From the NCBI GenBank assembly GCA_011050465.1, contig DRFQ01000001.1, positions 37,225 through 101,224 on the forward strand: DNA of 64,000 nucleotides, in the 5' to 3' direction. Origin of the DNA: Candidatus Nealsonbacteria bacterium (GTDB taxonomy: Bacteria; Patescibacteriota; Minisyncoccia; Minisyncoccales; RBG-13-36-15). The position numbers and the translations under genes are program-made. The notes under the pieces were generated by a model, which was not told the origin of the DNA, did no database searches, and worked only from the letters and a program-made list of their open reading frames with translations. Shown here piece after piece: positions 1-64,000 of the stretch. How positions within the stretch are numbered: the stretch's first letter is position 1; every line of letters starts with the position of its first letter.

Positions 1-387
1 CACGGCCGGAGAAACTTCTTTGACAACTTCGATTACCGTCTTTTCGCCTAGAGTTTGAGGAAGATATGGGGAAGTTTCTTCTTTGTCGGTTGTTTGAGGC
101 TGAATTTTATCGGGTCGAAAAAATCCAATATTGAACTCTTGAAGGTAATCTTTTAATTCTGAAGAAAAAAAACTTCCTGATATGGCTCCAGCTAAAAAAC
201 CAAATATTGAAGAAATAAATATACTTAAAATAACCATCCAGAAAATTTGGTTTTTCCAGAATTTTATTTTATGAAATGAAGTCTTATATTTTTTAATTCC
301 GTTAGAAATCCCCGTTGATTTTTTTTCTTTGGATTTCTTCAAAAAATTTCTAACGGGGTTAAACTTTGGTAATTGATAAAATGACAT
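1..387 (-). CDS. partial CDS (N-terminal part, runs off the window start): membrane-anchored protein, possibly HtrA/DegP-type serine protease
   Basis: My own minus-strand translation from the ATG at 385-387 gives MSFYQLPKFNPVRNFLKK..., one TM helix (IFWMVILSIFISSIFGFLAGAISG), then ...GEKTVIEVVKEVSPAV, open to base 1. The VVxxVxPAV segment resembles the start of HtrA-like protease domains. Absent from the ORF track because it is truncated. Confidence 0.4.
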   Translation of the reverse strand, partial: MSFYQLPKFNPVRNFLKKSKEKKSTGISNGIKKYKTSFHKIKFWKNQIFWMVILSIFISSIFGFLAGAISGSFFSSELKDYLQEFNIGFFRPDKIQPQTTDKEETSPYLPQTLGEKTVIEVVKEVSPAV

Positions 388-429
388 AGATTTTTGAAAT
401 TAATTTTTTGGACAATTTAAAAATTTATT

Positions 430-1149
430 TCAAGTTTTTTTTAAATTTTGGTGGTTTTTATCAGATTTGTGGTATTTAAAGATGTCTGATTTAAATTTGG
501 CAAAAAAAAGCATATAAAGACCAGTAAGAAGAAATATTGAATATGTCTTAAATCTTCCTTCCCTCTCAAATCTCCGTACAGAAGTTAAAACTGAAGGCAC
601 TTTTGTTAAAAAACCAAACTTACCATGTTTTGCTCCTTCGCGAGCATAAGCATGATCTTCACCAATGGTTATACTTTCATCAAAGCCACCGATTTGTTGG
701 TGGATTTCTTTTTTAATTAAAATGGTTTGGGTGACATGGGGCAGAAATCTCTGAGTTGCCCAGGCAAAGCAATTATAGATACCGTATAAAATTTTATCTA
801 TTATATTCCCCTGAGGATAAACTGGATAAGAAGCTAAGTCTAATTTTCTTTTTTTAAATTCTCGAATTAATTCGGCAAAAAAATTCGAGGGCAGGACGGA
901 ATCAGCATCAATAAAAAACAATAAATCTCCATGGGCGATTTTGGTTCCTTCGTTTCTTCCTTTGGATGGCGATCCTCCAGAGATCACTTTACAGCCGTAA
1001 TTCTTGGCAATTTCTCGAGTTTTATCTTTAGATCCACCGTCAGCCACAATAATTTCGTACTCTTCTTCAAACTCTTGGCTCTTAATAGATTGTATTAAAG
1101 ATTCAAGGTATTTTACTTCGTTCAGGACTGGAATAATAATGCTTAACAT
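430..1149 (-). CDS. family 2 glycosyltransferase
   Basis: 239 aa. The N-terminus MLSIIIPVLNE...ADGGSKDKT...FIDADS is the typical GT2 (GT-A, DxD) signature. Confidence 0.85.
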   Translation of the reverse strand: MLSIIIPVLNEVKYLESLIQSIKSQEFEEEYEIIVADGGSKDKTREIAKNYGCKVISGGSPSKGRNEGTKIAHGDLLFFIDADSVLPSNFFAELIREFKKRKLDLASYPVYPQGNIIDKILYGIYNCFAWATQRFLPHVTQTILIKKEIHQQIGGFDESITIGEDHAYAREGAKHGKFGFLTKVPSVLTSVRRFEREGRFKTYSIFLLTGLYMLFFAKFKSDIFKYHKSDKNHQNLKKT

Positions 1150-1151
1150 TT

Positions 1152-1820
1152 TTAAGATTTATTTATTTTTTTAACAACAAATAATACCTGCTGAGTTATA
1201 AGGAGCGAGGGATATTTCTTTTTATAAATAACTTTGAGGTTCGCTTTTTCAAAAATTTTTTCCCATTCAGAAATTTTTTTAAAATTAAACGGCATATTGG
1301 TAGTTTCTTTCACGAATTTAGTCAAAAGACAAAACGCCAAATTCGTAACTATATCTTTAAAATAAAGTACGAATCTGCCAAAGCTTAAACTATATACGTC
1401 TTCAATGATAATTATTTTATCTTTTGTTACTCGAGCAGTTTCTTTTAAAACTTCTACGGGTTTTTCACAGTGATGAAGAACGCATATCAAGAAAGACACA
1501 TCGAAATTATCTGCAAGAAATGGTATCTTTTTGCCGTCATAGAGAACCAACTTAAAATCAGTCTGATTGAAATCAATCACATCTAAAAGAGTAATCTTTG
1601 CGTCTTTCCTCTTTTGGAGTTCCCTGCTAATCCATCCTCCTCCCGCCCCAATATCTAAAACTTTTTCTCCTGGTTCGATAAACTCTTCGAAAACATCTAC
1701 TGTTTTCGCGGTCATGTGTTTTATTATTCTATCCAGCAATGATCTCAAAGGAAGATAACGGTAATATTTGTTTTTAAGGGTGAATTCTTTGCTCATTATT
1801 TTTCTTACCAGATAGTGCAC
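1152..1820 (-). CDS. class I SAM-dependent methyltransferase
   Basis: VLDIGAGGGW glycine-rich SAM-binding motif I. The track start at 1820 is a GTG inside a hairpin, so the ATG at 1796 (MSKEFTLKN...) is a more likely start. Confidence 0.8.
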   Translation of the reverse strand: MHYLVRKIMSKEFTLKNKYYRYLPLRSLLDRIIKHMTAKTVDVFEEFIEPGEKVLDIGAGGGWISRELQKRKDAKITLLDVIDFNQTDFKLVLYDGKKIPFLADNFDVSFLICVLHHCEKPVEVLKETARVTKDKIIIIEDVYSLSFGRFVLYFKDIVTNLAFCLLTKFVKETTNMPFNFKKISEWEKIFEKANLKVIYKKKYPSLLITQQVLFVVKKINKS

Positions 1821-1836
1821 TCGCTTCGCTCGTGCA

Positions 1837-2061
1837 CTATCTCCCTTCGGACAGCCCCTTTGTTAAAGAGGCTGGGTCGTCTCGGGTTTTCTCGCCTATC
1901 TGGTCCAGCCTCTCAACTGAAAGTTGAGGGCTGTCGGAATTTGATTTATTCAAATTCCGAGACGAAGAAATAAATAAATTTTTAGCTGCCTCCCAAATTT
2001 CCGGCTGGTTTTGTTTTGTTTTCATCCAGAACCACCATTCGTCGCTTCGTTCCTTAGACAC
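1837..2061 (-). pseudogene. fragment duplicating the C-terminus of the adjacent glycoside hydrolase
   Basis: The 74-aa ORF begins ...DEWWFWMKTKQNQPEIWEAAKNLF. This parallels the end of the upstream 351-aa protein (AEWWFWMKSVQNNSQIWDEARNLF). The 19-nt string CATCCAGAACCACCATTCG is identical at 2023-2041 and 2228-2246. There is no convincing start or SD. Confidence 0.5.
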
Positions 2062-2155
2062 CTTCGGTTTCTAACGGTCGCCTTCGGCGACCTGTTTTTC
2101 CACCACGGGGAGATACCCAATCTCCCCGACCCCCTCTTTGCGAATGGTGGTTCTG
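2027..2155. repeat. structured element, copy A, bounded by a 15-bp perfect inverted repeat
   Basis: CAGAACCACCATTCG (2027-2041) pairs with CGAATGGTGGTTCTG (2141-2155). The interior has hairpins GGTCGCC-TTC-GGCGACC and GGGGAGA-TACCCAA-TCTCCCC. Confidence 0.8.
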
Positions 2156-2158
2156 AAT

Positions 2159-3214
2159 CTATTGTTCTTGGGTAAGAAATAGATTTCTTGCTTCATCCCA
2201 TATCTGAGAATTATTCTGAACACTCTTCATCCAGAACCACCATTCGGCTCCCCATAAATAAAACTCCTTGAAGCCGGTTCTTTTAGCAAATTCAATATTT
2301 TCTTTAAATTGAGTTGGATTCATTGTCTTTTGTTGCTCTTCAATTGGTGAATCATAAAGTAGTTTTTTCCCCCAAGGTTCAGCTTGAAGCTCAATTACTA
2401 TGACTTCTTTGCCAAATATTTTTTTAATAATCTGGGCTTTCCGCCAGTAAAAAGTTGGAGGAAAAGGATAATGTATATACATCCCTATCTGTCTAAACCC
2501 TCCTAAGTTTTTTTTCAAAAAATTTGGGAGGGTAAACCAGACCTTTTTATACATTGTCGTGCCTATGATATCTCCAAATCTGGCAGCTGTAATCCACAGG
2601 GACCCTTCTCCGCTATCTGAAATAATAACCGGCCTCTTTAAACGGTCTATAGATTTTACCAGTTCTATCTCTTTTTTCAAGAACACTTTATCAACCCAGG
2701 GACACTCGCCAAAAGGAAAAAATGGTTCGTTCTCTATTTGCCAATACTTGATGGTTTCTGAATTTTTATATCTATTAACAATTTTTTCTAACATTCTCAA
2801 AATCTTTTTTTGTTGCTGGTCTTTCGTTAGATTTTTTGCCCAATTGGGAGTGTGGCATTCCGGCCAGCGAGGAGTTTTCATGCCAATCGCTAAAAGAATT
2901 TGAGCTTCTCTTTTCTCGGCCTCCTCTATTTGCCAATCTAAGTCTCCAAAATTAAAATTTCCATCTTCTGGCTCAATTGAATCCCAGTGGGCGGCTACTT
3001 TCAAATTTTTTACTTCCAAATCATCAAGTAAGGCCAAATAGGTTTCTTGCCAATCTAATCCTAAAAGACTGGCGTGTTTTTGGGAAAAATTAACTCCCCA
3101 AATAATATCTTTAGCTATTGGCGGCTTCCCGATGAAAAGATAACCGGCAAAGACCAAAAGTAAAACAAAAATTCCCAATAGAATATATTTTAAAATCTTC
3201 TTAAATTTTTTCAT
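2159..3214 (-). CDS. membrane-anchored glycoside hydrolase (clan GH-A / GH5-like TIM barrel)
   Basis: 351 aa with an N-terminal TM helix. It has an ...YWQIENEPF motif (the NEP catalytic acid/base typical of GH-A enzymes). Confidence 0.55.
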   Translation of the reverse strand: MKKFKKILKYILLGIFVLLLVFAGYLFIGKPPIAKDIIWGVNFSQKHASLLGLDWQETYLALLDDLEVKNLKVAAHWDSIEPEDGNFNFGDLDWQIEEAEKREAQILLAIGMKTPRWPECHTPNWAKNLTKDQQQKKILRMLEKIVNRYKNSETIKYWQIENEPFFPFGECPWVDKVFLKKEIELVKSIDRLKRPVIISDSGEGSLWITAARFGDIIGTTMYKKVWFTLPNFLKKNLGGFRQIGMYIHYPFPPTFYWRKAQIIKKIFGKEVIVIELQAEPWGKKLLYDSPIEEQQKTMNPTQFKENIEFAKRTGFKEFYLWGAEWWFWMKSVQNNSQIWDEARNLFLTQEQ

Positions 3215-4122
3215 TTAAAAACCAATATTACTAGCCCTACGGCTATCAATAAAATAGCAGTTATTTTCTGGAAGATAATTTTTTTTGAAATGTCTTCTCT
3301 TATAATTTGGGGAAGTTTCAGGGAAAGAATAATAGTAAAAATTAGTAAAAATACATATTGTGTTCCCTGGAGAGCGCTAATCACGGCAACATAAACTAAA
3401 GGCGCGAGAGCTATCGACCAATTTTGTAATATATTGGCGCTGGCGCCCAGTCCTTGATTGAAAAGGAAAAGGCCCGCCGTTTTTTTTGGGAAAGCCTGTT
3501 TCGTTCTAAAAACCTCTCGTCTAACTTCTTTATAAATAAGAAAAAAAACAGCCGCCGTCAATACTCCCCCTAGTCTTATCAAGATGTATCCCGACCAAAA
3601 GGGCTGAGTTAAATAAACGTATTTTGTTAAAACAAAAGATAAAGCAAAGAAAAAAGCAGCAATAATTGAGATACCCAAACACTTTAAAGGAATTTTTTTA
3701 GCTCCTTCATAGGTTATCAAAATACTACCTGTAATTAGTAATAAAAGAGCTATAAGATCTTTTGGCGCTAAAACCTCTTGTCCCTGAGAAAAAATATAGG
3801 TAAAACCCAGGGCAAATAAAGGCGAGATACCGCCGACAGCCGGTATGATCCGCGAGGCTTCAAAAATCTGCAGGCCCTTAAAGAACCAAAATAAAGAATA
3901 AATAAAAATAGCTCCTGCCAAAAAGGCCAGAATAATTTGGGAAATTGCTGGGACCGAGAAGCCGACAAAGGGCAAAAGTAATATGGCAAGAATTCCTAAT
4001 CCTCCAACATAAAAAGAATAAACCTTTGGGTTGGGTATTTTTTTAACTAAAAGATATTTATCTATTAAAAAGGCGACGGCAAGAATTAAATAAGCTGAAA
4101 TGGCAGTGATTAACCACAACAT
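3211..4122 (-). CDS. polytopic membrane protein, EamA/DMT-type permease-like
   Basis: 303 aa, about 10 hydrophobic helices in two halves. It overlaps the downstream gene by 4 nt (operon coupling). Confidence 0.5.
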   Translation of the reverse strand: MLWLITAISAYLILAVAFLIDKYLLVKKIPNPKVYSFYVGGLGILAILLLPFVGFSVPAISQIILAFLAGAIFIYSLFWFFKGLQIFEASRIIPAVGGISPLFALGFTYIFSQGQEVLAPKDLIALLLLITGSILITYEGAKKIPLKCLGISIIAAFFFALSFVLTKYVYLTQPFWSGYILIRLGGVLTAAVFFLIYKEVRREVFRTKQAFPKKTAGLFLFNQGLGASANILQNWSIALAPLVYVAVISALQGTQYVFLLIFTIILSLKLPQIIREDISKKIIFQKITAILLIAVGLVILVFK

Positions 4123-4157
4123 ATTTTTTTACCCACACACTAATTTTGCGAGAAAAT

Positions 4158-5522
4158 TTAGTACGGGGTCTGCACTATACGTTTGATATTATAAGTTCCT
4201 AATTTTTCTCCTTCTATAAAGCCCTGCATAGCGAACTCGGCAAGATAACCTTTCTCCAGCCAGTCAAAAAGCCACTGATTGGTATAGGCTGGGTTTTCCT
4301 GTAGAATACCAAAGCCCGATTTTAAAAGCCATCTCATATTAAATTCTTCTTGAGAACCGATTGGCGGGGCGATAATTATCGGCAATCCCAGGGCAGAATA
4401 AAAAGAAAGCTCTGATGGCTTTGTCCATAAAATATCGGTCTTTCTTAAGGCACGATTAAAATCTTGGAAATAACCCCCAATATCTTTTTCAAAAATTATT
4501 TCAACGTTTTTTTGTAAATACTCTTTGAGGCCTAATTTTTCTATATTTTTTTCAAAATATTCTCTTACTTTTTCTCTAATACCGGCTGCTAAAATTATTT
4601 TAATTTCATTTTTTTTGATTTTTTTAGCCAGGCTTTGAATAATCTTTATTCCAATTTCTTTTTGAGCTCCGGCTCCGCCAACAACAAACATTATTGTTAA
4701 AGAATGGTCAGGTTTTTCAGCTAATTTACCCAATTTTTTTTCAATTAATATGCTGTATTTTTCGAAATATTTTTTTTGGGGGTCTAAGTTCAGCATTCTA
4801 TATCTCAGGTCGGCTCTTAAAGTGTCCAATTTTACGCCCCCGATATTTTCCGAGGGCAAAGGAAAACCGGTCAAAAAGATATTCTTTGGTTTCACCCCAT
4901 ATAGCTTTAATCTTTCTACTACTCTTGTGGTTGGAGCAAAATACTTAATTTTGCTCGATCTTGGTTTTAAAGAAACCCAAGCCCTGGAAATGTCAGCATC
5001 GCAAATTACACAAAAAATTTCGCCTGGATAATTAAAAAATTCGGCCATAAAAGCTGGAATAAAAAAGGTGCTGATTAGAAAAAGAGGTTTTTGTTTGAGT
5101 CTCTCAATGAAATGCTTCCCCCAGTCTCTTTTGATTAAGGAAAAGACTTGTTTTAGTTGAAAGCTTGGCTTTGATAAATCTCTTTTTGGATAAAAACTAA
5201 GAATCTTCTGAAATTGATCAAAGATAAAAAAAACAGCCCGACCAATTAAGGGAATTCTTTTGAAAATTGAAACAAATTCGTAGAACTTCTTTGTGCTCTC
5301 CCAAATTTTTCGATCTTTCTCCGGAATCCCTTGATAGTCGTTGGCATTAATAATTTTCCCTTCAGGAGATAGTCCCTTTAAGGGGTGGGCTGTTCTCTGA
5401 TGGCCATAGCCCATATTTACAGATATTATCCAGGCCCGCCTAAATTTTTGGGATATTTCCTGATTCCTTATTATTTCTGACGACTTATTCAAAAATTTAG
5501 GTGGGCAGGCTTTTTGCTTCAT
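4158..5522 (-). CDS. putative glycosyltransferase (GT-B, MGDG-synthase/MurG-like); weak call
   Basis: 454 aa. It has an NMGYGHQRTAHPL motif near the N-terminus and a VVGGAGAQKE glycine-rich motif mid-protein, as in GT28-like enzymes. The assignment comes from motif memory only. Confidence 0.35.
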   Translation of the reverse strand: MKQKACPPKFLNKSSEIIRNQEISQKFRRAWIISVNMGYGHQRTAHPLKGLSPEGKIINANDYQGIPEKDRKIWESTKKFYEFVSIFKRIPLIGRAVFFIFDQFQKILSFYPKRDLSKPSFQLKQVFSLIKRDWGKHFIERLKQKPLFLISTFFIPAFMAEFFNYPGEIFCVICDADISRAWVSLKPRSSKIKYFAPTTRVVERLKLYGVKPKNIFLTGFPLPSENIGGVKLDTLRADLRYRMLNLDPQKKYFEKYSILIEKKLGKLAEKPDHSLTIMFVVGGAGAQKEIGIKIIQSLAKKIKKNEIKIILAAGIREKVREYFEKNIEKLGLKEYLQKNVEIIFEKDIGGYFQDFNRALRKTDILWTKPSELSFYSALGLPIIIAPPIGSQEEFNMRWLLKSGFGILQENPAYTNQWLFDWLEKGYLAEFAMQGFIEGEKLGTYNIKRIVQTPY

Positions 5523-5544
5523 AGGTTTATTTTAGCATACTTAT

Positions 5545-5617
5545 CCCCACACCAAATGAGGACTAATTTTGTTAATTCAGGTGTCTCCAGCGTCTTGTCC
5601 TCGTTGTGGTGTGGGGG
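5545..5617 (-). terminator. hairpin of the CCCCACACCA family immediately downstream of comEC
   Basis: CCCCACACCAAATGAGGAC (5545-5563) pairs with GTCCTCGTTGTGGTGTGGGG (5597-5616). It is related in sequence to 52826-52894. Confidence 0.6.
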
Positions 5618-7114
5618 TCAGTAATTTAAAAATCTTAGTTTTTGTTTTTCTTGTAATCGCCAAATAAAATAAACCAAAATTAAATAGGAAATTATCAGCC
5701 AAATCCAAGAGATTTCTAAGGTCAAAGAGGCCAAAGGTATCTGAGAGAACCAATCAACTATTTTTGTCACATAGTTTAGTAGGAACCAGGCTGGCCAGGA
5801 AAGAATCCAGCCCAAGGGCTGCCAAAATATGCCAATTAAAGCAGAAATAAAACCGAAAATCATAATCCAGTAAAGTAGAGGGACAATTAAAATATTGGCG
5901 GAAACCCCGACTAAAGACATTCTGCCAAAATTATAGACCAAAATTGGCAAGGTGAAAATCTGAGCAGAGAGAGTCATAGCTAGAATACTTCTCAAATTAA
6001 AAAATCTCTCTTCGGGAATAAATCTTAACCATTCCCTAAAGATTGGCAAAAGATAAATTATGCCCATCATTGCCAAAAAAGAAAGCTGAAAGCCAACGTC
6101 TAATCTTAAAAGCAAAGGGTTTAGGACTAACATTACAGCCGCAGCAAAGACAATTGTCCGAGAAGAAGTATTCATTCTCCCTACATGTTGGGCCAAGAGA
6201 AAGAGGCCGGCCATAATCCCAGCTCGAATGGCTGATGATTGAAGGCCGGTCATTATAATAAAAAGGGCAATTAAAACTATTGAGAAATAAAATGCTTGTT
6301 GGCGCCAAAAACCGAGACCAATTAATAAAGTCATCAGAATGCTGGCCAATATTGCCACGTGAAGTCCTGAAACAGCAGTAATATGCCTTACCCCAACGAT
6401 ATTTAACTTTTCTTTAAGATCATCTGACATTTTCCTCTTGTCTCCCAAAACCATAGCTCCCAATATTGAGCTCTGGGGAGGAGATAAATTCCGATAAATA
6501 CTTTCTCTTAATTTATTTTTAAAAGATAAAATTTTAGCATAGAGGAAATTTCCTTGATCTTTCTCAATAACTTCAATTTCGGGAAAATACATCACAGAAT
6601 AAATTCCATCTTTCTTTAGATAGTCTTTATAATTAAAATCTTCGAATTGCTGTGGGGTTTCTAATTTCCCGGCAATTTTCAACTTGTCACCATATTCATA
6701 TTCAGGGTATCTACTAATTGTAACCAAAACCTTACCATTAACAAACAGAGGCCCGACCTCTGTTTCGATTGTTAGATTATCTATTGTTAATTTGATGCTT
6801 TTTTCTCTAACATCCGGCTCTGTTGTAATAATGCCTGCTAAAGTGACAGTTTCTTTTCGGTCGTTAAATATTCTCAATTCATTATTCGCAATTTTTAATT
6901 CAACCGCCTGATGTCGCCACGCCCCAGCCACTAAGAATAAAATACAGAAACCGATTATAACGATTTTTTTATGTGTCCAAAAAACCGAGATTAATAGAAT
7001 GCCTAAAATTACAATGCCCAGCATTAATAGCTGGGGAATGTAAATAAGAGAATTAATAAAAATGCCGCCGATAAAAGCAAGACAGAAATAAAAAAAGATT
7101 CTAGATTGCGTCAT
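5618..7114 (-). CDS. comEC: ComEC/Rec2 family DNA internalisation channel (no beta-lactamase domain)
   Basis: 498 aa. An N-terminal TM region and OB-like DUF4131 segment are followed by a competence domain with the VSGLHVAILA motif and many TM helices. Confidence 0.8.
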   Translation of the reverse strand: MTQSRIFFYFCLAFIGGIFINSLIYIPQLLMLGIVILGILLISVFWTHKKIVIIGFCILFLVAGAWRHQAVELKIANNELRIFNDRKETVTLAGIITTEPDVREKSIKLTIDNLTIETEVGPLFVNGKVLVTISRYPEYEYGDKLKIAGKLETPQQFEDFNYKDYLKKDGIYSVMYFPEIEVIEKDQGNFLYAKILSFKNKLRESIYRNLSPPQSSILGAMVLGDKRKMSDDLKEKLNIVGVRHITAVSGLHVAILASILMTLLIGLGFWRQQAFYFSIVLIALFIIMTGLQSSAIRAGIMAGLFLLAQHVGRMNTSSRTIVFAAAVMLVLNPLLLRLDVGFQLSFLAMMGIIYLLPIFREWLRFIPEERFFNLRSILAMTLSAQIFTLPILVYNFGRMSLVGVSANILIVPLLYWIMIFGFISALIGIFWQPLGWILSWPAWFLLNYVTKIVDWFSQIPLASLTLEISWIWLIISYLILVYFIWRLQEKQKLRFLNY

Positions 7115-7189
7115 TTTCTTATTCTATCATAATAAAAAACCCGAGAAAATTATTCTTGGGCAATGGGGAAAACTTAATTCTTAGTTCTT

Positions 7190-7223
7190 AAAAACAAAAA
7201 TGCCTCTGGCTGGTGCCTGAGGC
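7190..7223 (-). terminator. intrinsic terminator after the small 7245-7427 gene
   Basis: Minus-strand GCCTC-(12 nt loop)-GAGGC is followed by ATTTTTGTTTTT. Confidence 0.5.
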
Positions 7224-7244
7224 TTGAGGAAAAATAGCAATTTC

Positions 7245-7427
7245 TTAAGGAGACTTCCTTGTTCCGTCTGCCCTGATGAGTGGGTGGATAAATTGAACTT
7301 CCTTTTTCAGCTCATTGAGAACTGTAGTTATTCTTTTGCTTCTCTTGTTAGTGGCAATTTTCTCATTAAGTATTTCCAAAACTTCGTCTAACGCAGCTAC
7401 TGAAGATATTTCATCCAACATTTCCAC
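7245..7427 (-). CDS. small helical hypothetical protein (~60 aa)
   Basis: The ORF track gives 7245..7463. A strong SD (AGGAGGG at 7434-7440) sits 6 nt before the GTG at 7427 and 12 nt before the ATG at 7421. The gene has its own terminator. No homology recognised. Confidence 0.5.
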   Translation of the reverse strand: MEMLDEISSVAALDEVLEILNEKIATNKRSKRITTVLNELKKEVQFIHPLIRADGTRKSP

Positions 7428-7498
7428 GGAATTCCCTCCTTGATGAAACATGCTATTTACCAATACTTAACCCTATTGCATCCTTAGTTATTTGTCAA

Positions 7499-7600
7499 AC
7501 AAAAAACCGCCTTCTTGGCGATTGATAAAGTTAACTAACAACTAAAAACTATAAACTAAAAACTAGAAAAATGGGTCGTCTAGCGGATGAGATTAGAACC
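7499..7600. repeat. junction repeat J5: terminator module plus AT-rich TAAAAACT-type tract plus T-arm-like fragment
   Basis: 7499-7568 is near-identical to 48031-48100 (CAAAAAACCGCCTTCTTGGCGATTnATAAAGTTAACTAAnAACTAAAAACTATAAACTAA...). 7576-7600 (GTCGTCTAGCGGATGAGATTAGAACC) is related to 8291-8311. Confidence 0.8.
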
Positions 7601-7749
7601 TGTTTTTGTCTATTAAAAATAAAAAAACCCTGACTTCGTTGGAAGTAGAGGCATTAAATGTGCTATTAGAATCTTCTCCTATCGAGAAGTCTTTCGAGAT
7701 TATTGATAAGCATATTGCATCAGCAAGGCGAGAATTTACTCGATACCGA

Positions 7750-8172
7750 TTATCCTATTTCTTCAAATTGTACTTGTCCAGAAGGAAAAATCTTACCAAG
7801 TATCATTTTTACTTTTAGCTGAGGATATTTGCTCAAGATAATTTCTTTAGCTTTTTTCATTTCTGAAGCATGGAATTCGCATTCCTTTTTAAAGGAATCA
7901 AACTTAGAACTTCCTCCATATGCTCCACAATCTGTATGGTTAGATAAAATTATTTCGCTGATCCTGTGAAGATTAACCGAAATATCAATTTGGCTTAAGA
8001 TAAAAGCTCTGTCTGATGAGCTCTTAGGAGAAAGTAATGATTTTACTCCTCCTGCTACAGATACAATATCACAATCTCCTAATGCTCCTTGTCTTTCTAA
8101 GAGCTCTTTTATCGGTTTACCAAGCCTAAAATCCATACAGTGTAGTATAAAAGCTTTACAATGATGTTCCAT
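7750..8172 (-). CDS. beta-carbonic-anhydrase-like small protein
   Basis: 140 aa with HCMDFRL (CxDxR) and HTDCGA (HxxC) motifs. These are the zinc-ligand pattern of beta-class carbonic anhydrases, although the protein is shorter than canonical enzymes. Confidence 0.45.
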   Translation of the reverse strand: MEHHCKAFILHCMDFRLGKPIKELLERQGALGDCDIVSVAGGVKSLLSPKSSSDRAFILSQIDISVNLHRISEIILSNHTDCGAYGGSSKFDSFKKECEFHASEMKKAKEIILSKYPQLKVKMILGKIFPSGQVQFEEIG

Positions 8173-8254
8173 ATGCTTTTACCTCCTTGTCTCAATTCTT
8201 ATATTAACGAAATATTTATAAAAGTCAACCTTATCTAGAATTTAATGCCTTGCT

Positions 8255-8283
8255 AAACAAAAACCCCGCCAATTAAGGCAGGG
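8255..8283 (-). terminator. intrinsic terminator downstream of nrdG
   Basis: Minus-strand CCCTGCC-TTAATT-GGCGGGG is followed by TTTTTGTTT. Confidence 0.55.
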
Positions 8284-8290
8284 TAGGCAG

Positions 8291-8311
8291 GTCGTCTAAC
8301 GGGTTTGAACC
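8291..8311. repeat. T-arm-like fragment J6 (GTCGTCTAACGGGTTTGAACC)
   Basis: Imperfect direct repeat of 7576-7600. The reverse complement reads GGTTCAAACCCGTTAGACGAC, which looks like a T-loop. Confidence 0.6.
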
Positions 8312-8322
8312 TCTCTAAAAAT

Positions 8323-9033
8323 TTACCTTATTTGGCAGATTCCAAAAAATGGAGAAATGGCTTTTTGGATTTCCAAAAGATATTTTTGAGGATAGGGTTT
8401 AACCTTGTCGAATTTAGGATTAATTGTTTTTTCTGGGCGAAAATTCTGTAAAAAATATTTCGGGGAATCCTGAATCCAACGAGCAATCTTTATAATATCT
8501 TCTTTTTTCAGAAGATTGGGAATAATAGTAGTTCGAAATTCAAAATTAATTTTATTCTCTTTTAAAATTATAATGCTTTTTTCAATGTTTTTAATGTTTA
8601 CTGCTTTTCCCGCAACTATTTTATATCTTTCTTTTGGTGCTTTAATATCCATGGCCACATAATCAATCAATTGTTTATCAATCAAACCTTTAAGCATCTT
8701 GGGGTTCGAGCCATTGGTGTCAAGCTTGACTAAATAACCTAACTTTTTAATTTTTTTTATAAAACTTGGCAAATCTTTATGGATAGTTGGCTCTCCACCG
8801 CAAATAACTACTCCTTCCAAGAGTCCTTTTCTTTCTTTCAAAAAACTAAAAAATTCTTTTTCTAGAATTTTGGGATGGTTTTTAATCTTTTCCGGCAAAA
8901 CAAGCTCTGAAGCATAACAGAAAGGACACCTGAAGTTACACCCGACAGTAAAAACCGTGCAAGATAGCTTGCACGGAAAATCTATCAAGGTTAATTTTTG
9001 TAAACCACCGATTAACAACTGGCAATTAGCCAT
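8323..9033 (-). CDS. nrdG: anaerobic ribonucleoside-triphosphate reductase activating protein (radical SAM)
   Basis: 236 aa with a CNFRCPFCY (CxxxCxxC) cluster motif and GGEPT. It lies directly downstream of nrdD. Confidence 0.85.
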   Translation of the reverse strand: MANCQLLIGGLQKLTLIDFPCKLSCTVFTVGCNFRCPFCYASELVLPEKIKNHPKILEKEFFSFLKERKGLLEGVVICGGEPTIHKDLPSFIKKIKKLGYLVKLDTNGSNPKMLKGLIDKQLIDYVAMDIKAPKERYKIVAGKAVNIKNIEKSIIILKENKINFEFRTTIIPNLLKKEDIIKIARWIQDSPKYFLQNFRPEKTINPKFDKVKPYPQKYLLEIQKAISPFFGICQIR

Positions 9034-9046
9034 TAGTGATGAGTGA

Positions 9047-11212
9047 TTAAAACGGAACCAGTTTCCTTTTGGCTAGCTCACCTTTAGCTAGCTCACTTTG
9101 ACTAATGGCTGGTTTAATTTTGAATTCTTTCCTTTGGTTAAATTCTTCTTGTTTGCCCTTGTTCCACTGCTTAACCGGCCTTAGATATCCAACAATTCGT
9201 GAGTAAACTTCACAAGGTTGTTTAATAATACATTGGGGGCAGTGAAAATGTTCTCCAGCTAAATACCCGTGAGCGGGACAAATTGAAAAGGTGGGAGTAA
9301 TAGTAATATAAGGTAAATAAAAATTATTAAAGGTTTTTTTAATCAATGCTTTAACAGTTTCAATATCAGAAATTCGTTCTCCTAAAAAGAGGTGCAAGAC
9401 CGTACCACCAGTATATTTTTTTTGAAGATTATCCTGAAGCTTCAGGGCCCCAAAAGCATCATCAGTATAATCTACGGGTAATTGTGAACTGTTGGTATAA
9501 TAAGGTACCTCTTTGGTTCCGGCAGTAATTATATCTGGATATTTTTCTTTATCTTTCAGGGCTAGTCTATAAGCAGTTGCTTCAGCGGGGGTGGCCTCAA
9601 GATTATACAAATTTACGCTGTCTTTCTGGTATTTCACTAATCTTTCTCTCATAAATTCTAAGATTTCGCTGGCAAATCTTAATCCCCGTCGGGACCCAAT
9701 GTTTTCTCCAATAAAATTAAGCAGGGCCTCGTTCATCCCAACTAAACCAATGGTTGAAAAGTGATTACCAAAATACTGGCCCCTCATTTTCTTCATTCCT
9801 TCCAGATAACGCTTAGAGTAAGGATAAAGTCCTTTTTCTACAAAATCCTCTAAAGTCTTCCTTTTGATATCTAAACTCTCTTTAGCCAAGTCCATCATCT
9901 TGCCTAATTTCTCGAAAAATTCTCTTTTAGTTTTGGAAAGATAGCCTATTCGGGGCAAATTTATCGTTACCACGCCTACTGATCCGGTTAGAGGATAAGA
10001 GCCGAAAAGCCCTCCCCCTCTCTGGTAAAGCTCTCTATTGTCAAGACGAAGCCGACAACACATACTCCTGGTATCTTCCGGTTTCATGTCTGAGCGAATA
10101 AAATTAGCAAAATAATTAATCCCATATTTAGCCGTAGCTTCCCACATCGGATTTAAATTAGGGTCTTGCCAATCAAAATCTTTGGTAATATTAATAGTAG
10201 GAATGGGGAAATGAAAGGGCCTTCCTCTGGCGTCTCCTTCTAACATTGTCTCGTAAAACGCTCTGTTGAAAACATCCATCTCTTCTTGAAACTCACCGTA
10301 AGTTTCCTTTTGGGACTTGCCGCCGATAATTACTGGCTGTTTAGCCAGGGTTGGGGAAGGTTTAATGTCTAAAGTTAAATTTGTAAAAGGACATTGGAAC
10401 CCTACCCGCGTGGGAATTGAACAATTAAACATAAACTCCTGAATTGATTGTTTGACTTCTCTGTAGGTTAGGCCGTCATATCTAATGAAGGGAGCTAACA
10501 AAGTATCAAAACTAGCAACAGCTACAGCTCCCGCGCATTCCCCCTGAAGCGTATAAAAGAAATTAACTAATTGTCCTAAAGCTGTTTGAAAATGCTTGGC
10601 CGGTTTGGATTCTGTTTTGCCGGTAACTCCGCCAAATCCCTTTATTAATAAATCATAAAGATCCCAACCCATGCAATATGGGCCCAAGGTATCTAAGTTG
10701 TGCAAATGGAAGTCGCCCGATTCGACAGCTTCTCTGATTTCTCTTGGATAGATTTTGTTTAACCAATATCTTTTAGTAATATTTGAAACCCCGTAATGAT
10801 TTAAGCCCTGTAAAGAATAAGCCATATTAGCATTTTCTTGAACCTGCCAGTCAATCTCTTCGATATATTTATCTAACATTTCTACCGATTCATCTACCAT
10901 TCCGACTGCTTCTCGAATTATTCTTCTCTGCTCTCGGTATAAAATATAGGCCTTGGCTGCCTCAACTAATCCCTCTAAAATTAAAATCTCCTCAACGATA
11001 TCCTGGACTTGTTCAACGTGAGGGATTTCTTCGGCTTTAAAGCGACGATTTAAAATTTGAACCATTTTATTAGAAACTCTTTTTGATTTCTTTCCGTCGC
11101 CCTGGCCGGTAGCAGTTATAGATTTAAAAATAGCATCCGTAATTTTTTTTTGCTCAAATTTTACAATTGTATCATCTCTTTTTTTAATTTTTGTAATTTT
11201 ATTGCGGAACAT
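9047..11212 (-). CDS. nrdD: anaerobic ribonucleoside-triphosphate reductase, class III, with N-terminal ATP-cone
   Basis: 721 aa. It has an ATP-cone-like N-terminus (VKFEQKKITDAIFK), a C-terminal Zn-ribbon CPAHG...CPQC, and the glycyl-radical region RIVGYLRPV. Confidence 0.95.
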   Translation of the reverse strand: MFRNKITKIKKRDDTIVKFEQKKITDAIFKSITATGQGDGKKSKRVSNKMVQILNRRFKAEEIPHVEQVQDIVEEILILEGLVEAAKAYILYREQRRIIREAVGMVDESVEMLDKYIEEIDWQVQENANMAYSLQGLNHYGVSNITKRYWLNKIYPREIREAVESGDFHLHNLDTLGPYCMGWDLYDLLIKGFGGVTGKTESKPAKHFQTALGQLVNFFYTLQGECAGAVAVASFDTLLAPFIRYDGLTYREVKQSIQEFMFNCSIPTRVGFQCPFTNLTLDIKPSPTLAKQPVIIGGKSQKETYGEFQEEMDVFNRAFYETMLEGDARGRPFHFPIPTINITKDFDWQDPNLNPMWEATAKYGINYFANFIRSDMKPEDTRSMCCRLRLDNRELYQRGGGLFGSYPLTGSVGVVTINLPRIGYLSKTKREFFEKLGKMMDLAKESLDIKRKTLEDFVEKGLYPYSKRYLEGMKKMRGQYFGNHFSTIGLVGMNEALLNFIGENIGSRRGLRFASEILEFMRERLVKYQKDSVNLYNLEATPAEATAYRLALKDKEKYPDIITAGTKEVPYYTNSSQLPVDYTDDAFGALKLQDNLQKKYTGGTVLHLFLGERISDIETVKALIKKTFNNFYLPYITITPTFSICPAHGYLAGEHFHCPQCIIKQPCEVYSRIVGYLRPVKQWNKGKQEEFNQRKEFKIKPAISQSELAKGELAKRKLVPF

Positions 11213-11253
11213 GGAAAAAAAATAAAAAAATACTTTAGAAATAAAGATTATTT

Positions 11254-11282
11254 CATTTTAAACCAATAAAAAAATTGGGTCA
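11254..11282 (-). promoter_or_regulatory. candidate sigma70-type promoter for nrdDG
   Basis: The minus strand reads TTGACC-17 nt-TAAAAT, about 40 nt upstream of the nrdD ATG. Confidence 0.35.
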
Positions 11283-11333
11283 AATCCTTTCTCAAGTCAA
11301 AGTCTGTGGATAACTTCGAGTAAAACGAGAACC

Positions 11334-11357
11334 GAGCACATAATACGTTATGTGCTC
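11334..11357 (-). terminator. perfect 10-bp hairpin between ftsZ and nrdD (terminator or operator)
   Basis: GAGCACATAA-(4 nt)-TTATGTGCTC. On the minus strand it is followed by GGTTCTCGTTTT, a weak U-tract. Confidence 0.4.
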
Positions 11358-11427
11358 AGTTTCGCTCCCCCGCCATCGATTAAACGAGGAAAAATTCATT
11401 AAAAGGCTAACTTAAGGGCGGGATCGT

Positions 11428-12360
11428 TCAAAATCCAGTAATAATGACCATTATTTTCACCTCTCCTTCGATTAAGTCTTTATTCTGAACTGCTCCAAAA
11501 ATTACCTTAGCTTCTGGATCAATAAAATCTCTGATCATCTGAGCGGCTGTGTTGACTTCGGTCATTGTTAAATCTTTTCCTCCGCTCACATTAAAAAGTA
11601 CCGCCTTTCCTTTTTTAAAAACGGTGTCGTCAAGCAAAGGCGAATGAAGAGCCAGATTAAGGGCCTTTTCGATTCTTTTCTCTCCGCTCGCTCTCCCCAC
11701 CCCCAATAGAGCAGGTCCCGCATTCTTCATGATAGATCTCAAATCAGCGAAATCAACATTAATAATTCCTGGCAAAGTAATTAAGTCAGAAATTCCTTGG
11801 ACAGCTTGTCTCAAAATTTCATCGCAAAACCAGAAGGCAGAAAAAACTGAAGTTGTGGGTTCTACTATTTTTAATATTCTGTCATTGGGAATAACCAAAA
11901 GAGTATCAACTTTGTTTCTTAAATTCTCCAGTCCTCTCTCTGCAATTTTCTTTCGAGGAATTCCTTCGAAAGAAAAAGGCTTTGTTACCACGGCCACTGT
12001 TAGAGCTCCGTCTTTCCTGGCAATATCGGCCACAACGGGAGCAGCTCCTGTTCCCACTCCTCCTCCCAGGCCACAAGTAACAAAAACCATATCTGCTCCT
12101 TTTAAAATTTCTCTGATCTCTTCTTTACTTTCTTGGGCGGCCATCTCTCCTATTTTGGGGTTCATGCCGGCTCCCAAACCTTTGGTGGTTATTTTTCCAA
12201 TCTGAAGTTTGAAATCTGCCCGAGCTTTCTCTAAGTCCTGAACGTCGGCATTAATAACAATTAAATCCACTCCTTGAATTTTGACAGCAGCCATCCGAGA
12301 GATAGCATTTAATCCTGATCCCCCTACTCCCACTACTTTAATTTTTGTTGTAGATTGCAT
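11428..12360 (-). CDS. ftsZ: cell division GTPase FtsZ (core only, no C-terminal linker or tail)
   Basis: 310 aa with GVGGSGLNA and GGGVGTGAAP tubulin signature motifs. It ends right after the globular core (...VIITGF*). Confidence 0.95.
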   Translation of the reverse strand: MQSTTKIKVVGVGGSGLNAISRMAAVKIQGVDLIVINADVQDLEKARADFKLQIGKITTKGLGAGMNPKIGEMAAQESKEEIREILKGADMVFVTCGLGGGVGTGAAPVVADIARKDGALTVAVVTKPFSFEGIPRKKIAERGLENLRNKVDTLLVIPNDRILKIVEPTTSVFSAFWFCDEILRQAVQGISDLITLPGIINVDFADLRSIMKNAGPALLGVGRASGEKRIEKALNLALHSPLLDDTVFKKGKAVLFNVSGGKDLTMTEVNTAAQMIRDFIDPEAKVIFGAVQNKDLIEGEVKIMVIITGF

Positions 12361-12463
12361 ATTTTTTGTTTTTATTGTTAACCTAAAAAATCAACTGTAC
12401 GGGAACTGTTCCCGGATATATTATTCGTGTAAATTCATGCCGAGATTAGTGTTTTATTGGTGG

Positions 12464-13669
12464 TTATGGAATAAAAATTTTAAATATTTTTTTAATTTTG
12501 GTGGTAAACTTTTCGCCAAAGACTGGCTGCTCTTGTTCAGAGTCTAATCCGCTCAAAACCAAACCAGCAACCAAAGCAAAAGAAGGATCTTGCTCCAGGC
12601 CTGCAATGCCTTTGGGATAACCAATCTTGCAGGACAGCTTTAGTTCTTTCTTGGCCATCTCTCCTATTTTGGGTAATTTCGCCCCTCCACCGGTTAAAAC
12701 AACACCTGCGGGAAGTTTACCTTGACGAGCAATTTTTTTAAGTTCTTTGTTGGTTAGGTCAAAAATTTCTGAAATCCTAGCTTCAATAATCTTTCCTAAC
12801 ATTTTTAGAGAAAAAACTAAAGGCTCTTCTTTGTGGATGTTTTTAATCTTTTCTTTCTTTTTTCCGCTATGAAGAAAACAAGAACCATACTCCAGTTTTA
12901 TTCTTTCAGCAGTATCTATGTCACACCTTAACCCAATGGCAATATCATTAGTAATATGGCCGGAGCCAATTGGAAAAATAGAGGCCTGAATCAGGTCTCC
13001 TTCTTCAAAAACAGCCAGGCTGGTTGTACCCGCCCCTATGTCCAAAAGAACAACTCCCAGTTCTTTCTGCCTGGGGGTCAGAACTGCTCTCGAGGAAGCC
13101 AAAGGAGAAACAAAAATATCTTGAATCTGAAGGCCGGCGTTTAGAACGGTATCAGTTAAATTCTTAATATAAGGAGAGAATCCACAAAGAGCTAAAATTT
13201 CTGCTTCCAGCCTTATGCCCTTCATCCCCAAGGGTTCTTTAATGCCTTTTTCTCCATCAATAATAAATTCTTTAACAATAGTATCTAAGACTTCTTTATT
13301 AGAGGGTAAAGAAAATGTCTGGGCAGCCTGAAGCACTCTATCAATATCTTCCGGAGAAATCTTCTGATCAGCCCTCGAAACAGCAATTACCCCCCGAGAA
13401 GGAGTAGAAAAAATGTGGCTACCACTAATATTTACAATAGCTGAATTAATTTTTTGCTCAAATGAATTCTGAAATTCTTCCAGGGCCGAACGAAGACTAT
13501 TAGAGGCTTGTTCAACATTAATTATTGTTCCTTTCCTAATGCCCTCTGACGGAAAACGAAAATATTTTAAAACTTCGGGCTCTGAATCGCCTTTTCTTTC
13601 TTCCACTACTAAAATCTTTATGTTTTCTGACCCGATATCAAGACCAGTGATGAATTTAGCCTTCAGCAT
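12464..13669 (-). CDS. ftsA: cell division protein FtsA
   Basis: 401 aa, actin-like ATPase (GLDIGSENIK, DIGAGTTS, LTGGGAKLP) with a C-terminal amphipathic helix KIKKIFKIF. Confidence 0.9.
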   Translation of the reverse strand: MLKAKFITGLDIGSENIKILVVEERKGDSEPEVLKYFRFPSEGIRKGTIINVEQASNSLRSALEEFQNSFEQKINSAIVNISGSHIFSTPSRGVIAVSRADQKISPEDIDRVLQAAQTFSLPSNKEVLDTIVKEFIIDGEKGIKEPLGMKGIRLEAEILALCGFSPYIKNLTDTVLNAGLQIQDIFVSPLASSRAVLTPRQKELGVVLLDIGAGTTSLAVFEEGDLIQASIFPIGSGHITNDIAIGLRCDIDTAERIKLEYGSCFLHSGKKKEKIKNIHKEEPLVFSLKMLGKIIEARISEIFDLTNKELKKIARQGKLPAGVVLTGGGAKLPKIGEMAKKELKLSCKIGYPKGIAGLEQDPSFALVAGLVLSGLDSEQEQPVFGEKFTTKIKKIFKIFIP

Positions 13670-13737
13670 ATAGATTAAAATTTAGAAATGAGAAACGAAA
13701 AACTATAATTAAAAATTTTGAACTTTATACTATAACC

Positions 13738-14280
13738 TTATGCTTTTACGCTTCTGCGCTTTTGGGAATTTGTGAGTTGGAAAAGATAACGCCTTTCTTT
13801 CTTTTGCATTTTCTTAGCCTTCTGTTCATCTTCTTCGTGGTCGTATCCTAAAAGATGTAAAATACCGTGAATTAAAACCTTTGTCAGTTCTCTTTTAAAT
13901 GCTGAACTGAACCCTGTTAGAGATTTGCTCTCTTTATGTTTCTTCCTTGCTTCTATGGTCCCTAATGGGGTAAATCTTCTGGCGTTTTTTTTAACCTCAT
14001 TTGGACAAATAACTATTTCACCCAAGTTCTGAATTCTTTTTCTTGGCCCTACTTGAAATTTTGTTCGTAAATCTTTCGGCTCTGAGAAAGATAAAACGTC
14101 AGTTACCCTATTTTTGCCTCGATATCTTTTATTGATTTCCTTTATTCTCGTGCGCCCCACGAAAACGATTGATAGTTCTACTTCGCCCTTTATCTTCGCC
14201 TCTTTTAGGGTTTTTTTGGCGATTCCCAATAGTAATTTTTTATCAAGGAAAACGGCAGTAAGATTATTAATCTCAATCAC
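13738..14280 (-). CDS. ybeY: rRNA maturation endoribonuclease YbeY (with internal insertion)
   Basis: 180 aa with the HGILHLLGYDH zinc motif. About 30 extra residues precede it. Confidence 0.85.
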   Translation of the reverse strand: MIEINNLTAVFLDKKLLLGIAKKTLKEAKIKGEVELSIVFVGRTRIKEINKRYRGKNRVTDVLSFSEPKDLRTKFQVGPRKRIQNLGEIVICPNEVKKNARRFTPLGTIEARKKHKESKSLTGFSSAFKRELTKVLIHGILHLLGYDHEEDEQKAKKMQKKERRYLFQLTNSQKRRSVKA

Positions 14281-14399
14281 AATATAAAAATATAGCCTTT
14301 TTAGATAATATCACAGATTTAAAAAACCAGAAATCCCCTCGAAATGGTGAAATTAGTAACTTAAGTTAACCCCCCAAAAAAAAGAAAACTTTCAATTTC

Positions 14400-14900
14400 C
14401 TACGGGGCAAGTAATTCTTTTACTATTTGACTGATAAGACTGCCCTCGGCCTTTCCTTTAACTTTGGGTATTAATTCTCCTATTACCTTGCCCATATCTT
14501 TTTGGCCGGAAGCCCCAATCCTATCAATGGTTTCTTTGGCTAATTTCTTGATTTCTTCTTTTGATAGCTGTTCTGGCAGATATTTTTTTAAAATCTCTAA
14601 TTCTTTCTGTTCTTTTTCTGCCAAGTCTTCTCTTTCGCCTTTTTGAAACCCTGCTATCGCTTCTTTTCTTTTCTTAGTCTCAGAAAAAACGGCTTCAATT
14701 ATCTCTTCTTCGGTCAGCTGGCTTTCTTTTTTTAGCTCTTCCTCATTTATCTCCTTCTTCTTTTTGGCTAATCTATTTCTTTTCTCTTTTTCTTTATTTA
14801 AAATCTCGGCTAAAAGCTGCCTCAAAACCGAAACTTCGGTTTCTTTCTTCTCTTTTAAATATTCTTTTAAATTAATTGTAATTTCTTCCTTGATAGACAT
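14400..14900 (-). CDS. GatB/YqeY domain protein
   Basis: 166 aa, Lys/Glu-rich, with the YqeY-like pattern ...VSVLRQLLAEI...GQKDMGKVIGEL. Confidence 0.75.
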   Translation of the reverse strand: MSIKEEITINLKEYLKEKKETEVSVLRQLLAEILNKEKEKRNRLAKKKKEINEEELKKESQLTEEEIIEAVFSETKKRKEAIAGFQKGEREDLAEKEQKELEILKKYLPEQLSKEEIKKLAKETIDRIGASGQKDMGKVIGELIPKVKGKAEGSLISQIVKELLAP

Positions 14901-14957
14901 ATACTGAAAATACGAATAATTTTAAGCGAGGTGGCGAGTACCACTTCTTGATCTTTT

Positions 14958-16169
14958 TTATTTAAAAATTATCTTAGTAAATCTTCGGGGACCAATTTGT
15001 AGAATTATCTCTTTTCTTGGGTCAATCTTTTCATAAATATTGTCAACTTTTTTTTGATTAATTTTAACTCCTCCCTGCTCGATTAATCTTTTGGCCTCGT
15101 TTTTGCTTTTTACTATATTTATCATCACCATCAATTGGGGCAGAAGAATTTCCCTTTTTCGAATCAAGATATATTCTGGTATTTTGCTGGGAAGTTTCTT
15201 CTTTTGAAAAACAGTTTTAAAATATTCTAAGGCCTCCGCGGCTTTTTTGCTTCCATGATAAGTCCTAACTATTTCAAAAGATAGCTTCGACTTAAGATCT
15301 CGAGGATTTATTTTTCTTTTCTTTAATTCTTTTTCGAACCTATCGATGGTTTTTGAATCAATATTGGTACAAAGCCGAAAATATTTTATCATCAAACTGT
15401 CGGGAATAGACATTATTTTCCCAAACATATCAGAGGGTTCATCGACCAAACTAACATAATTCCCCAAGCTCTTTGACATCTTCTCTTTGCCGTCAATTCC
15501 CTCTAACAAGGGCAATAAAAGGCAGCATTGAGGGGGCTGATTATAGGCTTTTTGAATATCTCTACCGACTAAAAGATTGAATTTTTGATCAGTCCCTCCA
15601 ATCTCGATATCGGCTTTTATTGCTACCGAATCATACCCCTGTAATAATGGGTATAAAAATTCATGGATAGCAATTTCAATCCCGCCCTTGTATCTTTTTT
15701 TAAAGTCTTCCCTTTCTAACATCCGGGAAACATTATAGCTGGCTGTCAATTTTATTATCTCTCTGAGAGCCATTTTCTCCAACCATTGGCTATTGAATAA
15801 TATCTTGGTTTTGGCAAGATTAAGGATTTTCGAAAACTGATCAATATAAGTCTTGGCGTTAGACAAAACTTTTTCTTTTGACAAAGAGGGTCTTGTCTTG
15901 GATTTTCCGCTTGGATCTCCTATTTGAGCGGTAAAATCACCGATAACAATCATAACCTTATGGCCCAACTGCTGGAATTGCTTTAACTTTCTCAAAGAAA
16001 CCGCCAGGCCTAAATGTAAATCAGGGGCTGTTGGATCAACCCCTAATTTTACCTTTAAAGGTTTTTTCCGTTTAAAAGAAAGAGTAAGTTTTTCCTTCAA
16101 GGCATTGGTCGGCAAAATTTCTACCACTCCTTCAGTTAAGATTTTCAACTGCCCAGAAATTGACTTCAT
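14958..16169 (-). CDS. tyrS: tyrosyl-tRNA synthetase
   Basis: 403 aa with a class I HIGH-like PDLHLGL, KMSKS, and a C-terminal S4 domain (SKNEAKRLIEQGGVKIN). Confidence 0.95.
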   Translation of the reverse strand: MKSISGQLKILTEGVVEILPTNALKEKLTLSFKRKKPLKVKLGVDPTAPDLHLGLAVSLRKLKQFQQLGHKVMIVIGDFTAQIGDPSGKSKTRPSLSKEKVLSNAKTYIDQFSKILNLAKTKILFNSQWLEKMALREIIKLTASYNVSRMLEREDFKKRYKGGIEIAIHEFLYPLLQGYDSVAIKADIEIGGTDQKFNLLVGRDIQKAYNQPPQCCLLLPLLEGIDGKEKMSKSLGNYVSLVDEPSDMFGKIMSIPDSLMIKYFRLCTNIDSKTIDRFEKELKKRKINPRDLKSKLSFEIVRTYHGSKKAAEALEYFKTVFQKKKLPSKIPEYILIRKREILLPQLMVMINIVKSKNEAKRLIEQGGVKINQKKVDNIYEKIDPRKEIILQIGPRRFTKIIFK

Positions 16170-16185
16170 AATTATTTTACATTAT

Positions 16186-16551
16186 TCAAGAAAGATACTC
16201 TGTGATTTTTTTAACCAAGGCTTGGGGAGTAAAATCAGTCTTCAATAAATAAGCTTTGACTCCCAGGCTCTCTGCTTCTTTTCTTGTCTTGGGTTCATCG
16301 TAATTAGAAAAAGCTATCACTGTAATCGATGAAATTTCTGGTTCTTGTTTTAATTTTCTTAAAAAGCTAATTCCGTTTTCTTTCGGTAATAAAATATCAA
16401 GCAAAATTAAATCTGGATTTTCTTTTTTGGCCAAATCTATTCCTTCTTCGGAGGTAGAGGCTAAAACAACCTGAAATCCCTCTTGAGAAAATCTATCTTG
16501 ATACATTTCAGCTAAAATTTTTTCGTCCTCTACAATAAGAATTTTTTTCAT
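16186..16551 (-). CDS. stand-alone response-regulator receiver domain
   Basis: 121 aa with MKKILIVEDE...DLILLDILLP...K in CheY-like spacing. Confidence 0.85.
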   Translation of the reverse strand: MKKILIVEDEKILAEMYQDRFSQEGFQVVLASTSEEGIDLAKKENPDLILLDILLPKENGISFLRKLKQEPEISSITVIAFSNYDEPKTRKEAESLGVKAYLLKTDFTPQALVKKITEYLS

Positions 16552-16587
16552 AGAAATAAATTGCTAAACTGTTACATTATTAAATTG

Positions 16588-16884
16588 TTATTTCTTGGCG
16601 ACAACTCTATTTTTAATTTTTACAAAGATGAAATAGATGAGGCAGGAAATAAGATAATAATAAGGTATGAGCAAGATAATCCCTATAGATACCATAACGA
16701 AGTCGTACAGCCCGCGTGTGGCGTAAAACCATCCTAGATCACCAGACCTTTCAAATAATATGAAGGGCAGGGCAAGCAATACGAAAAGATATGCGTAAAG
16801 CTTTTGGATTGTGGGTAAGGCGCCATCTTGAAATAAGAAATACCCAAATACGAAATTAACCAAAAATAGGCACGAAATAAGCAC
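16588..16884 (-). CDS. small membrane protein, hypothetical
   Basis: 98 aa with three hydrophobic helices. No homology recognised. Confidence 0.4.
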   Translation of the reverse strand: MLISCLFLVNFVFGYFLFQDGALPTIQKLYAYLFVLLALPFILFERSGDLGWFYATRGLYDFVMVSIGIILLIPYYYLISCLIYFIFVKIKNRVVAKK

Positions 16885-16960
16885 CTTTCACCAATTCGGT
16901 TTTAGAAATTCTTTAAGAAACTTAGCCATTTAGCAATGTAACAATTTAACAATTTAAGTC

Positions 16961-17182
16961 TTATCTGCCTAATTTCCCCAATTTTTTTAATTTTTCGTAT
17001 TTTTTCTTTAGTTCTTGCTTTCTTAAGGCGGCTGATTTTTTAGCGTAATGGCTTCTCTTGCGTTTTCGAAAACGAATCTCTCTTGCCCGAAGCAAAATCC
17101 CGCTTCCTCTAATGCTTTTTGAAAAACGGTGAATTAAACCCTGGCTGGTTTCTTTAAATTGACGTTTAACTTCAAGTGCCAT
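16961..17182 (-). CDS. rpsU: ribosomal protein bS21
   Basis: 73 aa, very basic. HRFSKSIRGSGILLRAREIRF parallels the RRFKRxxxKxGxLxExRxRExY pattern of bS21. Confidence 0.65.
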   Translation of the reverse strand: MALEVKRQFKETSQGLIHRFSKSIRGSGILLRAREIRFRKRKRSHYAKKSAALRKQELKKKYEKLKKLGKLGR

Positions 17183-17361
17183 AATAAATTTTAAATCCTA
17201 ATTTCTAATATCTAAATGCTAAACCCCATAGGTATAACTCGCTTCGCTCGTTAACTACGGGGCAGGCAATATCTAAATTTTGGAATTTGCTGCGCCCCGG
17301 ACTTAAATCCGAATGATTTATAGTTCTGGGGTTTCGGATTTCGAATTTCGAATTTCTTTAC

Positions 17362-17694
17362 TTAGGGCATTTCTTCTATTGCCCCTCCTAATAGATGTAG
17401 GTGCAAATGATCAATCAATTGCCCTCCCTCTTTTCCAACATTAATCGCCAGTTTGTAGCCCTTTAGGTCTTTTTCTTTTGCTATTTTCTGGGCTACCAAG
17501 AAAAGATCGCCTATCAAATTCTTATCCTCCGACGTTAAATGATTAACTGATAAAATGTGCTTTTTAGGTAGAATTAAAATGTGAACAGAAGCTTTAGGAT
17601 GGGTATCTTTAAAAGCAATTGTTTCTTCTGCTTCATAAACAATTTCTGAAGGTAGCTCTTTGTTTATAATTTTACAAAAAAGACACTCTTCCAT
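17362..17694 (-). CDS. HIT-family (histidine triad) nucleotide hydrolase
   Basis: 110 aa with CLFCKI and the HLHLHLL triad. Confidence 0.9.
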   Translation of the reverse strand: MEECLFCKIINKELPSEIVYEAEETIAFKDTHPKASVHILILPKKHILSVNHLTSEDKNLIGDLFLVAQKIAKEKDLKGYKLAINVGKEGGQLIDHLHLHLLGGAIEEMP

Positions 17695-17710
17695 AAATAA
17701 CTGTTTATGG

Positions 17711-19012
17711 CTATTTCTTCAAACGTTTTTTCATTTCTTTTATTATTTTTTCTGACTTTATCACTTCTTGTTTTCCGGTTTTCATATTTCTTATCAAAAC
17801 CACTTCCCCCAGAGCTTCTTTCTGGCCAATAATTAAAGTGTATTCGACTCCCATTCTATCGGCTAAATAAAGTTGGGCCTTTAAAGAATCTCTTCCAAAA
17901 GTTTCAGCTAAAGGAATTTTAGCCTTTCTAAACTCTTCGAAAAGTTTAAGTCCTTTTTTTTTGGCTAGTTTCCCTAGTTGAGCCAGAAAAATTTGCTTTT
18001 TAACTTCAACGGGAGGCTTCCATGTTTTTTCTTTCATTAAATTCACAATCCTTTCTACTCCGGCTGCCCCTCCCATACCCGGCGTATCTTTGCCCCCTAA
18101 AAGTTTCACCAAGACATCATATCTCCCGCCAGCAACTATTGCTCCCTGTCTTTTTCCTTCTTCGCCTTTATCAAAGATCTCAAAAACTGTTTTAGTATAA
18201 TAATCAAGTCCTCTTACAAGATAAGGATTAAGATAGTAAGGTAGCTCTAGTTCATCCAAGAATTCTAAAACTTCTCTAAAGTGATTATGACATTCCTGAC
18301 AGAGATGATCAATTATTTGAGGGGCCTGGTTTTTAACTCGTTGGCACTTTTCTTCCTGGCAATCTAAGATTCTGAGGGGATTTTCTCTAATTCTTCTTTG
18401 ACAACTATGACACAAACTCTCGGTTTTAGATTTTAAATAGCTTACTAAAAGTTTTTTATAATAAGGCCGGCATTGACTATCTCCTATACTATTGATTTCA
18501 ACGGTCAAATCTTCGAAACGAAGCTCTTTTAAAATATTATAAAAAATTTGGATAATCTGAGTATCAACAACTGGACTTTGTTCTCCGAAAACTTCAAAAC
18601 CAATTTGATGAAACTGACGAAATCTGCCAGCCTGTGGTCTCTCATAGCGAAAAAAGGGGCCAGAATACCAAAACTTTACCGGCTGAGGACGATTAAACAT
18701 CCCATGTTCAATATAGGCTCTAACCACGGACGGGGTCCCCTCTGGTCTGAGGGTCAACCAATCTCCTCCCTTGGTTCTAAATGTATACATTTGTTTCTGG
18801 ACAACATCGGTGCTCAACCCTGTTCCTTTTTCAAAAAGTCCAGCTTCCTCTAAAATCGGAGTTTCAATAAATCTAAAACCATAGAAATTGGCAATATTCT
18901 CAGCTATATTATAAAGTTTCTGAAAGTACTTCTGGTCTTCAGGAAGAATATCGTGCATTCCTTGGGGAGATTGATACCCTCTTTTTCTTTTTTTGGAAAT
19001 ACTTGAATCCAT
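17711..19012 (-). CDS. hisS: histidyl-tRNA synthetase
   Basis: 433 aa with class II motifs (LRPEGT, FRYERPQAGRFRQFHQ, GGRYD). Confidence 0.95.
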   Translation of the reverse strand: MDSSISKKRKRGYQSPQGMHDILPEDQKYFQKLYNIAENIANFYGFRFIETPILEEAGLFEKGTGLSTDVVQKQMYTFRTKGGDWLTLRPEGTPSVVRAYIEHGMFNRPQPVKFWYSGPFFRYERPQAGRFRQFHQIGFEVFGEQSPVVDTQIIQIFYNILKELRFEDLTVEINSIGDSQCRPYYKKLLVSYLKSKTESLCHSCQRRIRENPLRILDCQEEKCQRVKNQAPQIIDHLCQECHNHFREVLEFLDELELPYYLNPYLVRGLDYYTKTVFEIFDKGEEGKRQGAIVAGGRYDVLVKLLGGKDTPGMGGAAGVERIVNLMKEKTWKPPVEVKKQIFLAQLGKLAKKKGLKLFEEFRKAKIPLAETFGRDSLKAQLYLADRMGVEYTLIIGQKEALGEVVLIRNMKTGKQEVIKSEKIIKEMKKRLKK

Positions 19013-19154
19013 GCCCCGTAGTGAAATTTCGACTTAAATCAATGAGATGAAATCTCGGTTTATAATTTATATGTTGAATATCTTTTTCTCTCTTTTATGC
19101 CCCGTTTTACCTTGTTCGCCCTTCGGGCGAACTGTCGAAATTCTACTACGGGGC
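19013..19154. repeat. 142-bp intergenic element bounded by 21-bp inverted repeats (MITE-like or hisS leader)
   Basis: GCCCCGTAGTGAAATTTCGAC (19013-19033) matches the reverse complement of 19134-19154 (GCCCCGTAGTAGAATTTCGAC) at 19/21 positions. An inner hairpin GTTCGCCC-TTC-GGGCGAAC is present. Confidence 0.8.
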
Positions 19155-19161
19155 ATGTCTT

Positions 19162-19716
19162 CTAAGGGGTTTTATAAATGGGAGTGATAATTTTGGCAAT
19201 AGCTGTTGGGGGCCAAGCCCTGAAAAGAACTCGACCAATAATATAATTTTCTGGTAAAGATCCCCAACGTCTCGAGTCAGAAGAAAAAGCCCGGTTATCT
19301 CCCAAAACAAAGTATTTATTTTCTTCTAAAGTAACAAGAAAGTCTCCGAGGGTAACCGATGGCTCAAAAAAATAGAACGATTCATCTAACATGTAGGCTT
19401 CTCCGTCTTCTGAAATAAATATTTGACCTTCTTTTATCTGAATTGTTTCTCCGGGAAGACCGATAATTCTTTTAATATATCGTTGAGAAGGATCCTGAGG
19501 ATACTTGAAAACTATCACTTCACCTCTTTGGGGTTCTCGGAATCTATAGGAAATTTCATCGATAATTAAATAGTCCCCACTATTAAAACTAGGCTCCATC
19601 GAGGCTCCCCTAACAATAAAGGGCTGAAATAAAAAATAACGGACAGGCACCACTATTAATAAAGCGATAATAACTATTTTTGAGATCTCCCAGAGAAAAG
19701 ACAATATATTTCGCAT
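19162..19716 (-). CDS. lepB: signal peptidase I
   Basis: 184 aa with GASMEPS (catalytic Ser), RIIGLPGE and GDNRAFSSDSR boxes. Confidence 0.9.
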   Translation of the reverse strand: MRNILSFLWEISKIVIIALLIVVPVRYFLFQPFIVRGASMEPSFNSGDYLIIDEISYRFREPQRGEVIVFKYPQDPSQRYIKRIIGLPGETIQIKEGQIFISEDGEAYMLDESFYFFEPSVTLGDFLVTLEENKYFVLGDNRAFSSDSRRWGSLPENYIIGRVLFRAWPPTAIAKIITPIYKTP

Positions 19717-19866
19717 AACTATTCTATTGTAGCTAAAATTTTTTCATCTGGCAAGCCGACGCACCAAGCGAGGATGAGGCACAGAAAGCATCTAAATTAA
19801 CAAAATAATCATCGTTTGGCGTGGGGGCAAGAGAAATGATATAATATTATTACGAACAAATTTATT

Positions 19867-20433
19867 ATGATTTTCATTATTGGACTGGGTAATCCAGGAA
19901 AAAAATTTCAAAAAAGTCGCCACAATATTGGCAGGTCAATAGTTAGTTGCTGGCAGGAAGTCATTGGTTTCCCTAATTTTAAACTGCAAAAGAAATTTAA
20001 CGCTTTGATTTCGAAAGGAATTTACGAAAAAAAAGACGTGATCCTCATTCTCCCTGAAACTTTTATGAACTTATCTGGAAAGGCAGTCAAAGCCCTATCT
20101 GTCTACTACAAACTGCCAACTACTAATGTCTGGATTATTCATGATGATATTGACATTCTTTTGGGCCAAATCAGGATCGTCAAAAATCGGGGATCTGGCG
20201 GTCATAAAGGAGTGGAATCAATAGTTAAAGAATTAAAAACGAAAAATTTTATTAGATTTAGAATAGGAATTCAGTCGAAAGACGGAAAACCCAAAAATGT
20301 TGAAAAATATGTTCTTCAGAAATTTGGTAAAGCAGAAGAGAAAGTTGTTGAAAAAACTGTTGAAAAAACTTGTTTAGCAATTACAATGGTTCTCAAGGAA
20401 AATCTAGAAAAAACAATGACCCAGATGAATTAA
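19867..20433 (+). CDS. pth: peptidyl-tRNA hydrolase
   Basis: 188 aa with IIGLGNPG...RHNIG...HDDID motifs. Confidence 0.95.
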   Translation: MIFIIGLGNPGKKFQKSRHNIGRSIVSCWQEVIGFPNFKLQKKFNALISKGIYEKKDVILILPETFMNLSGKAVKALSVYYKLPTTNVWIIHDDIDILLGQIRIVKNRGSGGHKGVESIVKELKTKNFIRFRIGIQSKDGKPKNVEKYVLQKFGKAEEKVVEKTVEKTCLAITMVLKENLEKTMTQMN

Positions 20434-20542
20434 GCAAGGTCTTGTGTGAAAAATGAGCTTTTCAACGGAAGTTTTTTAAAATTTCTATTTCCCGGTTGAA
20501 TCCAACATAGTTCGTGCGGGCCAATGTAAAAATATAACCGAT

Positions 20543-20566
20543 AAAAAAATTGGCCAGCTGGCCAAT
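20543..20566 (-). terminator. perfect 18-bp palindrome with a U-tract only in minus orientation
   Basis: ATTGGCCAGCTGGCCAAT (20549-20566) is preceded on the plus strand by AAAAAAA. This reads as hairpin plus TTTTTTT on the minus strand. Confidence 0.5.
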
Positions 20567-20613
20567 TAGCACTCTTGCCGATCCCTGCTCCTTTCTTCTT
20601 TCTAAAGAATAAA

Positions 20614-20749
20614 CTTTACCCTCCAGTCCACCTATCAGCGCCAGGGACTCAAAAGATAACCTTCAAATCCCTAGACTTTCGGCTACTTCAGGCTTAAGGA
20701 GGGATTGCCTAGAATTTCACCGCTGATAGGCAGGCTGGAGGGTAAAAAG
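20614..20749. repeat. long GC-enriched hairpin (22 bp of closing stem); candidate structured sRNA or MITE
   Basis: TTTACCCTCCAG (20615-20626) pairs with CTGGAGGGTAAA (20735-20746). CCTATCAGCG (20631-20640) pairs with CGCTGATAGG (20721-20730). Inner pairing AATCCCT/AGGGATT is also present. Confidence 0.7.
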
Positions 20750-20761
20750 GTAGAATACGGC

Positions 20762-20791
20762 TTGACTATCTTGTAAATATTTTATTATAAT
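20762..20791 (+). promoter_or_regulatory. candidate sigma70-type promoter of mfd
   Basis: TTGACT (20762-20767), an 18-nt spacer, then TATAAT (20786-20791). The mfd ATG at 20800 would be at or near the transcript 5' end. Confidence 0.35.
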
Positions 20792-20799
20792 TCAATCGA

Positions 20800-22794
20800 A
20801 TGAAATTGTCAAGGGAAGCTACCGATAGAGTTTTGATTGTCAGTCTCATCCCCTATTTTTTGAATAAGGGAAATTTTTGGTTTGAGGAGAATTTTTCAAA
20901 GATTTTAGCTGCCAGAAAAACCCAATCATTTTTCGAGAGCAATACTCTATTTTTAGAAAAAGGGCAAACCCTTAATCTCTCTCAATTTTTAAGAAAGTTG
21001 GATGAAATGGGCTATGAGAAAGTATTGAAAATTGAATATCCGGGAGAATTCTCCCAACGAGGAGGTTTGGTTGAGGTTTTTCCTCTAAATTCAAATCAAG
21101 CTCTATTGTTTGAGTTTTTTGGTAATAAAATTGAGAATATTGAAAAATTAGAAGTAGTAATCGAAGATGAGAAAAAATCAAAAGAGATTTTGAAAAAAAA
21201 GCTAAAATCTCAAAAAATATTTTCTGATTTAAAAGGAATTAAACCCGGAGATTGTTTAGTTCATCTAGATCATGGTATTGGCATTTATGAACAACAGTCA
21301 ACTGTCACGCTGTCTGTCAACGGAGAATCAGATAATAAGCAATATTATGTACTAAAATACGCTCAGGAAGATAGGTTATATGTTCCCTTGGGCCTAGAAA
21401 GAAAACTTTCACGTTATATTGGTTTTGGGAAACCGCAAATTGCTCGATTAGGTAGTTCACTCTGGCAGAAAACAAAAAGAAAGATAAAAGCAGAAACTGA
21501 GAAATTGGCTAAAGAGCTTTTAGACATTGCGGCCAGCAGAGAGATAACCACTCGCTCTCCTTACTTACCAGAAGACGAAATAGACCTTCAGTTAGCTTCT
21601 GATTTTCAGTACCTTGAGACTCCCGACCAAAATGAAGCGATCGAAGAAATAAAAAAAGATTTAGAAAATAATCGGCCAATGGATAGAATCTTGTGTGGCG
21701 ATGTTGGTTTTGGTAAAACAGAAGTGGCAATAAGGGCAATGATAAAAGTGGTGAAATCCGGCTACCAGGCAGTAATGATCTGTCCAACCACTATTTTGGC
21801 TTATCAGCATTTCCATAATTTTAGAAAAAGATTAAAAAATCTTCCCGTAAAAATTAGATTGCTTTCTCGCCTTCAAACAAAAAAAGAACAAAAAAAAATT
21901 GTTGAAGAATTAAATGCCGGTAAAGTTGATTTTGTTGTTGGCACCCATCGATTATTATCAAAAGATGTTACCCCCCACCCCTCTCAAAAAGGTGGAGGGC
22001 TGGGGCTTTTAATTATTGATGATGAACACCGATTTGGGGTTAAACAAAAAGAAAAATTTAAAAAAATCAGGGCTAATCTTGATATATTATCACTTTCTGC
22101 AACTCCAATTCCCAGAACCCTTTATTTGGCTCTCTCATCCCTGAAAAAAATAAGTTTAATTACAACACCTCCTCCCGGCAGGCTCCCGATTAAAACTTTT
22201 ATTGTCCATTTCAAGAAAAAAATAATCAAACAGGCTATTGAAAAGGAAATTTCCAGAGGAGGACAGGTCTATTTTCTTTTTAATCGAATTCAAGCAATTG
22301 AAAAAATGCGGGAATTTTTAGAGAAATTATTGCCTAAGGTTAAAATTGGAATCGCCCATGGAAAATTGGCAGAAAAAGAACTAATTAAAACAATACAAGA
22401 TTTCCAACAAAAAAAGATCGATGTTTTAGTTACAACGACAATAATTGAAAATGGAATTGATCTACCCAATGTTAATACTTTAATTGTCGCAGACGGCACA
22501 AAACTCGGGCTAGCCCAAGCCTATCAAATAAGGGGAAGGGTTGGCAGGTCTCATATTCAGGCTTTTGCTTATTTTCTATACTCTAAAAGAATCTCCTCTT
22601 TGGCCAGAGAAAGGCTTCAGGCCCTAAAAGAAGCCGAAGCCTTGGGTTCTGGCTATCAAGTTGCTTTAAAAGATTTGGAAATCAGAGGAACGGGGAATAT
22701 TTTGGGAAAAGAACAATCTGGCAATATAAATCAAGTAGGACTGAACCTCTATTGCCAAATGCTCTCTGAAGCTGTTGAGAAATTAAGAAAATAA
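20800..22794 (+). CDS. mfd: transcription-repair coupling factor Mfd, compact form
   Basis: 664 aa. It has a UvrB-like piece (PGEFSQRGGLVEVFP...FFGNKIENI), a CarD/TRCF RNAP-interaction domain (KPGDCLVHLDHGIGIY), and SF2 translocase motifs (GDVGFGKTEVA, DDEHRFGV, RGRVGRS). Confidence 0.85.
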   Translation: MKLSREATDRVLIVSLIPYFLNKGNFWFEENFSKILAARKTQSFFESNTLFLEKGQTLNLSQFLRKLDEMGYEKVLKIEYPGEFSQRGGLVEVFPLNSNQALLFEFFGNKIENIEKLEVVIEDEKKSKEILKKKLKSQKIFSDLKGIKPGDCLVHLDHGIGIYEQQSTVTLSVNGESDNKQYYVLKYAQEDRLYVPLGLERKLSRYIGFGKPQIARLGSSLWQKTKRKIKAETEKLAKELLDIAASREITTRSPYLPEDEIDLQLASDFQYLETPDQNEAIEEIKKDLENNRPMDRILCGDVGFGKTEVAIRAMIKVVKSGYQAVMICPTTILAYQHFHNFRKRLKNLPVKIRLLSRLQTKKEQKKIVEELNAGKVDFVVGTHRLLSKDVTPHPSQKGGGLGLLIIDDEHRFGVKQKEKFKKIRANLDILSLSATPIPRTLYLALSSLKKISLITTPPPGRLPIKTFIVHFKKKIIKQAIEKEISRGGQVYFLFNRIQAIEKMREFLEKLLPKVKIGIAHGKLAEKELIKTIQDFQQKKIDVLVTTTIIENGIDLPNVNTLIVADGTKLGLAQAYQIRGRVGRSHIQAFAYFLYSKRISSLARERLQALKEAEALGSGYQVALKDLEIRGTGNILGKEQSGNINQVGLNLYCQMLSEAVEKLRK

Positions 22795-22818
22795 AAAAGA
22801 GGCCATGTCTCTGGCCCC

Positions 22819-23088
22819 TCAATAATTGGCGCGGATTGCTAGAAGGATTGGCATTTGCTCTTTTGCAGTTTCTCTGGCTATTCGCTCGATTTCGCCTCTT
22901 TCAGACGGCGCTAAATCGTTTACTGATACGTCGAAAAACGAACGAAAAACTTCCTCAACAGTTTTTATCATCCTATCTTTTAGAACATCCTCATCAATTT
23001 CGCTTCCCTCTAGGTCATTTAACAATCTTTCTTTTTGTTTATCCAATAGGTAGGTCGCCTCTTGAATTATCTCCTCAAAACTCTTCAT
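22819..23088 (-). CDS. small acidic helical hypothetical protein (~89 aa)
   Basis: The track gives 22819..23118. The SD AAAGGAGG lies 5 nt before the ATG at 23088 (MKSFEEIIQE...). It is the only minus-strand gene inside the plus-strand block. Confidence 0.5.
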   Translation of the reverse strand: MKSFEEIIQEATYLLDKQKERLLNDLEGSEIDEDVLKDRMIKTVEEVFRSFFDVSVNDLAPSERGEIERIARETAKEQMPILLAIRANY

Positions 23089-23242
23089 TTCCGCCTCCTT
23101 TTGGTTGTTTAAGTACAAGCCCTCCGTTTAAAAAATAATATACGGAGTCGAAAAAGTCAATCTTTTGACAAGCTTAGGATTAATGTTGAACTTATTAAAA
23201 CATCGAATTTCTTAATTTTTAAAAATCGTGCTAAATTAAAAA

Positions 23243-24109
23243 ATGGAAGAAATAAAAGAGATTAATATTAATAATAAAGATTATCCAGAACTTCTTAAAA
23301 AAATTAAGAATCCGCCAAAGGTTCTTTATGTTAAAGGAAATATTTTTCCAGATGAGCCCTGCTTTGCTATTGTTGGAACAAGAAGATTTTCTTCTTACGG
23401 AAAACAGGTAGCCCTGGGAATTGCCGGCGATTTAGCTGAGGCCGGTTTAATTATTGTTTCAGGATTAGCACCCGGCATTGACACTTTTGTCCATCAGGCA
23501 ACAGTTGAACGGAGAACACAAACAATTGCTGTTTTAGGAACGGGCATTGATGAAAAAAGCATTTATCCTCAATCAAATCTGAGGTTGGCCCAAAAAATTA
23601 TTGAAAAAGGTGGAGCTTTAATTTCTGAATACAGACCTGGTACTCGAGGGACTCAATTTACTTTTCCCCAAAGAAACAGAATTATTGCCGGACTCTCTTT
23701 GGGAGTTTTGGTGGTTGAGGCTAAAGAAAAGTCAGGGGCTTTAATTACTGCTCACTATGCTCTCGAGCAGGGCCGAAAAGTCTTTGCTATTCCTGGTTCA
23801 ATTTATTCTTCTAATTCTCGAGGTTCCCACAATTTAATAAAGAAGGGAGCAAAATTAATTGAGAATGCTAACGATATTTTAAGAGAATTAAATTTACCCA
23901 TTAAAAAGAAGGCTAAAACAACAACGGGAAAAACCAAAGAGGAAAATCTAGTTTTAGAAGCATTAAGAGAAGAGTCTTTATATGTTGACAAAGTTATCGA
24001 AAAAACAAAATTACAAGCATCTGTCGTTTCCAGCACTCTCTCGACATTGGAAATAAAAGGAAAAATAAGAAACTTGGGAGGAAGCATATATGCAATTAGT
24101 AATAGTTGA
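23243..24109 (+). CDS. dprA: DNA processing protein DprA/Smf
   Basis: 288 aa with a Rossmann-like DprA core (AIVGTRRFSSYG, SGLAPGIDTFVHQ, VVEAKEKSGALITA) and a C-terminal winged-helix. Confidence 0.9.
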   Translation: MEEIKEININNKDYPELLKKIKNPPKVLYVKGNIFPDEPCFAIVGTRRFSSYGKQVALGIAGDLAEAGLIIVSGLAPGIDTFVHQATVERRTQTIAVLGTGIDEKSIYPQSNLRLAQKIIEKGGALISEYRPGTRGTQFTFPQRNRIIAGLSLGVLVVEAKEKSGALITAHYALEQGRKVFAIPGSIYSSNSRGSHNLIKKGAKLIENANDILRELNLPIKKKAKTTTGKTKEENLVLEALREESLYVDKVIEKTKLQASVVSSTLSTLEIKGKIRNLGGSIYAISNS

Positions 24110-26210
24110 ATCACCAATTAAATCTCGAACTATCCAGCAATTTTTAGGCCGAAATTACAAGGTCTTATCTTCTTATGGCCATGTTAGAGATCTGCCAAAA
24201 AGTAAACTTGGGATAGATATAGAAAACGATTTTAAGCCAAGCTACATAATCATTCCAAAAACCAGAAAAATAACTCAGTTATTAAAAAAAGAAGCTAAAA
24301 AAGCAACATCTGTAATTTTAGCTACTGACGAAGATAGAGAAGGAGAATCCATTGCTTGGCATCTTGTCCAGTTGCTTAATCTGAATGGTTTAAAGCCTTA
24401 TCAAAGAATAGTTTTCCACGAAATTACAAAAAGAGCAATTGAGAAGGCTTTAAAAAATCCAAGAAAAATTGACATGAATTTAGTTAATGCCCAACAAGCC
24501 AGAAGAATTTTAGATCGCATTGTTGGCTATAAATTATCACCTTTTTTATGGGATAAAGTGGCTAGGGGGCTATCGGCAGGAAGAGTCCAGTCGGTAGCAG
24601 TAAGATTGATAGTTGAAAGAGAAAGAGAAATTCAGAAATTTACTCCCAAAGAATATTGGAGCATTGAGGCATTACTTAAAAAAAATAAAAATACAAAGGT
24701 AGAATTTAAGGCTTCGCTAATTAAGAAAAATGGAAAAACTATTCCAAAGCTTGCAATTGCAGCCAAAAAAGAAGCTGATAAAATTATCGAAGATCTAAAA
24801 GGGGCTGAATATAAGGTAATTGATATTGAAAAAAAAGAAGTAAAAAGAAATCCTCTTCCTCCATTTACAACAAGTACTTTGCAGCAAGAGATTTATCGAA
24901 AATTAAGATTCTCGGCAAGAAAAACCATGTTTATTGCCCAGCGGCTTTATGAAAAAGGGCATATTACCTATCACCGAACCGATTCTCTTAACCTTTCTGA
25001 ACAATCTTTATTGGCGGTTAAAAAATTCATTATCGGAAATTACGGTAAAAAATATTGGGCAGGTTTTCTGAAAAAGTATAAGGCTAAAGGTAAGACTCAA
25101 GAAGCCCATGAGGCCATTAGGCCAACTTATCCTGAAAATACTCCAGAAAAACTGAAAATAGAGGCAAAACCCGACGCCGGAGCGAAGCCCAGCACCAGAG
25201 CCGAGCACGGTGCCGGACCAGCCCCGAACCGAAACAAAGTTTCTGGTGCGGGGTTAGACGACGACCAGTTCAAACTTTATGATTTAATCTGGCGAAGATT
25301 TATTGCTTGCCAGATGAATCAAGCCATTTTCGACTCGACTACTATTGATATTTCAGCTAAAACATATCTCTTTCGGGCCACTGGCCAAATTTTAAAATTC
25401 GAAGGTTTTTTAAAAATATATCCCATTAAATTTGAAGAAAACGAACTACCATTATTGAAAAAAAATGAAGCCTTAAAGCTTATAAATCTCATATCTTCTC
25501 AGCATTTCACTCAGGCTCCCCCCAGATATACCGAAGCAACTTTAATTAAGACCCTGGAAGAAAAAGGGATTGGCCGGCCTTCAACCTATGCCCCGACATT
25601 AGCTACAATCCAAGGAAGAAATTACATTGAAAAAGATGCAAATAGACGGTTTCAACCAACCAGAATTGGTTTTATAGTAAACGATCTTCTGGTTAAAAAT
25701 TTTCCGAAGATTGTTAGTATTGATTTCACGGCCACGATGGAGGACGATTTAGATAAAATTGCTCAGGCAAAAGTAGGGTGGGTCACAATTATAAAAGAAT
25801 TTTATACTCCTTTTAATGAAAACTTAGAAAAAAAGCGTCAAAAAGTTTCAAAAAAAGAATCAATTGCAGAACTAACTAACGAAATTTGCCCAGATTGTGG
25901 AGCCAATTTATTAATTAGGATAAGCAGATTTGGAGAGTTTTATACTTGCTCCAATTTTCCAAAGTGTCGATACAAAAAAGATATCCCTAAATCTTTAGAT
26001 ATTAAATGTCCAAAATGTAAGAAAGGAGAAATGGTTGAAAGAAGGACAAAAAATAAGAAGATTTTCTATGGGTGCTCTCTCTGGCCGGACTGTGATTTTG
26101 CCTCTTGGGAAAAACCGATTGGAAAAAATTGTCCAAAGTGTGAATCAATCCTAGTTATCACTAAATGGAAAAAGATAAGGTGTTTTAATAAAGACTGTAA
26201 ACCCCGTTAG
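24090..26210 (+). CDS. topA: DNA topoisomerase I
   Basis: 706 aa with Toprim (VIVESPIKSRTI, ATDEDREGE), the active-site region ITYHRTDS, and four C-terminal CxxC...CxxC zinc ribbons. It overlaps dprA by 20 nt. Confidence 0.95.
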   Translation: MQLVIVESPIKSRTIQQFLGRNYKVLSSYGHVRDLPKSKLGIDIENDFKPSYIIIPKTRKITQLLKKEAKKATSVILATDEDREGESIAWHLVQLLNLNGLKPYQRIVFHEITKRAIEKALKNPRKIDMNLVNAQQARRILDRIVGYKLSPFLWDKVARGLSAGRVQSVAVRLIVEREREIQKFTPKEYWSIEALLKKNKNTKVEFKASLIKKNGKTIPKLAIAAKKEADKIIEDLKGAEYKVIDIEKKEVKRNPLPPFTTSTLQQEIYRKLRFSARKTMFIAQRLYEKGHITYHRTDSLNLSEQSLLAVKKFIIGNYGKKYWAGFLKKYKAKGKTQEAHEAIRPTYPENTPEKLKIEAKPDAGAKPSTRAEHGAGPAPNRNKVSGAGLDDDQFKLYDLIWRRFIACQMNQAIFDSTTIDISAKTYLFRATGQILKFEGFLKIYPIKFEENELPLLKKNEALKLINLISSQHFTQAPPRYTEATLIKTLEEKGIGRPSTYAPTLATIQGRNYIEKDANRRFQPTRIGFIVNDLLVKNFPKIVSIDFTATMEDDLDKIAQAKVGWVTIIKEFYTPFNENLEKKRQKVSKKESIAELTNEICPDCGANLLIRISRFGEFYTCSNFPKCRYKKDIPKSLDIKCPKCKKGEMVERRTKNKKIFYGCSLWPDCDFASWEKPIGKNCPKCESILVITKWKKIRCFNKDCKPR

Positions 26211-26264
26211 AAAGGGCGAGGCTTTAGACTCCGTTAGAGGTAAATCTCTAACGGAGTAAATAAC

Positions 26265-28010
26265 ATGCTGAATATCTTGAAACAAATTAAACAAAAAAGC
26301 GATGACCCGGTTTTGATTGAAAAGGCTTTTAATTTTGCAAGAAATGCCCACCAGGGACAAAAAAGATTTTCTGGTGATGATTATATTATTCATCCTTTAA
26401 AGGTGGCTTTAATTTTAGCCGGTAGAAACCTTGATTCCAAAACTATTGCTGCAGCTTTATTGCATGATGTACCCGACGATACCTCGGCGTCTTTGGATGA
26501 AATCGAAAAAGAATTTGGCAAAGAAGTTGCTTTTCTGGTTGACGGAGTAAGTAAATTAAGCAGGCTTCGTTATCCTAAAGTGTATAATCTTCCCCCTATC
26601 TCTATCTTTTCTGTTAGTCCTCAAGTAGAGAACCTAAGAAAAATGTTTTTTGCTATGGCTGAAGATTTAAGGGTGATTTTGATAAAACTGGCTGATCGTC
26701 TTCATAATATGGAAACATTAAAATATATGCCTAAAGAAAAACAGAAAAGATTTGCCTTAGAAACTTTAGAAATTTTCGCTCCAATAGCTGACAGATTAGG
26801 AATGGGCGAAATAAAAGTCCAGCTTGCAGACCTGGCTTTTCCTTATCTTTATCGTAAAGAGTACGAATGGTTAATAAAAAATGTAAAAGAAAAATATGAA
26901 AAAAGAGAGGGTTATTTGAAAAAAGTAGAGCCAATTATTAAAAAAATCTTAGAGAAAGAGGGAATAACTCCTTTAAATATCCACTCTCGAGTTAAATCAT
27001 ACTGGAGTCTTTATCAGAAGCTTTTAAAGCATGGCATGGATTTTGAAAGAATTTATGATCTAGTAGCTTTAAGAATTATTGTAAAAGATTTAGATTCTTG
27101 TTATAAGACCTTGGGAATTATACATAAACATTTCAAACCGCTTATAGGCAGAATTCAGGACTTTATTGCTCTTCCCAAGCCAAATGGCTATCAAAGCCTT
27201 CATACTACTTGCTTCTGTTTGGAGGGAAAACTAACTGAGCTTCAGATTAGAACTCCAAAAATGCATAATCGGGCCGAAAATGGAATTTGTGCTCATTGGG
27301 CTTATAAAGAAAAAGTAGATCTAAAGGCTCAACAAAATAAATATATTTGGATTCAACAATTAAAAGACTGGCAACAAAAAATTCACAGAACAAAAGAGTT
27401 TTTTGAAAGATTGAAAATTGATTTTTTTAAAAGTAGAATTTTTGTCTTCACGCCCAAGGGAGATGTGATCAATCTTCCCGAAGGAGCTTGCGCTATCGAT
27501 TTTGCCTACCATATTCATACTGAAATCGGAAACCATTGTGCCGGAGCGAAAGTCAACGGAAAGATAACTCAAGTATCAGCTCCGTTGAAAAATGGAGATG
27601 TGGTGGAAATTCTGGTTGATAAAAATAAAAAACCAAGCCGAAATTGGTTAAGATTCGTTAAAACCAATTTAGCCTACTCTCATATCAAAAAAGAGTTTAA
27701 AAATGGCTTCTTGGAATCTATTAGAGAGAGGTTTTTACCAAAAAGAATAACAAGACAAATATTTAAAAAGCCAAAGTTATTCGTTAAGCCCGGAATAAAA
27801 AAACCCCCTCAAATTATCTTAATCGGCGGGGAAACCGGTATTTCTTTTGCTCTCGCCAAATGTTGTGATCCTCGATCAGGAGATAACATCAAGGCTATCA
27901 TTGCAAAAACTAAAAATGCCTCTGTTCACAAAATTTCCTGTAAAAACTTAAAGAAGGCTCAATTACAACATCCTCAAAAAATTATTGAAGCTTCTTGGAA
28001 AAGACCCTAG
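26265..28010 (+). CDS. relA: bifunctional (p)ppGpp synthetase/hydrolase, RelA/SpoT family
   Basis: 581 aa with an HD domain (HPLKVA...LHDVPDDT), a synthetase domain (YQSLHTT), a TGS domain (VFTPKGDVINLPEGACAIDFAY) and an ACT-like C-terminus. Confidence 0.9.
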   Translation: MLNILKQIKQKSDDPVLIEKAFNFARNAHQGQKRFSGDDYIIHPLKVALILAGRNLDSKTIAAALLHDVPDDTSASLDEIEKEFGKEVAFLVDGVSKLSRLRYPKVYNLPPISIFSVSPQVENLRKMFFAMAEDLRVILIKLADRLHNMETLKYMPKEKQKRFALETLEIFAPIADRLGMGEIKVQLADLAFPYLYRKEYEWLIKNVKEKYEKREGYLKKVEPIIKKILEKEGITPLNIHSRVKSYWSLYQKLLKHGMDFERIYDLVALRIIVKDLDSCYKTLGIIHKHFKPLIGRIQDFIALPKPNGYQSLHTTCFCLEGKLTELQIRTPKMHNRAENGICAHWAYKEKVDLKAQQNKYIWIQQLKDWQQKIHRTKEFFERLKIDFFKSRIFVFTPKGDVINLPEGACAIDFAYHIHTEIGNHCAGAKVNGKITQVSAPLKNGDVVEILVDKNKKPSRNWLRFVKTNLAYSHIKKEFKNGFLESIRERFLPKRITRQIFKKPKLFVKPGIKKPPQIILIGGETGISFALAKCCDPRSGDNIKAIIAKTKNASVHKISCKNLKKAQLQHPQKIIEASWKRP

Positions 28011-28149
28011 GTTGATAAAAACCGGAATCTTTGTTAAATTAAAATTGGACCTTGGCCAGGTTGGCTGAGTTCTCCATAGTTTATCGCAAGAAATAAGCAA
28101 AAGTATATTCTTTCTGTACTGGTGATTTTAACCCAACTAACTCTAACTG

Positions 28150-28233
28150 GCCGCGGTGGCGGAATTGGTTTACGCGTACGACTCAAAATCGTATGACCGA
28201 AAGGTCGTGTGGGTTCGAGTCCCACCCGCGGCA
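28150..28233 (+). tRNA. tRNA-Leu (anticodon CAA), type II with long variable arm, CCA not encoded
   Basis: Manual fold. Acceptor GCCGCGG/CCGCGGC, anticodon stem TACGA/TCGTA with loop CTCAAAA, variable arm GACC-GAAA-GGTC, T-arm GTGGG-TTCGAGT-CCCAC, discriminator A. Confidence 0.95.
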
Positions 28234-28245
28234 CTGATTTTAAAA

Positions 28246-28490
28246 ATGAAGTCCTCGAGAAAAATAGAAAAAATCCGAAAGAAAGCTGAAGAAAAGATGA
28301 TTACTTTAATCTTGGTCGGATTTGAATTGGTAGCGGCTCTGGCCTGGAATGATGCCATTAGACCCCGTTCAATGTTCTCTTCCTAAAAGGAAGAGGAGTG
28401 GCCGGAAAGTTTATGTATGCCGTGCTCATTACGGTGATTGCGGTTATTATTTCTTTACAATTAAAGAAAATTTCCGAAAAGAAAGAATAA
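28246..28490 (+). pseudogene. small membrane protein gene (LAWNDAI-motif family, DUF5654-like from memory) split by a frameshift at a C-run
   Basis: Frame 1 gives MKSSRKIEKIRKKAEEKMITLILVGFELVAALAWNDAIRPRSMFSS*. A -1/+2 frame continues ...FNVLFLKGRGVAGKFMYAVLITVIAVIISLQLKKISEKKE* (a second TM helix). The switch is at CCCC, 28363-28366. Confidence 0.45.
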
Positions 28491-28968
28491 TCAAAAGAGC
28501 TGAGAGGATACCAACGATTGCCCCAGCCAAAATATCTGATGACCAATGAACTCCGGTGAAAATCCGAGGAATAGTAATTAAAAAGCTGGCCATAAAGAAC
28601 AGAAGGCCGGCCTTTTTGTTATAAAAATAGATAATTGTAGCAATGGCAAAAAAGAAGGCAGCATGGCCCGAAGGAAAGGCGGATTGATTCAGACGGTCTA
28701 AAAGTAAATTAATATGATTGTCAACAAATGGTCTTGGTCTTTCCCAAAACAAACGAATAGTATCTACAATAATGAACCTTGCCAAAATCGCGGATAAAAA
28801 GGACAAGGTTACCATCTGACGATATTTTTTAAAATTTTTAACTAAAAATAAAAGTAATAAAAAAACTAAAATATAACCAAAGTATTTGGCGAAAAAAATA
28901 GTCAAAACGTCCAACCAAAACCATCGTAAAGCAAATTGATTAATTTGTTGAAAAATAAATAAATCCAA
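28447..28968 (-). CDS. PAP2-family phosphatase (undecaprenyl-diphosphatase-like)
   Basis: 173 aa with PAP2 motifs WERPRP, PSGHAAF and RIFTGVHWSSDILAG. Confidence 0.8.
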   Translation of the reverse strand: MDLFIFQQINQFALRWFWLDVLTIFFAKYFGYILVFLLLLFLVKNFKKYRQMVTLSFLSAILARFIIVDTIRLFWERPRPFVDNHINLLLDRLNQSAFPSGHAAFFFAIATIIYFYNKKAGLLFFMASFLITIPRIFTGVHWSSDILAGAIVGILSALLIILSFRKFSLIVKK

Positions 28969-29101
28969 ATTGTGTTGCGAGAATTTAAATTTTTAAATCT
29001 TCGCTAGCAGGACAATTCAATTCTAACAAATTGGAAGATAAAAAGAAAAGATATCCCATTACCATTTTTATGTTTATGTAGTCAAAAGTAAAAAGGATAA
29101 T

Positions 29102-29129
29102 ACTACGGTTCACATATATGTGAACCGTA
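29102..29129 (-). terminator. perfect 28-bp palindrome downstream of the 442-aa gene
   Basis: CTACGGTTCACATATATGTGAACCGTAG. On the minus strand it is followed by TATTATCCTTTTT. Confidence 0.55.
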
Positions 29130-29192
29130 GATGCAAGCTGCAGGGTTCTGACTTCTGCAGTTTAGTTATTTGAAGATTCTTATCTTTCTCTT

Positions 29193-30521
29193 TTACCGAC
29201 CTAAAATATCGTTAATCTTAGCTCGGGTAGTTGAACCAACAAAACCAGTACCTTCCGTTAATCCCCAAGGAGCTAAGATATCTTCAGCATATTTTTCCTG
29301 AAAGCGAATTACTGCCTTCTTAGTTAAAGGACCAAACCAACCAGACACTATGCCTTCAGGATAAATCTCAGGACCTTGGGCTTTTAAGAAGATCTGTAAG
29401 TATCTGACGTCATCATTTGTCTGGTCATATTTAAGATTAATGGTGAATCTGTAATTAGTTGGGATTTCTTCAGTGACCTCCTTTTCCAAAAGTTGTTGAA
29501 GCTGAACTTTTAATTGGTTAATCTTTTCTGAAATTTCAGCAATCTTTTGTTTAAGTTCCTCAACGGTCATCTCAACAATTGGTTTTTCTTTTATCTCTCC
29601 CATTAGGGCAAACAAAGTAAAGTGGATGGTCTGGGCAGTGACAGTGTTAGTTAATGTGTTAACTTCGCTTTTCAATGGTTTCCAGCTTTTAGTAGTTTTA
29701 TCCCACCAGTAAATCTTGAGAGTCTTTTCATCAACCCCGACTTCTTTTACTTTTGCATCTGTATAGGTAAAAGTAATCGCCACTACTCCCTCAAATTTTT
29801 CTAATTCTTCTCCTCCAGAAAGAGCTGTAAAATCAGCTACTAAGTCACCAACTATTTTAGTATTTTTAGGTAAGGGATTGGTTTTAATTGCCTCAACTTT
29901 ATCTTTTGGCTCAATTTTAACTACCACTGTTCCCTTAATGCTGTAGGAAGGAAAAACTACTTTAGCTAACTCTCCAGATTCAAAGGTTTTTCTAACCTCT
30001 CCTCCTAAATTTTGATAAACATTACCTTGACCGGTAGTGCTGACTGGTGGAGAAATAACTCCACCACCACCAGTAACAACAACTGTTTTTCTCCAGCTTG
30101 TATTAATATTGCAATTAGCACAACTAAAACTAATCCAGCCCACATTTTCTCCCCAGGCATAACCTGAAAAATCACCGGTTGAACCATCAATAATTACCTG
30201 AGAACCAGTGGGATTGAAATTTATCCAACCAACATTCTCGCCCCAGGCATATCCTGAAAGATTACCCTGACCGTCATTGGTTACCCCGCCATAAGTAGGG
30301 TTGAGATTAATCCAACCAACATTTTCTCCCCAGGCATAGCCAGCAACTGCGCTATTTGTTACCGTTACCCCCTCGCCCTGGCTGGGATTAAAGTTGATCC
30401 AGCCCGCGTTTTCTCCCCAAGCGTAACCCGTGGTGTTTCCGGCAGCCCAAACTGGAAAGGCGAAGAAAAATCCTACCCATAAAATGACGGCAAGGAGAGT
30501 ATATTTTGTATTTTGGAACAT
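29193..30521 (-). CDS. secreted repeat protein with C-terminal peptidoglycan-binding domain
   Basis: 442 aa. It has a signal peptide (...FAFPVWAAG), four GYAWGENxGWI(N/S)F repeats, a coiled-coil segment, and a C-terminal PG_binding_1-like motif (VRYLQIFLKAQG...GWFGPLTKKAVIRFQEKY). Confidence 0.7.
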   Translation of the reverse strand: MFQNTKYTLLAVILWVGFFFAFPVWAAGNTTGYAWGENAGWINFNPSQGEGVTVTNSAVAGYAWGENVGWINLNPTYGGVTNDGQGNLSGYAWGENVGWINFNPTGSQVIIDGSTGDFSGYAWGENVGWISFSCANCNINTSWRKTVVVTGGGGVISPPVSTTGQGNVYQNLGGEVRKTFESGELAKVVFPSYSIKGTVVVKIEPKDKVEAIKTNPLPKNTKIVGDLVADFTALSGGEELEKFEGVVAITFTYTDAKVKEVGVDEKTLKIYWWDKTTKSWKPLKSEVNTLTNTVTAQTIHFTLFALMGEIKEKPIVEMTVEELKQKIAEISEKINQLKVQLQQLLEKEVTEEIPTNYRFTINLKYDQTNDDVRYLQIFLKAQGPEIYPEGIVSGWFGPLTKKAVIRFQEKYAEDILAPWGLTEGTGFVGSTTRAKINDILGR

Positions 30522-30853
30522 ATAACCTGGAATTTATAACTTATAACTTTCTTAGAATGCCCAATACCATCTGCTCCAACGTCTTCAGTTAATTCCATTG
30601 CTCTTCCATAGTTCTTTTTAGATACATAATTTTCGACCAAAGAAAAATGTAATAGATATTTGGCTTTCTTAAGTGATCCGTACGAGGTTTCTAAAAAATT
30701 CTTGTAGACATTATCCATTTTTCTGGCATAACCTTCAATGTAGTCTAAGACTATCGAAAGAGCAGCTCTTCGTAACTAAGAAGTTACTCCGTATAATTCA
30801 TCTCTGGGAAAATCTTTAGTAATTTTATAAACCAAATGAGCAAACTCATCCAT
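30473..30853 (-). pseudogene. four-helix-bundle protein (23S rRNA-IVS protein / DGR Avd family) with in-frame TAG
   Basis: My translation from the ATG at 30851-30853 gives MDEFAHLVYKITKDFPRDELYGVTS*LRRAALSIVLDYIEGYARKMDNVYKNFLETSYGSLKKAKYLL... The TAG at 30776-30778 replaces the conserved Gln of the ...SQLRRAAxSI...EG motif. The track only lists the downstream 81-aa part. Confidence 0.65.
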
Positions 30854-30926
30854 TTTAAATTACAAATGACTATGAAATTGGATCATAAATTCACGGGTTA
30901 CAGGTTAAGATACAAATTACAAGATT

Positions 30927-32636
30927 CTACCCGCGGACGCAACGGACATACAAAAGAAAAGTATCCTTATCGTAGCCGTCCACGCCGCCGGTGCCGAAGA
31001 ACACGACCCAGGCGCCGGCAGGGTTACCGACGAAGGTAGAACCCGACCAATAGTAGCTAGACTGAGTAGCGGGGAAATAAGTGGTGTTAATAGCTGGGCT
31101 AACATTTTGGTAATTAACAATGCTTTGCAGTTCTTTTATATTGGGCAATCTCCAGTCAGTCTGGCCGGCAAAATTAAGTCCTTCGCAGTACGAAGGAGCA
31201 GCTGCCCAATAATTAGTTTCAATCGTACCGGTGGTGCAAGTTGAGCCGGAAAGGCCTTTTGAACATTTCTGCCACATTAAATTAGTGTTGTTATCGGTGA
31301 TGGTCTCGTCTCCGTTGTCAGTAAATGACGGATCGAGGGTCCCGGAGTTTGCAGCAGTGTATTCAGCATCCTGCCCCGCTGGAGCATCACCGCAGGTTAT
31401 TGAGCCTCCCGTTGTGTTCCAACAGCCGGTTTGACCAGTATCGGGAAGAAGCCTTTTAAAGGTTCCGGCCACCCCAAATATGGAAATTCCGCTTTTAATG
31501 TTGCCTGCAGTCAGATCAGCATCTCCTTCAGCATAACCAGTGCCATTGTGATAACCTTGGGTAATGGTCAGGTTAGTAGTCGAGGGAGTAATAGTCTGCT
31601 GACCGACATTAGTCATTGTGCCGGTTAAAAGAGCGCCGGCTTTTGTCCAGGCCTCAAGTCCTGAGAGGATGTTGCCAACCACAGCGTCACCAGCCCCAGT
31701 ATCCCCGGGTAGAGCATAAGTGGCCGAAGGATAATCGCCGGTTAGTCCTACGCCAAAAAGAGTGTCTTTTTTTACCGTGCCAACAGTAAGATTGGCCGCG
31801 TTGTAAGTTCCGGCTCCGGCAGCCGTAGTTAAAACCGTGCTCTGGATTGTATCGCCGTAAGGATAACCGGCTGTAACGGTTCCGGCGATTCCAAAAATGG
31901 TTTTCCCGCTCAAAATATTGCCTGCTATCAAATCAATATCCACCGCGTCCAATGTTGTCGCGCTGTAATAGCCGGCGCTTACAGAGGTAGTGGCGGCTGA
32001 TAAAGTTTGAGTCGGCATTGTGCCGGTGATAAGCGCGCCTGCCTTGCTCCAAGCTTCCAAACCGCTTAAAATATCTGCGGCAGTACTGTCAGCAGCCGCG
32101 GTATCCCCGGGCAGAGTATAAGTGGCCGAAGGATAATCGCCAATCACGCTGAAAAGATCTACCCCGCTTTTTATCTTGCCCACAGTCAAATCAGCATCTC
32201 CTTCAGCATATCCTGTCCCATCGTGATAACCTAAGGTAATGGTCTGATTGGTTGTAGTGGGAGTAATAATCTGTTGTCCTACATTAGTCATTGTGCCAGC
32301 TACTCCCAAATAAGAAGTGCCAGAAAGCACTTTAGCAGCATCAATGGTGGGGATAGCTTCGTAAATCTGGGTGAGAGTATACATTGAGGAAGCTGGTGAG
32401 ACTGAAGGAGAAAATGAATGATCGCCTTCAGTGGAAGTAGCGTTGGTAGTTAAACGGGTATAGATATTTGAAAGGGTATACATAGTGGCTGCCGGCGAAG
32501 CCGAGGGTTCAAGATTGCCGGCTTTGACGATAACGAAGACAATGGCTACAGAAATGATGATGGTGACAAAACTTAGGAAAATTGTCCTGAATCTGTTCAT
32601 AGTTTTACGCAAAAATACAAAGTATTTCTTTTGCAC
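30927..32636 (-). CDS. membrane-anchored surface protein with internal duplications and a C-terminal DUF1566/C-type-lectin-fold domain (DGR-target type)
   Basis: 569 aa with an N-terminal TM anchor and repeated modules. The C-terminus is ...DWRLPNIKELQSI...YYWSGSTFVGNPAGAWVVFFGTGGVDGYDKDTFLLYVRCVRG*. The gene is visibly more GC-rich than its surroundings. Confidence 0.7.
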   Translation of the reverse strand: MQKKYFVFLRKTMNRFRTIFLSFVTIIISVAIVFVIVKAGNLEPSASPAATMYTLSNIYTRLTTNATSTEGDHSFSPSVSPASSMYTLTQIYEAIPTIDAAKVLSGTSYLGVAGTMTNVGQQIITPTTTNQTITLGYHDGTGYAEGDADLTVGKIKSGVDLFSVIGDYPSATYTLPGDTAAADSTAADILSGLEAWSKAGALITGTMPTQTLSAATTSVSAGYYSATTLDAVDIDLIAGNILSGKTIFGIAGTVTAGYPYGDTIQSTVLTTAAGAGTYNAANLTVGTVKKDTLFGVGLTGDYPSATYALPGDTGAGDAVVGNILSGLEAWTKAGALLTGTMTNVGQQTITPSTTNLTITQGYHNGTGYAEGDADLTAGNIKSGISIFGVAGTFKRLLPDTGQTGCWNTTGGSITCGDAPAGQDAEYTAANSGTLDPSFTDNGDETITDNNTNLMWQKCSKGLSGSTCTTGTIETNYWAAAPSYCEGLNFAGQTDWRLPNIKELQSIVNYQNVSPAINTTYFPATQSSYYWSGSTFVGNPAGAWVVFFGTGGVDGYDKDTFLLYVRCVRG

Positions 32637-32819
32637 TGAAAAGCAGATATTTTGTATTTAAGCGGTTAGTTTTATTATGTTTTATTTCTCTTAAAGAGAG
32701 ATTGTGTGTTGCATTTTGCATAGTTTCTTATATTATTGTTCTTATTCTAATAATATCATAGCACAGAGAAAAAAAGGAAGTTCAATCCTCATTCTACTTG
32801 CTCCTAAGATTTAATACTC

Positions 32820-33644
32820 CTATTTGTTAAGGTTTACTAAATTTTTAATTACAAAGGCTACTGTAAGCGGACCAACCCCTCCTGGCACTGGAGTGATATA
32901 ACTTGTTTTTTTGGAAACACTTTTAAAATCTACATCTCCTACTAACTTTCCCTCCAGATAACTTGAGCCACAATCAATAACTATTACTCCCCTCTTTGTC
33001 ATCTTGGCAGTGATGAGATTTGATTTCCCAACGCCGGAAATTAAAATGTCAGCTTTTTTGGTAAACGAAGAAATATTTGGGGTAAATTTATTAATAACTG
33101 TCAAGGTTCCCCCCTTTTTTAAAATCCATAGGGTTAAGGGTAAGCCGGTCAATTTCCCTGAGCCAATTAGAACCACATTCTTTCTTTTAATTCTTAAATT
33201 ATAAATTGTAAAAAGATAAGAAATTGCCTTAACGACGGGAGGTAAAATTTTTGAAGTTCCTTGATAAAATCTTCCCAAACTCTCAGTTGATAAAACATCA
33301 ACATCTTTGCGTGAAGGAATTAGATTTAAAACTTTATTTGTATCTATATTTTTCGGTAAGGGGAGTTGAATTATTACTCCCGAATTTTTTGAGTTCTTAC
33401 TAATTCTTCTAACCTCTTTTTGAAGTCTATTTTGGCTGATTTTTTTTGGGAAATTATATAACCTAAAATTAACTCCAGTATTTTCACAAAACTTTTTCTT
33501 TTGGCTGATGAAAATTTTAGAAACAGGTTCTTCTCCCACTAAAACTACGGCTAATCTTAACCTCAGATTAGATTTTTTAATCTCTTTTCTAAGAACATCG
33601 GAGATTTTTCCTGCTAATTTTTTGCCATCTAATATTTTGGTCAT
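32820..33644 (-). CDS. folD: bifunctional methylene-THF dehydrogenase / methenyl-THF cyclohydrolase
   Basis: 274 aa with ILDGKKLA..., VIIQLPLP and TPVPGGVGPLTVA motifs. Confidence 0.9.
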   Translation of the reverse strand: MTKILDGKKLAGKISDVLRKEIKKSNLRLRLAVVLVGEEPVSKIFISQKKKFCENTGVNFRLYNFPKKISQNRLQKEVRRISKNSKNSGVIIQLPLPKNIDTNKVLNLIPSRKDVDVLSTESLGRFYQGTSKILPPVVKAISYLFTIYNLRIKRKNVVLIGSGKLTGLPLTLWILKKGGTLTVINKFTPNISSFTKKADILISGVGKSNLITAKMTKRGVIVIDCGSSYLEGKLVGDVDFKSVSKKTSYITPVPGGVGPLTVAFVIKNLVNLNK

Positions 33645-34909
33645 TATAGTAGAGGAAATTTCTTACACAATTTTTTTATTTCTCTTTTCACCCGCCTAAG
33701 TTTTGCTTCGCAAAATTTTGGCGGGTTAATTTTTGAACTTTCAATAACTTCGTTAATCCAATAAGCTATCTTTCGCATCTCCTTTTCCTTCATCCCTCGG
33801 CTGGTAAGAGATGGCGTTCCAATTCTTAATCCCGAAGGGTCAAAAGGCTTTCTCTGGTCGTAGGGAATTCCATTTTTATTGGTTACTATCCCAACCTTTT
33901 CTAATAAATTCTGGGCTTCTTTGCCCGAAAGTCCTTTATTGGTTAAATTAATTAGAATCAAGTGGTTATCGGTTCCTCCGGAGATTAAATCGAAATTGTA
34001 TTTCTTGAGTTCTTCAGCCAAGACTTTAGCGTTTTTCACTATTTGTTGAATATATTTCTTAAATTGCGGTTTTTGGGCTTCTTTTAGCGCAACACCAAGA
34101 GCGCAAATTGTGTGATTATGTGGTCCTCCTTGAATTCCGGGGAAAACTTTCGGAAAAATCTTTTTCCGTAATGCTTCCCTGCAGATAATTATTGCTCCTC
34201 GCGGCCCCCTTAGAGTTTTATGTGTGGTTAAAGTCACAACATCTGCAAAAGGAAAAGGGCTGGGATGTACAGAGCCTGCAATTAAACCTGAAATATGGGC
34301 GATATCAGCCATTAAGTAAGCTGTAATCTTATGGGCAATCTGGGCGAATTTTTTAAAATTTACTTTTCTTGGATAAGCGCTGTATCCTGTAATAATTAAC
34401 TTTGGTCGTTCTTTTTTAGCTAATTTTTCGATTTCTCTATAATCTAAAAATCCTTTTTTATTTACAAAATAATTAACAACTTTGAAATCCTGGCCGGAAA
34501 GAGAAACTTTTGCCCCTTGGCTTAGATGGCCGCCATGACTCAAGGCCAGGCTCATAATTTTATCGCCAGGATTTAAAAGTCCTCTTAAAACTGCGTAATT
34601 TGCCAGACTTCCAGAATAAGGCTGAACATTTACTGCCCATTTTTTTGGACTTATCTTAAAAACTTTTTTTACTCTTTCTTCAACTAACGTCTCTAATTCA
34701 TCAATAATCCTTGTCCCCCCGTAATATCTCTTATATGGCCTCCCCTCAGAGTATTTGGCAATAAAGAGCGAGCTTAGAGCCTCTCTGACAGCTGTCGAAG
34801 CATAGTTTTCAGAAGCTATTAAATTCAAAGTCTCTTCGTGCCTTTTTCTTTCTTTGTCAATAAGAGCTGCAATTTTAGGATCTTTCTTTCGAATAATTTT
34901 AATGTCCAT
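33644..34909 (-). CDS. glyA: serine hydroxymethyltransferase
   Basis: 421 aa with LIASENY, the PLP-lysine region TLTTHKTLRGPRG, and GGPHNH. Confidence 0.95.
   Translation of the reverse strand: MDIKIIRKKDPKIAALIDKERKRHEETLNLIASENYASTAVREALSSLFIAKYSEGRPYKRYYGGTRIIDELETLVEERVKKVFKISPKKWAVNVQPYSGSLANYAVLRGLLNPGDKIMSLALSHGGHLSQGAKVSLSGQDFKVVNYFVNKKGFLDYREIEKLAKKERPKLIITGYSAYPRKVNFKKFAQIAHKITAYLMADIAHISGLIAGSVHPSPFPFADVVTLTTHKTLRGPRGAIIICREALRKKIFPKVFPGIQGGPHNHTICALGVALKEAQKPQFKKYIQQIVKNAKVLAEELKKYNFDLISGGTDNHLILINLTNKGLSGKEAQNLLEKVGIVTNKNGIPYDQRKPFDPSGLRIGTPSLTSRGMKEKEMRKIAYWINEVIESSKINPPKFCEAKLRRVKREIKKLCKKFPLL
33690..33726. repeat. 37-bp palindromic element inside glyA coding sequence
   Basis: ACCCGCCTAAGTTTTGCTTCGCAAAATTTTGGCGGGT, translated in-frame as PPKFCEAKLRRV. 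A homologous copy lies at 35378-35414. Confidence 0.85.
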
Positions 34910-34913
34910 AAAA

Positions 34914-35108
34914 TTAGTGTTTAAAACATCTAATATTAGTTAGCGCCATTGGAACTTTATATTTATTACAAAGATTAATTGTCTCTTTATTACGAATAGA
35001 ACCACCCGGCTGAATAATTGCTTTTACTCCTGCCTTAATTAAAATTTCAGGGCCATCCGGGGATGGAAAGAAACCATCGGAGGCAGCCACTAAATTCTTA
35101 AGAGACAC
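34914..35108 (-). pseudogene. purH: C-terminal remnant of PurH (AICAR transformylase end)
   Basis: The 64-aa sequence ...[58 protein letters not shown] matches the extreme C-terminus of PurH. About 270 residues of the transformylase domain are missing, and the frame differs from the upstream part. Confidence 0.65.
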
Positions 35109-35721
35109 TTTTGAAAAATTTAGTTATATTTTTATCGTATTCGGCTGTTCGCTGAAAGACTTTTTTGGCTAGTTCTAATCGAATTTTCTCTGGAATCTCT
35201 TTCTTCTGTTTTAGGACCTTTATAATCATACCATAATCTTCCGGGTCAATGACTACTGCTACATATTTATAATTTTTAGCTGCGGCTCTAATCATTGTTG
35301 GCCCGCCAATGTCGATATTATCAACGGCTTTCTCAAGAATGTAATCTTTTTGAGTAATAACTTTCTCAAAAGGATAAACCCGCCTAAGTTTTGTTTTACA
35401 AAATTTGGGTGGGTAAAGGTTGCAAACTACCATATCAATTGGCTGAATACCCAATTTTTTAGCCTCTTTCTGGTGTCTTAAATTTTTCCGGTCGTAAAGC
35501 AATGCTCCTTCAATCTGGAAAGAAATTGTCTTCATTCTTCCGTCGAAAGCTTCCGGATTCCTGGTAATTTTTTCGATTGGAATTATTTTAATCCCAGTTT
35601 TTTTAAGAATTTTGGCCGTCCCGCCAGTTGATACTATTTCCCAACCTAATTTAGTCAAATTTTTAGCAAAATCGGCTATTCCTATTTTATCCCAGACACT
35701 AATCAAAGCTCGTTTTTTCAT
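35098..35721 (-). CDS. purH: IMP cyclohydrolase (MGS-like) domain of PurH, stand-alone after internal deletion
   Basis: 207 aa with [15 protein letters not shown]...STGGTAK...DGRMKT...NLYP[insert]FEKV...[15 protein letters not shown]. Confidence 0.75.
35378..35414. repeat. 37-bp palindromic element inside purH coding sequence
   Basis: ACCCGCCTAAGTTTTGTTTTACAAAATTTGGGTGGGT, translated in-frame as [12 protein letters not shown]. It interrupts the conserved NLYPF motif. Confidence 0.85.
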
Positions 35722-36908
35722 TTTCTTTTAAATTTTGACGGCTCCTCCAGTAACATAAAACCTAAAGAAAATATTGCAGCTATTATAAAAGCTATATTAA
35801 TTTTGGGAACAAAAAAGAAGAATATTGCTAAAACTAAAAATAAAAAAAATCTAGAAATATTTATAATTATTTCTCGATAAATTATGAATTCATCGGTTTC
35901 TGCTCCTTTCAGGGCTGCTTTTTCATAAAACAGGGTCTGGAAAGGAATTCCGGCTGTGGTTCGGGAAATTCTATAAAGAGTGTGGGACAGGAAGGCGCCG
36001 AAAGGGGTTACCACAAAGTATTTTATTATCCAGGCCACAGAGGTTAAAAAGGAGCCAATGTTTAAAAGTCTGGGCCGGTTAATGGTGTCAGTCATTTTTC
36101 CCATATATAGAGTAAAAAAGGCTGAAAATCCCAAAGCAAAAGAGGTGATTCCTCCCATAACTGAATATTGGATGGCTAAAATAAACATAAAAATAGGCCA
36201 CAAATAAGCATTCATCGCCACTTCCATACCGTTAAAAGCGAAGGCTAAAGAAGTTTTTCGATTTCCTTTTTTGAAAATTCTGCTCCAGGCCTTTTTATAA
36301 GAATCGGTGTAAATTTCATGAATTTCTTTGGAAAGAAATAAAGGAATGGCAGAGGCAAAAAGGATAATTAACACTACCATAAATAAAACCGGATAGTTAA
36401 AGGCAGTTAAAATCCATCCTCCAATAATTGGACTGACAACGACGGGGACCAACATGGCAATGTTCATTTTCCCTACCTCCATTCCTCGATGATCTTTTTC
36501 CGAAAAACGAGCAAAATCAGTATGAAAGGCTGGCCAAAAAAGAGTCATTCCTAAGACTTTTAAAATGATAGCCAAAGGTATGAATAAAAACGATCGATAA
36601 AGAAAAAATAGGCAGAGATAATATCCAAAGAAAAAAAAGTGACTAAAAAGCATGCTGTGTTTTAACCCGATTTTTGCCATTATTTTTCCTCCATAAACTA
36701 CCAAAATCCCATAAAGACCATGAATTACTCCAAAGAATAAAAGGGTAGAGGGAAGAGATCTCTCAAAATAAAGATAAAGATAAATCGGCTCAAATATTAA
36801 AACCATTCCCAGGGCTAAATAACGGATAGCAACGCTGGCGAAAAACTGACTAGCCTCTCTTTTTAGGAAATAATGTAAAAAATAAATTGGAGAGTAGTGT
36901 ATGGGCAT
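35718..36908 (-). CDS. MFS-type transporter-like polytopic membrane protein
   Basis: 396 aa, about 12 hydrophobic helices in two halves. Overlaps purH by 4 nt. Confidence 0.5.
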   Translation of the reverse strand: MPIHYSPIYFLHYFLKREASQFFASVAIRYLALGMVLIFEPIYLYLYFERSLPSTLLFFGVIHGLYGILVVYGGKIMAKIGLKHSMLFSHFFFFGYYLCLFFLYRSFLFIPLAIILKVLGMTLFWPAFHTDFARFSEKDHRGMEVGKMNIAMLVPVVVSPIIGGWILTAFNYPVLFMVVLIILFASAIPLFLSKEIHEIYTDSYKKAWSRIFKKGNRKTSLAFAFNGMEVAMNAYLWPIFMFILAIQYSVMGGITSFALGFSAFFTLYMGKMTDTINRPRLLNIGSFLTSVAWIIKYFVVTPFGAFLSHTLYRISRTTAGIPFQTLFYEKAALKGAETDEFIIYREIIINISRFFLFLVLAIFFFFVPKINIAFIIAAIFSLGFMLLEEPSKFKRK

Positions 36909-36964
36909 GTTTCTTGATTGTATTTAGTCGAATGAAAAATTAAAAATAAAAAAAATATTTAACT

Positions 36965-38203
36965 TTAAATTTTGAGATTGGCATTGGCCTTTATTCCTTT
37001 CCAGTTTTTTCTCTCGCCCGCTTTCCGGTGGGAACAAGCAGCCCTTGCTATCATTGCTGCATTATCAGTACAGAATTGATTGTCTGGCATTAAGTACCCA
37101 GTGCTTGGTATTTCTTGTTGAATTTTCTCTTTAAGCTGTTTTCTCAACTCTTTGTTCGCCGCCACTCCTCCACTTAGTAATATTGTTTTTACTTTATAAT
37201 GCTTAGCTGCCTTTAGGGTTTTTTTAATTAAAACGTCAATTATTGCTTGTTGAACTTCGACACACATTGCCCGAATAAAGTTCTTATCTTTTCTTTCTTT
37301 GGGTCTTTTGTCTTTGACTTTATACAATACGGCGGTTTTTAATCCAGAAAAACTGAAATCATAATCTTTAGTATAAATCATCGGTCGGGGAAGTTTAATT
37401 TCGAATGCAACCCTACGGGGAGTCCTCTTCGAGTCCAGCAGATTTCGTGCTTCGGATTTCCATCGCCGAGCAAGCTCGGCTATGGCCGGTCCTCCCGGAT
37501 AGCCTAATCCCAAAATCTTAGCCACCTTATCAAAACACTCACCAGCCGCATCATCACGAGTTTCCCCCAGTAATTTATATTCGACCGAAGGGAGAATATC
37601 TCTGGAAGCATATTTCCCAATACTTTCGATTAGAATCAACTGAGTATGGCCGCCAGCAACTGATAAACAAATAGCTGGAAATATATCTTTTTTCTGAATC
37701 TTAATTTCTTCTCTAATAAAGTTGGCAAAAATATGTCCTTCTATATGATTAACCGATATAATTGGCAACTGCCAGTAATAAGAAAGGGCTCTTGCAAAAT
37801 TGATTCCTACCCATAAAGCAGGCTCTAACCCCGGACCTATTGTTATTGCAATAGAATTAATTTTTGGTTTCTTATAATTTGCTAAAAATTTTTCTAACTT
37901 TTTATAGAGATGCTCTTCTCTTGTTAATATTTCTTTAAATTTTTCGAATTTTTTCTTTTGGGCTCTTGATTTATCTTTGACTTTCACTAACATACCGGCT
38001 TTTTTTAATGCTCTTTTTAGAACTGGCACTAAATTTTTCTGATGCTCTCTTTTAGCTAAAGTCGGCACCACTCCTCCCCATTTTTGATGAATCTTTATTT
38101 GGGAGGAAATGATATTAGACAAAATTCTAAAGCGAGACTTCTGACACTTAGCCAAGGCAATGGCTGTTTCATCACAAGAAGTTTCAATAGCAAGAATAAT
38201 CAT
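36965..38203 (-). CDS. tsaD: tRNA N6-adenosine threonylcarbamoyltransferase TsaD (with insertions)
   Basis: 412 aa with ILAIETSCDETA, HIEGH, GYPGGPAI, FSFSGLKT and LSGGVAAN motifs. Confidence 0.9.
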   Translation of the reverse strand: MIILAIETSCDETAIALAKCQKSRFRILSNIISSQIKIHQKWGGVVPTLAKREHQKNLVPVLKRALKKAGMLVKVKDKSRAQKKKFEKFKEILTREEHLYKKLEKFLANYKKPKINSIAITIGPGLEPALWVGINFARALSYYWQLPIISVNHIEGHIFANFIREEIKIQKKDIFPAICLSVAGGHTQLILIESIGKYASRDILPSVEYKLLGETRDDAAGECFDKVAKILGLGYPGGPAIAELARRWKSEARNLLDSKRTPRRVAFEIKLPRPMIYTKDYDFSFSGLKTAVLYKVKDKRPKERKDKNFIRAMCVEVQQAIIDVLIKKTLKAAKHYKVKTILLSGGVAANKELRKQLKEKIQQEIPSTGYLMPDNQFCTDNAAMIARAACSHRKAGERKNWKGIKANANLKI

Positions 38204-38207
38204 ATTT

Positions 38208-38837
38208 TTAAGACCTGATAATTTTTGGCGGGGAAGTGGTTAAATCCAAAACTATAGACGGCTTGCTTTTGGCCAAATTTCCAGCATCAATAATTAAATC
38301 TGGCTGATGTTCCTTTCTCTTAAATTGCCGTAAAACTTCTTTAATATTGCCAGAAGCCGGTTTTCCAGAAATATTAGCCGATGTACCAACGAGAGGTATG
38401 TCTAGTTTTTTTAATAGAAAATTCATTGGTTTAAGGTCTGGAATCCGAAGAGCAATCGTATTTTTAGCTACTCCGTAAATTCTCATTTTTGTTTTTTTAT
38501 TGCCCCGCACCGAATTTTTGCTGGTGCGGAGTCTTTTTAAGACAACTGTTACTCTTCCTGGCCAGACTGTTTCTAAGAACTTTTCCTGTACCTTGTTTAT
38601 TTTGGCTATTTTCTTGGCTGCCTCAATATTCTTGACAAATATGGGAATTGGATTCTTCGGGGAACGTTGTTTTATCTGAAAAACTTTTTTTACGGCTTTC
38701 CTGCTCGTAGCATCGGCTACTGGAATATATACGGTATCAGTGGGGAAAATAATAACCCTACCCTGTTTTAATAAATTAATTACCGAAATCAGCTTTTCTT
38801 TTTCTATCTTCTTAAGGTTAATCTTTATTGTCTGCAT
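38208..38837 (-). CDS. tsaC: L-threonylcarbamoyladenylate synthase (YrdC/Sua5 domain)
   Basis: 209 aa with IIFPTDTVY...GTSANISGKP motifs. Confidence 0.85.
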   Translation of the reverse strand: MQTIKINLKKIEKEKLISVINLLKQGRVIIFPTDTVYIPVADATSRKAVKKVFQIKQRSPKNPIPIFVKNIEAAKKIAKINKVQEKFLETVWPGRVTVVLKRLRTSKNSVRGNKKTKMRIYGVAKNTIALRIPDLKPMNFLLKKLDIPLVGTSANISGKPASGNIKEVLRQFKRKEHQPDLIIDAGNLAKSKPSIVLDLTTSPPKIIRS

Positions 38838-39786
38838 CTTCTAAGAATTCTAAGGCCAACTTAATTGCTCCTATTGCTGGAATTTGCCTTGGCCGAATAA
38901 ATTCAACTTTTGGGGCTATTTTTCTAACTTCTTTTTTTATTTTATTTAAAACAACCGGTGACTTTAAAGTGCTACCCACTAAAACTAAAGGAAAATTCTC
39001 TTTTTCAAAATTCAATTTTTTTATAACCTGGGCTGCAGCTAAGGCTAATTCTTTTCCTCCTTCAATTAAAATATCTTTAGCAATTTTATCTCCTTTCTTG
39101 GCAGCTCTATTGATTAATGGAGATAATAAAGAAATCTGTTCGACAAAATCTTTTTTATAATCAAAGTAAACTCTTTCCATCAATTTCTCTTTTCCCCTGA
39201 TCTTCCATTTTTGAAAAACTAAATCAGTGAGCTTGGTTTCTTCTCCTCTGCCATCGAGCTGTCGGCAGACCATTCTTAAGGCTCTACGACCCAACCAGAA
39301 ACCCGAACCATCATCTCCTAAAAACCAGTCCCAACCGCAAGCCATTTCCTCCTTTCCTTTTTTCCAGCCCATGGCCACAGAACCGGTCCCAGAAATTAAA
39401 ACCACCCCCGCTTTTTTATCGGTACCAGATCTAAAAGCTGCCAGTTGATCCCCCTCAATAATTATTTTTTTATCAGAAAATCGATTAAATTCCGGATATT
39501 CAAGAAGGTTTTTTTTAATTATTGTTTTTTTCTTTTTATCTTTCTCTATACCGGCAGCTAAAGCAAGATAAATTATGGCAATTCTTTCTTTCTGATATTT
39601 TTTTAAAATATTTCCAATCGCCTTTCTTATATTTAAAACCGCTATTTTCATCCCAACCTTTAGAGGATTAGAAGAACCTGTTTCAGCTTTAATCAGAACC
39701 TTACCCCTCAAATTAGCTAGGGCGGCAATTGTCTTTGTTCCTCCTCCGTCTATCCCAATAACATATTGAATTTTTTTTTCTTTCAT
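38818..39786 (-). CDS. BadF/BadG/BcrA/BcrD-type ATPase, N-acetylglucosamine-kinase-like
   Basis: 322 aa with the IGIDGGGTKT phosphate-1 motif, SGTGS and GWDWFLGDDGSG. Confidence 0.7.
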   Translation of the reverse strand: MKEKKIQYVIGIDGGGTKTIAALANLRGKVLIKAETGSSNPLKVGMKIAVLNIRKAIGNILKKYQKERIAIIYLALAAGIEKDKKKKTIIKKNLLEYPEFNRFSDKKIIIEGDQLAAFRSGTDKKAGVVLISGTGSVAMGWKKGKEEMACGWDWFLGDDGSGFWLGRRALRMVCRQLDGRGEETKLTDLVFQKWKIRGKEKLMERVYFDYKKDFVEQISLLSPLINRAAKKGDKIAKDILIEGGKELALAAAQVIKKLNFEKENFPLVLVGSTLKSPVVLNKIKKEVRKIAPKVEFIRPRQIPAIGAIKLALEFLEDADNKD

Positions 39787-39824
39787 TGGCTTTTTTCAGT
39801 ATATCATTTTTTCAGCAACGATAA

Positions 39825-39845
39825 GAGCCCCGAAAAATGGGGCTC
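39825..39845 (-). terminator. hairpin downstream of the nucleotidyltransferase gene
   Basis: GAGCCCC-(7 nt)-GGGGCTC, with a weak U-tract on the minus strand. Confidence 0.4.
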
Positions 39846-39868
39846 ATTGTTGTTAATTAAAAAAGAAA

Positions 39869-41131
39869 TTACTTTCTCTTTTTGACGTTTTTTCTAAATT
39901 GACTATAGAAAATTTGATTATCGGCAACATTTTCCATTACTAAGGAATGGGGGCCAATAATACAATCTGACCCAATTAGAATACCGGGCATTAAAGAAGT
40001 ATTAATTCCTATTGTAACATTTTCTCCAACAATCACTCCCAAAGACTTCAAACCAGTAGTTATCTTCTGTTTCTTGTTTTTAATTTTTATTTCTCCTCGG
40101 TCAATTCTGGCATTGGCGGTAACTGTTCCAGCCCCCACCTTACAACCCCGACTGAAAATAGAATCTCCGAAAAAACCTGAATGAATATGACAATCTTCCT
40201 GAAAAATTGAATTTTTAATCTCGGCTCCTCCTCCAACCAAAGTATTCTCTTCCAAATTAGTATATCCCCTAATCAAAGAATTAGTTCCAATAATGCAATC
40301 TGACCCTATATAACAAGGACCTTTAATTGCAGCTCCTTCAAAAATTTTCACACGTTTACCAATATAAACCTTTCCCTCAATTGTCGCTTTTTTTGAAATT
40401 TTGGCTGTATTATTAAATTTTTTATTTAAAAACTTATCGAAAATACATCTCTCTATTTGAAACAAATGCCAGGGGTATTTTAGGGGAGGAGCAATTTTTT
40501 CGATAACAATTACTCGGATATTGTTTCTTTTGGCGTACAAAGATAAAGCATCTTCAAAGTCGTAGATATTTTTTTTAACCTTCTGATAAACTATAAAAAA
40601 ATCCTGAGATAAAAGATAAACACCAACTACTTTTATATTTGAGAGTGTTTTGCCTCTCTTCGGTTTTTCCACAATATCTACAATCTTGCTGCCTTTGAGT
40701 TTCATTATGCCGTAAAGTTCGGGCTGATCAGTTTTTTGACCGGCTAAAACAGTTTGAATATTAAATTTTTTGCTCGTTGATTTTAATTTTTTAACTATCT
40801 CTCCTCCGTCAACTCGTTCAGCGTTCAAAACAAAAAAAGGACCAGAGATCAAGTTCCTGGCCTGCCAAAGAGCATTGCCCATTCCTTTTGGTTGTTTCTG
40901 ACAAAGATATTTTATTTTTAACCCGCCGAAAAGCTGATAAAGAACAAGTTCCTTTTCAATATCTCTTTTTGGCCCCTGAATAATAATTAAATCTTTTATT
41001 CCTGCTTTTCTTAAGCTTTCTAAAGTATACCAAATCAAAGGCTTGCCCATTATTTTAACGAGACTTTTATGTTTTCGATTTAAGGGCCAAAAACGGGAAG
41101 ACCCGCCGGCAGCTAAAATTACAGCCTGCAT
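39869..41131 (-). CDS. sugar-1-phosphate nucleotidyltransferase with C-terminal left-handed beta-helix (GlmU-like)
   Basis: 420 aa with [15 protein letters not shown] (the NTP-transferase G-x-G-x-R motif) and hexapeptide repeats in the C-terminal third. Confidence 0.75.
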
Positions 41132-41143
41132 AAAAAAATTAAA

Positions 41144-42139
41144 TTAAGAATCAAGGATTTTTAAAAGAGTTTTAGCCAGTTTATTGGGATCGTGACGAAC
41201 AAGCCCATTTTTCCTTAGAAAGTTTCCTTTCATAACCTGGATTTTTCTATTTTTAAGATTATCTTTGCTGCATTTAACAAAAGTTGCTCCTTCTCTTTCA
41301 TACTTTACTACTCTTACCGGTGACGGTCTTTTGTTATTGAAAATAACATAATTTAAAAACTTTCCTCGGACAACATCTCTCCTCTTACGGGAAGGATGAT
41401 CTGACCAACTTAAATATTTCTCAACTTCATCGATAAAATCTGAGCCAGTGAAATTATTTGTTTCTCCGAGCTTAGTCATTAAATTACAAATGTAAACTTT
41501 TTTAGCTCTACTTTTACGAATTGACCTTGATATACTTCTCACTAGAAGGTTGGGGATAATACTTGTATAAAGATCTCCTGGACCAATAACAATTAAATCA
41601 GCTTTCAAAATAGCTAGTCTTGCTTTAGGATTTATTTTAACGTTTGGTTTTAAATAAACTTTTTTAATTTTTAACCTAGCATCGTGTTTGGGAACATCAA
41701 TATTATCCTCACCTTTAATGACCTGGCCGTTTTCCAAGACGGCGTGAAGGTTAGTATCTTGCAAGGTTACCGGGATAACCTCTCCTTTAATATTTAAAAT
41801 TTTTCCTGCCTCCTCAATTGCCTTTTCAAAGTCTCCTTTTATCCTTTCCAGGGCAGTAATGAAAAGATTGCCGAAACTATGACCGGCCAACCCTCCCTTT
41901 TTGAAGCGGTAATTAAAAAGGCTGGCTAATACTCTTTCTGATTGGGAAAGAGCGACCAAGGCTCTTCTAACATCGCCTGGAGGTAAAATGCCAAAATCTT
42001 CTCTTAAAATCCGAGAAGATCCCCCATTGTCAGCCATTGTCACAATAGCTGAAAGGTTAACCGGATATTTTTTTAAACCAGAAAGAACCGTATACACTCC
42101 TGTCCCTCCTCCGATGACCACAATATTTTTTTTAATCAT
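41144..42139 (-). CDS. yvcK: YvcK/CofD-family (UPF0052) gluconeogenesis/cell-shape factor
   Basis: 331 aa with VVIGGGTGVYTVLSGLK...MADNGGSS...GHSFGNLF motifs. Confidence 0.85.
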   Translation of the reverse strand: MIKKNIVVIGGGTGVYTVLSGLKKYPVNLSAIVTMADNGGSSRILREDFGILPPGDVRRALVALSQSERVLASLFNYRFKKGGLAGHSFGNLFITALERIKGDFEKAIEEAGKILNIKGEVIPVTLQDTNLHAVLENGQVIKGEDNIDVPKHDARLKIKKVYLKPNVKINPKARLAILKADLIVIGPGDLYTSIIPNLLVRSISRSIRKSRAKKVYICNLMTKLGETNNFTGSDFIDEVEKYLSWSDHPSRKRRDVVRGKFLNYVIFNNKRPSPVRVVKYEREGATFVKCSKDNLKNRKIQVMKGNFLRKNGLVRHDPNKLAKTLLKILDS

Positions 42140-42149
42140 ATTTTAGCTT

Positions 42150-43022
42150 TTATTTAAACTCGTTGGTAACGGCCTTCCACTCTATTTTCCTTTTAACGGT
42201 ATGCCAGGGTTTCTTAAAATGAGGCCATTGATCTTCGAAAATCGCTCTTTCTTTTTTATAAAAAACGCCTATTGGCACTCTTTTATTTTTATCAAATCCG
42301 TAATCCCATTCCTTGGATTTCTTTAAGGCCTCTCTGAGATTTTTAGAATCGTGATTTTGGCTTCCTATCTTATAAATATTTTTTTGAAAATACGGAATAA
42401 CGTTATGAAAAATTATACAAGGCTGCAAGACGTCAATAAAAGAGAATCCCTTATGGTTTATTGCCTCTTTTATAAGATTCTTCAAGTGAAGAATATCTAA
42501 AGCGTAGCCTCTGGCAACAAAACTTGCTTGACTTTCAAGGGCCATGGCAATGGGGTTTAATGGCGTTTCGGCTACACCAAAGGGGGTTGAAGCTCCGGTG
42601 AATCCTTTCTCTGAAGTTGGAGTGGCTTGACCGGTAGTTAAAGAAAAAACCTGGTTATTGTGAACAATCATTGTAATATCTGTATTATAACGGCTCGCAT
42701 GAATAAAATGGGAAATGCCTTCAGCATAAGTGTCGCCATCTCCGCCAAAACCAATAACCGTTAACTGACGATTAGAGATTTTAGTTCCCAGGCAAACCGG
42801 TAAAACCCTGCCGTGAATTCCGTAAAAACCATTTACATTAATGTAATCATAAATTTTGGCATGGCAGCCAATACCGGTTACAATCACCACATCTTTGGCT
42901 TGGATTTTTCCTTCATTAACTAAATCAGCCATTGCCTCTCTGGCAGCGCTAAGAATTCCATTGTCCGGACATCCCGGACACCAAGTAATTTCTTCTTTTG
43001 TTTTTAAATTTTCAGCTTTCAT
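42150..43022 (-). CDS. 2-oxoacid:ferredoxin oxidoreductase, beta (TPP-binding) subunit
   Basis: 290 aa with WCPGCPDNGIL and GFGGDGDTYAEG TPP motifs. Confidence 0.9.
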   Translation of the reverse strand: MKAENLKTKEEITWCPGCPDNGILSAAREAMADLVNEGKIQAKDVVIVTGIGCHAKIYDYINVNGFYGIHGRVLPVCLGTKISNRQLTVIGFGGDGDTYAEGISHFIHASRYNTDITMIVHNNQVFSLTTGQATPTSEKGFTGASTPFGVAETPLNPIAMALESQASFVARGYALDILHLKNLIKEAINHKGFSFIDVLQPCIIFHNVIPYFQKNIYKIGSQNHDSKNLREALKKSKEWDYGFDKNKRVPIGVFYKKERAIFEDQWPHFKKPWHTVKRKIEWKAVTNEFK

Positions 43023-44659
43023 GATTTTTGTTTTATTTCTTGAACCAAAATATCAGGAGTAAAAGGTCGGCCATCGTATTTGAGAACCTTATTTTGAACA
43101 ATTAGGCCTGTTTGTTCGGTAATTACGTCGGCCAAAAGTCCCGTGACGCTGTTTTCAACTAAGAAAACTTTTTTAGATTTCTTCATTTCTCTTGCCACCG
43201 CCTCTCTCGGAAATGGATCAATATAAGAAACCTGTAAAAATCTAAAATCCTTTAATCTGGGTAAAGCATCAATTATTGCGCCTTTGGTTGAACCCCAGCT
43301 AATCAATAAATTTCTTCCTTTACCGTATAAAGAAACAGGCTTCATTGCTCTGATTTCTTTAACAAAATAATGATTTTTTTTGAGACGATTATCACTCATT
43401 TTAATAATTGAATCAGGGTCTTCAACAGTATGACCATATTCGTCGTGTTCATAGCCTGTAGCCCGGCTAACTGGACCTTGCCCCGGAACAGCTCTAAGAG
43501 ATATCCCCTTTTTAGTAATCTGGTAGCTTTTATATTTTCTCCCCGGATTTTGAAGAATAAATCTTCGGCTGCTTATCCGACTTTTCTTCATTTCATCAAA
43601 ACTATAATTGCTTTCCCCTAAGTGTTTATCTCCTAAAATTATTACTAAAGCTCTGTATTTTGACGATAAATAAAAAGCTTCCTGGATTCTTATTATAGTC
43701 TCTTGGGGGTCGCCCGGGGCAACAACAATTTTTGGAAATTCGCCGTGCCCACAGTTTAAGGCGAATTTTAAATCACCCTGACCCGTGTAGGTTGGTACTC
43801 CGGTTGAAGGAGCTGTTCTTTGTGCCAAATAAACCACCAGCGGCAGCTCTGCCATTCCAGCTAAGCTTAAAGTTTCGGTCATTAAAGCAAAACCGCCCCC
43901 CGAGGTACCAACCATCACCTTGGCTCCGGCAAAGGAAGAACCTAAAGCCGCATTAACCACTCCAATTTCGTTTTCTAACTGAGCCACTAAAATATTATAT
44001 TTTAATTGTTTCTTAGCTAAAAAGTGCAAAACGGGGGTAGCCGGAGTCATTGGATAGGCCAAATAAATATCCATTCCAGAGGCTAAAGCTCCCAGAGATA
44101 TTCCTTCGTTTCCTGTAAAAAAATATTTCCGGGGTCCTATCTTTTTGACATTTTCTCGCTTTTTGGCCAAATTACAACCTTCTTCTATTGCTTTTTTTAT
44201 TAAACCGTTTTTCCCTTTAAATTCTTTTTCTGCAGCATCAAATAAAACTTGCTCGTCAACTCCCAGATATTTTAAAAGATAACCTATGAAGATATCGTTT
44301 CCTAAAATCTTGGGGCCTTTTATTTTGTTTAGAATTGTCTCAATATCAAGCGAATGCATCCTTTTTCCTTTCAGACCCTTGCTTCCGATAACGAAACCCT
44401 CTTTATTAAGGTTTTTCTGGTGTAAATTTATGGTATTTTGATCCAAGGCCAGAATAATGTCATATTTTTCTCTGTGGGAGTAAACTGGTTTGTCAGAAAT
44501 TCTTAAAATATTAAAATTATGCCCTCCTCTTATTAAAGAAGGGTAATCCCGATAATTAAAAACATAATAACCCAAATTACAGAATACTTTTCCTATAAAA
44601 TAGGAAGTGACGGCTGAACCTTGGCCGGCTTTTCCTCCAATTAAAATTATTTTTTCCAT
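43019..44659 (-). CDS. 2-oxoacid:ferredoxin oxidoreductase, fused gamma-alpha subunit
   Basis: 546 aa. An N-terminal gamma-like domain (GGKAGQG) is followed by the alpha domain (YPMTPATP). It overlaps the beta subunit by 4 nt. Confidence 0.9.
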   Translation of the reverse strand: MEKIILIGGKAGQGSAVTSYFIGKVFCNLGYYVFNYRDYPSLIRGGHNFNILRISDKPVYSHREKYDIILALDQNTINLHQKNLNKEGFVIGSKGLKGKRMHSLDIETILNKIKGPKILGNDIFIGYLLKYLGVDEQVLFDAAEKEFKGKNGLIKKAIEEGCNLAKKRENVKKIGPRKYFFTGNEGISLGALASGMDIYLAYPMTPATPVLHFLAKKQLKYNILVAQLENEIGVVNAALGSSFAGAKVMVGTSGGGFALMTETLSLAGMAELPLVVYLAQRTAPSTGVPTYTGQGDLKFALNCGHGEFPKIVVAPGDPQETIIRIQEAFYLSSKYRALVIILGDKHLGESNYSFDEMKKSRISSRRFILQNPGRKYKSYQITKKGISLRAVPGQGPVSRATGYEHDEYGHTVEDPDSIIKMSDNRLKKNHYFVKEIRAMKPVSLYGKGRNLLISWGSTKGAIIDALPRLKDFRFLQVSYIDPFPREAVAREMKKSKKVFLVENSVTGLLADVITEQTGLIVQNKVLKYDGRPFTPDILVQEIKQKS

Positions 44660-44700
44660 ATTAAGGCAATAGCATCACAAATATTGGGGCTAATTACAGT

Positions 44701-46581
44701 TTATTCTACGGTCACGCTCTTTGCGAGATTGCGGGGTTTATCAACATCGCAACCTCTTAAAACTCCCATATGATAAGCAAAGAGCTGCAAAGGAATGACG
44801 CTTAAAATTGGGGTTAACATTTCAAGGGTCTTTGGAATATAAATTACGTCATCTGCTAAATCTTTTATCTTTCTATTCCCTTCGGTAGTTAAAACTATCA
44901 CCTTTCCTTTTCTGGCTTTGATTTCTTCGATATTAGAAATCATCTTTTCATAAACTGAATCTTCTGGACAAATAGCCATTGTTGGGAAGTCTTCGTCAAT
45001 CAAAGTAATGGGACCGTGCTTCATTTCGCCCGCAGCGAATCCTTCTGCGTGAAGATAAGATGTTTCCTTTAGTTTGATAGCGCCTTCAAGAGCAATGGGA
45101 TAATTATATTTTCGTCCTAAATAAGCAAAATTATTATACTTAGAATATTTTATAGCAATTTTTTGAATCTTATTATTCGTTTTTAAAATTTCTCTCGCTT
45201 TCTCCGGAATAAGTGCTAATTCTTGAGCAATCCGCCGACCTGTCGCTAAAGACATGTCACGTTGTCGTCCCAAAAATAAAGTCAAAAGAGCCAAAACAAC
45301 TAACTGAGAAATGAAGGCTTTTGTTGAAGCTACAGCAATCTCTGGTCCAGCGTGATTATATATACCGGCATCCGTTTCGCGGGCAACCATACTTCCCACT
45401 ACATTAGTAATACCCAAAGTAAGAATATTTTTCCGCTTAGCTTCACGAACTACTGCCAAAGTGTCGGCTGTCTCCCCGGATTGGCTGATAGTTATTACGG
45501 CCGTAGAAGGATCGAGAATGGATTTTTTATAGCGGAATTCTGAACCATAGTCTGTCTCAACAGGAATCCCGGCATACTCTTCAAGCATATATTCTCCCAC
45601 TAACGCGGCACAGCGAGCAGTCCCGCAAGCTCCGATAATGATTCTTTGGATTTCACGTAGTTTATTTTCCACCCCCGCTATCCCTCCTAATCTTGCCAGT
45701 CCCTCTTTCTTAATCAATCTTCCCCGTAAAGCATTTTCAATTACTTCTGGTGCCTCAAAAATTTCTTTTAACATAAAATGAGGGTAGCCTGATTTTTGGG
45801 CCTTTTCTAAATCCCAATCTATTTCTTCAACCCGTTCGGTTTTACTCGGGGTTGATCCCGAGTTTATTGAAAGATTAATTGGTTTTTCCTTTTTGTTTTG
45901 AGAAAGATCGGTAATAAAAAAAATCTCGGGAGTTAAAACGGCAACCTCTCCATCATCAAGATAAACCACCTTTTTCGTCCTGCCAATAATGGCTGAAGGA
46001 TCTGAAGCAACGATGTATTCTTTCTCTCCCAAGCCAATCAAAAGTGGTGAAGAGTTTCTGGCTACGACAATCTTTTCTGGATCATCCCGGGAAATTATTG
46101 CCAAACCATAGGTTCCTCTAATTAATTTCAGAGCTTTTGTTACTGCTTCTTCTAAATTACCATTAAAAAATTTTTCGATCAAATGAATTATAACTTCAGT
46201 ATCGGTCTTTGATGAAAATTGATGCCCCTCTCGGGTAAGTTTTTTCCGCAGAATCTTATAATTTTCAATAATTCCATTATGGACAAGATAGATATTTTTT
46301 TTGCAATCTAAATGTGGATGAGCATTTTTCTCGTTTGGTTCCCCATGCGTGGCCCAACGAGTATGAAAAATTGCTGGACTTCCAGAAAAACCAGATTGCT
46401 TGATTTTTGCCTCCAATAAATCAATCCGGCCAGCCACTTTAATCAAATGGATTTCTTTTTTAGCTGAATCGAAAATAGCCATACCTGCCGAATCATATCC
46501 TCGGTATTCTAAACGCTTTAGGGCTTCAAGCCCAATCGATAAAGTATTCTGTTTTCCGATATAGCCAACTATGCCGCACAT
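44701..46581 (-). CDS. glmS: glutamine-fructose-6-phosphate aminotransferase
   Basis: 626 aa with the MCGIVGYIG N-terminal nucleophile, two SIS domains, and a C-terminal ...KSVTVE. Confidence 0.95.
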   Translation of the reverse strand: MCGIVGYIGKQNTLSIGLEALKRLEYRGYDSAGMAIFDSAKKEIHLIKVAGRIDLLEAKIKQSGFSGSPAIFHTRWATHGEPNEKNAHPHLDCKKNIYLVHNGIIENYKILRKKLTREGHQFSSKTDTEVIIHLIEKFFNGNLEEAVTKALKLIRGTYGLAIISRDDPEKIVVARNSSPLLIGLGEKEYIVASDPSAIIGRTKKVVYLDDGEVAVLTPEIFFITDLSQNKKEKPINLSINSGSTPSKTERVEEIDWDLEKAQKSGYPHFMLKEIFEAPEVIENALRGRLIKKEGLARLGGIAGVENKLREIQRIIIGACGTARCAALVGEYMLEEYAGIPVETDYGSEFRYKKSILDPSTAVITISQSGETADTLAVVREAKRKNILTLGITNVVGSMVARETDAGIYNHAGPEIAVASTKAFISQLVVLALLTLFLGRQRDMSLATGRRIAQELALIPEKAREILKTNNKIQKIAIKYSKYNNFAYLGRKYNYPIALEGAIKLKETSYLHAEGFAAGEMKHGPITLIDEDFPTMAICPEDSVYEKMISNIEEIKARKGKVIVLTTEGNRKIKDLADDVIYIPKTLEMLTPILSVIPLQLFAYHMGVLRGCDVDKPRNLAKSVTVE

Positions 46582-46606
46582 AAAATTATTTTTAATTCTA
46601 CATCTT

Positions 46607-46665
46607 ATTTCAAAAAAAGAAAAGAGGCCGCTGACCCGGAGGTGAAATTTCCGAGCTAGCGGCCT
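46607..46665 (-). terminator. intrinsic terminator after the GC-rich surface-protein gene
   Basis: The minus strand reads AGGCCGCT...AGCGGCCT followed by CTTTTCTTTTTTT. Confidence 0.6.
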
Positions 46666-46694
46666 TTGTCTACTATTAGTCAGTTTAGGTCAAT

Positions 46695-47435
46695 TTATTT
46701 TAGATGACGCCAGGTTAGGTGTCCTGCAATGGCGATTAATAATAATTCTCCACCCAGAAAAGTCTTCCAGAAAGGTGATTCCTCCTCTCTGGGTAATTGG
46801 CCGCCAGTTGGTGGCTGACCACCAGTTGGTGGTAGCATCTTAGGAACTTCGGCCATTGGCGTCTTATGAGCCTCAAGCGTCAGCGTCGGCGAAGGGATTG
46901 GTGTGGGTGTCGACGTTGGTGACGGTGATGGCGCCAGTGTTGGCGTGGACGTGGGCGTTGATGTCGGTGTCGGTGTTGACGTAACCCTCAGGCACGGAGG
47001 GAAGCTTTCGCTTTTCTCCGGATTAAGAGCGAGATTAACATTTATGTCCACCTCCACCCGAAGCGCGTTGGCCCGGGAGTCGACGTTGACCGTCAACAGA
47101 GGATCATACTCGAATTCCAGGACCGCGCCGCCAGCCAAATTCACGTCAACGCTCGTCATTACACCAGGGACGGGCTGGAACTTAGGGTCTCCTCCCCGCG
47201 ATGGTGGAATATGCTGCGCCAGCATGAGCGGTACGCTGTAGCTGACCTTCTTATTCGTCAAGTTCTTGACCGTGATCAGACCGAACACGTTACCGTCCGC
47301 ATCGCAACTCGCAGCGACAAGAGTCACGCGAACCGGAGCCGACGAATACGCATCGCTCTTACTGATCTGAAAAATGCTGACTACTATCAGCAGCAAAACT
47401 ACTAACAGTGAACTAAAAAAGACCCCTCTGTTCAT
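46695..47435 (-). CDS. GC-rich secreted protein with Pro/Thr linker and LPxTG-like sorting signal
   Basis: 246 aa. It has a signal/TM N-terminus, a TSTPTPTSTPTSTPTLAPSPSPTSTPTPIPSPT linker, MLPPTGGQPPTGGQ, then a hydrophobic segment and a basic tail (WRHLK). SD AAGGAGG is present. Composition is clearly GC-richer than the flanks. Confidence 0.6.
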   Translation of the reverse strand: MNRGVFFSSLLVVLLLIVVSIFQISKSDAYSSAPVRVTLVAASCDADGNVFGLITVKNLTNKKVSYSVPLMLAQHIPPSRGGDPKFQPVPGVMTSVDVNLAGGAVLEFEYDPLLTVNVDSRANALRVEVDINVNLALNPEKSESFPPCLRVTSTPTPTSTPTSTPTLAPSPSPTSTPTPIPSPTLTLEAHKTPMAEVPKMLPPTGGQPPTGGQLPREEESPFWKTFLGGELLLIAIAGHLTWRHLK

Positions 47436-47552
47436 TACTACGCCTCCTTGATACTAGGGGAGCCTGCTAACCATTAGGTTAGCTTCGCTACCAATTAGAC
47501 ACTATAACAAAGTATTCAAAGAAAGTCAAGCCCGAATAAGTCTCAGGCGGAT

Positions 47553-47620
47553 ATCAAAAAACCGCCTTCTTGCCTACCTAAATTTCGAAGAAACTTTGGC
47601 GGGCTTGGCGGTTTTTTGAT
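47553..47620. terminator. 14-bp-stem hairpin, junction J4
   Basis: ATCAAAAAACCGCC...GGCGGTTTTTTGAT is a perfect inverted repeat with A/T tracts on both sides. Its left half equals the CAAAAAACCGCCTTCTTG motif of the other junctions. Confidence 0.65.
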
Positions 47621-47641
47621 TAGATTAAACTAGAATTTAAA

Positions 47642-47929
47642 TTATTGCGGTAATGCAGATGCACAAGCGGGTATCTGCATAAGTTGTTGCAATGTTTGTT
47701 GACATTGTTGCACTGTGGCTTGTATTGTTTCCGCACACTCTGCTTGAGCCGCTGCTGTTAATTGGGGTATAACTTGGGTATCTATATTTGCTTTGCATTC
47801 TGCTTCTGCTTTTTTAGGAACACTCACTGTAAGTGTATAATAAGTCCAACCAGCCAAAGCAATTAAAATTACAATTAAAACTACAATAATGATATTTTTT
47901 GAATTGCCCATGTTTAAACTTGTTATCAA
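47642..47929 (-). CDS. small membrane-anchored Cys/Gln-rich hypothetical protein
   Basis: 95 aa (or 89 from MGNSKN). It has one TM helix, then a helical region with 4 Cys (AECKAN...AECAET...QQCQQT...PACAS). Confidence 0.45.
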   Translation of the reverse strand: MITSLNMGNSKNIIIVVLIVILIALAGWTYYTLTVSVPKKAEAECKANIDTQVIPQLTAAAQAECAETIQATVQQCQQTLQQLMQIPACASALPQ

Positions 47930-48029
47930 TATTTTAAAAAAAACCGACCTTTATATTTATATAATTATTCTATCATTAAATCGTTTTTTTAGAAATCAAC
48001 TTAATAAAATTGTATCTTTTCTTATTATA

Positions 48030-48143
48030 CCAAAAAACCGCCTTCTTGGCGATTTATAAAGTTAACTAATAACTAAAAACTATAAACTAATAACTGAAAA
48101 TTACTTTGTAATTTTTATTGGCTCCGCGGGTAGGAATCTCACT
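48030..48143. repeat. junction repeat J3: terminator module plus AT-rich tract plus tRNA-3'-end-like fragment
   Basis: 48031-48100 is near-identical to 7499-7568. 48122-48143 in reverse complement reads GTGAGATTCCTACCCGCGGAGC(CA), which resembles the T-arm/acceptor 3' half of the tRNA-Leu at 28211-28233. Confidence 0.75.
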
Positions 48144-48145
48144 GC

Positions 48146-48288
48146 TCGCTTCGCTGCGCTTTAGACACCCACGGCACTTCGTCCTGAGCTCAGTATCGAA
48201 GGATTTCTAACGTTTTCGCCTCAACGGCGAAAGCCTGTTTTCCTACACGGGAAAACACCCAGTTTTCCCGACCCCTTTCTGTGGTTCT
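48146..48288. repeat. structured element, copy B (homologous to 2042-2154)
   Basis: It shares the blocks TCGCTTCG, TTAGACACC, TTTCTAACG, a CGCC-loop-GGCGA hairpin, CCTGTTTT, CACGGG..hairpin..CCCGACCCC and TGGTTCT. Hairpin stems differ by compensatory changes. Confidence 0.75.
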
Positions 48289-48478
48289 CATCCTCCCCCT
48301 CCGCAATCATCACAAATCAAAAACACCCATAAAGGGTGTCTTGATTTTGGGAGCTCCCCCTATTGGACGCGTTTAGAACCATTGATTGGAGAAAGATGAG
48401 GGAAGAATTAGATAAATTAGCTCCTTTGGTTGCGGGACTTGGACGGTGTTAGAAGCTGTTTATTGTAGAGTATTTAAA

Positions 48479-48997
48479 CTATTTCACTTTAGCAAATAAC
48501 AAATGATCCATCAGTTTATTGTCTTTTAGGACATCTTTTCTCAATCTCCCTTCATATTTATACCCTGCTTTTTCTAAAACTCTTACCGAGGCTTTATTGA
48601 ATGGGAACACATCAGCGTATACTCTTTTTAATCCTAATTTAGTAAAGGCATACTTTGTTACCAATTTTACAGCAAAGGTCATAATTCCTTGTCCCCAATA
48701 CTTTTCTCCTAACCAGTAACCTATTTCTGCTTTATGGACTTCGATCTTATCAAGACCAATACCTCCTATAATTTTTCCATTTATATCAATAGCAAAATTA
48801 ATTTCGGTTCTCTTTTTTTTCTTTTGTAATTTTAAATTGTGGTTAATCCAAAAACGAGCATCCTTTTTCTTATAAGGATAAGGGATTCTTAAGGTATTTC
48901 TTGCTATTTTCTTACTGTTTATATTCTTTGTTAAAGACTCCTCGTCTCCTTTTCTAAGGGGCCTTAATATAAATTGTTTTGAGTGAATAGTGGGCAT
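48479..48997 (-). CDS. GNAT-family N-acetyltransferase (RimJ/RimL-like)
   Basis: 172 aa with IGYWLGEKYWGQGIMTFAVKLVTKYAF (acetyl-CoA binding motif A region). Confidence 0.85.
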   Translation of the reverse strand: MPTIHSKQFILRPLRKGDEESLTKNINSKKIARNTLRIPYPYKKKDARFWINHNLKLQKKKKRTEINFAIDINGKIIGGIGLDKIEVHKAEIGYWLGEKYWGQGIMTFAVKLVTKYAFTKLGLKRVYADVFPFNKASVRVLEKAGYKYEGRLRKDVLKDNKLMDHLLFAKVK

Positions 48998-49026
48998 AAT
49001 TATTAGCGTTTTATTTTTCTATTCTA

Positions 49027-49090
49027 TCAAAAAATCGCCTTCTTGGCGATTTTCTGAAGCTAACTCCCCCTACAGGACGCATTCAGAACC
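49027..49090. repeat. junction repeat J2
   Basis: TCAAAAAATCGCCTTCTTGGCGATTTTCTGAAGCTAACTCC... matches 50177-50218 at 38/42 positions. It is followed by CCCTACAGGACGCATTCAGAACC, related to 48355-48380. Confidence 0.8.
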
Positions 49091-49198
49091 TTAGATTGGG
49101 GTAAGATTAGGGAAAGCCTTAGAGATTTGGAACCCCTTATGGCTACTTATCTAAATCCTCTGGCTAAACGGTGTTATTAAAGACCGTTTGAGATAAAC

Positions 49199-49231
49199 AA
49201 AAAGGCCTCGATACTCTATTGAGCCGAGGCT
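49199..49231 (-). terminator. intrinsic terminator of the two-gene cassette
   Basis: Minus-strand GCCTCG-(14 nt)-CGAGGC is followed by CTTTTTG. Confidence 0.6.
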
Positions 49232-49241
49232 TTATTCCCTC

Positions 49242-49613
49242 CTATTCTTGAAGACTATCGAGAAGATTAGCAATGTTACGCACAAGACCCATTGTTGGTA
49301 TGATTTCGTCAGCTTCTGGAAAGTTAAATCTACTAACAGTGTTAACGACCACTTTGGCTCCAACTGCTTTAATCTGTGGAATTATTTTGTTTGCATCACC
49401 TGCTGGTATATCGCCAAAGTGTAGTATAACTACATCTACTCCTTTGGCAATATCAACAACTCTTTCTACGTCTGGCCCGTGGCCGAAGCCATAGCGTTCG
49501 AGATTGGTCCAGCTAACATCTAATATTTCAAAACCTTTTCTTCTTAGTAGTTGTTCAACTGACCCCCAAAGAAAAGCAAGTTTGTCTTCGTAATCAACGA
49601 TTAGAACTTTCAC
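49242..49613 (-). CDS. hypothetical protein, flavodoxin/receiver-like fold suspected
   Basis: 123 aa. It starts MKVLIVDYED... as a receiver domain does, but the usual phospho-acceptor position reads VDVVILHFGD (His, not Asp). No confident family. Confidence 0.45.
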   Translation of the reverse strand: MKVLIVDYEDKLAFLWGSVEQLLRRKGFEILDVSWTNLERYGFGHGPDVERVVDIAKGVDVVILHFGDIPAGDANKIIPQIKAVGAKVVVNTVSRFNFPEADEIIPTMGLVRNIANLLDSLQE

Positions 49614-49633
49614 GGTTAGCTCTCCTTTAAGCC

Positions 49634-50059
49634 TTAGAGGCCGGCTTCTGCCAGCTCACGGAACCAACAGGCTGCAGCAAGCAGAAAGACGAGCTGCTCA
49701 GACCTATCCGTATTATGTGGAAGATAAAGAATCCATTCCTTGTCTTCTTTAATCATATGCTCCCATTCATTGTGGGACGGGTCAAAACCACAGGCATTTC
49801 CTGGACAATTCCAGGAACGAAGTCCGTGTTCATTGTCTATATGAACATTGAATTCGAATTCTAATGCCGTTTCCCCAAAGTATTGCTTTCCTGCGGTAAC
49901 AAGACGCTGCTGAATTCTCTCTATCTGTTCTCTGGTTAGCGTCTTAAAGAAACGAACCACACTAATGTGGAAATAAATGTTAGCACTTGCACTATAGTTA
50001 CCTTTCTTTGGGAAAGAAACTTCTACTCGTAATTTCTCAGTATGATCGTGTAGCGGCAT
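49634..50059 (-). CDS. hypothetical protein
   Basis: 141 aa with a Cys/His-containing segment WNCPGNACGFDPSHNEWEH. SD GGAGG is present and a TTGACT -35-like box lies upstream. No family recognised. Confidence 0.45.
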   Translation of the reverse strand: MPLHDHTEKLRVEVSFPKKGNYSASANIYFHISVVRFFKTLTREQIERIQQRLVTAGKQYFGETALEFEFNVHIDNEHGLRSWNCPGNACGFDPSHNEWEHMIKEDKEWILYLPHNTDRSEQLVFLLAAACWFRELAEAGL

Positions 50060-50176
50060 TTCTTCTCTCCTCCGTTCGTGGCTGTTCTTGGCAATCCTTA
50101 TTCAATTGAGAAAGTGCGAAACTCTCTCTGTTAATTTTATATCTTAACGGCTTCCGAAAATAAGTCAAGTCTACTA

Positions 50177-50236
50177 TCAAAAAACCGCCTCTATGGCGAT
50201 TTTCTGAAGCTAACTCCGGGAGTAGGACTCGAACCG
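50177..50236. repeat. junction repeat J1 abutting the leuS stop codon
   Basis: Terminator module TCAAAAAACCGCCTCTATGGCGATTTTCTGAAGCTAACTCC plus GGGAGTAGGACTCGAACCG. The reverse complement CGGTTCGAGTCCTACTCCCGGAG corresponds to T-loop, T-stem 3' strand and acceptor 3' strand. Confidence 0.8.
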
Positions 50237-52777
50237 TTAAATCACGATATTGATTAATTTTCCCGGGACGAAGATCACTCTCTTAATTGTTCTACTTTTT
50301 AACCATTTTTTTACTTTTTCCAGGGAAGTTGCCAATTCTCTGGCTTTTTTTTCTGAAATACCAGCTTCAACATCAATTTTATCACGGACTTTACCATTTA
50401 TCTGAATAATCATCACTATAACCTTTTCTTTAATTAATTTTGGGTTATATTTTGGCCAAGGTTGATTATGAATGGAGTTTCGTATATTAAAATGTTTATC
50501 CTCCGACCCTCGTCGGCCGTAGCCGACTTCGGTCGGCGAAGGCCGAAGCTTTCTAGTCAAAGAGGACCAGAGCTCTTCGGTCAAATAAGGAGTGAAGGGC
50601 GATAAAATTTTCAAGAAATTTTTAAAATCCTCTTTTCCTAATCCATCCTTTCCTTCTATTTGCCAGGCATTACAAAATTCCATTAATGAGCTAACAGCTG
50701 TGTTAAATTTTAAAGACTCAATATCTTCTGAAACTTTTTTAATTGTTCTGTGGAGTATTTTTTTCAAATCTAGGGAGCCTTGAGATTCTGGAGCAGCAAG
50801 AAATTGTCCGGCTAATTTCCAAACTCTTTCCAAAAACCTTTTAGATCCCTTTACTCCTTTCGTGTCCCAGGCAATCATTTGTTTAAAGGGCCCCATAAAC
50901 ATCTCGTAAATTCTCAGAGTATCGGCACCATATTCTTCTATAATTTGTTCAGGACGTATAACATTGCCTTTGGACTTGGACATTTTAATTCCTCCCTCGC
51001 CAAGAATTATTCCGTGAGAAGTTCGTTTTTTGTAAGGTTCTGAGCCAAGAGATTTTGGTACAGCCCTGATATCCCACAAAAATTTATAGATAAAACGAGA
51101 ATATAATAAATGTAAGGTGGTATGCTCCATGCCCCCATTGTACCAGTCCACCGGCATCCAATATTTAAGTAATTTCTGATCGGCTAACTTTTTTTCGTTT
51201 TTAGGGTCGCAATAGCGAAGGTAATACCAATTGGAACCTGCCCAGTTTGGCATAACATCGGTTTCTCTCTTAGCTTTGCGGTCGCATTTTGGACATTTAG
51301 TGTTCACCCATTTCTCAAGGGCTGCCAACGGAGATTCGCCGGTCTCGGTGGGCTGATATTTTTCAACAAGGGGGAGTTCAACCGGTAAATCCTTTTCTGG
51401 TACAGACACCCAGCCACATCCTTCACACCTAACCATTGGAATTGGCTCTCCCCAATATCTTTGGCGAGAAAAAATCCAATCTCTTAATTTATAATTGATC
51501 GTTTTTTTTGCCAGACGCTTGCTGGCTAGCCACTCAATAATTCTTTCTTTTGCCGCCCCGGATTTCATTCCATTAAATCTGCCAGAATTAATTAATATCC
51601 CTTCTCCTTCATAGGCCCTCTCCTTGAGTCCACCTGAAACGACCAAAGAAGCTCTTTTTGAAGTTGACCTTGAGGGCTGCGCAGGGTGGATTACCTCAAT
51701 TATTGGCAGGTTATATTTTCTGGTAAAATCAAGGTCTCTTTGGTCGTGAGCAGGTACTGCCATAATGGCTCCGGTACCGTAGTGAATTAAAACATAATCT
51801 GCTATAAAAATTGAAATTTGCCGATTGTTTATTGGATTAATGGCTTTAACTCCCCTAATTTCTACTCCAGTTTTTTCTTTAATCTCGCTTAGTCTTTCTT
51901 TTTCAGTTTTCTTCTTGGCTTGTTCAATATATTTCTTAACGCTTTCTAAATTCTCAATTTTTGATTCTAATTGTTCAATTACCGGATACTCCGGAGATAA
52001 AACTAAATACGTACAACCAGATAAAGTGTCTGGCCTAGTGGTAAATACGGAAATCTCGTGTTTCGTGCTTTTAATTTTGAATTTTATTTCTGTTCCTTCG
52101 GATTTTCCTATCCAATCTCTTTGTAACGTTTTGACTCTTTCTGGATAATCAATGTTATCTAAATCTTTAATCAATCTCTCGGCGTATTTGGTGATTTTTA
52201 ACATCCACTGTTCTTTTTCTTTTTTAATAACTTTTTGACCGCAGCGTTCACAGTGACCATCGACTACTTCTTCATTGGCCAAACCGATCTTGCACGAGGG
52301 ACACCAATTGATTGGTATCTCGGCTTTATAAGCCAAACCCTTTTTAAAAAGTTGGACAAATATCCATTGGGTCCATCTGTAATAAGCCGGGTCGGTAGTG
52401 TTAATTTCTCGGCTCCAATCAAAAGAAAGTCCTAGTCTTTTTTCCTGACGTTTAAAAAAAGCGGCGTTTTTCTCGGTAACGGTTCTTGGATGAATCCCCG
52501 TCTTGACGGCGTAGTTTTCGGTTGGAAGCCCGAAAGCATCCCAACCCATCGGGAACAAAACATTAAACCCCTCCATCCTTCTTTTCCGAGCAATAATGTC
52601 TAAGGCTATATAACTCCGGCAATGTCCTACGTGCAATCCTTCACCCGATGGGTAAGGAAATTCAACTAAAATATAGCTTTTTGGTTTTCTAAGCAAGTCT
52701 TTGGCTAGATAAAAATCTCTTTCTTCCCAAATCCTCTGCCACTTCTTTTCAATTTTTTGCGGATTATATATCTCCAT
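50237..52777 (-). CDS. leuS: leucyl-tRNA synthetase
   Basis: 846 aa with the HIGH-type motif EGLHVGH, KMSKSKGN, a CP1 editing domain and Zn-binding CxxC pairs. Confidence 0.95.
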   Translation of the reverse strand: MEIYNPQKIEKKWQRIWEERDFYLAKDLLRKPKSYILVEFPYPSGEGLHVGHCRSYIALDIIARKRRMEGFNVLFPMGWDAFGLPTENYAVKTGIHPRTVTEKNAAFFKRQEKRLGLSFDWSREINTTDPAYYRWTQWIFVQLFKKGLAYKAEIPINWCPSCKIGLANEEVVDGHCERCGQKVIKKEKEQWMLKITKYAERLIKDLDNIDYPERVKTLQRDWIGKSEGTEIKFKIKSTKHEISVFTTRPDTLSGCTYLVLSPEYPVIEQLESKIENLESVKKYIEQAKKKTEKERLSEIKEKTGVEIRGVKAINPINNRQISIFIADYVLIHYGTGAIMAVPAHDQRDLDFTRKYNLPIIEVIHPAQPSRSTSKRASLVVSGGLKERAYEGEGILINSGRFNGMKSGAAKERIIEWLASKRLAKKTINYKLRDWIFSRQRYWGEPIPMVRCEGCGWVSVPEKDLPVELPLVEKYQPTETGESPLAALEKWVNTKCPKCDRKAKRETDVMPNWAGSNWYYLRYCDPKNEKKLADQKLLKYWMPVDWYNGGMEHTTLHLLYSRFIYKFLWDIRAVPKSLGSEPYKKRTSHGIILGEGGIKMSKSKGNVIRPEQIIEEYGADTLRIYEMFMGPFKQMIAWDTKGVKGSKRFLERVWKLAGQFLAAPESQGSLDLKKILHRTIKKVSEDIESLKFNTAVSSLMEFCNAWQIEGKDGLGKEDFKNFLKILSPFTPYLTEELWSSLTRKLRPSPTEVGYGRRGSEDKHFNIRNSIHNQPWPKYNPKLIKEKVIVMIIQINGKVRDKIDVEAGISEKKARELATSLEKVKKWLKSRTIKRVIFVPGKLINIVI

Positions 52778-52812
52778 AACTAAATCTGATTATTCAATTT
52801 ATCATAAAAAAA

Positions 52813-52901
52813 CAGCTTTCTCAAACCCCCACACCATAACGAGCATAAATTCCATTTATTTGCGCAAAGCGCAATGCTCGTTATGGTGTGGGGGAAAGCT
52901 G
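52813..52901 (-). terminator. very long hairpin (20-bp perfect core) plus U-tract downstream of tatD; member of the CCCCCACACCA hairpin family
   Basis: CCCCCACACCATAACGAGCA (52826-52845) pairs with TGCTCGTTATGGTGTGGGGG (52875-52894). The stem is extended by CAGCTTTC/GAAAGCTG. The minus strand is followed by TTTTTTT. Confidence 0.7.
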
Positions 52902-52922
52902 CTATTTTTTAAAAAAATTATG

Positions 52923-53846
52923 CTAAATATTAAATAATTTTTTAGTATTTTGGCAGGTTATCCGAGTTACTTCTTCAAAAGTTATATTTTTAATTCTTGC
53001 AATTTTTTGAGCAACATATTTAATATAAAGAGGTTCATTCCTCTGGCCTTCGTGGGGGGGCGGAGTTAAATAAGGAGCATCAGTTTCAATTAAAATTTTC
53101 TCTAAGGGTAATTTTTTTACTATTTCCTGCCAATCTGGCGCTCCTTCTATCTTTTTAAAAACTAAGCCATTGAATCCAAAATAAAGGCCCATTTCTAGAT
53201 ATCTCTGTGCCTGCCTTTCATCTCCGGTAAAACAATGAACAACCCCGTTAATTGCTGAAATGTTAGATTGTCTAATTATCTGAATAAGGTCATCGTGAGC
53301 CATTCGACAATGGAAAATTACTGGCAAATTTAGTTCTTTGGCCAAATTTAATTGTTGACAGAGGACGGACCTCTGTTTTTCTTTAAATTGTTCCAGCTTT
53401 TTTTTAGTTTTGGGTTTGTAATAATAATCTAAGCCAATCTCGCCAATGGCTACCACCCGCCTCCTCGGCGGGTCGCCGATGAGGCGACTTTTTTCATCTT
53501 GGGCCAAATCTTTAATTTGAGCGGAGCGAAAATCAAGGTTCTTGCCAAGGGCAAGGTTCTTATACTTTTCGTAGTCAAATTCTTCTATCCGAGTTTTAAA
53601 GATTGTCTGAGAATCTACTTCTGAATGATCGACTTTTCTTTCTTCCAGATGAATTGGATGAAGGCCAATGGCAGCAAAAACTCCGTTGTCATATCTCTTG
53701 GCAATTTCAACTGCTCTCCTGCTCGTTGAATATTGAGAACCAACATTTATCACCCAGACATTATTCTCTAAAGTCCGCTTAATGACTTCGTCAACATCAT
53801 CTTTAAAAGCATTAAAATTCAAATGAGTATGAGAGTCAATTAACAT
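52923..53846 (-). CDS. tatD: TatD-family metal-dependent DNase/hydrolase (with long insertion)
   Basis: 307 aa with MLIDSHTHL, VVAIGEIGLDY, VIFHCR and ETDAPYL motifs. Confidence 0.9.
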   Translation of the reverse strand: MLIDSHTHLNFNAFKDDVDEVIKRTLENNVWVINVGSQYSTSRRAVEIAKRYDNGVFAAIGLHPIHLEERKVDHSEVDSQTIFKTRIEEFDYEKYKNLALGKNLDFRSAQIKDLAQDEKSRLIGDPPRRRVVAIGEIGLDYYYKPKTKKKLEQFKEKQRSVLCQQLNLAKELNLPVIFHCRMAHDDLIQIIRQSNISAINGVVHCFTGDERQAQRYLEMGLYFGFNGLVFKKIEGAPDWQEIVKKLPLEKILIETDAPYLTPPPHEGQRNEPLYIKYVAQKIARIKNITFEEVTRITCQNTKKLFNI

Positions 53847-53850
53847 AATT

Positions 53851-55326
53851 TTAGAAATCCGGCCAAGGGGCCAGTCGGGGAAAAAGAGATTTTCCCTTTT
53901 CGGGTTTAAATTTTCTCTTTTTATCTTTTATATCAACGCCGAGTTGTTGAAATATTTTCTCTGAAGTTTCTGGTAAAAATGGCTGTAAAAGAAAAGCGAT
54001 GCTAGATAAAGTAAACAGTAAATCTTGTATAACTTTTTGATTTTTATTCTCCCAGGGTTTTTCTTTTTCAATATATTTATCGCAAAAGCTAATTAACTCC
54101 CAAACTGAAGACAAGGCTTTATTAAATTTAAATTCATCTAAAGATTTTTTATAACTTTGCCGGATTTCATCAGTTTTAAGTTGAATGGCTTGGAGGGGAT
54201 AGGCTTTTATGTCTATTTTCTCAGCAAGAGTTAATATTCTGGCCACCAAGTTCCCAAGACCACTTGATAAATCAGCATTATATCTTTTCTCAAATTTCTC
54301 ATAAGTAAAGTCGCCGTCTTCGGTTGGTGGAATTTCCTTTAAAAGAAAATACCTGACAGGGTCTGTACCGTATTTTTTTACCAGTTTGAAAGGATCGATA
54401 ACATTACCCAAACTCTTTGACATTTTTTGGCCTTCTACCGAAATGAAACCATGAACAAAAATATTTTTTGGCAACTCTAATCCCAAAGAAAAAAGGATGC
54501 CTGGCCAAATTGCAGCATGAAACCTCAAAATATCCTTGCCAATACAATGAATATCAGCTGGCCAATATTTTTTAAATTCTGATGAATTTTTATCATAACC
54601 AAGAGCAGAAATATAATTGGTTAAAGCATCTGTCCAGACATAAATCGTTTGATTTTTATCATCTGGCACTGGAATCCCCCATTTTAAGTCTTTTCTCGGC
54701 CTAGAAAAACTAACATCTTTCAAGCCCTGTCTAATGAAACTTAATATTTCATTTTTGCGGACCCCTGGAATAATTTTCATTCTGTCTTCTTTTATAGCTT
54801 TTTCGATTTCTTTTGAGTACTTTGAAAGCCTAAAAAAATAATTTTCTTCTTCTATAACTTCTGGCTTCTGTTTATGTAGAATGCATTCGCCATTTATCAA
54901 ATCCTTTTTAGTGATAAAAGCTTCGCAGCCCGAACAATAAAATCCTTTATATTTCTTTTTATAAATATCGCCGTTCTCTTTTAATTTTAGCCAGACTTTT
55001 TTAACTGTTGGCCAATGTTTCTTTTGGTCGGTGGTTCGAATAAAATCGTCGTTAGACAAATTTAAGGTTTTTTTTAATTCTTTAACTTTTTTAACAATCT
55101 GATCGACGAACTCTTCTGGGTTTCTTTTCTCTTCTTCTGCTGCTTTAACTACCTTTGCCCCGTGTTCGTCAGTTCCGGTCAAAAAGAAAACCTCCTCGCC
55201 CAAAAGCCGGTGGTAACGAGCGATAACATCGGCCTGAATTGACTCAAACGCAAAGCCTATATGAGGAAAAGCATTAGTATAAATGATACTAGTGGTAATA
55301 TAGAATTTTTTTCTTTGATTTAACAT
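53851..55326 (-). CDS. metG: methionyl-tRNA synthetase (short form)
   Basis: 491 aa with PHIGFAFE (HIGH-like), the CSGCEAF Zn knuckle and KMSKSLGN. Confidence 0.95.
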   Translation of the reverse strand: MLNQRKKFYITTSIIYTNAFPHIGFAFESIQADVIARYHRLLGEEVFFLTGTDEHGAKVVKAAEEEKRNPEEFVDQIVKKVKELKKTLNLSNDDFIRTTDQKKHWPTVKKVWLKLKENGDIYKKKYKGFYCSGCEAFITKKDLINGECILHKQKPEVIEEENYFFRLSKYSKEIEKAIKEDRMKIIPGVRKNEILSFIRQGLKDVSFSRPRKDLKWGIPVPDDKNQTIYVWTDALTNYISALGYDKNSSEFKKYWPADIHCIGKDILRFHAAIWPGILFSLGLELPKNIFVHGFISVEGQKMSKSLGNVIDPFKLVKKYGTDPVRYFLLKEIPPTEDGDFTYEKFEKRYNADLSSGLGNLVARILTLAEKIDIKAYPLQAIQLKTDEIRQSYKKSLDEFKFNKALSSVWELISFCDKYIEKEKPWENKNQKVIQDLLFTLSSIAFLLQPFLPETSEKIFQQLGVDIKDKKRKFKPEKGKSLFPRLAPWPDF

Positions 55327-55343
55327 AAATTTAAGAAATGGAG

Positions 55344-56021
55344 CTATTTCTTTTTCACAATAATTGTGAATTCGCCTTTTATTTTGTCTTTCTTGATTTT
55401 CTCAATAACTTCTTCGATATCTCCTCGATAAGTTGTTTCAAATTTCTTGGTTAATTCTCGACAAACGACTATTGTTAATTGTTGATTACCAAGGGTTGAC
55501 TGTAACTCCTTTAAGGTTTTGATTATTCGGTAAGGCGATTCGTAAAAGATAACTGGATATTTTGACTTTACTACTTCTTCAAAAAATTTTCTGCGTTTCT
55601 TTTTTTTTGGCGGGAATCCCAAAAACAAAAATTTATCCATCGACAAACCAGAAATTGAAGCTGCGGCTATCACCGCCGAAGATCCAGGGATAGGAATAAC
55701 TTTTACTTGATCACTTAATAGTTCGATTACTGTTTTAACTAATTCGTTTCCTGGATCTGAAATTCCTGGCGTTCCGGCATCAGAAACTAAAGCTAAATTC
55801 TTGCTACTTTTTAGAAGTTGAATTATAGAATTAACTCTCTGAAGCCTTGAATGCTGATGATAGCTTAAAGTAGAAGTTCTTATATTGTAGTGGTTAAGCA
55901 ATCTTTTGGTCACCCTGGTATCTTCGCACAAAATTAAATCAGCCTCTTTTAATACTTCTAGAGCTCGGAGGCTGATATCCTTAAGGTTGCCAATTGGGGT
56001 TGCAACAATGTATAAATTCAT
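55344..56021 (-). CDS. rsmI: 16S rRNA (cytidine1402-2'-O)-methyltransferase
   Basis: 225 aa with LYIVATPIGNLKDISLRALEVLKEADLILCEDTR, the tetrapyrrole-methylase-fold RsmI signature. Confidence 0.9.
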   Translation of the reverse strand: MNLYIVATPIGNLKDISLRALEVLKEADLILCEDTRVTKRLLNHYNIRTSTLSYHQHSRLQRVNSIIQLLKSSKNLALVSDAGTPGISDPGNELVKTVIELLSDQVKVIPIPGSSAVIAAASISGLSMDKFLFLGFPPKKKKRRKFFEEVVKSKYPVIFYESPYRIIKTLKELQSTLGNQQLTIVVCRELTKKFETTYRGDIEEVIEKIKKDKIKGEFTIIVKKK

Positions 56022-56072
56022 TGTCTCATTGTTGAATGGTTATATTGTCAAATTGAAAAGCAATTTAGCAAT

Positions 56073-57101
56073 TTATAACACTATTGATTCCTCTTCCTTC
56101 TTTTTTGCTAAAAAATCTTTTAGAAATTCAGACAGAATTCCAGCCAGAGGAATTGCAAATATTGCCCCTAAAATCCCAAGCAATTTCCCGCCAATAACCA
56201 GAGAGATTAAGACAATAACCGGAGAAAGCGCAACAAACCTCTTGGTCAACAAAGGAGTCAGGATGTTATTTTCGATCTGTTGAACCAGGGTAAAGGCAAC
56301 TAAAGCGAAAATTGCCCTCAAGGTACTATCCAGAGAAATGATTACAAAAATCAGAATACCGGTCACAATCGGGCCAATAATAGGAATAAAGTTCAGAACT
56401 CCAGCCAATAATCCTAGGGTCAAAGGATATTTTACATTAAGAATTAAGAAAGCGACATAAACAACTCCGCCAACAAAAATACTGGCTAAAATCCTACTGA
56501 GAAACCAACCGCTTACTTTCCTCTGGCATCTTGCCCAAAGGTGCAAAACATAGGTTTCATATTTTTTAGGGAATAACAGTGATAATGATTTCTCCACTCC
56601 TTTTTCTTCTAAAGAAAGGAAAATAGCAATAGTGACAACATAGATAGTGGAAAAAATACCGCCAAAAATGGCTGATACGGCTCCTAAAAAGCTAGCCGCT
56701 ATTGTCTCCACTGATTTATTAAGCAACCCTATAAAACTTTCTATATCCTCGAAGGCTTCTACTCCCAGGCTTTTCAGGGGAGGGGAAATTGTTTCAAAGT
56801 ATTCAGGGAGACCTTGAGAAAATTTCTGGATTTCAACGAAAAATAAAGAAGCAAGAGAATAAATCAATAGGCTTATTAGACCGAAAATTCCGATATAAAC
56901 AAAAATAACTGCCAATACCCGCGGGATTCTTTTTCTTTGGAGGAAATCGATTATCGGATTAAATAGAATAGAAATAATTAAGGCGAAAATCGAGAGAATT
57001 AAAATATCCCTAATCAAATAAATTATGTAGAAAAGGAGAGCAATAAACGCTATTTTAAAAATTGTTCCCAAAGATATGTCTAAAACACGGCTTCCGTTCA
57101 T
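56073..57101 (-). CDS. AI-2E family transporter (PerM/YdiK-like)
   Basis: 342 aa, 7-8 TM helices, with the NFIPIIGPIV motif. Confidence 0.8.
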   Translation of the reverse strand: MNGSRVLDISLGTIFKIAFIALLFYIIYLIRDILILSIFALIISILFNPIIDFLQRKRIPRVLAVIFVYIGIFGLISLLIYSLASLFFVEIQKFSQGLPEYFETISPPLKSLGVEAFEDIESFIGLLNKSVETIAASFLGAVSAIFGGIFSTIYVVTIAIFLSLEEKGVEKSLSLLFPKKYETYVLHLWARCQRKVSGWFLSRILASIFVGGVVYVAFLILNVKYPLTLGLLAGVLNFIPIIGPIVTGILIFVIISLDSTLRAIFALVAFTLVQQIENNILTPLLTKRFVALSPVIVLISLVIGGKLLGILGAIFAIPLAGILSEFLKDFLAKKKEEESIVL

Positions 57102-58453
57102 ATCTTTAATAGTTTTTTGAATTTATTTTTATCTTGAAAAGGCCCAATAAAGGCTAAATTTAATTTTTGCGGTTGAAATATTTCTTGAGCAACCAATTGA
57201 ACATCTTCGACCGTTACTTCATCAATTTTCTTTAATTGCTCTTTTAAGGTTAAAATTTTTTCTTCTAATATCTCTTGTCCAGCATAAAAGCTCGCCTGAG
57301 TATCAGAAGATTCTAAAGATAAAATCGAGTTCCCTTTTAGATAATCTTTGGATTTCTGCAGCTCTCTCTTATCTACTTTTTTATTCTTTAAAGACTTATA
57401 CTCTTTTAAAATCAAACTTATTGCCTTCTCTGTATTTTTATGATCCACCCCGCTTTGAGTCACTAAATATCCAGTGTCTGGATTATTCTCAGAAGAAGAT
57501 CTGATATAATAACATAAGCCTGCCTTCTCTCTAACTGATATAAAAAGCCGAGAGCTCATATTCCCACCCAGAATAGTAGTTAACACTACTTGGGCGTATT
57601 TTTTAGGATGAAATAAACCATAAGCCCTAACCCCTAAGCAAAAATGGGTTTGGTCGGTTTTTTTAAAATGGAACAGACTCTGGGGACGATTTTGCTTTTC
57701 AGTCACTTTCAATCTTTTTTCGGGAATTCCAGTTCTTATCTTTTTAAAATATTTTTTAATTTTCTTCTCGATGGCCTCTGGATTAATATTGCCGGCCACA
57801 CAAACAATAGTGTTTTTTGCCAAATAATGATTTTTGAAGTAATCCAAGAGTTGGTTTCTTTTTATTTTGGCGATAACTTCTTTTTCACCGGTTATCATCC
57901 AACCAGCCGGTTGATTTCCGTAAAGCAGCTTTTCCCATAAATCATGAATATAGCTCATAGGTGTGTCCAAATACATATTTATTTCTTCAATGATCACTCT
58001 TTTTTCTCTCTCTATTTCTTGCGCTTCAAACTTTGAATTCAGGAGGATATCTGAAACCCAGTCTAAGGCCAAATCTAAATGTTGGGAATCAATTTTCGCC
58101 CAATAACCGGTTAATTCTTTCGAGGTAAAAGCGTTGTACATTCCCCCTACTCGGTCAAGGGTTTCAGCGATCTTGAGGGTGCTTGGTCTCTTTTTTGTTC
58201 CTTTAAAAAACATATGCTCCAAAAAGTGAGAAATGCCGTTGATTTCTTTTGTTTCATATTTCGAACCCGTCCCAACTAACACCAAAACAGTTACTGTTTT
58301 GGTGTTTTTCAAAGGAACAGTAATAACCCGAAAACCATTTCTAAAAGTAGTTTTTTTGAACATCTTTAAAGGCCTGGAATTAGAGCAAGACTCTTCATAT
58401 TTCAGTTTATCAAATTTTTCATTAAAAACAAAATCCCCACCACTTTTTATCAA
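57098..58453 (-). CDS. M16-family zinc peptidase (pitrilysin-like)
   Basis: 451 aa with the HFLEHMFFKGT inverted zinc motif (HxxEH). Confidence 0.85.
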   Translation of the reverse strand: MIKSGGDFVFNEKFDKLKYEESCSNSRPLKMFKKTTFRNGFRVITVPLKNTKTVTVLVLVGTGSKYETKEINGISHFLEHMFFKGTKKRPSTLKIAETLDRVGGMYNAFTSKELTGYWAKIDSQHLDLALDWVSDILLNSKFEAQEIEREKRVIIEEINMYLDTPMSYIHDLWEKLLYGNQPAGWMITGEKEVIAKIKRNQLLDYFKNHYLAKNTIVCVAGNINPEAIEKKIKKYFKKIRTGIPEKRLKVTEKQNRPQSLFHFKKTDQTHFCLGVRAYGLFHPKKYAQVVLTTILGGNMSSRLFISVREKAGLCYYIRSSSENNPDTGYLVTQSGVDHKNTEKAISLILKEYKSLKNKKVDKRELQKSKDYLKGNSILSLESSDTQASFYAGQEILEEKILTLKEQLKKIDEVTVEDVQLVAQEIFQPQKLNLAFIGPFQDKNKFKKLLKI

Positions 58454-58503
58454 CTAAACCTGAACAAGCAAATTATACAAAAAATGGTGGGGGCTTTTGG
58501 TTA

Positions 58504-59850
58504 TTACAATTTTTGCCTTAGAACCTCAACTAAATCATTAACTTTTACTCTCTCTTGCTTCATCGTATCACGATCTCTAATGGTCACATCGTTTTGTTTT
58601 AAAGTCTCAAAATCGATCGTAACTGCGTACAAAACTCCGGTCTCGTCCCCCCTACGGTATCTTCTGCCAATTGAACCCAATTCATCGTATTGAGTAATAA
58701 AATGAGGTTTTAATATTTGATAAACTTCTTTGGCTTTTTTAACTAATGCTGATTTATTCTTAACCAAAGGCAGAACTGCTATTTTTATTGGCGCTAAAGA
58801 TTTATGAAGTTTAAGTAAAATCTCGGTCTCTTTGACGGCTTTAGTGGTTTTAGTCCTGCCGCCTTTTATTTCTTGATAGCTATCTATCAAAAAAGCAAAA
58901 AGAGATCTTTCCACTCCAACCGATGTTTCAATAATATAAGGAAAGTATTGTTCTTTAGTTTCTTCATCAAAATATTTCAAGTCTTTTCCTGAATATTTTG
59001 AATGGTTAGATAAATCCCAATCTCCCCGATTATGAATTCCCTCAATTTCTTTCCACCCAAAAGGAAATTTATACTCAATATCTATTGCCCGCTTGGCATA
59101 ATGGGGAAGTTCAGATTCTGAGGCCTCTTTTATCCTTAAGTTTGATTTTTTGATTCCCAAGCTTAAATACCACTTCATTCTCTCTTTCTTCCAAAAATCA
59201 AACCATCTGGCTGCTGTTTTTGGGTGGCAAAACCACTGCATTTCCATCTGCTCAAATTCTCGAGTTCGATAAATAAAGTCTTTTGGAGTAATTTCATTTC
59301 TGAAGGATTTTCCAATCTGAGCTATCCCAAAGGGGATTTTCAACCTCATTGAATTTAAAACATTTTCGAAATTCACGTAAATCCCCTGGCAGGTTTCGGC
59401 CCGCAAATAAGTCTGGGTAGCTTTTTCTTCAACCGCTCCAACAAAAGTTTTCATCATTAAATTAAATTTCCGGGGCTTGGTTAGCTGACCACCGCATTCA
59501 AGACATTTTGAATCTTTTGACTCATCTAACCGAAATCTTTTATGACATGATTTGCATTCAACCAATTCATCTGCAAAGCCGGCCGTCAAGTGGCCGGAAG
59601 CCTGCCAAACTTTAGGCGACATTAAAATAGCTGCATCTAAGCCGACAATATTGTCATGCAATCTTATCATTTCGTTCCACCAAGCTTTTTTAATGTTGTT
59701 TTTAAATTCTACTCCCAAAGGCCCGAAATCATAACAAGACCTAAAACCGCCATAAATCTCAGATGACGGAAAAATAAAACCCCGCCTCTTTGCGAGACTG
59801 ACTATTTTTTCCATTAAATTAGATTGATCTTTTAAATATTTTTCTTTCAT
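58504..59850 (-). CDS. glyQS: glycyl-tRNA synthetase, dimeric (alpha2) type
   Basis: 448 aa with class II motifs (FRNEITPKDFIYRTREFEQMEMQWF, GVERS) and a C-terminal anticodon-binding domain. Confidence 0.95.
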   Translation of the reverse strand: MKEKYLKDQSNLMEKIVSLAKRRGFIFPSSEIYGGFRSCYDFGPLGVEFKNNIKKAWWNEMIRLHDNIVGLDAAILMSPKVWQASGHLTAGFADELVECKSCHKRFRLDESKDSKCLECGGQLTKPRKFNLMMKTFVGAVEEKATQTYLRAETCQGIYVNFENVLNSMRLKIPFGIAQIGKSFRNEITPKDFIYRTREFEQMEMQWFCHPKTAARWFDFWKKERMKWYLSLGIKKSNLRIKEASESELPHYAKRAIDIEYKFPFGWKEIEGIHNRGDWDLSNHSKYSGKDLKYFDEETKEQYFPYIIETSVGVERSLFAFLIDSYQEIKGGRTKTTKAVKETEILLKLHKSLAPIKIAVLPLVKNKSALVKKAKEVYQILKPHFITQYDELGSIGRRYRRGDETGVLYAVTIDFETLKQNDVTIRDRDTMKQERVKVNDLVEVLRQKL

Positions 59851-59867
59851 TTAACGGACAAAGAGTA

Positions 59868-60005
59868 AAAGAGGCGCCCGCTCCGACTCGCCCGCTCCGA
59901 CTCGCCATCTTCGGCAAGGCTGGGCGGAGACGAGGCGAGAGGCTCGCCCCCAACGGGGGCGGCCCGTCGCCTGCCTCGTAGGCCGAGTACACAAATTTTA
60001 TGTAC
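59868..60005. other. GC-rich, strongly structured intergenic segment with a tandem 15-mer
   Basis: CCCGCTCCGACTCGC occurs twice in tandem (59877-59906). Hairpins are GCCCCC-AAC-GGGGGC, nested in GAGGCGA...TCGCCT, and CCGAGTACA-(10 nt)-TGTACTTCGG. GC is far above the local background. Confidence 0.7.
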
Positions 60006-60069
60006 TTCGGTCCTGTGGGGTTTAACTAGTGATGCGATTTTTTACATGAAACCATCCATGTTTTAATTT

Positions 60070-61710
60070 CTACTGGACAATGCCTTGTTGGTTAGAAATC
60101 GTTGGATCATCTGGTAAGTTTGTTTTAATTACCGAGTCTTCCTCTCTAATGATGAATTCTGTCCAGGTATCTTCGCCTATTATTCTAGCCCCGGGAATAA
60201 GATCTACAACCTTTCCTTTCTGGGTTGGTTTAGGCGTAAATTTAATTTGGAAATTAATTTCTTGGCCTTCTTTCCCTGCCAAAAGATCTCCAATGTCCCA
60301 AACGATTTCTCGGCTGCCTGGATCAAAAGATAATTTTGCTTCTTTGACCTCAATTTCTCCGGTTAACCATACTGTTGAAGGCAAGGTTGCTTTAGCTTTT
60401 ACATTTTTAGTGTCATTATAAAAACTTTTGACCTGCCAGTATATAGTATAAGTCGTAAAAGAACCTACTTTAGGAGGGATAGAACCTGTATTTTGAAACG
60501 GCCCTTGGTTGAAAAAACCTTTTTGGGAAATAACAAGTTTTGAATTAATCTTAGTAATAATCTCTTCTTTTGCTTGGTTAAGGTTAATCTTTGCTTTAAT
60601 CACGGGATTCCTCAGGCCAGAAGAAAATTCTTTTTTCACCTGAACCCAAAATTCAACTTTTCCTTCTTCCAAAGATGGTAAAAGACGAAGCTGAGGAACC
60701 ATTATTTGATCCCAATAGATAGTTCCAATTTCTTTCTGGAATTTACCAGAACCCGGCTGTAAATTATCGAAATCTAAAGTATCTCCTTCTAATTTCACTC
60801 TTAAAAATAAATTTTCCAGGGCGGTTTCGCCAATGTTCTTGAAAGAAATTTCATAATGCAAATAGTCATCGGGATTAGCCGTATATTGAGGAGAGCCATT
60901 TACTTGCCAATAAATATAGATTGAAGGCTCAATTAACTCTAAACCCTTGGCAATCTCTTTTAAAACAATCGCATTATCTTGGTGCCAAGAAATCAACCGA
61001 GCTCGAAAAATTTTCCGCGAAAAAACTTCACCGGCTAATTTTCCCTCAATCTCTATTCTTCCTCCTTGGGCTTTATTTAAAAGACTAATTTCCCATTCAT
61101 TCTCAGCTAAACCTTTTGGTTTGCTGTTTATGAATTCAAAACCTTGAGGGTAATCAATTTCTATTCTTAGATTAGAAAGAGGGAAATCAACGTTTGAAAA
61201 ATAGTTAAGCCTTATTTTAATATTTTTACCAGCTTCCAATTTGGAAGAAAAATCAAATTCAAAAGTTAGGGGAATAAATTGTATTAAGGCAGTGTGAGAA
61301 GTGCTCAATTCAAAACGAGTATTTAAATTTTTAACCCTATAACTCAAAGCAACTTTGGCTTTCTTGGCTTCGTTTTCTTTCCCTAAAAGCCTCGCTTTAA
61401 AAGAAAGGGTCTTTTCTTCGCCCGGATAAATGTTTTCAAGGTCCATCTCTTGCCTTAAGGATTTTCCTTCTTCAATTACTGCCCCTTCGGGATATTCGAA
61501 AATAAGCCTTGGCTCCTCTATAGTAAGGTTGCCATTGTTTTTATATTTAACTAAATACTCAATCTCCTGGCCTAACTCTATTTCAGTAAGGGCTAAAATT
61601 TCTAACTTCAAAATTCCTTTCGAAAAAAAGTTTTTTTGGTAATACCAGACCGCTGATCCTATTAGTAAAATAACTAAAATGATAAATATGGTAAGAATTT
61701 TTCTACGCAT
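60070..61710 (-). CDS. membrane-anchored hypothetical protein with Ig-like/DUF11-type repeats
   Basis: 546 aa with an N-terminal TM helix, then beta-rich repeats of about 100 aa (..Y.V.YKN.G...). No catalytic motifs. Confidence 0.45.
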   Translation of the reverse strand: MRRKILTIFIILVILLIGSAVWYYQKNFFSKGILKLEILALTEIELGQEIEYLVKYKNNGNLTIEEPRLIFEYPEGAVIEEGKSLRQEMDLENIYPGEEKTLSFKARLLGKENEAKKAKVALSYRVKNLNTRFELSTSHTALIQFIPLTFEFDFSSKLEAGKNIKIRLNYFSNVDFPLSNLRIEIDYPQGFEFINSKPKGLAENEWEISLLNKAQGGRIEIEGKLAGEVFSRKIFRARLISWHQDNAIVLKEIAKGLELIEPSIYIYWQVNGSPQYTANPDDYLHYEISFKNIGETALENLFLRVKLEGDTLDFDNLQPGSGKFQKEIGTIYWDQIMVPQLRLLPSLEEGKVEFWVQVKKEFSSGLRNPVIKAKINLNQAKEEIITKINSKLVISQKGFFNQGPFQNTGSIPPKVGSFTTYTIYWQVKSFYNDTKNVKAKATLPSTVWLTGEIEVKEAKLSFDPGSREIVWDIGDLLAGKEGQEINFQIKFTPKPTQKGKVVDLIPGARIIGEDTWTEFIIREEDSVIKTNLPDDPTISNQQGIVQ

Positions 61711-61775
61711 AGTCTTATAAGATCGATCTTATTATTAATATCAAGATTAATCCTAAGATTAATATAACAAAGAGG

Positions 61776-62513
61776 TTAAGGGCTCGGAATGACTGACCTT
61801 GCAGAGCAAGATAAATACAAATCGGAAATTCCGTTGAGAAGTTTTAGGTCGTGATCTGATGCTTTGAGGCGTGAAATCGTCTTCCAGTCTTTTATCAAAA
61901 TGAATCTTAATATTTTTGTAGTGTCGGGAGAGATCTCTTCGCCTATTTTTGATTTTTGAAAACAATTATTGCAGATTACTCCCCCTTCCTGAGGATTAAA
62001 AAATAACAGAGAAGGAATTAACTTTTTCTGACAGATTAAACAGTTATAAAGTTCCGGTTTATACCCTAAAATAATAAGAAGCTTCCAAAAAAAATAGTGA
62101 TAAATTAACTGAAAGTTCTTTACTGATGACTGATGACTATTTAAAATTCTAAAAGTTTTTAGGAGTAAGCTCCAGATCATTTCTTCTTTTTCTTCAGTTC
62201 CTGCTAAAACGTCTAATGACGCTGCGATCTTGCCGGCAATAATTAATTTTCCCAAATCCTTTTGTATCTGAGGGAATTTCTCAATAAGAATAGCGTCAGT
62301 TAAGGTTTTGTGGATTTTCCCCCGAATAAATTCAATATCAGAAAGATAGAAAATATCAGCCCCAGATCTTAATTTCGATTTAATTTTTCTTATCGCTTTC
62401 CCCAAAATTTCAACTTTCCCATAATCTTTTGTATAAACCGTAAAAAATTGATTAGCTTCGCCACGATCTATTTTTCTTAAAATCAAACCTTGAGTCCGAT
62501 AATGAATAAACAT
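61776..62513 (-). CDS. recO: DNA repair protein RecO
   Basis: 245 aa with an N-terminal OB fold (TQGLILRKIDRGEANQFFTVYTKDYGKVE...KSKLR) and the Zn finger CLICQKK...CNNC. Confidence 0.8.
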   Translation of the reverse strand: MFIHYRTQGLILRKIDRGEANQFFTVYTKDYGKVEILGKAIRKIKSKLRSGADIFYLSDIEFIRGKIHKTLTDAILIEKFPQIQKDLGKLIIAGKIAASLDVLAGTEEKEEMIWSLLLKTFRILNSHQSSVKNFQLIYHYFFWKLLIILGYKPELYNCLICQKKLIPSLLFFNPQEGGVICNNCFQKSKIGEEISPDTTKILRFILIKDWKTISRLKASDHDLKLLNGISDLYLSCSARSVIPSP

Positions 62514-62551
62514 ACATTTCTCGACTACTTCCGTAATTTAATGATCTAATA

Positions 62552-64000
62552 TTAATTAATTTTTTTTATAGCTATTCTGGTGTTATCGCCATCACTTTTA
62601 ATTTCTTCTTCATGGTCGAAGCTCTTGTCGGCTTCGCCGCCTATGCTAACTACTTCAGACAAAGTTTCTTTGGCAATGAAATCTTTGTTTTTTTCTAAAA
62701 TTTCATTTACGGCTTTGGATGAGGAATTATATAGAACAACAATTTTATCTTCAGGTTTTAGATTTAATTTTTTTCGTATTTTATTACTATGACGAATAAT
62801 ATCTCGGATTATTCCCTCTTCTGCTAACTCGGGGGTAATCTCGGTGTCAAGCTTAAGCTGATTTTCTAGGTCTTTGTTGAAAACCACCTCTTTAACATTA
62901 ATTTCTTCTCTTATTAAATCTACCAATTCCTCCCCCGGTCTTTCCTCTTTTACTTCTATTTTTTTTAATGGCTGACGCACTTTAATGCCGGCCTTTGCTC
63001 TTTCCGCTAAAGCCAGATTAACGATTTCTCTGGTTTTTTTCATCTGTTCTTCTAGTTTCTGGTTAATTAAATTATTGTCTAATTTAGGATAAGCTACCAG
63101 ATGAACCGATTCTTCTTCTTGACTGTTTAATGTTTGGTATATTTTTTCAGAGATGAATGGACAAAAAGGAGCCAAAAGTTTAGACAGTTCCAAGAGCACA
63201 TAATAAAGAGTTTGGGAAGCTTCTTCTTTCTCTTCTCGTTTTACGGGTCTCTGGAACCTCCTTCGAGAACGCCGGATATACCAATTCGATAAATCATCGA
63301 CAAAATTTTCAAATAATCTTGCTGCTCCCACTATATCATAATTATCCAAATTTTTAATTACGTGAGATTTTAAGGTTTCGAGACGAGAAATCACCCAATT
63401 ATCAAGCAAGTTAGCTGATTGGAAGTTTTTGATCGGCTGAAATTTTTCATCGATATAAATTGAAAAAAATGTCTGGCTATTGTTTAAAGTATCGAAAAAT
63501 TTTCGATACAATGTCTGGATATCTTTGAGGTCAAATTTCTTAGGCTCGGCAATAGGATTGGCGGTATAGAAATAAAATCTGGCAACATCAGCTCCGTATT
63601 GATCAATAATATCCTTGGGCCAAACCAAATTGCCTTTTGATTTTGACATTTTTTGACCTTTAGCATCCAAAACAATACCATTGGAAACAACGTTTTTATA
63701 TGGATTTCCCAAATTTAAAAGCGTTGAAACTGCTAATAATGTATAAAACCACCCTCTTGTCTGGTCAATCCCCTCACAAATATAATCCGCCGGGAAAGAA
63801 ATCTTCTTGTCAATCCGATCTTTATTCTCAAAAGGATAATGCCATTGAGCAAAAGGCATACTTCCTGAATCAAACCAACAATCAATTACTTCTATTGTTC
63901 TGCGCATTTTTCCGCCACATTCACATTTAAAAATAATTTTATCGATGTGGGGCCGGTGTAAATCTTTTATTTTTTCTCCTGATTTGTTGGTTAATTCTTC
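62552..64000 (-). CDS. ileS: isoleucyl-tRNA synthetase, C-terminal part (gene continues beyond the window end)
   Basis: It has DCWFDSG and KMSKSKGN motifs. The minus-strand frame stays open from 63907 to 64000 (…KDLHRPHIDKIIFKCECGGKMRRT…), so the Met at 63907 in the track is internal. Confidence 0.95.
   Translation of the reverse strand, partial: EELTNKSGEKIKDLHRPHIDKIIFKCECGGKMRRTIEVIDCWFDSGSMPFAQWHYPFENKDRIDKKISFPADYICEGIDQTRGWFYTLLAVSTLLNLGNPYKNVVSNGIVLDAKGQKMSKSKGNLVWPKDIIDQYGADVARFYFYTANPIAEPKKFDLKDIQTLYRKFFDTLNNSQTFFSIYIDEKFQPIKNFQSANLLDNWVISRLETLKSHVIKNLDNYDIVGAARLFENFVDDLSNWYIRRSRRRFQRPVKREEKEEASQTLYYVLLELSKLLAPFCPFISEKIYQTLNSQEEESVHLVAYPKLDNNLINQKLEEQMKKTREIVNLALAERAKAGIKVRQPLKKIEVKEERPGEELVDLIREEINVKEVVFNKDLENQLKLDTEITPELAEEGIIRDIIRHSNKIRKKLNLKPEDKIVVLYNSSSKAVNEILEKNKDFIAKETLSEVVSIGGEADKSFDHEEEIKSDGDNTRIAIKKIN

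Follow-up and report, generated by a model that had tools for sequence, protein, structure and literature searches.

The folded sequence that occurs twice in the window, the 64,000-nucleotide stretch of DNA analysed here, belongs to a large and previously undescribed family of ~100-base folded elements in Patescibacteria, which we call element E. Our comparisons show that E is an inserted, selected and folded module that travels with a copy of the end of its target gene. With a probability of roughly 0.5, we regard E as a non-autonomous mobile element of Patescibacteria in which a folded single strand is the active part.

The preliminary description treated E as a two-copy element, which both a pattern scan and a covariance model enlarge to a family of more than 100 sampled copies. 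We scanned one genome per species for the exact pattern of hairpin 2 (CACGGG-N4-7-ACCCA-N4-7-CCCGACCCC), which yielded at least 120 loci. Among the matches listed, ~95 are true copies, in which the stem pairs without mismatch and every neighbouring block is present, and nearly all of these have Patescibacteria MAGs as their hosts. The host lineages are Staskawicz-, Nealson-, Yanofsky-, Zambryski-, Wildermuth- and Portnoybacteria, Paceibacterota and Saccharibacteria, and several genomes contain many copies each. GC-rich pattern matches outside Patescibacteria have stems that do not pair and were set aside as chance. A covariance model built from 38 copies found 110 copies in 99 sources and exactly two in the 64-kb window: copy A (89.2 bits, E-value 3e-24, match at 2041-2142) and copy B (63.8 bits, E-value 9e-17). 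A third window match, at 51552 (15.9 bits), falls within the LeuRS gene, lacks the P4 hairpin described below and is not a copy of E.

We found no counterpart of E in the collections searched. The preliminary description, which had suggested an Rfam search, did not recognise a standard RNA family; Rfam 15 at the gathering threshold likewise returned tRNA-Leu as its sole match across the whole window, and permissive scans (E-values up to 10) of the regions around both copies gave only noise, with E-values of at least 1.6. ARAGORN reported a single tRNA in the window, a tRNA-Leu at 28150 that is far from both copies, and no tRNA or tmRNA at E itself. BLAST searches of phage and plasmid collections gave no match to E; a scan of viral contigs gave a single match, which lies in a GC-rich coding region and is attributable to chance. 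A search of the full-text literature found no description of the element.

Copy A has a glycoside-hydrolase-like gene (2159-3214) on one side and a methyltransferase gene (1152-1820) on the other, both on the minus strand; copy B is located between a small ORF and a GNAT acetyltransferase gene. The blocks common to both copies, TCGCTTCG, TTAGACACC, TTTCTAACG, CCTGTTTT, CAC, GACCCC and GGTTCT, occur in the same order in each, and the positions, blocks and hairpins that had been assigned to the two copies are all present as placed. The main features are as follows.

2042-2140, plus strand: core of copy A, from GTCGCT... to ...CTCTTTG; covariance match, missing at the syntenic empty site in locus L122
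2054-2074, plus strand: P2 hairpin of copy A, TTAGACACC (2054-2062) and GGTTTCTAA (2066-2074) separated by TTC, with apex C(UUCG)G
2076-2092, plus strand: P3 of copy A (formerly hairpin 1), GGTCGCC (2076-2082) and GGCGACC (2086-2092), then TGTTTTT; optional module
2107-2127, plus strand: P4 of copy A (formerly hairpin 2), purine strand GGGGAGAT (2107-2114), loop ACCCA, pyrimidine strand ATCTCCCC (2120-2127)
2128-2137, plus strand: GA turn and putative third strand CCCCCTCT of copy A, mirroring the P4 3' strand and parallel to GGGGAGA
2027-2041, plus strand: left arm of the closing inverted repeat, CAGAACCACCATTCG, at the end of the displaced gene fragment
2141-2155, plus strand: right arm of the closing inverted repeat, CGAATGGTGGTTCTG, which is the target core in inverted form, brought in with the insert and missing from the empty site
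2159-2225, minus strand: present 3' end of the glycosidase gene, ..MKSVQNNSQIWDEARNLFLTQEQ and stop, judged foreign to the lineage from homologue C-termini and the L122 alignment
2021-2041, no strand assigned: first copy of the direct-repeat core, ending exactly at the 5' end of E
2226-2246, no strand assigned: second copy of the direct-repeat core, TTCATCCAGAACCACCATTCG, 21 nt and 100% identical to 2021-2041, inside the working gene
1968-2041, minus strand: displaced native 3' end of the glycosidase gene, EWWFWMKTKQNQPEIWEAAKNLFI..., matching the C-terminus of protein P0002
48145-48284, plus strand: core of copy B; covariance match
48161-48169 and 48202-48210, plus strand: P2 of copy B, with a 30-nt loop insert
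48212-48234, plus strand: P3 of copy B, GTTTTCGCC (48212-48220) and GGCGAAAGC (48226-48234)
48249-48269, plus strand: P4 of copy B, GGGAAAAC (48249-48256) and GTTTTCCC (48262-48269), loop ACCCA
48272-48278, plus strand: putative third strand of copy B
48120-48138, minus strand: putative tRNA 3'-end remnant GATTCCTACCCGCGGAGCC, adjoining copy B and proposed from its likeness to the flanks of the tRNA-associated copies at L013, L106, L100 and L037

Copy A carries both of the footprints that mark the family, a 15-nt perfect inverted repeat and a 21-nt direct repeat (2021-2041 and 2226-2246). The inverted repeat had been recognised as perfect, and it is (2027-2041 with 2141-2155); its left arm lies within the fragment ORF (1837-2061) and is, as had been read, the coding sequence for EWWF. 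Around copy B we found neither an inverted nor a direct flanking repeat. The flanks of copy B look like worn copies of a tRNA 3' end, resembling those of tRNA-associated copies. The extra insert reported for copy B exists; its length is ~30 nt, not ~35, and it sits in the P2 loop.

The fold is supported throughout the family. Of the cells in the 110-copy alignment, 97.3% are paired, and changes on both sides occur at 14 of the 17 pairs. None of 500 shuffles reached the 278 compensatory cells observed, and the covariation signal collapses in a control in which partners are slid by one to three columns. P2 (TTAGAAACC/GGTTTCTAA) has double changes at all nine of its pairs, purine-pyrimidine flips included, and is capped by the apex C(YNCG)G in ~80 of 110 copies, as C(CACG)G, C(CUCG)G or C(UUCG)G; copy B and a few other copies have inserts in its loop. 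Five of the eight P4 pairs covary, and they do so by transitions only, so the 5' strand of P4 is always purine. The 5' end of the element reads GTCGCT...CGCTCC, often with a small inserted hairpin, and the conserved core spans 85-150 nt. Both hairpins of the preliminary description are thus real, and hairpin 2 covaries; hairpin 1 (P3) is optional, and P2 had been overlooked. Heavy covariation of P2 and hairpin 2 over 110 copies bears out the earlier argument for selection on structure rather than a decaying duplicate. A reading of the similarity as chance resemblance or a decaying local duplicate would have in its favor that the window holds only two copies, and nothing else; it is already refuted by the E-values (3e-24 and 9e-17), by more than 100 copies in other genomes and by family-wide covariation, and we give it practically no weight.

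In copies A and B, P3 is followed by TGTTTT and is terminator-like on the plus strand, which had suggested a terminator function. As a family feature this fails, and we rejected E as an intrinsic terminator: P3 is not conserved, and 49 of 110 copies (45%) have no room for it, with a joiner of 14 nt or less. Several properties bear on which strand folds. The YNCG/UUCG loops are confined to the E strand (CTTCGG 25 vs 0). In silico folding makes the strand opposite E more stable, by a mean of 2.8 kcal/mol, which is a composition effect and not decisive for the choice of strand. G-U pairs, at 8 of 1823 cells nearly absent from the 110-copy alignment, are too few to serve as a strand indicator, and GC skew is inseparable from gene orientation, each having a bias of ~75%.

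A further regularity lies 3' of P4, where GA is followed by a pyrimidine run that mirrors the P4 3' strand, as in TCTCCCC-GA-CCCCCTCT in copy A; other examples are TCCTCCC-GA-CCCCTCCT and TTTCCCC-GA-CCCCCTTT. When the tail is set parallel to the purine strand, C faces G and T faces A. Stems with AAA, AGA or AGGA have tails with TTT, TCT or TCCT, respectively, and the run lengths are coupled, with three G in the stem accompanying four C in the tail and four G accompanying five C. In 73 of 102 copies, related copies among these being non-independent observations, the tail is a perfect parallel complement, whereas 2000 tail shuffles gave 32.7 such matches on average and never more than 47. Our search did not impose this match, because the variable part of the tail is absent from the search pattern. 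The block GACCCC of the preliminary description is present and conserved as reported; its meaning changes, in that, together with the bases that follow, it makes up the putative third strand covarying with hairpin 2.

Watson-Crick pairing is impossible between the halves of a mirror repeat, and no copying process generates one. A purine strand followed by a loop, a pyrimidine strand, a turn and a second pyrimidine strand is how single-strand pyrimidine-motif triplexes are classically designed. For these reasons, we infer that P4 and the tail likely form an intramolecular pyrimidine-motif triple helix on the E strand. The order of strands and the parallel Hoogsteen strand are like those of pyrimidine-motif triplexes such as H-DNA, single-strand purine-loop-pyrimidine-loop-pyrimidine designs and the MALAT1 ENE. 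Unlike those structures, the predicted E triplex is C-rich (three to five C.G-C triples), resides in a probable mobile element and has neither an A-rich tail nor a known stabilising role. At neutral pH, a run of several (four or five) adjacent C+.G-C triples is unfavourable. We also considered a second triplex, of P2 with the TTTCC joiner, and rejected it, as its registers are inconsistent by eye.

Comparison with an empty site identifies what was inserted with copy A. The closest homologue of the window glycosidase is P0002 (86% identity), and the L122 locus that encodes P0002 has the gene order of the window: EamA-like, glycosidase, methyltransferase and glycosyltransferase genes. From the glycosidase stop to the methyltransferase start there are 5 nt and no E in L122, as compared with 338 nt in the window. 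The C-terminus of P0002 is ...WMKTKQNQPEIWEAAKNLFIF and the window fragment encodes EWWFWMKTKQNQPEIWEAAKNLFI; at the DNA level, the fragment and the P0002 gene are ~94% alike, a figure read by eye over stretches that the aligner itself left unpaired. The working C-terminus of the window gene, WMKSVQNNSQIWDEARNLFLTQEQ, resembles those found in other lineages, among them P0013, P0054 and P0067. Judged by these alignments, the pseudogene fragment noted in the preliminary description is the displaced native C-terminus of the glycosidase, matching P0002, and the working C-terminus is foreign. Both core copies in the window also appear to be imported, because the two window cores encode EWWFW, in contrast to EW(I/F/L)YW at that point in the nearest relatives. 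The right junction probably falls within ~9 shared bases, CTGGATGAA.

Read in the direction of the gene, the unit in the window consists of core, foreign C-terminus, stop, inverted core, E reverse complement and core, and it has pushed the native C-terminus downstream. The whole insert is ~200 bp and is without a gene of its own. Glycosidase homologues of 43-62% identity (L095, L007, L071 and L105) also carry E, at the same EWW(F/Y)W codons; those of 74-85% identity (L122, L123 and L124) lack it. This patchy distribution at a single site points to site-specific spread or repeated loss.

The rest of the family occupies comparable positions. In E orientation, 69 of 88 copies have a right-hand neighbour encoded on the opposite strand, whose stop codon usually lies 2-60 nt from E, and the left-hand neighbour shows no strand bias (43:42). 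E therefore lies just past the 3' end of a gene and antisense to that gene. Host ORFs (n = 59) include those for uS9 (8), uL11 (5), uS7 (3) and EF-G (3), together with PolX, UvrC, PGK, GAPDH, uS10 and a Mur ligase. Further copies follow tRNA genes, with a terminator between the tRNA and E. T-loop-like flanks are copies of host tRNA ends, and with ARAGORN negative at both window copies we rejected E as a tRNA or tmRNA. We found no enrichment of transposase, integrase or reverse transcriptase genes on either side of E and none near the window copies; TnpA, TnpB and RAYT genes are absent among E neighbours, and no autonomous relative of E was seen.

Two kinds of repeat frame the element. An inverted repeat hugs E, has a different sequence in every copy and is derived from the target. 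It is not part of a fixed end of the element but copy-specific and built from the target gene. Perfect inverted repeats of at least 8 nt are present in 38% of 103 copies vs 6% when flanks of different copies are combined, and those of at least 10 nt in 17% vs 1% in the control. Direct repeats of 15-113 nt, 86-100% identical, end exactly at the 5' end of E in about half of the copies and resume 10-100 nt after it; examples are those at L016 (113 nt), L095 (89 nt), L089 (74 nt), L020 (64 nt) and L005 (63 nt). The other half or so, copy B included, have no clear flanking repeats. In general, E follows one gene-end copy and is itself followed by the inverted piece, a spacer and a second gene-end copy. 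A search for direct-repeat partners beyond 300 nt, which could enclose cargo, found none. TGG occurs in the right flank of 51 of 109 copies, as compared with 7 of 109 in the next segment, and this enrichment may indicate a target preference or pairing with the ACCCA loop.

We propose the following model for E as a mobile element. A single strand of E polarity would fold into a 5' hairpin, a capped P2, an optional P3 and P4 with its third strand, arranged around a multi-helix junction, and a copy-specific helix formed by the target gene and its inverted copy would close the whole fold. E would insert, in antisense orientation, within or shortly past the 3' end of genes that are conserved and highly expressed, with the host gene kept intact because the inserted unit brings its own copy of the gene end. 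The folded core could serve as a handle for a trans-acting enzyme, and the target-derived stem could present or recognise the target, as a folded attC or CTX-phage attP does. A short stretch of identity at the core may suffice for E to reach the corresponding gene of another genome. The model in this form contains no step by which an inverted copy of a fresh target would arise.

The window encodes a ComEC competence protein, which makes DNA uptake with homology-assisted recombination a plausible route between genomes. Transformation and homology-assisted recombination could by themselves suffice for transfer between genomes, a consideration that we count against the mobile-element reading. Also weighing against it are that about half of the copies have no clear flanking repeats, that neither an autonomous relative nor repeat partners beyond 300 nt were seen, that the C(YNCG)G loops of the E strand look like RNA, and that the opposite strand folds slightly better in silico; the scarcity of G-U pairs and the unfavourable C+.G-C triples belong here as well.

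In its most specific form, the mobile-element model would make E a new mobile class: a protein-less element of ~100 nt that homes to the 3' ends of conserved genes and tRNAs via a target-built stem, brings a spare gene end and has a triplex-dependent active form, being either a folded single-stranded DNA site on which a host enzyme acts or a SINE-like retroelement of bacteria. We advance this version tentatively and would not quite put even odds on it. We know of no description of such a protein-less, triplex-dependent, gene-end-homing mechanism for bacterial repeats. The use of a DNA structure in recombination, raised as an alternative in the preliminary description, stays viable.

The same features can be read in other ways. 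E could be mainly a functional structured RNA of E polarity, with mobility secondary, that blocks or terminates antisense transcription into highly expressed genes or serves as a scaffold or antisense RNA; such an RNA would be stabilised by its tetraloops and triple helix. The multi-helix junction, the C(YNCG)G loops on the E strand only and the hairpin followed by a U-rich run on that strand would all suit an RNA, a pyrimidine-motif third strand works in RNA, and the core is under strong purifying selection while the flanks diverge. We nevertheless consider this reading unlikely. No promoter is evident upstream of copy A, the E strand is antisense to the neighbouring genes, the terminator-like P3 is missing in 45% of copies and G-U pairs are nearly absent. 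Moreover, a functional RNA would leave the long direct repeats, the target-derived inverted repeat and the imported gene end unexplained. A cis-regulatory switch, akin to a riboswitch or attenuator, in which the 3' arm of the closing helix pairs with either the upstream arm or the downstream direct repeat, is very improbable. The order arm, core, inverted arm and arm does permit two alternative pairings, but E lies after genes, not before them, and antisense; the hosts are functionally unrelated; direct repeats of up to 113 nt go far beyond the needs of a switch; and half of the copies have no such repeats. On similar grounds, we rejected E as a riboswitch or leader, as it is downstream of and antisense to unrelated housekeeping genes.

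E could also have a retro-mobile, SINE-like origin. A host read-through transcript carrying the E reverse complement would be reverse transcribed from a nicked target that primes through the short core; staggered nicks would produce long, variable target duplications, and the E-polarity cDNA would fold, triplex included, and snap back to give the inverted copy. The E reverse complement is indeed co-oriented with the host gene and immediately downstream of it, the hosts are abundant transcripts and tRNAs, the duplications are long and of variable length, and the inverted piece is at one junction only. Against these points stand the lack of a linked reverse transcriptase, of a tail and of any other retro hallmark, as well as the terminator that separates the tRNA from E in tRNA-hosted copies. 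To our knowledge, target-primed retrotransposition of the SINE-like type is not known in bacteria. On balance, we find a retro origin improbable, and it is less convincing to us than a structured RNA. E is also not a diversity-generating retroelement: differences between the repeats are not adenine-specific, there is no neighbouring reverse transcriptase and the repeats differ from locus to locus.

The preferred reading of E as a non-autonomous mobile element finds partial parallels in several known systems. REP/REPIN, Correia, RUP and Rickettsia palindromic elements are small, non-coding, multi-copy, strongly folded and gene-less and often lie at gene ends, and the Rickettsia elements can sit in coding regions. 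E is like these and MITE-like elements in being small, folded, multi-copy, gene-less and at gene ends. By contrast with them, E lacks both terminal inverted repeats of its own and a target duplication of short, fixed length; the repeat that closes it is built from target sequence, and it carries a replacement gene end and a triple-helix signature. We rejected E as a MITE, as its ends, GTCGCT... and ...CTNTGTG, are not inverted repeats of one another, the flanking inverted repeat is target-derived, and the direct repeats, at 15-113 nt, are variable in length and separated from E by the inverted piece, with no fixed short duplication. The preliminary description had considered that E might match a known MITE or IS end; it has no terminal inverted repeats of its own, and the phage and plasmid collections contained no match. 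The long duplications, the target-derived inverted repeat and the lack of TnpA, TnpB or RAYT neighbours also led us to reject derivation from IS200/IS605, as for PATE or REPIN.

Integron attC sites and the CTX-phage attP(+) are ~60-150 nt long, lie directly after genes and are active as folded single strands, with a stem that imitates a double-stranded recombination site, and an adjacent recombinase gene is unnecessary. E has a similar size, a position after genes, a proposed folded single strand and no adjacent recombinase. The two designs are reversed, however, in that attC has conserved R'' and R' boxes and a variable centre, whereas E has a conserved centre and variable outer arms. E is not an integron attC site: it lacks the R'' (RYYYAAC) and R' (GTTRRRY) boxes, and its outer arms are unconstrained save for the enriched TGG. 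No integron integrase among E neighbours and no cassette array were found.

E also resembles the integrative elements of gene 3' ends, with direct repeats, a displaced native end, conserved gene and tRNA targets and patchy occurrence at one site, but differs from them in being an insert of ~200 bp with no integrase or cargo and with an extra inverted copy of the core. Inserts that lack a mobility gene and are flanked by direct repeats of tens to hundreds of base pairs, some overlapping gene 3' ends, were described in 2010 (PMC2853133). Those inserts are restriction-modification genes and no inverted piece was described for them, whereas E is a conserved 100-nt folded element.

If the third strand is physically real, E would provide an unusually clear case of a natural, sequence-variable intramolecular triplex under selection, and the triplex would offer a handle for finding the enzyme that moves E. 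More broadly, Patescibacteria have tiny genomes with little non-coding DNA, yet E recurs in many of their lineages beside genes for ribosomal proteins, EF-G and tRNAs. Insertion of E yields 'pseudogene' fragments that are open to misreading, and our covariance model can be used to mask or annotate E in CPR assemblies. Gene ends in these bacteria appear to be swapped between lineages by a gene-less insert of ~200 bp, a route that is invisible to gene-based annotation.

The end of the glycosidase gene, the host of copy A (2042-2140) of the ~100-nt folded Patescibacteria element E, has a different occupant in some relatives. The glycosidase homologue P0013 lacks E and instead carries a ~130-nt structured insert, different from E, directly after its stop codon (L123 2590-2720; also L124). 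The glycosidase gene end is thus a target for more than one type of small insert, several kinds being drawn to it.

Beside copy A, a second GC-rich structured insert occupies window positions 1815-1967, between the displaced gene fragment, which is the native 3′ end of the glycosidase gene, and the start of the methyltransferase gene. This insert has a folding energy of -65.5 kcal/mol (RNAfold, z = -6.2) and is missing from L122, the syntenic locus with an empty site. The first hairpin loop contains TCGCTTCGCTC, a motif also found at the 5′ end of E, and the insert may be an element related to E or its partner.

Further repeats and terminators lie around copy B (48145-48284) and elsewhere in the window:

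7500-7569 and 48031-48100, 70-nt repeat, 93% identical, containing a minus-strand terminator
30093-30428, tandem repeats of 87-90 nt, within ORF 29193-30521
31489-32302, 139-nt repeat pair, 83% identical, plus 402-nt-spaced repeats, within ORF 30927-32636
48342-48320, minus strand, terminator between the GNAT acetyltransferase stop codon and copy B, in region 48320-48478

The terminator between the acetyltransferase gene and copy B is preceded on the minus strand by GGTTCTAAACGCGTCCAATAGGGGGAGCTCCCA, which resembles a tRNA 3′ end; neither ARAGORN nor Rfam called a tRNA in this stretch, which may be a degraded remnant of copy B's host. Within the 70-nt repeat, AAATCGCCAAGAAGGCGGTTTTTT is the terminator and AACTAAAAACTATAAACTAA an AT-rich run; weaker copies of the repeat are present at 49024 and 50174. 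Adjoining the copy at 7500-7569 is another tRNA-3′-end-like sequence (GGTTCTAATCTCATCCGCTAGACGACCCA, minus strand, 7570-7600), an arrangement similar to the flank of copy B. The sequence around the repeats at 31489-32302 is locally 50% GC, and both repeat-bearing ORFs probably encode repeat-domain surface proteins.

In other genomes, E also occurs in multiples. Tandem copies ~130 nt apart are present in L028 (5352-5433 and 5489-5570) and L104 (2648-2732 and 2777-2878), and several loci (L007, L027, L079) have two to three like-oriented copies at intervals of 2-3 kb, one behind each successive gene. In L095 (4460-4800), the inverted piece itself falls within the 89-nt direct repeat, and thus the duplicated unit comprises the inverted core, the gene end and the core, the core being the short target-gene stretch that flanks E. 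This order is at odds with the footprint of one simple insertion. Finally, a true copy of E (72 bits) resides in L048 (JADFQH010000057.1), a contig labelled Methanobacteriota archaeon that is probably a mis-binned Patescibacteria contig; were it correctly binned, the occurrence of E there would be cross-domain.

What the first reader, a model, noticed from the sequence alone, without database searches (positions are those of the whole stretch)
30927..31055. Orphan DGR-type variable-region signature at the C-terminus of a surface protein (no template repeat or reverse transcriptase in the window)
The last 42 codons (YYWSGSTFVGNPAGAWVVFFGTGGVDGYDKDTFLLYVRCVRG*) fit the ...YWS...AWxVxFxxGxVxxxxK.....VRCVR ending of DUF1566/FGE-type C-type-lectin folds. 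These folds are the most common targets of diversity-generating retroelements. On the coding strand the first 87 nt of this segment contain only 9 adenines, in an otherwise A/T-rich genome. That is what is expected if template AAC codons have been replaced by mutagenic retrohoming. An Avd-family four-helix-bundle gene follows 73 bp downstream on the same strand, which is the canonical target-avd order. However, I found no second copy of this ~126-nt stretch (TR) and no ORF with RT motifs anywhere in the 64 kb. The place where TR-RT normally sit is occupied by the start of the 442-aa secreted protein gene. This could be a target served in trans by a remote DGR, or a fossil cassette.
Basis: partly seen in the sequence, partly recalled or inferred. 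Interest (0 to 1): 0.65.

Follow-up and report, generated by a model that had tools for sequence, protein, structure and literature searches.

The report
Frozen retroelement target, cassette lost
The end of this bacterial surface-protein gene was once rewritten by a diversity-generating retroelement, but the retroelement itself is gone from the locus and the "variable" region now looks fixed, so this is a relic of a known system rather than a new one.

Summary
The last ~140 nt of a 557-aa surface protein (Lcl_C/DUF1566 C-type-lectin-like domain) are adenine-poor: 9 A in 87 nt.

A pattern scan recovered the matching template repeat (TR) from close relatives, next to an Avd gene and a DGR reverse transcriptase (RT). 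Against that TR, the window's stretch differs at 27 of 44 template adenines but only 5 of 96 other positions (p=1e-12). It is therefore a genuine DGR variable region (VR).

In relatives the order is target, GIY-YIG, Avd, TR, RT, 438-aa gene. The window keeps the target and the 442-aa ortholog. The ~2.4-kb core between them is replaced by a ~400-bp cassette holding a dead four-helix-bundle gene (two stop codons and a frameshift). This gene is not the relatives' Avd. Four of its five nearest homologs examined sit in non-DGR contexts.

No TR or RT was found in 82 kb of the source contig. The VR is identical in at least four assembled contigs and differs by one codon in a 99.2%-identical strain. 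Relatives with an intact cassette differ at 24 of 140 VR positions despite ~99.9%-identical flanks.

Verdict: an orphaned, apparently frozen DGR target in a Candidatus Nealsonbacteria genome. A remote DGR acting in trans is unlikely but not excluded.

The parts
30927..32600 (-). Target gene: 557-aa membrane-anchored surface protein (N-terminal TM/signal anchor, internal ~130-aa repeats, C-terminal Lcl_C domain). The ORF opens at GTG 32636; gene callers use ATG 32600.
   Evidence: ORF list. Exact protein P0121 is named 'DUF1566 domain-containing protein [Candidatus Nealsonbacteria bacterium]'. 1,593 homologs with E<=1e-10.
30933..31307 (-). Lcl_C / DUF1566 C-type-lectin-like domain (aa 444-568 of the 569-aa ORF).
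   Evidence: Pfam PF07603 E=3.8e-37, 127.6 bits against a cut-off of 34.9. AlphaFold2 model of the last 177 aa has pLDDT 91. Best PDB match is the Legionella Lcl C-terminal domain 8q4e_A (E=4.5e-4), followed by C-type lectin-like domains.
30928..31067 (-). Variable region (VR): the 140 nt homologous to the template repeat of relatives' DGRs. It is adenine-poor and rich in NNC codons.
   Evidence: Against the TR of L007/L010: 27 of 44 TR-adenine positions differ, 5 of 96 other positions differ, Fisher p=1.1e-12. Replacements of A are G 17, T 9, C 1.
30957..30959 (-). The only VR codon that differs between the two known strains: TTT (Phe) here, AGT (Ser) in strain L001/L002. It sits on the TR codon AAT, the 3'-most AAY codon of the TR.
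30541..30886 (-). Four-helix-bundle (TIGR02436 / 23S_rRNA_IVP family) pseudogene. In-frame TAA at 30860-30862, in-frame TAG at 30776-30778, +1 insertion near 30571. The ancestral stop is at 30541-30543.
   Evidence: Translation. Alignment to 8 homologs of 65-71% identity. TIGR02436 66.2 bits against cut-off 24; PF05635 E=2.2e-20. Nucleotide comparison of the 3' end. TAG is an ordinary stop codon here: TAA 24, TAG 9, TGA 8 among long ORFs.
30895..30920 (.). Decayed upstream arm of the heptamer inverted repeat that brackets the four-helix-bundle cassette (CTTGTAA TTTGTAT CTTAACC TGTAACC on the minus strand).
   Evidence: Read from the sequence. The same kind of arm, 30-51 nt, brackets all five homologs examined. 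The arms in the window were matched by eye, not by the repeat finder.
30522..30556 (.). Downstream arm of the same cassette (AAGTTATAAGTTATAAATTCCAGGTTAT on the minus strand). It ends at the ATG of the 442-aa gene.
   Evidence: It is the only heptamer array of this type in the window.
29193..30521 (-). 442-aa secreted protein with WGENxGWI repeats and a C-terminal peptidoglycan-binding domain. It is the conserved right-hand neighbour of the DGR core in relatives.
   Evidence: 83% nt identity to the 438-aa gene that directly follows the RT in L007. PG_binding_1 E=9.6e-7. The same neighbourhood (DUF1566 target, Avd, RT, WGENxGWI protein) is seen in several CPR lineages.

Best explanation
This is the variable region of a DGR target gene whose retroelement core has been lost from the locus.

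Shown:
- The 140-nt C-terminal stretch carries the adenine-specific substitution pattern expected from mutagenic retrohoming off a TR that still exists, almost unchanged, in close relatives.
- In those relatives Avd, TR and RT lie between this gene and the ortholog of the 442-aa gene.
- In this genome that interval holds only a small inverted-repeat-flanked cassette with a dead four-helix-bundle gene.
- No TR or RT lies within 82 kb.
- The VR is essentially invariant among assemblies and strains.

Inferred:
- In an ancestor, TR RNA was reverse-transcribed with errors at adenines. The cDNA replaced the VR and randomised about 13 AAY codons on the ligand-binding face of the C-type-lectin-like domain.
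- The core (GIY-YIG, Avd, TR, RT; ~2.4 kb) was then deleted or replaced.
- The protein now works as an ordinary surface binding protein of fixed specificity.
- Its A-poor, GC-rich tail is a mutational scar.
For: 1. The VR signature is real: 9 A in 87 nt, in the 0.13% tail of all such windows.
2. The pattern scan of metagenome contigs returned relatives' TRs (L007, L008) and VRs (L009, L010). Against that TR the window differs at 27/44 adenine positions and 5/96 others, p=1e-12.
3. The intact cassette was reconstructed from L015, L010 and L007, which overlap at 99.7-100% identity. Its order is target-VR, GIY-YIG, Avd (121 aa, bAvd-like), TR, RT (377 aa, with LPIGNLTSQ and YVDD motifs), 438-aa gene.
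4. The window shares the target gene (77-80% nt) and the 442-aa gene (83% nt) with these relatives, and nothing in between.
5. tblastn and a profile HMM find no RT, Avd or GIY-YIG remnant in the window. The added ~9 kb on each side of the same contig has no TR or RT match either.
6. The structure is not an assembly artefact. The identical arrangement appears in contigs from JGI, ENA, Logan and NCBI assemblies, one of which is 385 kb long.
7. Stasis. The exact protein occurs on 9 contigs, and the four whose DNA was read are 100% identical here. The 99.2%-identical strain differs in the VR by one codon (2 of 140 nt), against 6 differences in ~4,250 nt elsewhere.
8. Positive control. L009 and L010 differ at 25 of 1,098 nt. 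Of these, 24 lie in the 140-nt VR and 21 are at TR adenines. Contigs of cassette-bearing relatives also break at the VR or TR.
Against: - Only 82 kb of a 385-kb contig, and none of the rest of the genome, could be searched. The metagenome and genome collections do not hold the source contig, so a remote TR-RT is not excluded.
- The one strain difference (TTT vs AGT) changes the first two bases of exactly the codon that is AAT in the TR. A short 3'-anchored retrohoming tract would produce that. Both strains already lack the local cassette.
- Consensus contigs hide within-population variation, and reads were not available.
- Five non-adenine mismatches to the relatives' TR mean the lineage's own former TR must have differed slightly, or the VR has drifted.
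Confidence: 0.75

Rival explanations
1. The VR is still a live target, diversified in trans by a complete DGR (TR plus RT, with or without Avd) elsewhere in the same genome or on a mobile element.
For: DGRs can act on non-adjacent targets, and Avd, TR and RT work when supplied in trans (Wu et al. 2018, PMC5758913). The only VR difference between two strains that both lack the local cassette is a double change at the first two bases of the TR-AAT codon at the 3' end of the variable sites. Partial, 3'-anchored conversion tracts are expected from the mechanism (PMC5758913). About 300 kb of the contig was not searched.
Against: No TR or RT in 82 kb. None of the 120 closest CPR DGR RT clusters has a longest contig of 385,502 bp. 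No matching TR in viral contigs. The VR is identical across several assemblies and nearly so across strains, whereas cassette-bearing relatives change 17% of VR positions at ~99.9% flank identity. A partial tract would also have had to reproduce TTA->TTG in the next codon and leave the neighbouring adenines untouched.
Confidence: 0.12
2. A static DUF1566 domain never touched by a DGR. The adenine depletion merely reflects a GC-rich, possibly horizontally acquired, gene.
For: The whole gene is more GC-rich (~49-50%) than the genome (36.6%). Other A-poor islands exist in the window.
Against: The mismatches to an independently recovered TR are concentrated on template adenines (27/44 against 5/96, p=1e-12). 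Orthologs 75-80% identical over the aligned part have near-identical sequence up to the VR and then differ exactly at the AAY codons.
Confidence: 0.02
3. The cassette is present in the organism but was dropped by mis-assembly across the VR/TR repeat.
For: VR/TR repeats do break or confuse assemblies of the relatives.
Against: A VR-to-TR jump would leave the RT directly after the repeat. Here unique sequence follows instead: the four-helix-bundle cassette and then the 442-aa gene. The same junctions are found in independent assemblies made with different assemblers, and in a second strain.
Confidence: 0.02
4. The four-helix-bundle pseudogene is the decayed Avd of a lineage-specific cassette (target, 4HB-Avd, TR, RT). 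A deletion removed only TR-RT, after which the useless Avd decayed.
For: The family is in the same clan as bAvd (PF22296 hit E=1.6e-5; NF033474 E=3.1e-5). Its closest homolog (P0242, 77% by BLASTP) also lies directly downstream of a DUF1566 gene (L016). The decay (2 stops plus a frameshift) fits loss of function after RT loss.
Against: L016 has no TR or RT on its 2.7 kb either. Four other close homologs sit in unrelated neighbourhoods with no RT within 6 kb. All of these are self-contained units flanked by heptamer inverted repeats. The Avd of the orthologous cassettes, and of similar cassettes in other CPR lineages, is the 'AQYxHLPI' type.
Confidence: 0.15

Closest known systems
Patescibacteria/CPR diversity-generating retroelements with DUF1566 (CLec2-class) targets. 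DGR 'clade 2' of Roux et al. 2021 (PMC8144416). Category 'd' / CLec2 of Wu et al. 2018 (PMC5758913), exemplified by Legionella LdtA.
   Same: Same target domain and the same VR position at the C-terminus ending ...YVRCVR. Same adenine-specific TR-to-VR substitution pattern. Orthologous intact cassettes (target, Avd, TR, RT) were recovered from close relatives.
   Different: This genome's locus has no TR, RT or Avd, and the VR does not vary among assemblies. It is a product of the system, not a working system.
Nostoc sp. PCC 7120 all3226: a variable-protein paralog with 'remnant TR-VR homology' but no nearby RT (Vallota-Eastman et al. 2020, PMC7517822).
   Same: A DGR-marked variable protein without proximal diversification machinery. 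[quoted passage not shown]
   Different: That genome still has two DGRs elsewhere, and the gene is a dispersed paralog. Here the orphan sits at the orthologous, syntenic site of the lost cassette. The loss can be bracketed to ~400 bp and contrasted with active relatives.
Remote (non-adjacent) DGR targets, e.g. the additional targets described by Wu et al. 2018.
   Same: A VR with no adjacent TR-RT.
   Different: Remote targets have a matching TR somewhere in the genome and remain variable. No TR was found in 82 kb, and the VR is static.
23S rRNA intervening-sequence protein / TIGR02436 four-helix-bundle family (same clan as bAvd).
   Same: The downstream ORF matches this family over nearly its full length. 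Like rRNA intervening sequences, it is bracketed by inverted repeats.
   Different: It is a pseudogene, it is intergenic rather than inside an rRNA gene, and it is not the Avd type used by the related DGRs.

Membership tests
DGR target (variable protein with VR) | VR lies in a C-type-lectin-like (or Ig) ligand-binding domain, usually at the C-terminus | tested here: met
   Pfam Lcl_C E=3.8e-37. AF2 model pLDDT 91 matches Lcl C-terminal domain 8q4e_A and C-type lectin-like domains.
DGR target (variable protein with VR) | VR/TR pair whose mismatches fall almost only at TR adenines | tested here: met
   Met against the TR of orthologous cassettes in relatives: 27/44 A positions against 5/96 non-A, p=1e-12. 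The genome's own TR was not found.
Complete, functional DGR cassette | Cognate TR in the same genome | tested here: not met
   None in the 64-kb window or in 82 kb of the source contig. The rest of the genome is not testable with these tools.
Complete, functional DGR cassette | DGR-type reverse transcriptase near the TR | tested here: not met
   tblastn with a relative's RT and a profile HMM of 120 CPR DGR RTs: best E 0.64 in the window and 0.13 in the flanks.
Complete, functional DGR cassette | Accessory protein Avd (or HRDC etc.) | tested here: not met
   The only candidate is a pseudogene (TAA, TAG, +1 frameshift). It scores 24.2 bits against a cut-off of 80 for NF033474. That cut-off is also missed by the relatives' genuine Avd (35 bits), so context and orthology carry the argument.
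Complete, functional DGR cassette | Ongoing hypervariability confined to the VR among strains or populations | tested here: not met
   The VR is identical in the four contigs read of the nine that carry the exact protein, and 2 of 140 nt differ in a second strain. Relatives with the cassette differ at 24 of 140 nt with ~99.9%-identical flanks. Read-level diversity could not be tested.
TIGR02436 / PF05635 four-helix-bundle protein | Full-length match above the curated cut-off and an intact ORF | tested here: inconclusive
   The sequence match is met once the TAG is read through as Q: 66.2 bits against 24, and 73.3 against 33.8. The ORF is broken in three places, so it is a pseudogene of that family.

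The most novel reading that the evidence does not exclude
The VR is not fully frozen. It may still receive rare, short, 3'-anchored retrohoming tracts from a DGR located elsewhere in the genome or on a mobile element. The TTT/AGT difference at the TR-AAT codon, between two strains that both lack the local cassette, would be the trace. That would be a natural case of a target kept under trans control after losing its own cassette.
Probability: 0.1. Interest if true: 0.6.

Novelty: new member of a known kind. Interest (0 to 1): 0.4.

Why it matters
DGR surveys start from the reverse transcriptase, so targets that have lost their cassette go uncounted. This locus is a clean, syntenically bracketed example. 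The same gene neighbourhood exists with a working cassette and a fast-changing VR in relatives, and without the cassette and with a static VR here. That gives a natural 'diversify, then fix' comparison in an ultra-small Patescibacteria genome. It also shows that a VR scar can be recognised from sequence alone (A-poor, NNC-rich, ...YVRCVR), and it identifies which residues of this surface lectin-like domain form the former variable binding face. It does not reveal a new mechanism.

Tried and rejected
- The pattern scan of metagenome contigs was meant to find the TR in the source sample. It did not return the window's own contig, so that collection cannot answer the in-genome question. It gave relatives instead.
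- The same pattern found nothing in GTDB representative genomes or in viral contigs.
- The RT homolog search was meant to spot an RT on a 385,502-bp contig. None appeared among the top 120 of more than 7,900 hits, which is uninformative beyond that.
- Walking along the contig was limited to about 9 kb on each side, because look-ups accept only window proteins.
- A genome-collection scan with the 442-aa protein found no close ortholog for synteny, only domain-level relatives.
- A single-sequence search of the PDB gave nothing. The fold had to be obtained from a predicted model.
- I considered TAG read-through or recoding for the four-helix-bundle gene and rejected it. TAG ends the target gene itself and 9 of 41 long ORFs, and the pseudogene also has a TAA and a frameshift.
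- I first considered that the adenine depletion alone proves DGR action and rejected that too. Other islands in the window are equally A-poor.

Full report
**What is at the coordinates**

The finding lies at the 3' end of a minus-strand gene, 30927..32600 (ATG start; the ORF opens at GTG 32636). The product has an N-terminal membrane anchor, internal repeats, and a C-terminal Lcl_C/DUF1566 domain (aa 444-568, E=3.8e-37).

The exact protein is on record as a DUF1566 protein of Candidatus Nealsonbacteria. It occurs on nine contigs, the longest being a 385,502-bp JGI contig. The window is positions 246,210-310,209 of that contig, reversed.

An AlphaFold2 model of the last 177 residues has pLDDT 91. 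It matches the Legionella Lcl C-terminal domain (8q4e_A) best, then a long list of C-type lectin-like domains.

**The observation**

The first 87 nt of the segment contain 9 adenines (10%). The gene as a whole has 25%, and these are the lowest values in the gene. Only 0.13% of all 87-nt windows on either strand are this A-poor.

A handful of other GC-rich islands match it, so composition alone is suggestive rather than decisive.

No template repeat exists in the window. This was checked by blastn, by an adenine-tolerant scan, and by IUPAC patterns. No reverse transcriptase exists either, by tblastn or by a 120-sequence profile HMM.

**The decisive evidence**

Orthologs 75-80% identical over the aligned part (P0003, P0004), and the 57%-identical P0002, match the window protein closely up to ...SDYYWSG. 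They then diverge only at scattered codons before ...LLYVRCVR.

I wrote the VR as a pattern with NN at those codons and scanned the collections. The metagenome scan returned four contigs. Two carry VRs (L009, L010). Two carry an AAC-rich copy of the same 140 nt, which is a template repeat (L007, L008).

In L007 and L010 the TR sits between a 121-aa bAvd-like gene and a 377-aa RT with LPIGNLTSQ and YVDD motifs. L015, the contig of P0002, links the target gene through a GIY-YIG gene and the same Avd into the TR. It overlaps L010 at 100% identity and L007 at 99.7%.

The relatives' cassette order is therefore: target-VR, GIY-YIG, Avd, TR, RT, 438-aa gene.

Aligned to this TR, the window's 30928..31067 differs at 27 of 44 template adenines and at 5 of 96 other positions (Fisher p=1.1e-12). 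The adenines were replaced by G 17 times, T 9 times and C once. This is the hallmark of DGR mutagenic retrohoming, so the stretch is a bona fide VR.

**What is missing**

The window shares the target gene with these relatives (77-80% nt). It also shares the gene after the RT: the 442-aa protein at 29193..30521 is 83% identical at the nucleotide level to the 438-aa gene of L007. Nothing in between is shared.

The ~2.4-kb core is absent. The ~400 bp between the target's stop codon and the 442-aa start codon is filled by one small unit, a four-helix-bundle ORF with repeat arms on both sides.

The same 'DUF1566 target, Avd, RT, WGENxGWI-repeat protein' neighbourhood recurs in Peregrinibacteria, Peribacteria and other CPR genomes. 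The window thus keeps both conserved flanks and lacks only the retroelement core.

The arrangement is identical in independent JGI, ENA, Logan and NCBI assemblies and in a second strain. Mis-assembly is therefore not the cause.

The added ~9 kb on each side of the same contig also lack a TR and an RT.

**The 'Avd' gene**

The ORF 73 bp downstream matches TIGR02436/PF05635 (66 and 73 bits), which is the clan that includes bAvd. It is dead for three reasons:
- An in-frame TAA at 30860-30862 cuts off the conserved N-terminus (MxxFHDDLK...).
- An in-frame TAG at 30776-30778 replaces the invariant Gln of SQLRRA.
- A +1 insertion near 30571 removes the normal stop.

TAG is a normal stop codon in this genome.

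Homologs 68-77% identical by BLASTP were examined in five contexts:
- Four lie between unrelated genes, with no RT within 6 kb: after a prepilin peptidase, after EF-Tu, inside a pilus operon, and next to a TraG-like gene.
- One lies after another DUF1566 gene, but with no TR or RT on its 2.7-kb contig.

In all five, the ORF is tightly bracketed by 30-51-nt inverted repeats built from tandem heptamers (CTTATAA...TTATAAG). The window retains decayed versions of both arms.

The Avd used by the orthologous cassettes, and by similar cassettes in other CPR lineages, is a different 'AQYxHLPI' subfamily.

The gene is therefore most simply a separate, probably mobile, IVS-like cassette rather than the cassette's Avd. 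I give a decayed lineage-specific Avd about 15%.

**Active or frozen?**

*Positive control.* L009 and L010 differ at 25 of 1,098 aligned nucleotides. Of these, 24 are in the 140-nt VR and 21 are at TR adenines. Contigs of cassette-bearing relatives typically end at the VR or TR.

*The window's lineage.* The exact protein is found on nine contigs, and the four whose DNA was read are 100% identical across the region. The locus is spanned by a 385-kb contig.

A second strain is 99.2% identical over 4.7 kb and shows 37 differences:
- 29 form a gene-conversion tract between the protein's internal repeats (31310-31605).
- 6 are scattered elsewhere.
- 2 are in the VR, both in one codon (TTT here, AGT there).

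That codon is AAT in the TR and is the 3'-most AAY codon of the TR. The change has the form expected of a short 3'-anchored retrohoming tract. It could equally be an ordinary double substitution at a binding-site residue.

VR turnover here is at least ten-fold lower than in relatives at comparable strain divergence. I conclude the VR is frozen or nearly so.

**Comparison with what is known**

- DUF1566 VRs form the CLec2 class of DGR targets, exemplified by Legionella LdtA. DGRs can act on remote targets, and in trans (PMC5758913).
- Patescibacteria have their own DGR clade (PMC8144416).
- A variable-protein paralog with remnant TR-VR homology and no nearby RT has been noted in Nostoc, with the suggestion that diversification components may be removed once a good variant is found (PMC7517822).

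The present case is a new example of that known situation, unusually well bracketed by synteny. It is not a new kind of system.

**Limits**

The public collections I could scan do not contain the source contig. Reads were not available. A remote DGR acting in trans therefore stays at roughly 10-12%.

Noticed in passing
window 30522-30920; loci L013:5962-6388, L014:1347-1754, L016:1004-1440, L020:5976-6381, L022:5950-6386: A subfamily of TIGR02436 four-helix-bundle genes (~115 aa) occurs as compact units. Each ORF is bracketed by 30-51-nt inverted repeats made of tandem heptamers (CTTATAA/ATAACTT ... AAGTTAT). The units are inserted between unrelated genes in different CPR genomes. They look like a small mobile or IVS-like cassette. 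The window's copy is a pseudogene.
   Followed up: partly
loci L100, L098, L066, L045, L044, L082; L007; window 29193-30521: A secreted protein with WGENxGWI repeats lies directly next to a DGR reverse transcriptase in six of the 80 loci found with it. In at least four CPR lineages the order is DUF1566 target, Avd, RT, WGENxGWI protein. This is a conserved neighbourhood and hints at a functional partnership between the two surface proteins.
   Followed up: partly
window 31310-31605 (versus 32164-32302): Between two strains, 29 of 37 differences cluster in one internal repeat of the target gene. They make it identical at the protein level to the other repeat copy (QQIITPTTTNQTITLGYHDGTGYAEGD). 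This indicates gene conversion between intragenic repeats.
   Followed up: partly
window 2497-2553, 33690-33746, 35378-35434: A ~37-nt palindromic element (ACCCGCCTAAGTTTTG...CAAAATTTGGCGGGT) occurs three times. The latter two copies lie in-frame inside unrelated coding regions: SHMT and a PurH-like protein carry PPKFC[EK][AT]KLRRV. This is reminiscent of Rickettsia palindromic elements.
   Followed up: no
window ~25150-25300, ~59850-60000, ~1800-1900: Short GC-rich, adenine-poor islands in an AT-rich genome. One lies inside the topA gene (peptide KPDAGAKPSTRAEHGAGPAPNRNK). One appears to be intergenic, with G/C-rich palindromic runs. They are as A-poor as the VR but show no DGR features.
   Followed up: no
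window 7496-7569 and 48027-48100 (also 49024, 50174): A repeated hairpin (AAAAACCGCCTTCTTGGCGATT) is followed at the first two sites by tandem AACTAAA/AACTATA heptamers. It is 93% identical between two sites 40 kb apart. It is either terminator-like or another small repeat family.
   Followed up: no
loci L010:2159-2733 and L015:~1730-2010: One or two small GIY-YIG nuclease genes sit between the VR and Avd in the relatives' cassettes. The intergenic space after the target gene seems to collect small selfish genes.
   Followed up: no

Follow-up and report, generated by a model that had tools for sequence, protein, structure and literature searches.

A short palindromic element of Patescibacteria, probably mobile, that enters genes in frame with a 4-bp target duplication

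RESULTS AND DISCUSSION

Five copies of one palindrome in 64 kb of a Nealsonbacteria genome

Two genes for unrelated enzymes, glyA and purH, are separated by 1.7 kb within one operon of a Candidatus Nealsonbacteria bacterium, and both contain the same imperfect palindrome in frame, which raises the question of what this sequence is and how it came to lie in both. The window analyzed here is the whole stretch of 64 kb in which the two genes are found. A sequence-only reading of the window had located the palindromes at 33690-33726 in glyA and at 35378-35414 in the 207-aa purH gene; these positions are exact, both copies are on the minus strand, and the translations given for them, including INPPKFCEAKLRRV, are correct. 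A pattern built from the two palindromes detected three real loci in the window and gave 0 matches in 100 dinucleotide shuffles of it. The pair originally described is real and belongs to a set of five, the other members lying at 2498-2532, 5435-5505, and 47573-47603. The copies occupy purH-N, glyA, a GH-like gene, the N terminus of a glycosyltransferase gene, and the loop of an intrinsic terminator, and with their host genes they are as follows.

2159..3214, minus strand: gene for a GH-like protein (Glyco_hydro_42/10-like), 351 aa
2498..2532: copy in the GH-like gene; 35-nt core CCCTCC...GGAGGG; TAAA repeats at 2494-2497 and 2533-2536
4158..5522, minus strand: DUF6938 / GT-B-like glycosyltransferase gene, 454 aa
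5435..5505: long-loop copy in the DUF6938 / GT-B-like gene; 71-nt core; CAGG repeats at 5431-5434 and 5506-5509
33644..34909, minus strand: glyA (SHMT), 421 aa
33691..33725: copy in glyA, in the C-terminal variable segment; 35-nt core; flanks TTCA at 33687-33690 and TTAA at 33726-33729
34909..35098, minus strand: purH-C (AICARFT) remnant, last ~64 codons only
35098..35721, minus strand: purH-N, IMP cyclohydrolase / MGS-like domain only, 207 aa
35379..35413: copy in purH-N; 35-nt core CCCGCCTAAGTTTTGTTTTACAAAATTTGGGTGGG; TAAA repeats at 35375-35378 and 35414-35417
47573..47603: terminator-loop copy; 31-nt core CCTACCTAAATTTCGAAGAAACTTTGGCGGG; CTTG repeats at 47569-47572 and 47604-47607

Four of the five copies have a perfect 4-bp duplication and four of the five lie within genes; the duplication of the glyA copy is imperfect (TTCA versus TTAA). 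The terminator-loop copy is shorter than the others and slightly degenerate, and a covariance model recovers it at E = 1.6e-4. The stretch 5435-5452, which had been taken for a possible half-site remnant, turns out to be one arm, the left, of a full copy with 14-nt arms, a 43-nt loop, and its right arm at 5492-5505.

Architecture of the element

The unit consists of a core, CCCNCCNAARTTTT-(loop)-AAAAYTTNGGNGGG, with a 4-bp target-site duplication at its flanks. The 37-bp unit proposed at first was a real element drawn slightly too wide: the core is 35 nt long (CCC...GGG), and the outer A and T belong to the duplication. The core forms a near-perfect hairpin made of two 14-nt terminal inverted arms, one to three variable complementary pairs, and a loop of ~3 nt. 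Two positions of the stem are fixed as non-Watson-Crick, the mismatches at core positions 7 and 10 being kept in both copy sets (contigs and metagenomes) among the matches listed. Core length is modal at 35 nt and ranges from 31 to 40 nt, with exactly 35 nt in 136 of 229 cores among the matches listed, and a core of this size leaves no room for an open reading frame (ORF). The arms CCCNCCNAARTTTT and AAAAYTTNGGNGGG are found in all copies, partly owing to ascertainment, as the copies were collected by sequence pattern and the apparent conservation of the arms is inflated to that extent. The inner pairs covary (UA 24, GC 21, CG 16, and AU 3, with 4 of 70 unpaired), with a covariation score of 0.204 versus 0.096 for shuffled pairs and none of 500 shuffles equally high; 107 distinct inner sequences occur in 122 copies among the matches listed. 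There are also long-loop copies, 44 to 131 nt in length, whose internal sequences are unrelated to one another, one of them being a tRNA gene; the arms bracket one tRNA-Arg exactly.

Empty sites and target duplications demonstrate insertion

Three of the insertions, those in purH, the GH-like gene, and the terminator, are proven by empty sites. At the purH site, two relatives (L121 and L124) read AAT CTT followed directly by TAT CCT TTT, and the window is exactly 39 nt longer, the extra sequence being flanked by TTTA. At the GH-like site, a relative with 86% nucleotide identity (L246) has a single TTTA, and the window has TTTA-core-TTTA. The interrupted intrinsic terminator, AAAAAACCGCC..GGCGGTTTTTT, spans ~47554-47617 with the copy in its loop; the flanks of the copy overlap on CTTG, and joining them rebuilds a terminator that stands intact at ~7500, 48031, 49024, and 50174. 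In the GT-B-like (DUF6938) gene the copy is an in-frame insertion of 75 nt after codon 5, and removal of the core and one repeat restores MKQKAWIISVNMGYGH, a reconstruction made from the sequence itself rather than against orthologues. The purH copy is identical in four independent assemblies, which supports the reality of the insertions.

The proteins tell the same story for PurH and, less sharply, for SHMT. In purH-N, 13 extra codons now separate NL from YPF, a clean 13-aa insertion relative to every solved PurH structure and to 28 close orthologues; an AF2 model of PurH (pTM 0.84) shows it as a loop of low confidence, with pLDDT of <50 at residues 107-112. The YP found on both sides of the inserted peptide had been read as a possible target duplication, and a duplication does lie there, namely, the 4-bp TTTA combined with the CCC and GGG ends of the element itself. 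All 10 of 10 orthologues of the GH-like protein lack its 13 aa. Relatives have an SHMT of 409 aa and the window has one of 421 aa, and the alignment shows a 9-aa gap and a divergent flank; the insert falls in the variable C-terminal segment, where its boundaries are not fixable at ~70% identity. purH is decaying in this lineage, since its AICARFT partner, a 322-aa gene at this position in relatives, has been reduced to a 64-codon remnant, so that an insertion in the NLYPF motif is less surprising than it may seem.

The suggestion that the sequence was inserted and is not ancestral is thus upheld, both by orthologues without the insert and by empty sites that differ by exactly 39 nt with TTTA duplicated. 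It had been accepted that two outcomes would overturn this suggestion, an ancestral peptide or an origin of the two copies by local gene conversion between neighboring genes, and both can be set aside with near certainty. The 1.7 kb that separates glyA from purH within one operon would suit gene conversion, but the window has three further copies and other genomes have hundreds, in unrelated contexts, and the 28 PurH and 10 GH-like orthologues without the insert speak against ancestry. The element looks recently active in this Nealsonbacteria lineage, because the 64 kb of the window contain five copies, four of them in genes and four with a perfect duplication, and 51 kb of DNA from the closest relatives contain 0.

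Beyond the window, perfect 4-nt flanking repeats were found in 22 of 124 copies, where 3.7 ± 1.7 are expected, with 0 perfect repeats at 5 nt and 0 to 1 at shifted registers in the same set (all among the matches listed). The metagenome set, which was ascertained differently, gave 20 of 119 against an expected 2.9 ± 1.5 among the matches listed. Over ~240 copies on >200 other CPR contigs, perfect 4-nt repeats are therefore ~6- to 7-fold above chance at the exact register and length only, which disfavors other registers and lengths, such as a 37-nt element with a 2-bp duplication. The element inserts at a YNNR tetranucleotide, which becomes duplicated. The duplication is perfect in just ~15% of copies beyond the window among the matches listed. 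One-mismatch duplications are not in excess in either copy set among the matches listed, and simple mutational decay is for that reason no obvious account of the copies that lack a duplication. In most of the others the copy is bordered by near-palindromic sequence, TTYA...TRAA or CTTG...TGAA, and the flank profiles read TTNA / TNAA or CTTG / CAAG. Flanks of the TTYA...TRAA and CTTG...TGAA kind could not be derived from a plain 4-bp duplication and count against reading the sequence as a mobile element.

The commonest insertion size keeps the reading frame

The commonest net insertion is 35 + 4 = 39 nt, or 13 codons, and the reading frame is kept as a result. Stop codons (TAA or TAG) block one phase out of three; in the 59 coding copies elsewhere, the open two are used 30:22 and yield peptides of the form PPKF..K(L/F)RR(V/A) or (T/A)R(Q/L)(N/S)F..NLGG. 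It had been noted that the glyA and purH copies share a phase; with one phase closed and two in use this agreement carries no weight, and the GH-like copy is read in the other open phase, as TLPNFLKKNLGGF. Long ORFs hold 56 of 229 copies (24%) among the matches listed and the others are intergenic, while the window, as an example of CPR DNA, is ~89% coding. The hosts of the ORF copies are unrelated housekeeping enzymes, among them those encoded by gatA, the mur ligase genes, and mfd. Among the matches listed, perfect duplications accompany 15 of the 56 ORF copies versus 20 of the 173 others (p = 0.0096), and frame-preserving sizes are found in 42 of 56 versus 104 of 173 (p = 0.055). In-frame spread into ORFs after the manner of the Rickettsia palindromic elements (RPEs), as first proposed from two genes, is upheld; other Patescibacteria have hundreds of copies, of which about a quarter are in frame within housekeeping proteins. 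Coding insertions may persist only at places that can accommodate a surface loop of 13 residues, or in genes on which selection has already relaxed, such as purH.

Distribution

There are at least 120 matches in contigs representing one genome per species and at least 120 in metagenomes. The named matches are nearly all from Patescibacteria, with GC contents from 32% to 56%, among the matches listed, and the element is best read as specific to Patescibacteria, mostly to Parcubacteria-type lineages. Carriage by phages was rejected, as 0 matches were found among 2.9 million viral contigs. At gathering score, Rfam 15 recovered tRNA, rRNA, and tmRNA alone and no family corresponding to the element, and a permissive Rfam scan of the copies gave only chance-level matches (E > 0.9). 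In the literature covered by our searches, no published description was found either, in agreement with the initial impression of an undescribed family.

A tRNA T-loop and a terminator loop are among the insertion targets. The sole tRNA insertion that holds up is in a tRNA-Ile gene (L008). Three apparent D-loop insertions (L030, L080, and L234) were discarded as tRNA-like fragments after in silico removal of the element gave no tRNAs.

Comparison with known elements

Taken together, the copies probably represent a non-autonomous mobile DNA element specific to Patescibacteria, of the size of a REP, with the hallmarks of a MITE and the behavior of an RPE. RPEs are palindromic, lie in frame in many unrelated housekeeping genes, and are translated, and they also occur in RNA genes and intergenic DNA (PMC10969869; PMC3184786). 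The present element is likewise an in-frame palindromic repeat found in unrelated genes in the reduced genomes of host-dependent bacteria. It differs in that RPEs are ~105 to 150 bp long and belong to Rickettsia, whereas the element has a 35-nt core, belongs to Patescibacteria, and has no sequence similarity to them; its peptide is 13 aa long, compared with ~35 to 50 aa for RPEs, and for this element a 4-bp target duplication and empty sites have been demonstrated. Measured against the criteria for MITEs (PMC10969869; PMC3184786), it is <500 bp with no transposase gene, has terminal inverted repeats (TIRs) in the ~4- to 30-bp range, is flanked by repeats, and shows empty and filled sites. With Correia, Nezha, ERIC, and RUP it shares TIRs, target duplications in a subset of copies, the lack of coding capacity, a stable hairpin, a preference for intergenic DNA, empty/filled polymorphism, and occasional expression signals. 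However, the MITEs described in the same sources are ~100 to 440 bp long, several times longer than this element, which as a whole amounts to roughly two abutting TIRs, has no known cognate insertion sequence (IS), and has arms conserved over many candidate phyla rather than within one genus.

The element resembles REPs and REPINs in being an imperfect palindrome of ~35 nt whose stem irregularities are conserved, in its copy number of several to many, and in lying mostly close to the ends of genes; a REP is by definition an imperfect palindrome of 21 to 65 bp, and the element is one. REPs differ from it in being extragenic, tagged with GTAG or CGTC, and free of target duplications, whereas the element is untagged, makes 4-bp duplications, and enters ORFs. 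Among insertion sequences, IS1380 combines 4-bp duplications with CC... ends, and IS5 and IS701 make 4-bp duplications. The duplication length and terminal dinucleotide of IS1380-like families agree with the element and offer a lead only; unlike IS1380, IS5, and IS701, it came with no transposase gene or full-length IS bearing its ends in our searches. Integron attC sites have R''/R' core sites (RYYYAAC...GTTRRRY) and form cassette arrays beside an integrase gene. Identity with attC was rejected: the arms read GCCTAAG...CTTAGGC, the copies are single and dispersed in housekeeping genes, and the window has no integrase.

How the element might move

Because loops from 3 to >100 nt occur, and one of them is a tRNA gene, an enzyme encoded elsewhere in the genome may recognize the arms and move whatever they enclose. 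Its substrate would be a hairpin, either single-stranded or cruciform, or else the short copies would derive from longer ones, because a rigid 35-bp duplex cannot bring both of its ends to within 4 bp of each other; this last point we infer from geometry only. No transposase was recognized among the 55 ORFs of the window. Nor was an autonomous parent with matching ends found, there being no inverted arm pairs 0.4 to 4 kb apart in ~1.6 Mb of loci; solo arms, inverted arm pairs, and long ORFs between degenerate arms were all searched for, with nothing convincing. Cutting and pasting so short a DNA with a 4-bp stagger is a mechanistic question that the size of the element poses in itself.

That the 35-nt form is immobile is a distinctly doubtful alternative. 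Under it, a longer IS or MITE of 100 bp to kilobase size, bounded by the arms as its terminal inverted repeats, would insert with a 4-bp duplication, internal deletions would leave the arms abutting, and frame-restoring derivatives would be selected in genes. The geometric difficulty of the 35-bp duplex would then disappear, the duplication and CC... ends would fit DDE families such as IS1380, and the 44- to 131-nt copies with unrelated contents and the 71-nt copy of the window speak for it. However, the cores keep to a tight range of 31 to 40 nt, with 35 nt exactly in 136 of 229 (among the matches listed), and the inner stems are perfectly complementary yet specific to each copy, even within the window, unlike independent deletions of one parent. 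No full-length parent turned up in the ~1.6 Mb searched, and essential genes such as gatA, the mur ligase genes, and mfd would have had to survive a first hit of kilobase size before any deletion.

Mobilization of a REP/REPIN-type element by a RAYT (an HUH Y1 transposase) acting on single-stranded hairpins is very unlikely. The established peel-and-paste mechanism of HUH enzymes (IS200/IS605) does not produce variable 4-bp target duplications, which the element has; 24% of copies are intragenic among the matches listed, and no Y1 transposase is encoded within the window. In the flank profiles neither end carries the GTAG or CGTC tag by which REPs are recognized (PMC3733652). What speaks for such a mechanism is the match in size and imperfect palindromy to REPs (21 to 65 bp; PMC3184786), the conserved stem irregularities, and the terminator-loop and tRNA T-loop targets, which are consistent with targeting of hairpins or single-stranded DNA.

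Leader copies and possible co-option

Some 20 or more copies lie at the tip of 110- to 160-nt hairpins (-40 to -55 kcal/mol) directly 5' of genes, which include those for GroES/EL, rplB/C/F/J, rpsH/R, and smpB; in one ribosomal-protein operon, two consecutive genes are each preceded by such a leader hairpin with the element at its tip. In leader copies, a Shine-Dalgarno-like arm is turned toward the start codon: GGAGGG accounts for 6 of 16 arms situated 5 to 16 nt before an ATG, versus an 11% background (p = 0.006), and in 34 of 44 copies the arm turned toward the gene is the TTAGG one, versus a 53% background (p = 0.001). Another copy lies 8 nt 5' of the 16S 5' end. Some intergenic copies may accordingly have been co-opted, with a GGAGGG or AGGCGGG arm serving as a ribosome-binding site or the element serving as the tip of a leader hairpin. 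The conservation of the arms over very divergent lineages, together with their presence in leaders of highly expressed genes, hints at a function at the level of the host.

These data raise the possibility, which we hold to be unlikely overall, that the sequence is primarily a structured host signal, a conserved Parcubacteria leader, processing, or translation-initiation hairpin whose coding copies are accidental by-products; it could be an anti-SD/SD stem, a binding site for an RNase or another protein, or a 5' stabilizer. The maintenance of the arms in genomes of 32 to 56% GC and of the stem irregularities at fixed positions, the leader hairpins and the preferred gene-facing arm, the exactly bracketed tRNA-Arg, and the copy before 16S rRNA would all fit. 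Against it, the copies show no overall bias in strand orientation relative to genes, and only 14 of 44 leader copies are more stable on the sense strand, although selection for an RNA hairpin with G.U pairs predicts the reverse; selection of an RNA-level hairpin on the sense strand is not supported on this count. No Rfam family matches, close relatives function without copies at these sites, and coding and terminator-loop insertions with target duplications require a DNA-level mechanism regardless.

In a bolder version of the mobile-element reading, the 35-nt hairpin would itself be the transposing unit and the smallest known element to make target-site duplications. Some enzyme still to be connected with it would move it in folded single-stranded or cruciform form, preferring YNNR sites that include exposed hairpin loops (the terminator loop and the tRNA T-loop), and the hairpin would also have been domesticated on a large scale in Parcubacteria as a leader, ribosome-binding, or processing module before ribosomal-protein, chaperonin, and RNA genes. 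We regard this combination as improbable in its entirety.

Patescibacteria account for a large share of bacterial diversity, and their mobile DNA and gene-expression signals are little known. If the element is shared over many candidate phyla, still active in some lineages, and able to add loops of 13 residues to essential enzymes, it would serve to mark recent changes in patescibacterial genomes and would be a natural experiment in the tolerance of proteins to insertion, parallel to that of the Rickettsia RPEs in another reduced-genome lineage. It could then also offer a way into the study of leaders in CPR transcription and translation. For annotation, it accounts for odd extra loops, extended N termini, and interrupted tRNA genes in CPR metagenome-assembled genomes.

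Arm conservation as deep as that seen here is unusual for a purely selfish MITE and counts against the mobile-element reading. Two regulatory identities were also considered and rejected. A PurR-type operator common to glyA and purH does not suit the other copies, which lie in unrelated genes, or the variable spacing of the arms. The copies are not intrinsic terminators, having no U-run and no orientation bias and being flanked by T-rich DNA upstream and A-rich DNA downstream; where the element meets a true terminator in the window, it has inserted into that terminator, which is not itself one of the copies.

Copies of the element in the window

The two sequences that the sequence-only reading had described as 37-bp copies in glyA and purH were both present, in ORFs identified by Pfam and PDB searches. 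A degenerate pattern built from them gave no match in 100 shuffles of the window (GC content 36.6%, coding fraction ~89%), and four independent assemblies carry both copies without any difference, so that they are not artefacts. A protein match at 100% identity places the window in a Candidatus Nealsonbacteria MAG. Relaxed searches and a covariance model yielded three further copies, one of which absorbs the supposed half-site remnant at 5435-5452 as the left arm of a complete copy with a long loop.

Element copies in the window
2498-2532, in a GH-like gene
5435-5505, long-loop form, in a glycosyltransferase gene
33690-33726, in SHMT (glyA, 421 aa, - strand ORF)
35378-35414, in the stand-alone IMP-cyclohydrolase half of PurH (207 aa, - strand ORF)
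47573-47603, 31-nt form, in the loop of an intrinsic terminator

Empty sites show insertion

The NLYPF motif of PurH is uninterrupted in all solved structures and in 28 close orthologues (58-79% identity), and the empty site in relatives reads AAT CTT/TAT CCT TTT at the DNA level; the window has exactly 39 nt more, laid out as TTTA-(35-nt core)-TTTA. Similarly, ten orthologues of the GH-like gene have YKKVW/FRQIG with no insert, and a relative at 86% nucleotide identity reads GTT TGG TTT AGG at the position of TGG TTTA-(core)-TTTA GAC in the window. With orthologues lacking the insert and empty sites exact in these two genes, the original view that the element was inserted rather than ancestral is upheld. 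The flanks of the terminator copy share a CTTG overlap and together rebuild AAAAAACCGCCTTCTTGGCGGTTTTTT, which is intact at four more places in the window. In the glycosyltransferase gene, to judge from the sequence alone, deletion of the 71-nt core and one CCTG would give back the N-terminus MKQKAWIISVNMGYGH. For glyA the case is weaker: SHMT exceeds its counterparts in relatives by 12 aa, but the insertion site falls in a variable segment and its two flanks, TTCA and TTAA, repeat each other imperfectly.

The interrupted terminator belongs to a set of near-identical, bidirectional terminator-like hairpins in the window, of the form AAAAAACCGCCTTCTTGGCG(A/G)TTTT, whose downstream sequence is also conserved (..AAGTTAACTAA..).

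Terminator-like hairpins
7496-7539, intact
48027-48070, intact
49024-49067, intact
50174-50217, intact
47554-47617, interrupted, the target of the fifth element copy

A hairpin family of Patescibacteria

A pattern scan covering 185,579 species, each represented by a single genome, found at least 120 loci, and a second, differently designed scan found at least 120 on metagenome contigs; viral contigs gave no match. Among the matches listed, almost all named ones are Patescibacteria (CPR) MAGs, with genome GC contents of 32% to 56%, from Yanofsky-, Wolfe-, Nealson-, Kaiser-, Buchanan-, Jackson-, Lipton-, Azam-, Nomura-, Zambryski-, Colwell-, Yonath- and Sungiibacteria, Paceibacterota and Minisyncoccia. 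The sole genome match listed without a CPR label (locus L067, on a 17-kb contig of Candidatus Methylomirabilis sp. DR5_44_9) has flanks common to Paceibacterota copies (GGGTGAATCCGC); the contig probably belongs to a CPR genome and was mis-binned.

The 14-nt arms do not vary across copies, partly because of ascertainment. Among 122 copies, the inner 5-11 nt take 107 different forms with pairing kept: one inner pair is UA in 24, GC in 21, CG in 16 and AU in 3, and unpaired in 4/70, and covariation scores 0.204, compared with 0.096 for shuffles. Two core positions are systematically non-Watson-Crick: T.T at position 7, which is A.A on the opposite strand, and G.T at position 10, which is A.C on the opposite strand. 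Both sets show this, even the metagenome set, in which these positions had been left free. At one orthologous locus in three Yanofskybacteria (L014:31-66, L083:219-253 and L104:4675-4709), the 12-nt flanks are identical and the core in L083 is flipped relative to the other two, which implies that the hairpin interior inverts in place; such inversion would also account for both combinations of the position-7 and -10 asymmetries.

Target duplication

The 4-bp target duplication is a property of the family. Perfect 4-nt direct repeats adjoin the CCC...GGG core in 22/124 copies of the genome set (3.7 +/- 1.7 expected) and 20/119 of the metagenome set (2.9 +/- 1.5 expected); no flanking repeat reaches 5 nt, and any shifted register gives 0-1. 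The duplicated tetranucleotides, which vary by copy (TAAA, TTTA, CAAG, CTTG, CTGG, TATA and others), conform to YNNR. Outside the window, most copies have no duplication and near-palindromic flanks (TTYA...TRAA or CTTG...TGAA; for example, TTCA..TAAA, TTAA..TAAA and CTTG..TGAA). Plain decay of a 4-bp duplication does not explain such flanks without partial repeats, and one-mismatch duplications are not in excess across all loci.

Copies inside genes

Only 56 of the 229 unique copies with adequate flanks lie in long open frames, a strong under-representation given a coding density of ~89% (the window figure). Perfect duplications are found in 15/56 coding copies versus 20/173 others (p = 0.0096) and frame-preserving sizes in 42/56 versus 104/173 (p = 0.055), a pattern expected if the coding copies are younger insertions filtered by selection. 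Two phases are open, giving the peptides (T/A)R(Q/L)(N/S)F..NLGG (30 copies) and PPKF..K(L/F)RR(V/A) (22 copies); the third (7 copies) normally runs into TAA or TAG. The "same phase" remarked on for glyA and purH is therefore uninformative. Other host proteins include MiaA, GatA, Mur ligases, Dus, trigger factor, an AddA-like helicase, Mfd and RecG.

In an AlphaFold model of PurH-N (pTM 0.84), the insert is predicted to be an unstructured, low-confidence loop. It adjoins the Tyr of NLYPF, which we take to be the catalytic Tyr104 of human ATIC. Between purH-N and glyA (34909-35098), the AICARFT half is reduced to its final ~64 codons; the relatives' gene at this site encodes 322 aa (253 + 69 aa in the relative L124). 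With its partner reduced in this way, purH has probably come under relaxed selection. This Nealsonbacteria lineage is losing the purine step.

Intergenic copies, possible leaders and RNA genes

Many copies lie 6-16 nt ahead of a start codon, where the GGAGGG arm variant is enriched (6/16 versus 11%; p = 0.006). A second group lies 37-65 nt upstream of genes, with no other SD-like sequence between, and has the TTAGG arm towards the gene in 34/44 cases (background, 53%; p = 0.001). Here the flanks are themselves inverted repeats. The intergenic region as a whole folds into a hairpin of 110-160 nt (-40 to -55 kcal/mol), tipped by the element, ahead of GroEL, GroES, rplB, rplC, rplF, rplJ, rpsH, rpsR, smpB, sigma factor and ftsX genes.

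Intergenic hairpins with the element at the tip (loci from other genomes or metagenome contigs)
L208:2480-2640
L208:3020-3180
Also in L195, L076, L162, L061, L131, L004, L012 and L017

Their outer arms differ by lineage with pairing kept, and GAGCGAA/TTCGCTC-like motifs are shared among them; these hairpins may represent either a leader structure or a larger family of repeats. The sense strand is not favored in folding (more stable in only 14/44 leader copies) and element orientation is unbiased overall, so that an RNA-level function is better viewed as a possible co-option than as what the element primarily is.

Several copies touch RNA genes. In L008:6540-6740, a full tRNA-Ile(GAU) gene has the element in its T-loop (TCAGG-CCTG(core)TGAAAAT-CCTGA) and is called by ARAGORN only once the element is removed. 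In L191:3501-3605, two arms exactly bracket a whole tRNA-Arg(UCU) gene, one at +1 and the other after a 5-nt trailer; the gene could be loop cargo or the arms a processing stem. One copy (L089:~2150-2215) stops 8 nt before the 5' end of the 16S rRNA (GGAGGG-taaatttg-AGAGTTTGATCCTAGCTCAGG). tRNA-like 5' fragments (acceptor plus D-arm) abut copies in L030:5040-5140, L080:1255-1350 and L234 (first copy) and adjoin intact tRNA genes; in silico excision of the element yields no full tRNA from them. A lone degenerate arm (CTTGCCCGCCCATCTTTT) is present in L080 as well.

Mechanism and relation to known elements

The element inserts at a YNNR tetranucleotide, which becomes duplicated, and its arms can bracket from 3 to >100 nt, including a tRNA gene. 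Its copy number in this lineage, five in the 64 kb of the window versus none in 51 kb from relatives, is a lineage-specific burst. None of the window's 55 ORFs encodes a transposase, and in the collected loci no long ORF is enclosed by a pair of arms. A 35-bp duplex would be too stiff for its two ends to reach sites separated by 4 bp, and so either the folded hairpin would be the substrate or short copies would derive from longer ones.

The arms and target duplications fit the defining features of MITEs (PMC10969869), which the element resembles in architecture. At ~35 bp it is the size of a REP (PMC3184786), but it lacks the REP tag, is not confined to extragenic positions and does duplicate its target. 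The likeness to Rickettsia RPEs drawn from the sequence holds for behavior; size and taxon differ, and hence it is not an RPE. The same reading's suspicion of an undescribed family agrees with our searches: no Rfam family matches, and the literature, searched by sequence and topic with incomplete coverage that makes this absence of evidence only, gave no account of such an element in CPR. A 2024 MITE review (PMC10969869) does not mention these phyla.

Other observations

In L250:10130-10411 (GCA_011049515.1, same population), an additional 93-aa gene with a weak 23S_rRNA_IVP match is missing at that position in other assemblies. Two features of the window are unrelated to the element: a 29-nt inverted repeat (19005-19033/19134-19162; 86% complementary, 100 nt between arms) in the spacer of hisS and a signal-peptidase gene, and a ~60-aa lysine-rich segment that divides the Pfam match of TsaD (36965-38200) in two. 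Two large secreted or surface proteins with internal repeats are encoded at 29193-32636, with direct-repeat families of 87-90 nt and of 402/675-nt spacing; one has an Lcl_C-like C terminus according to database annotation.
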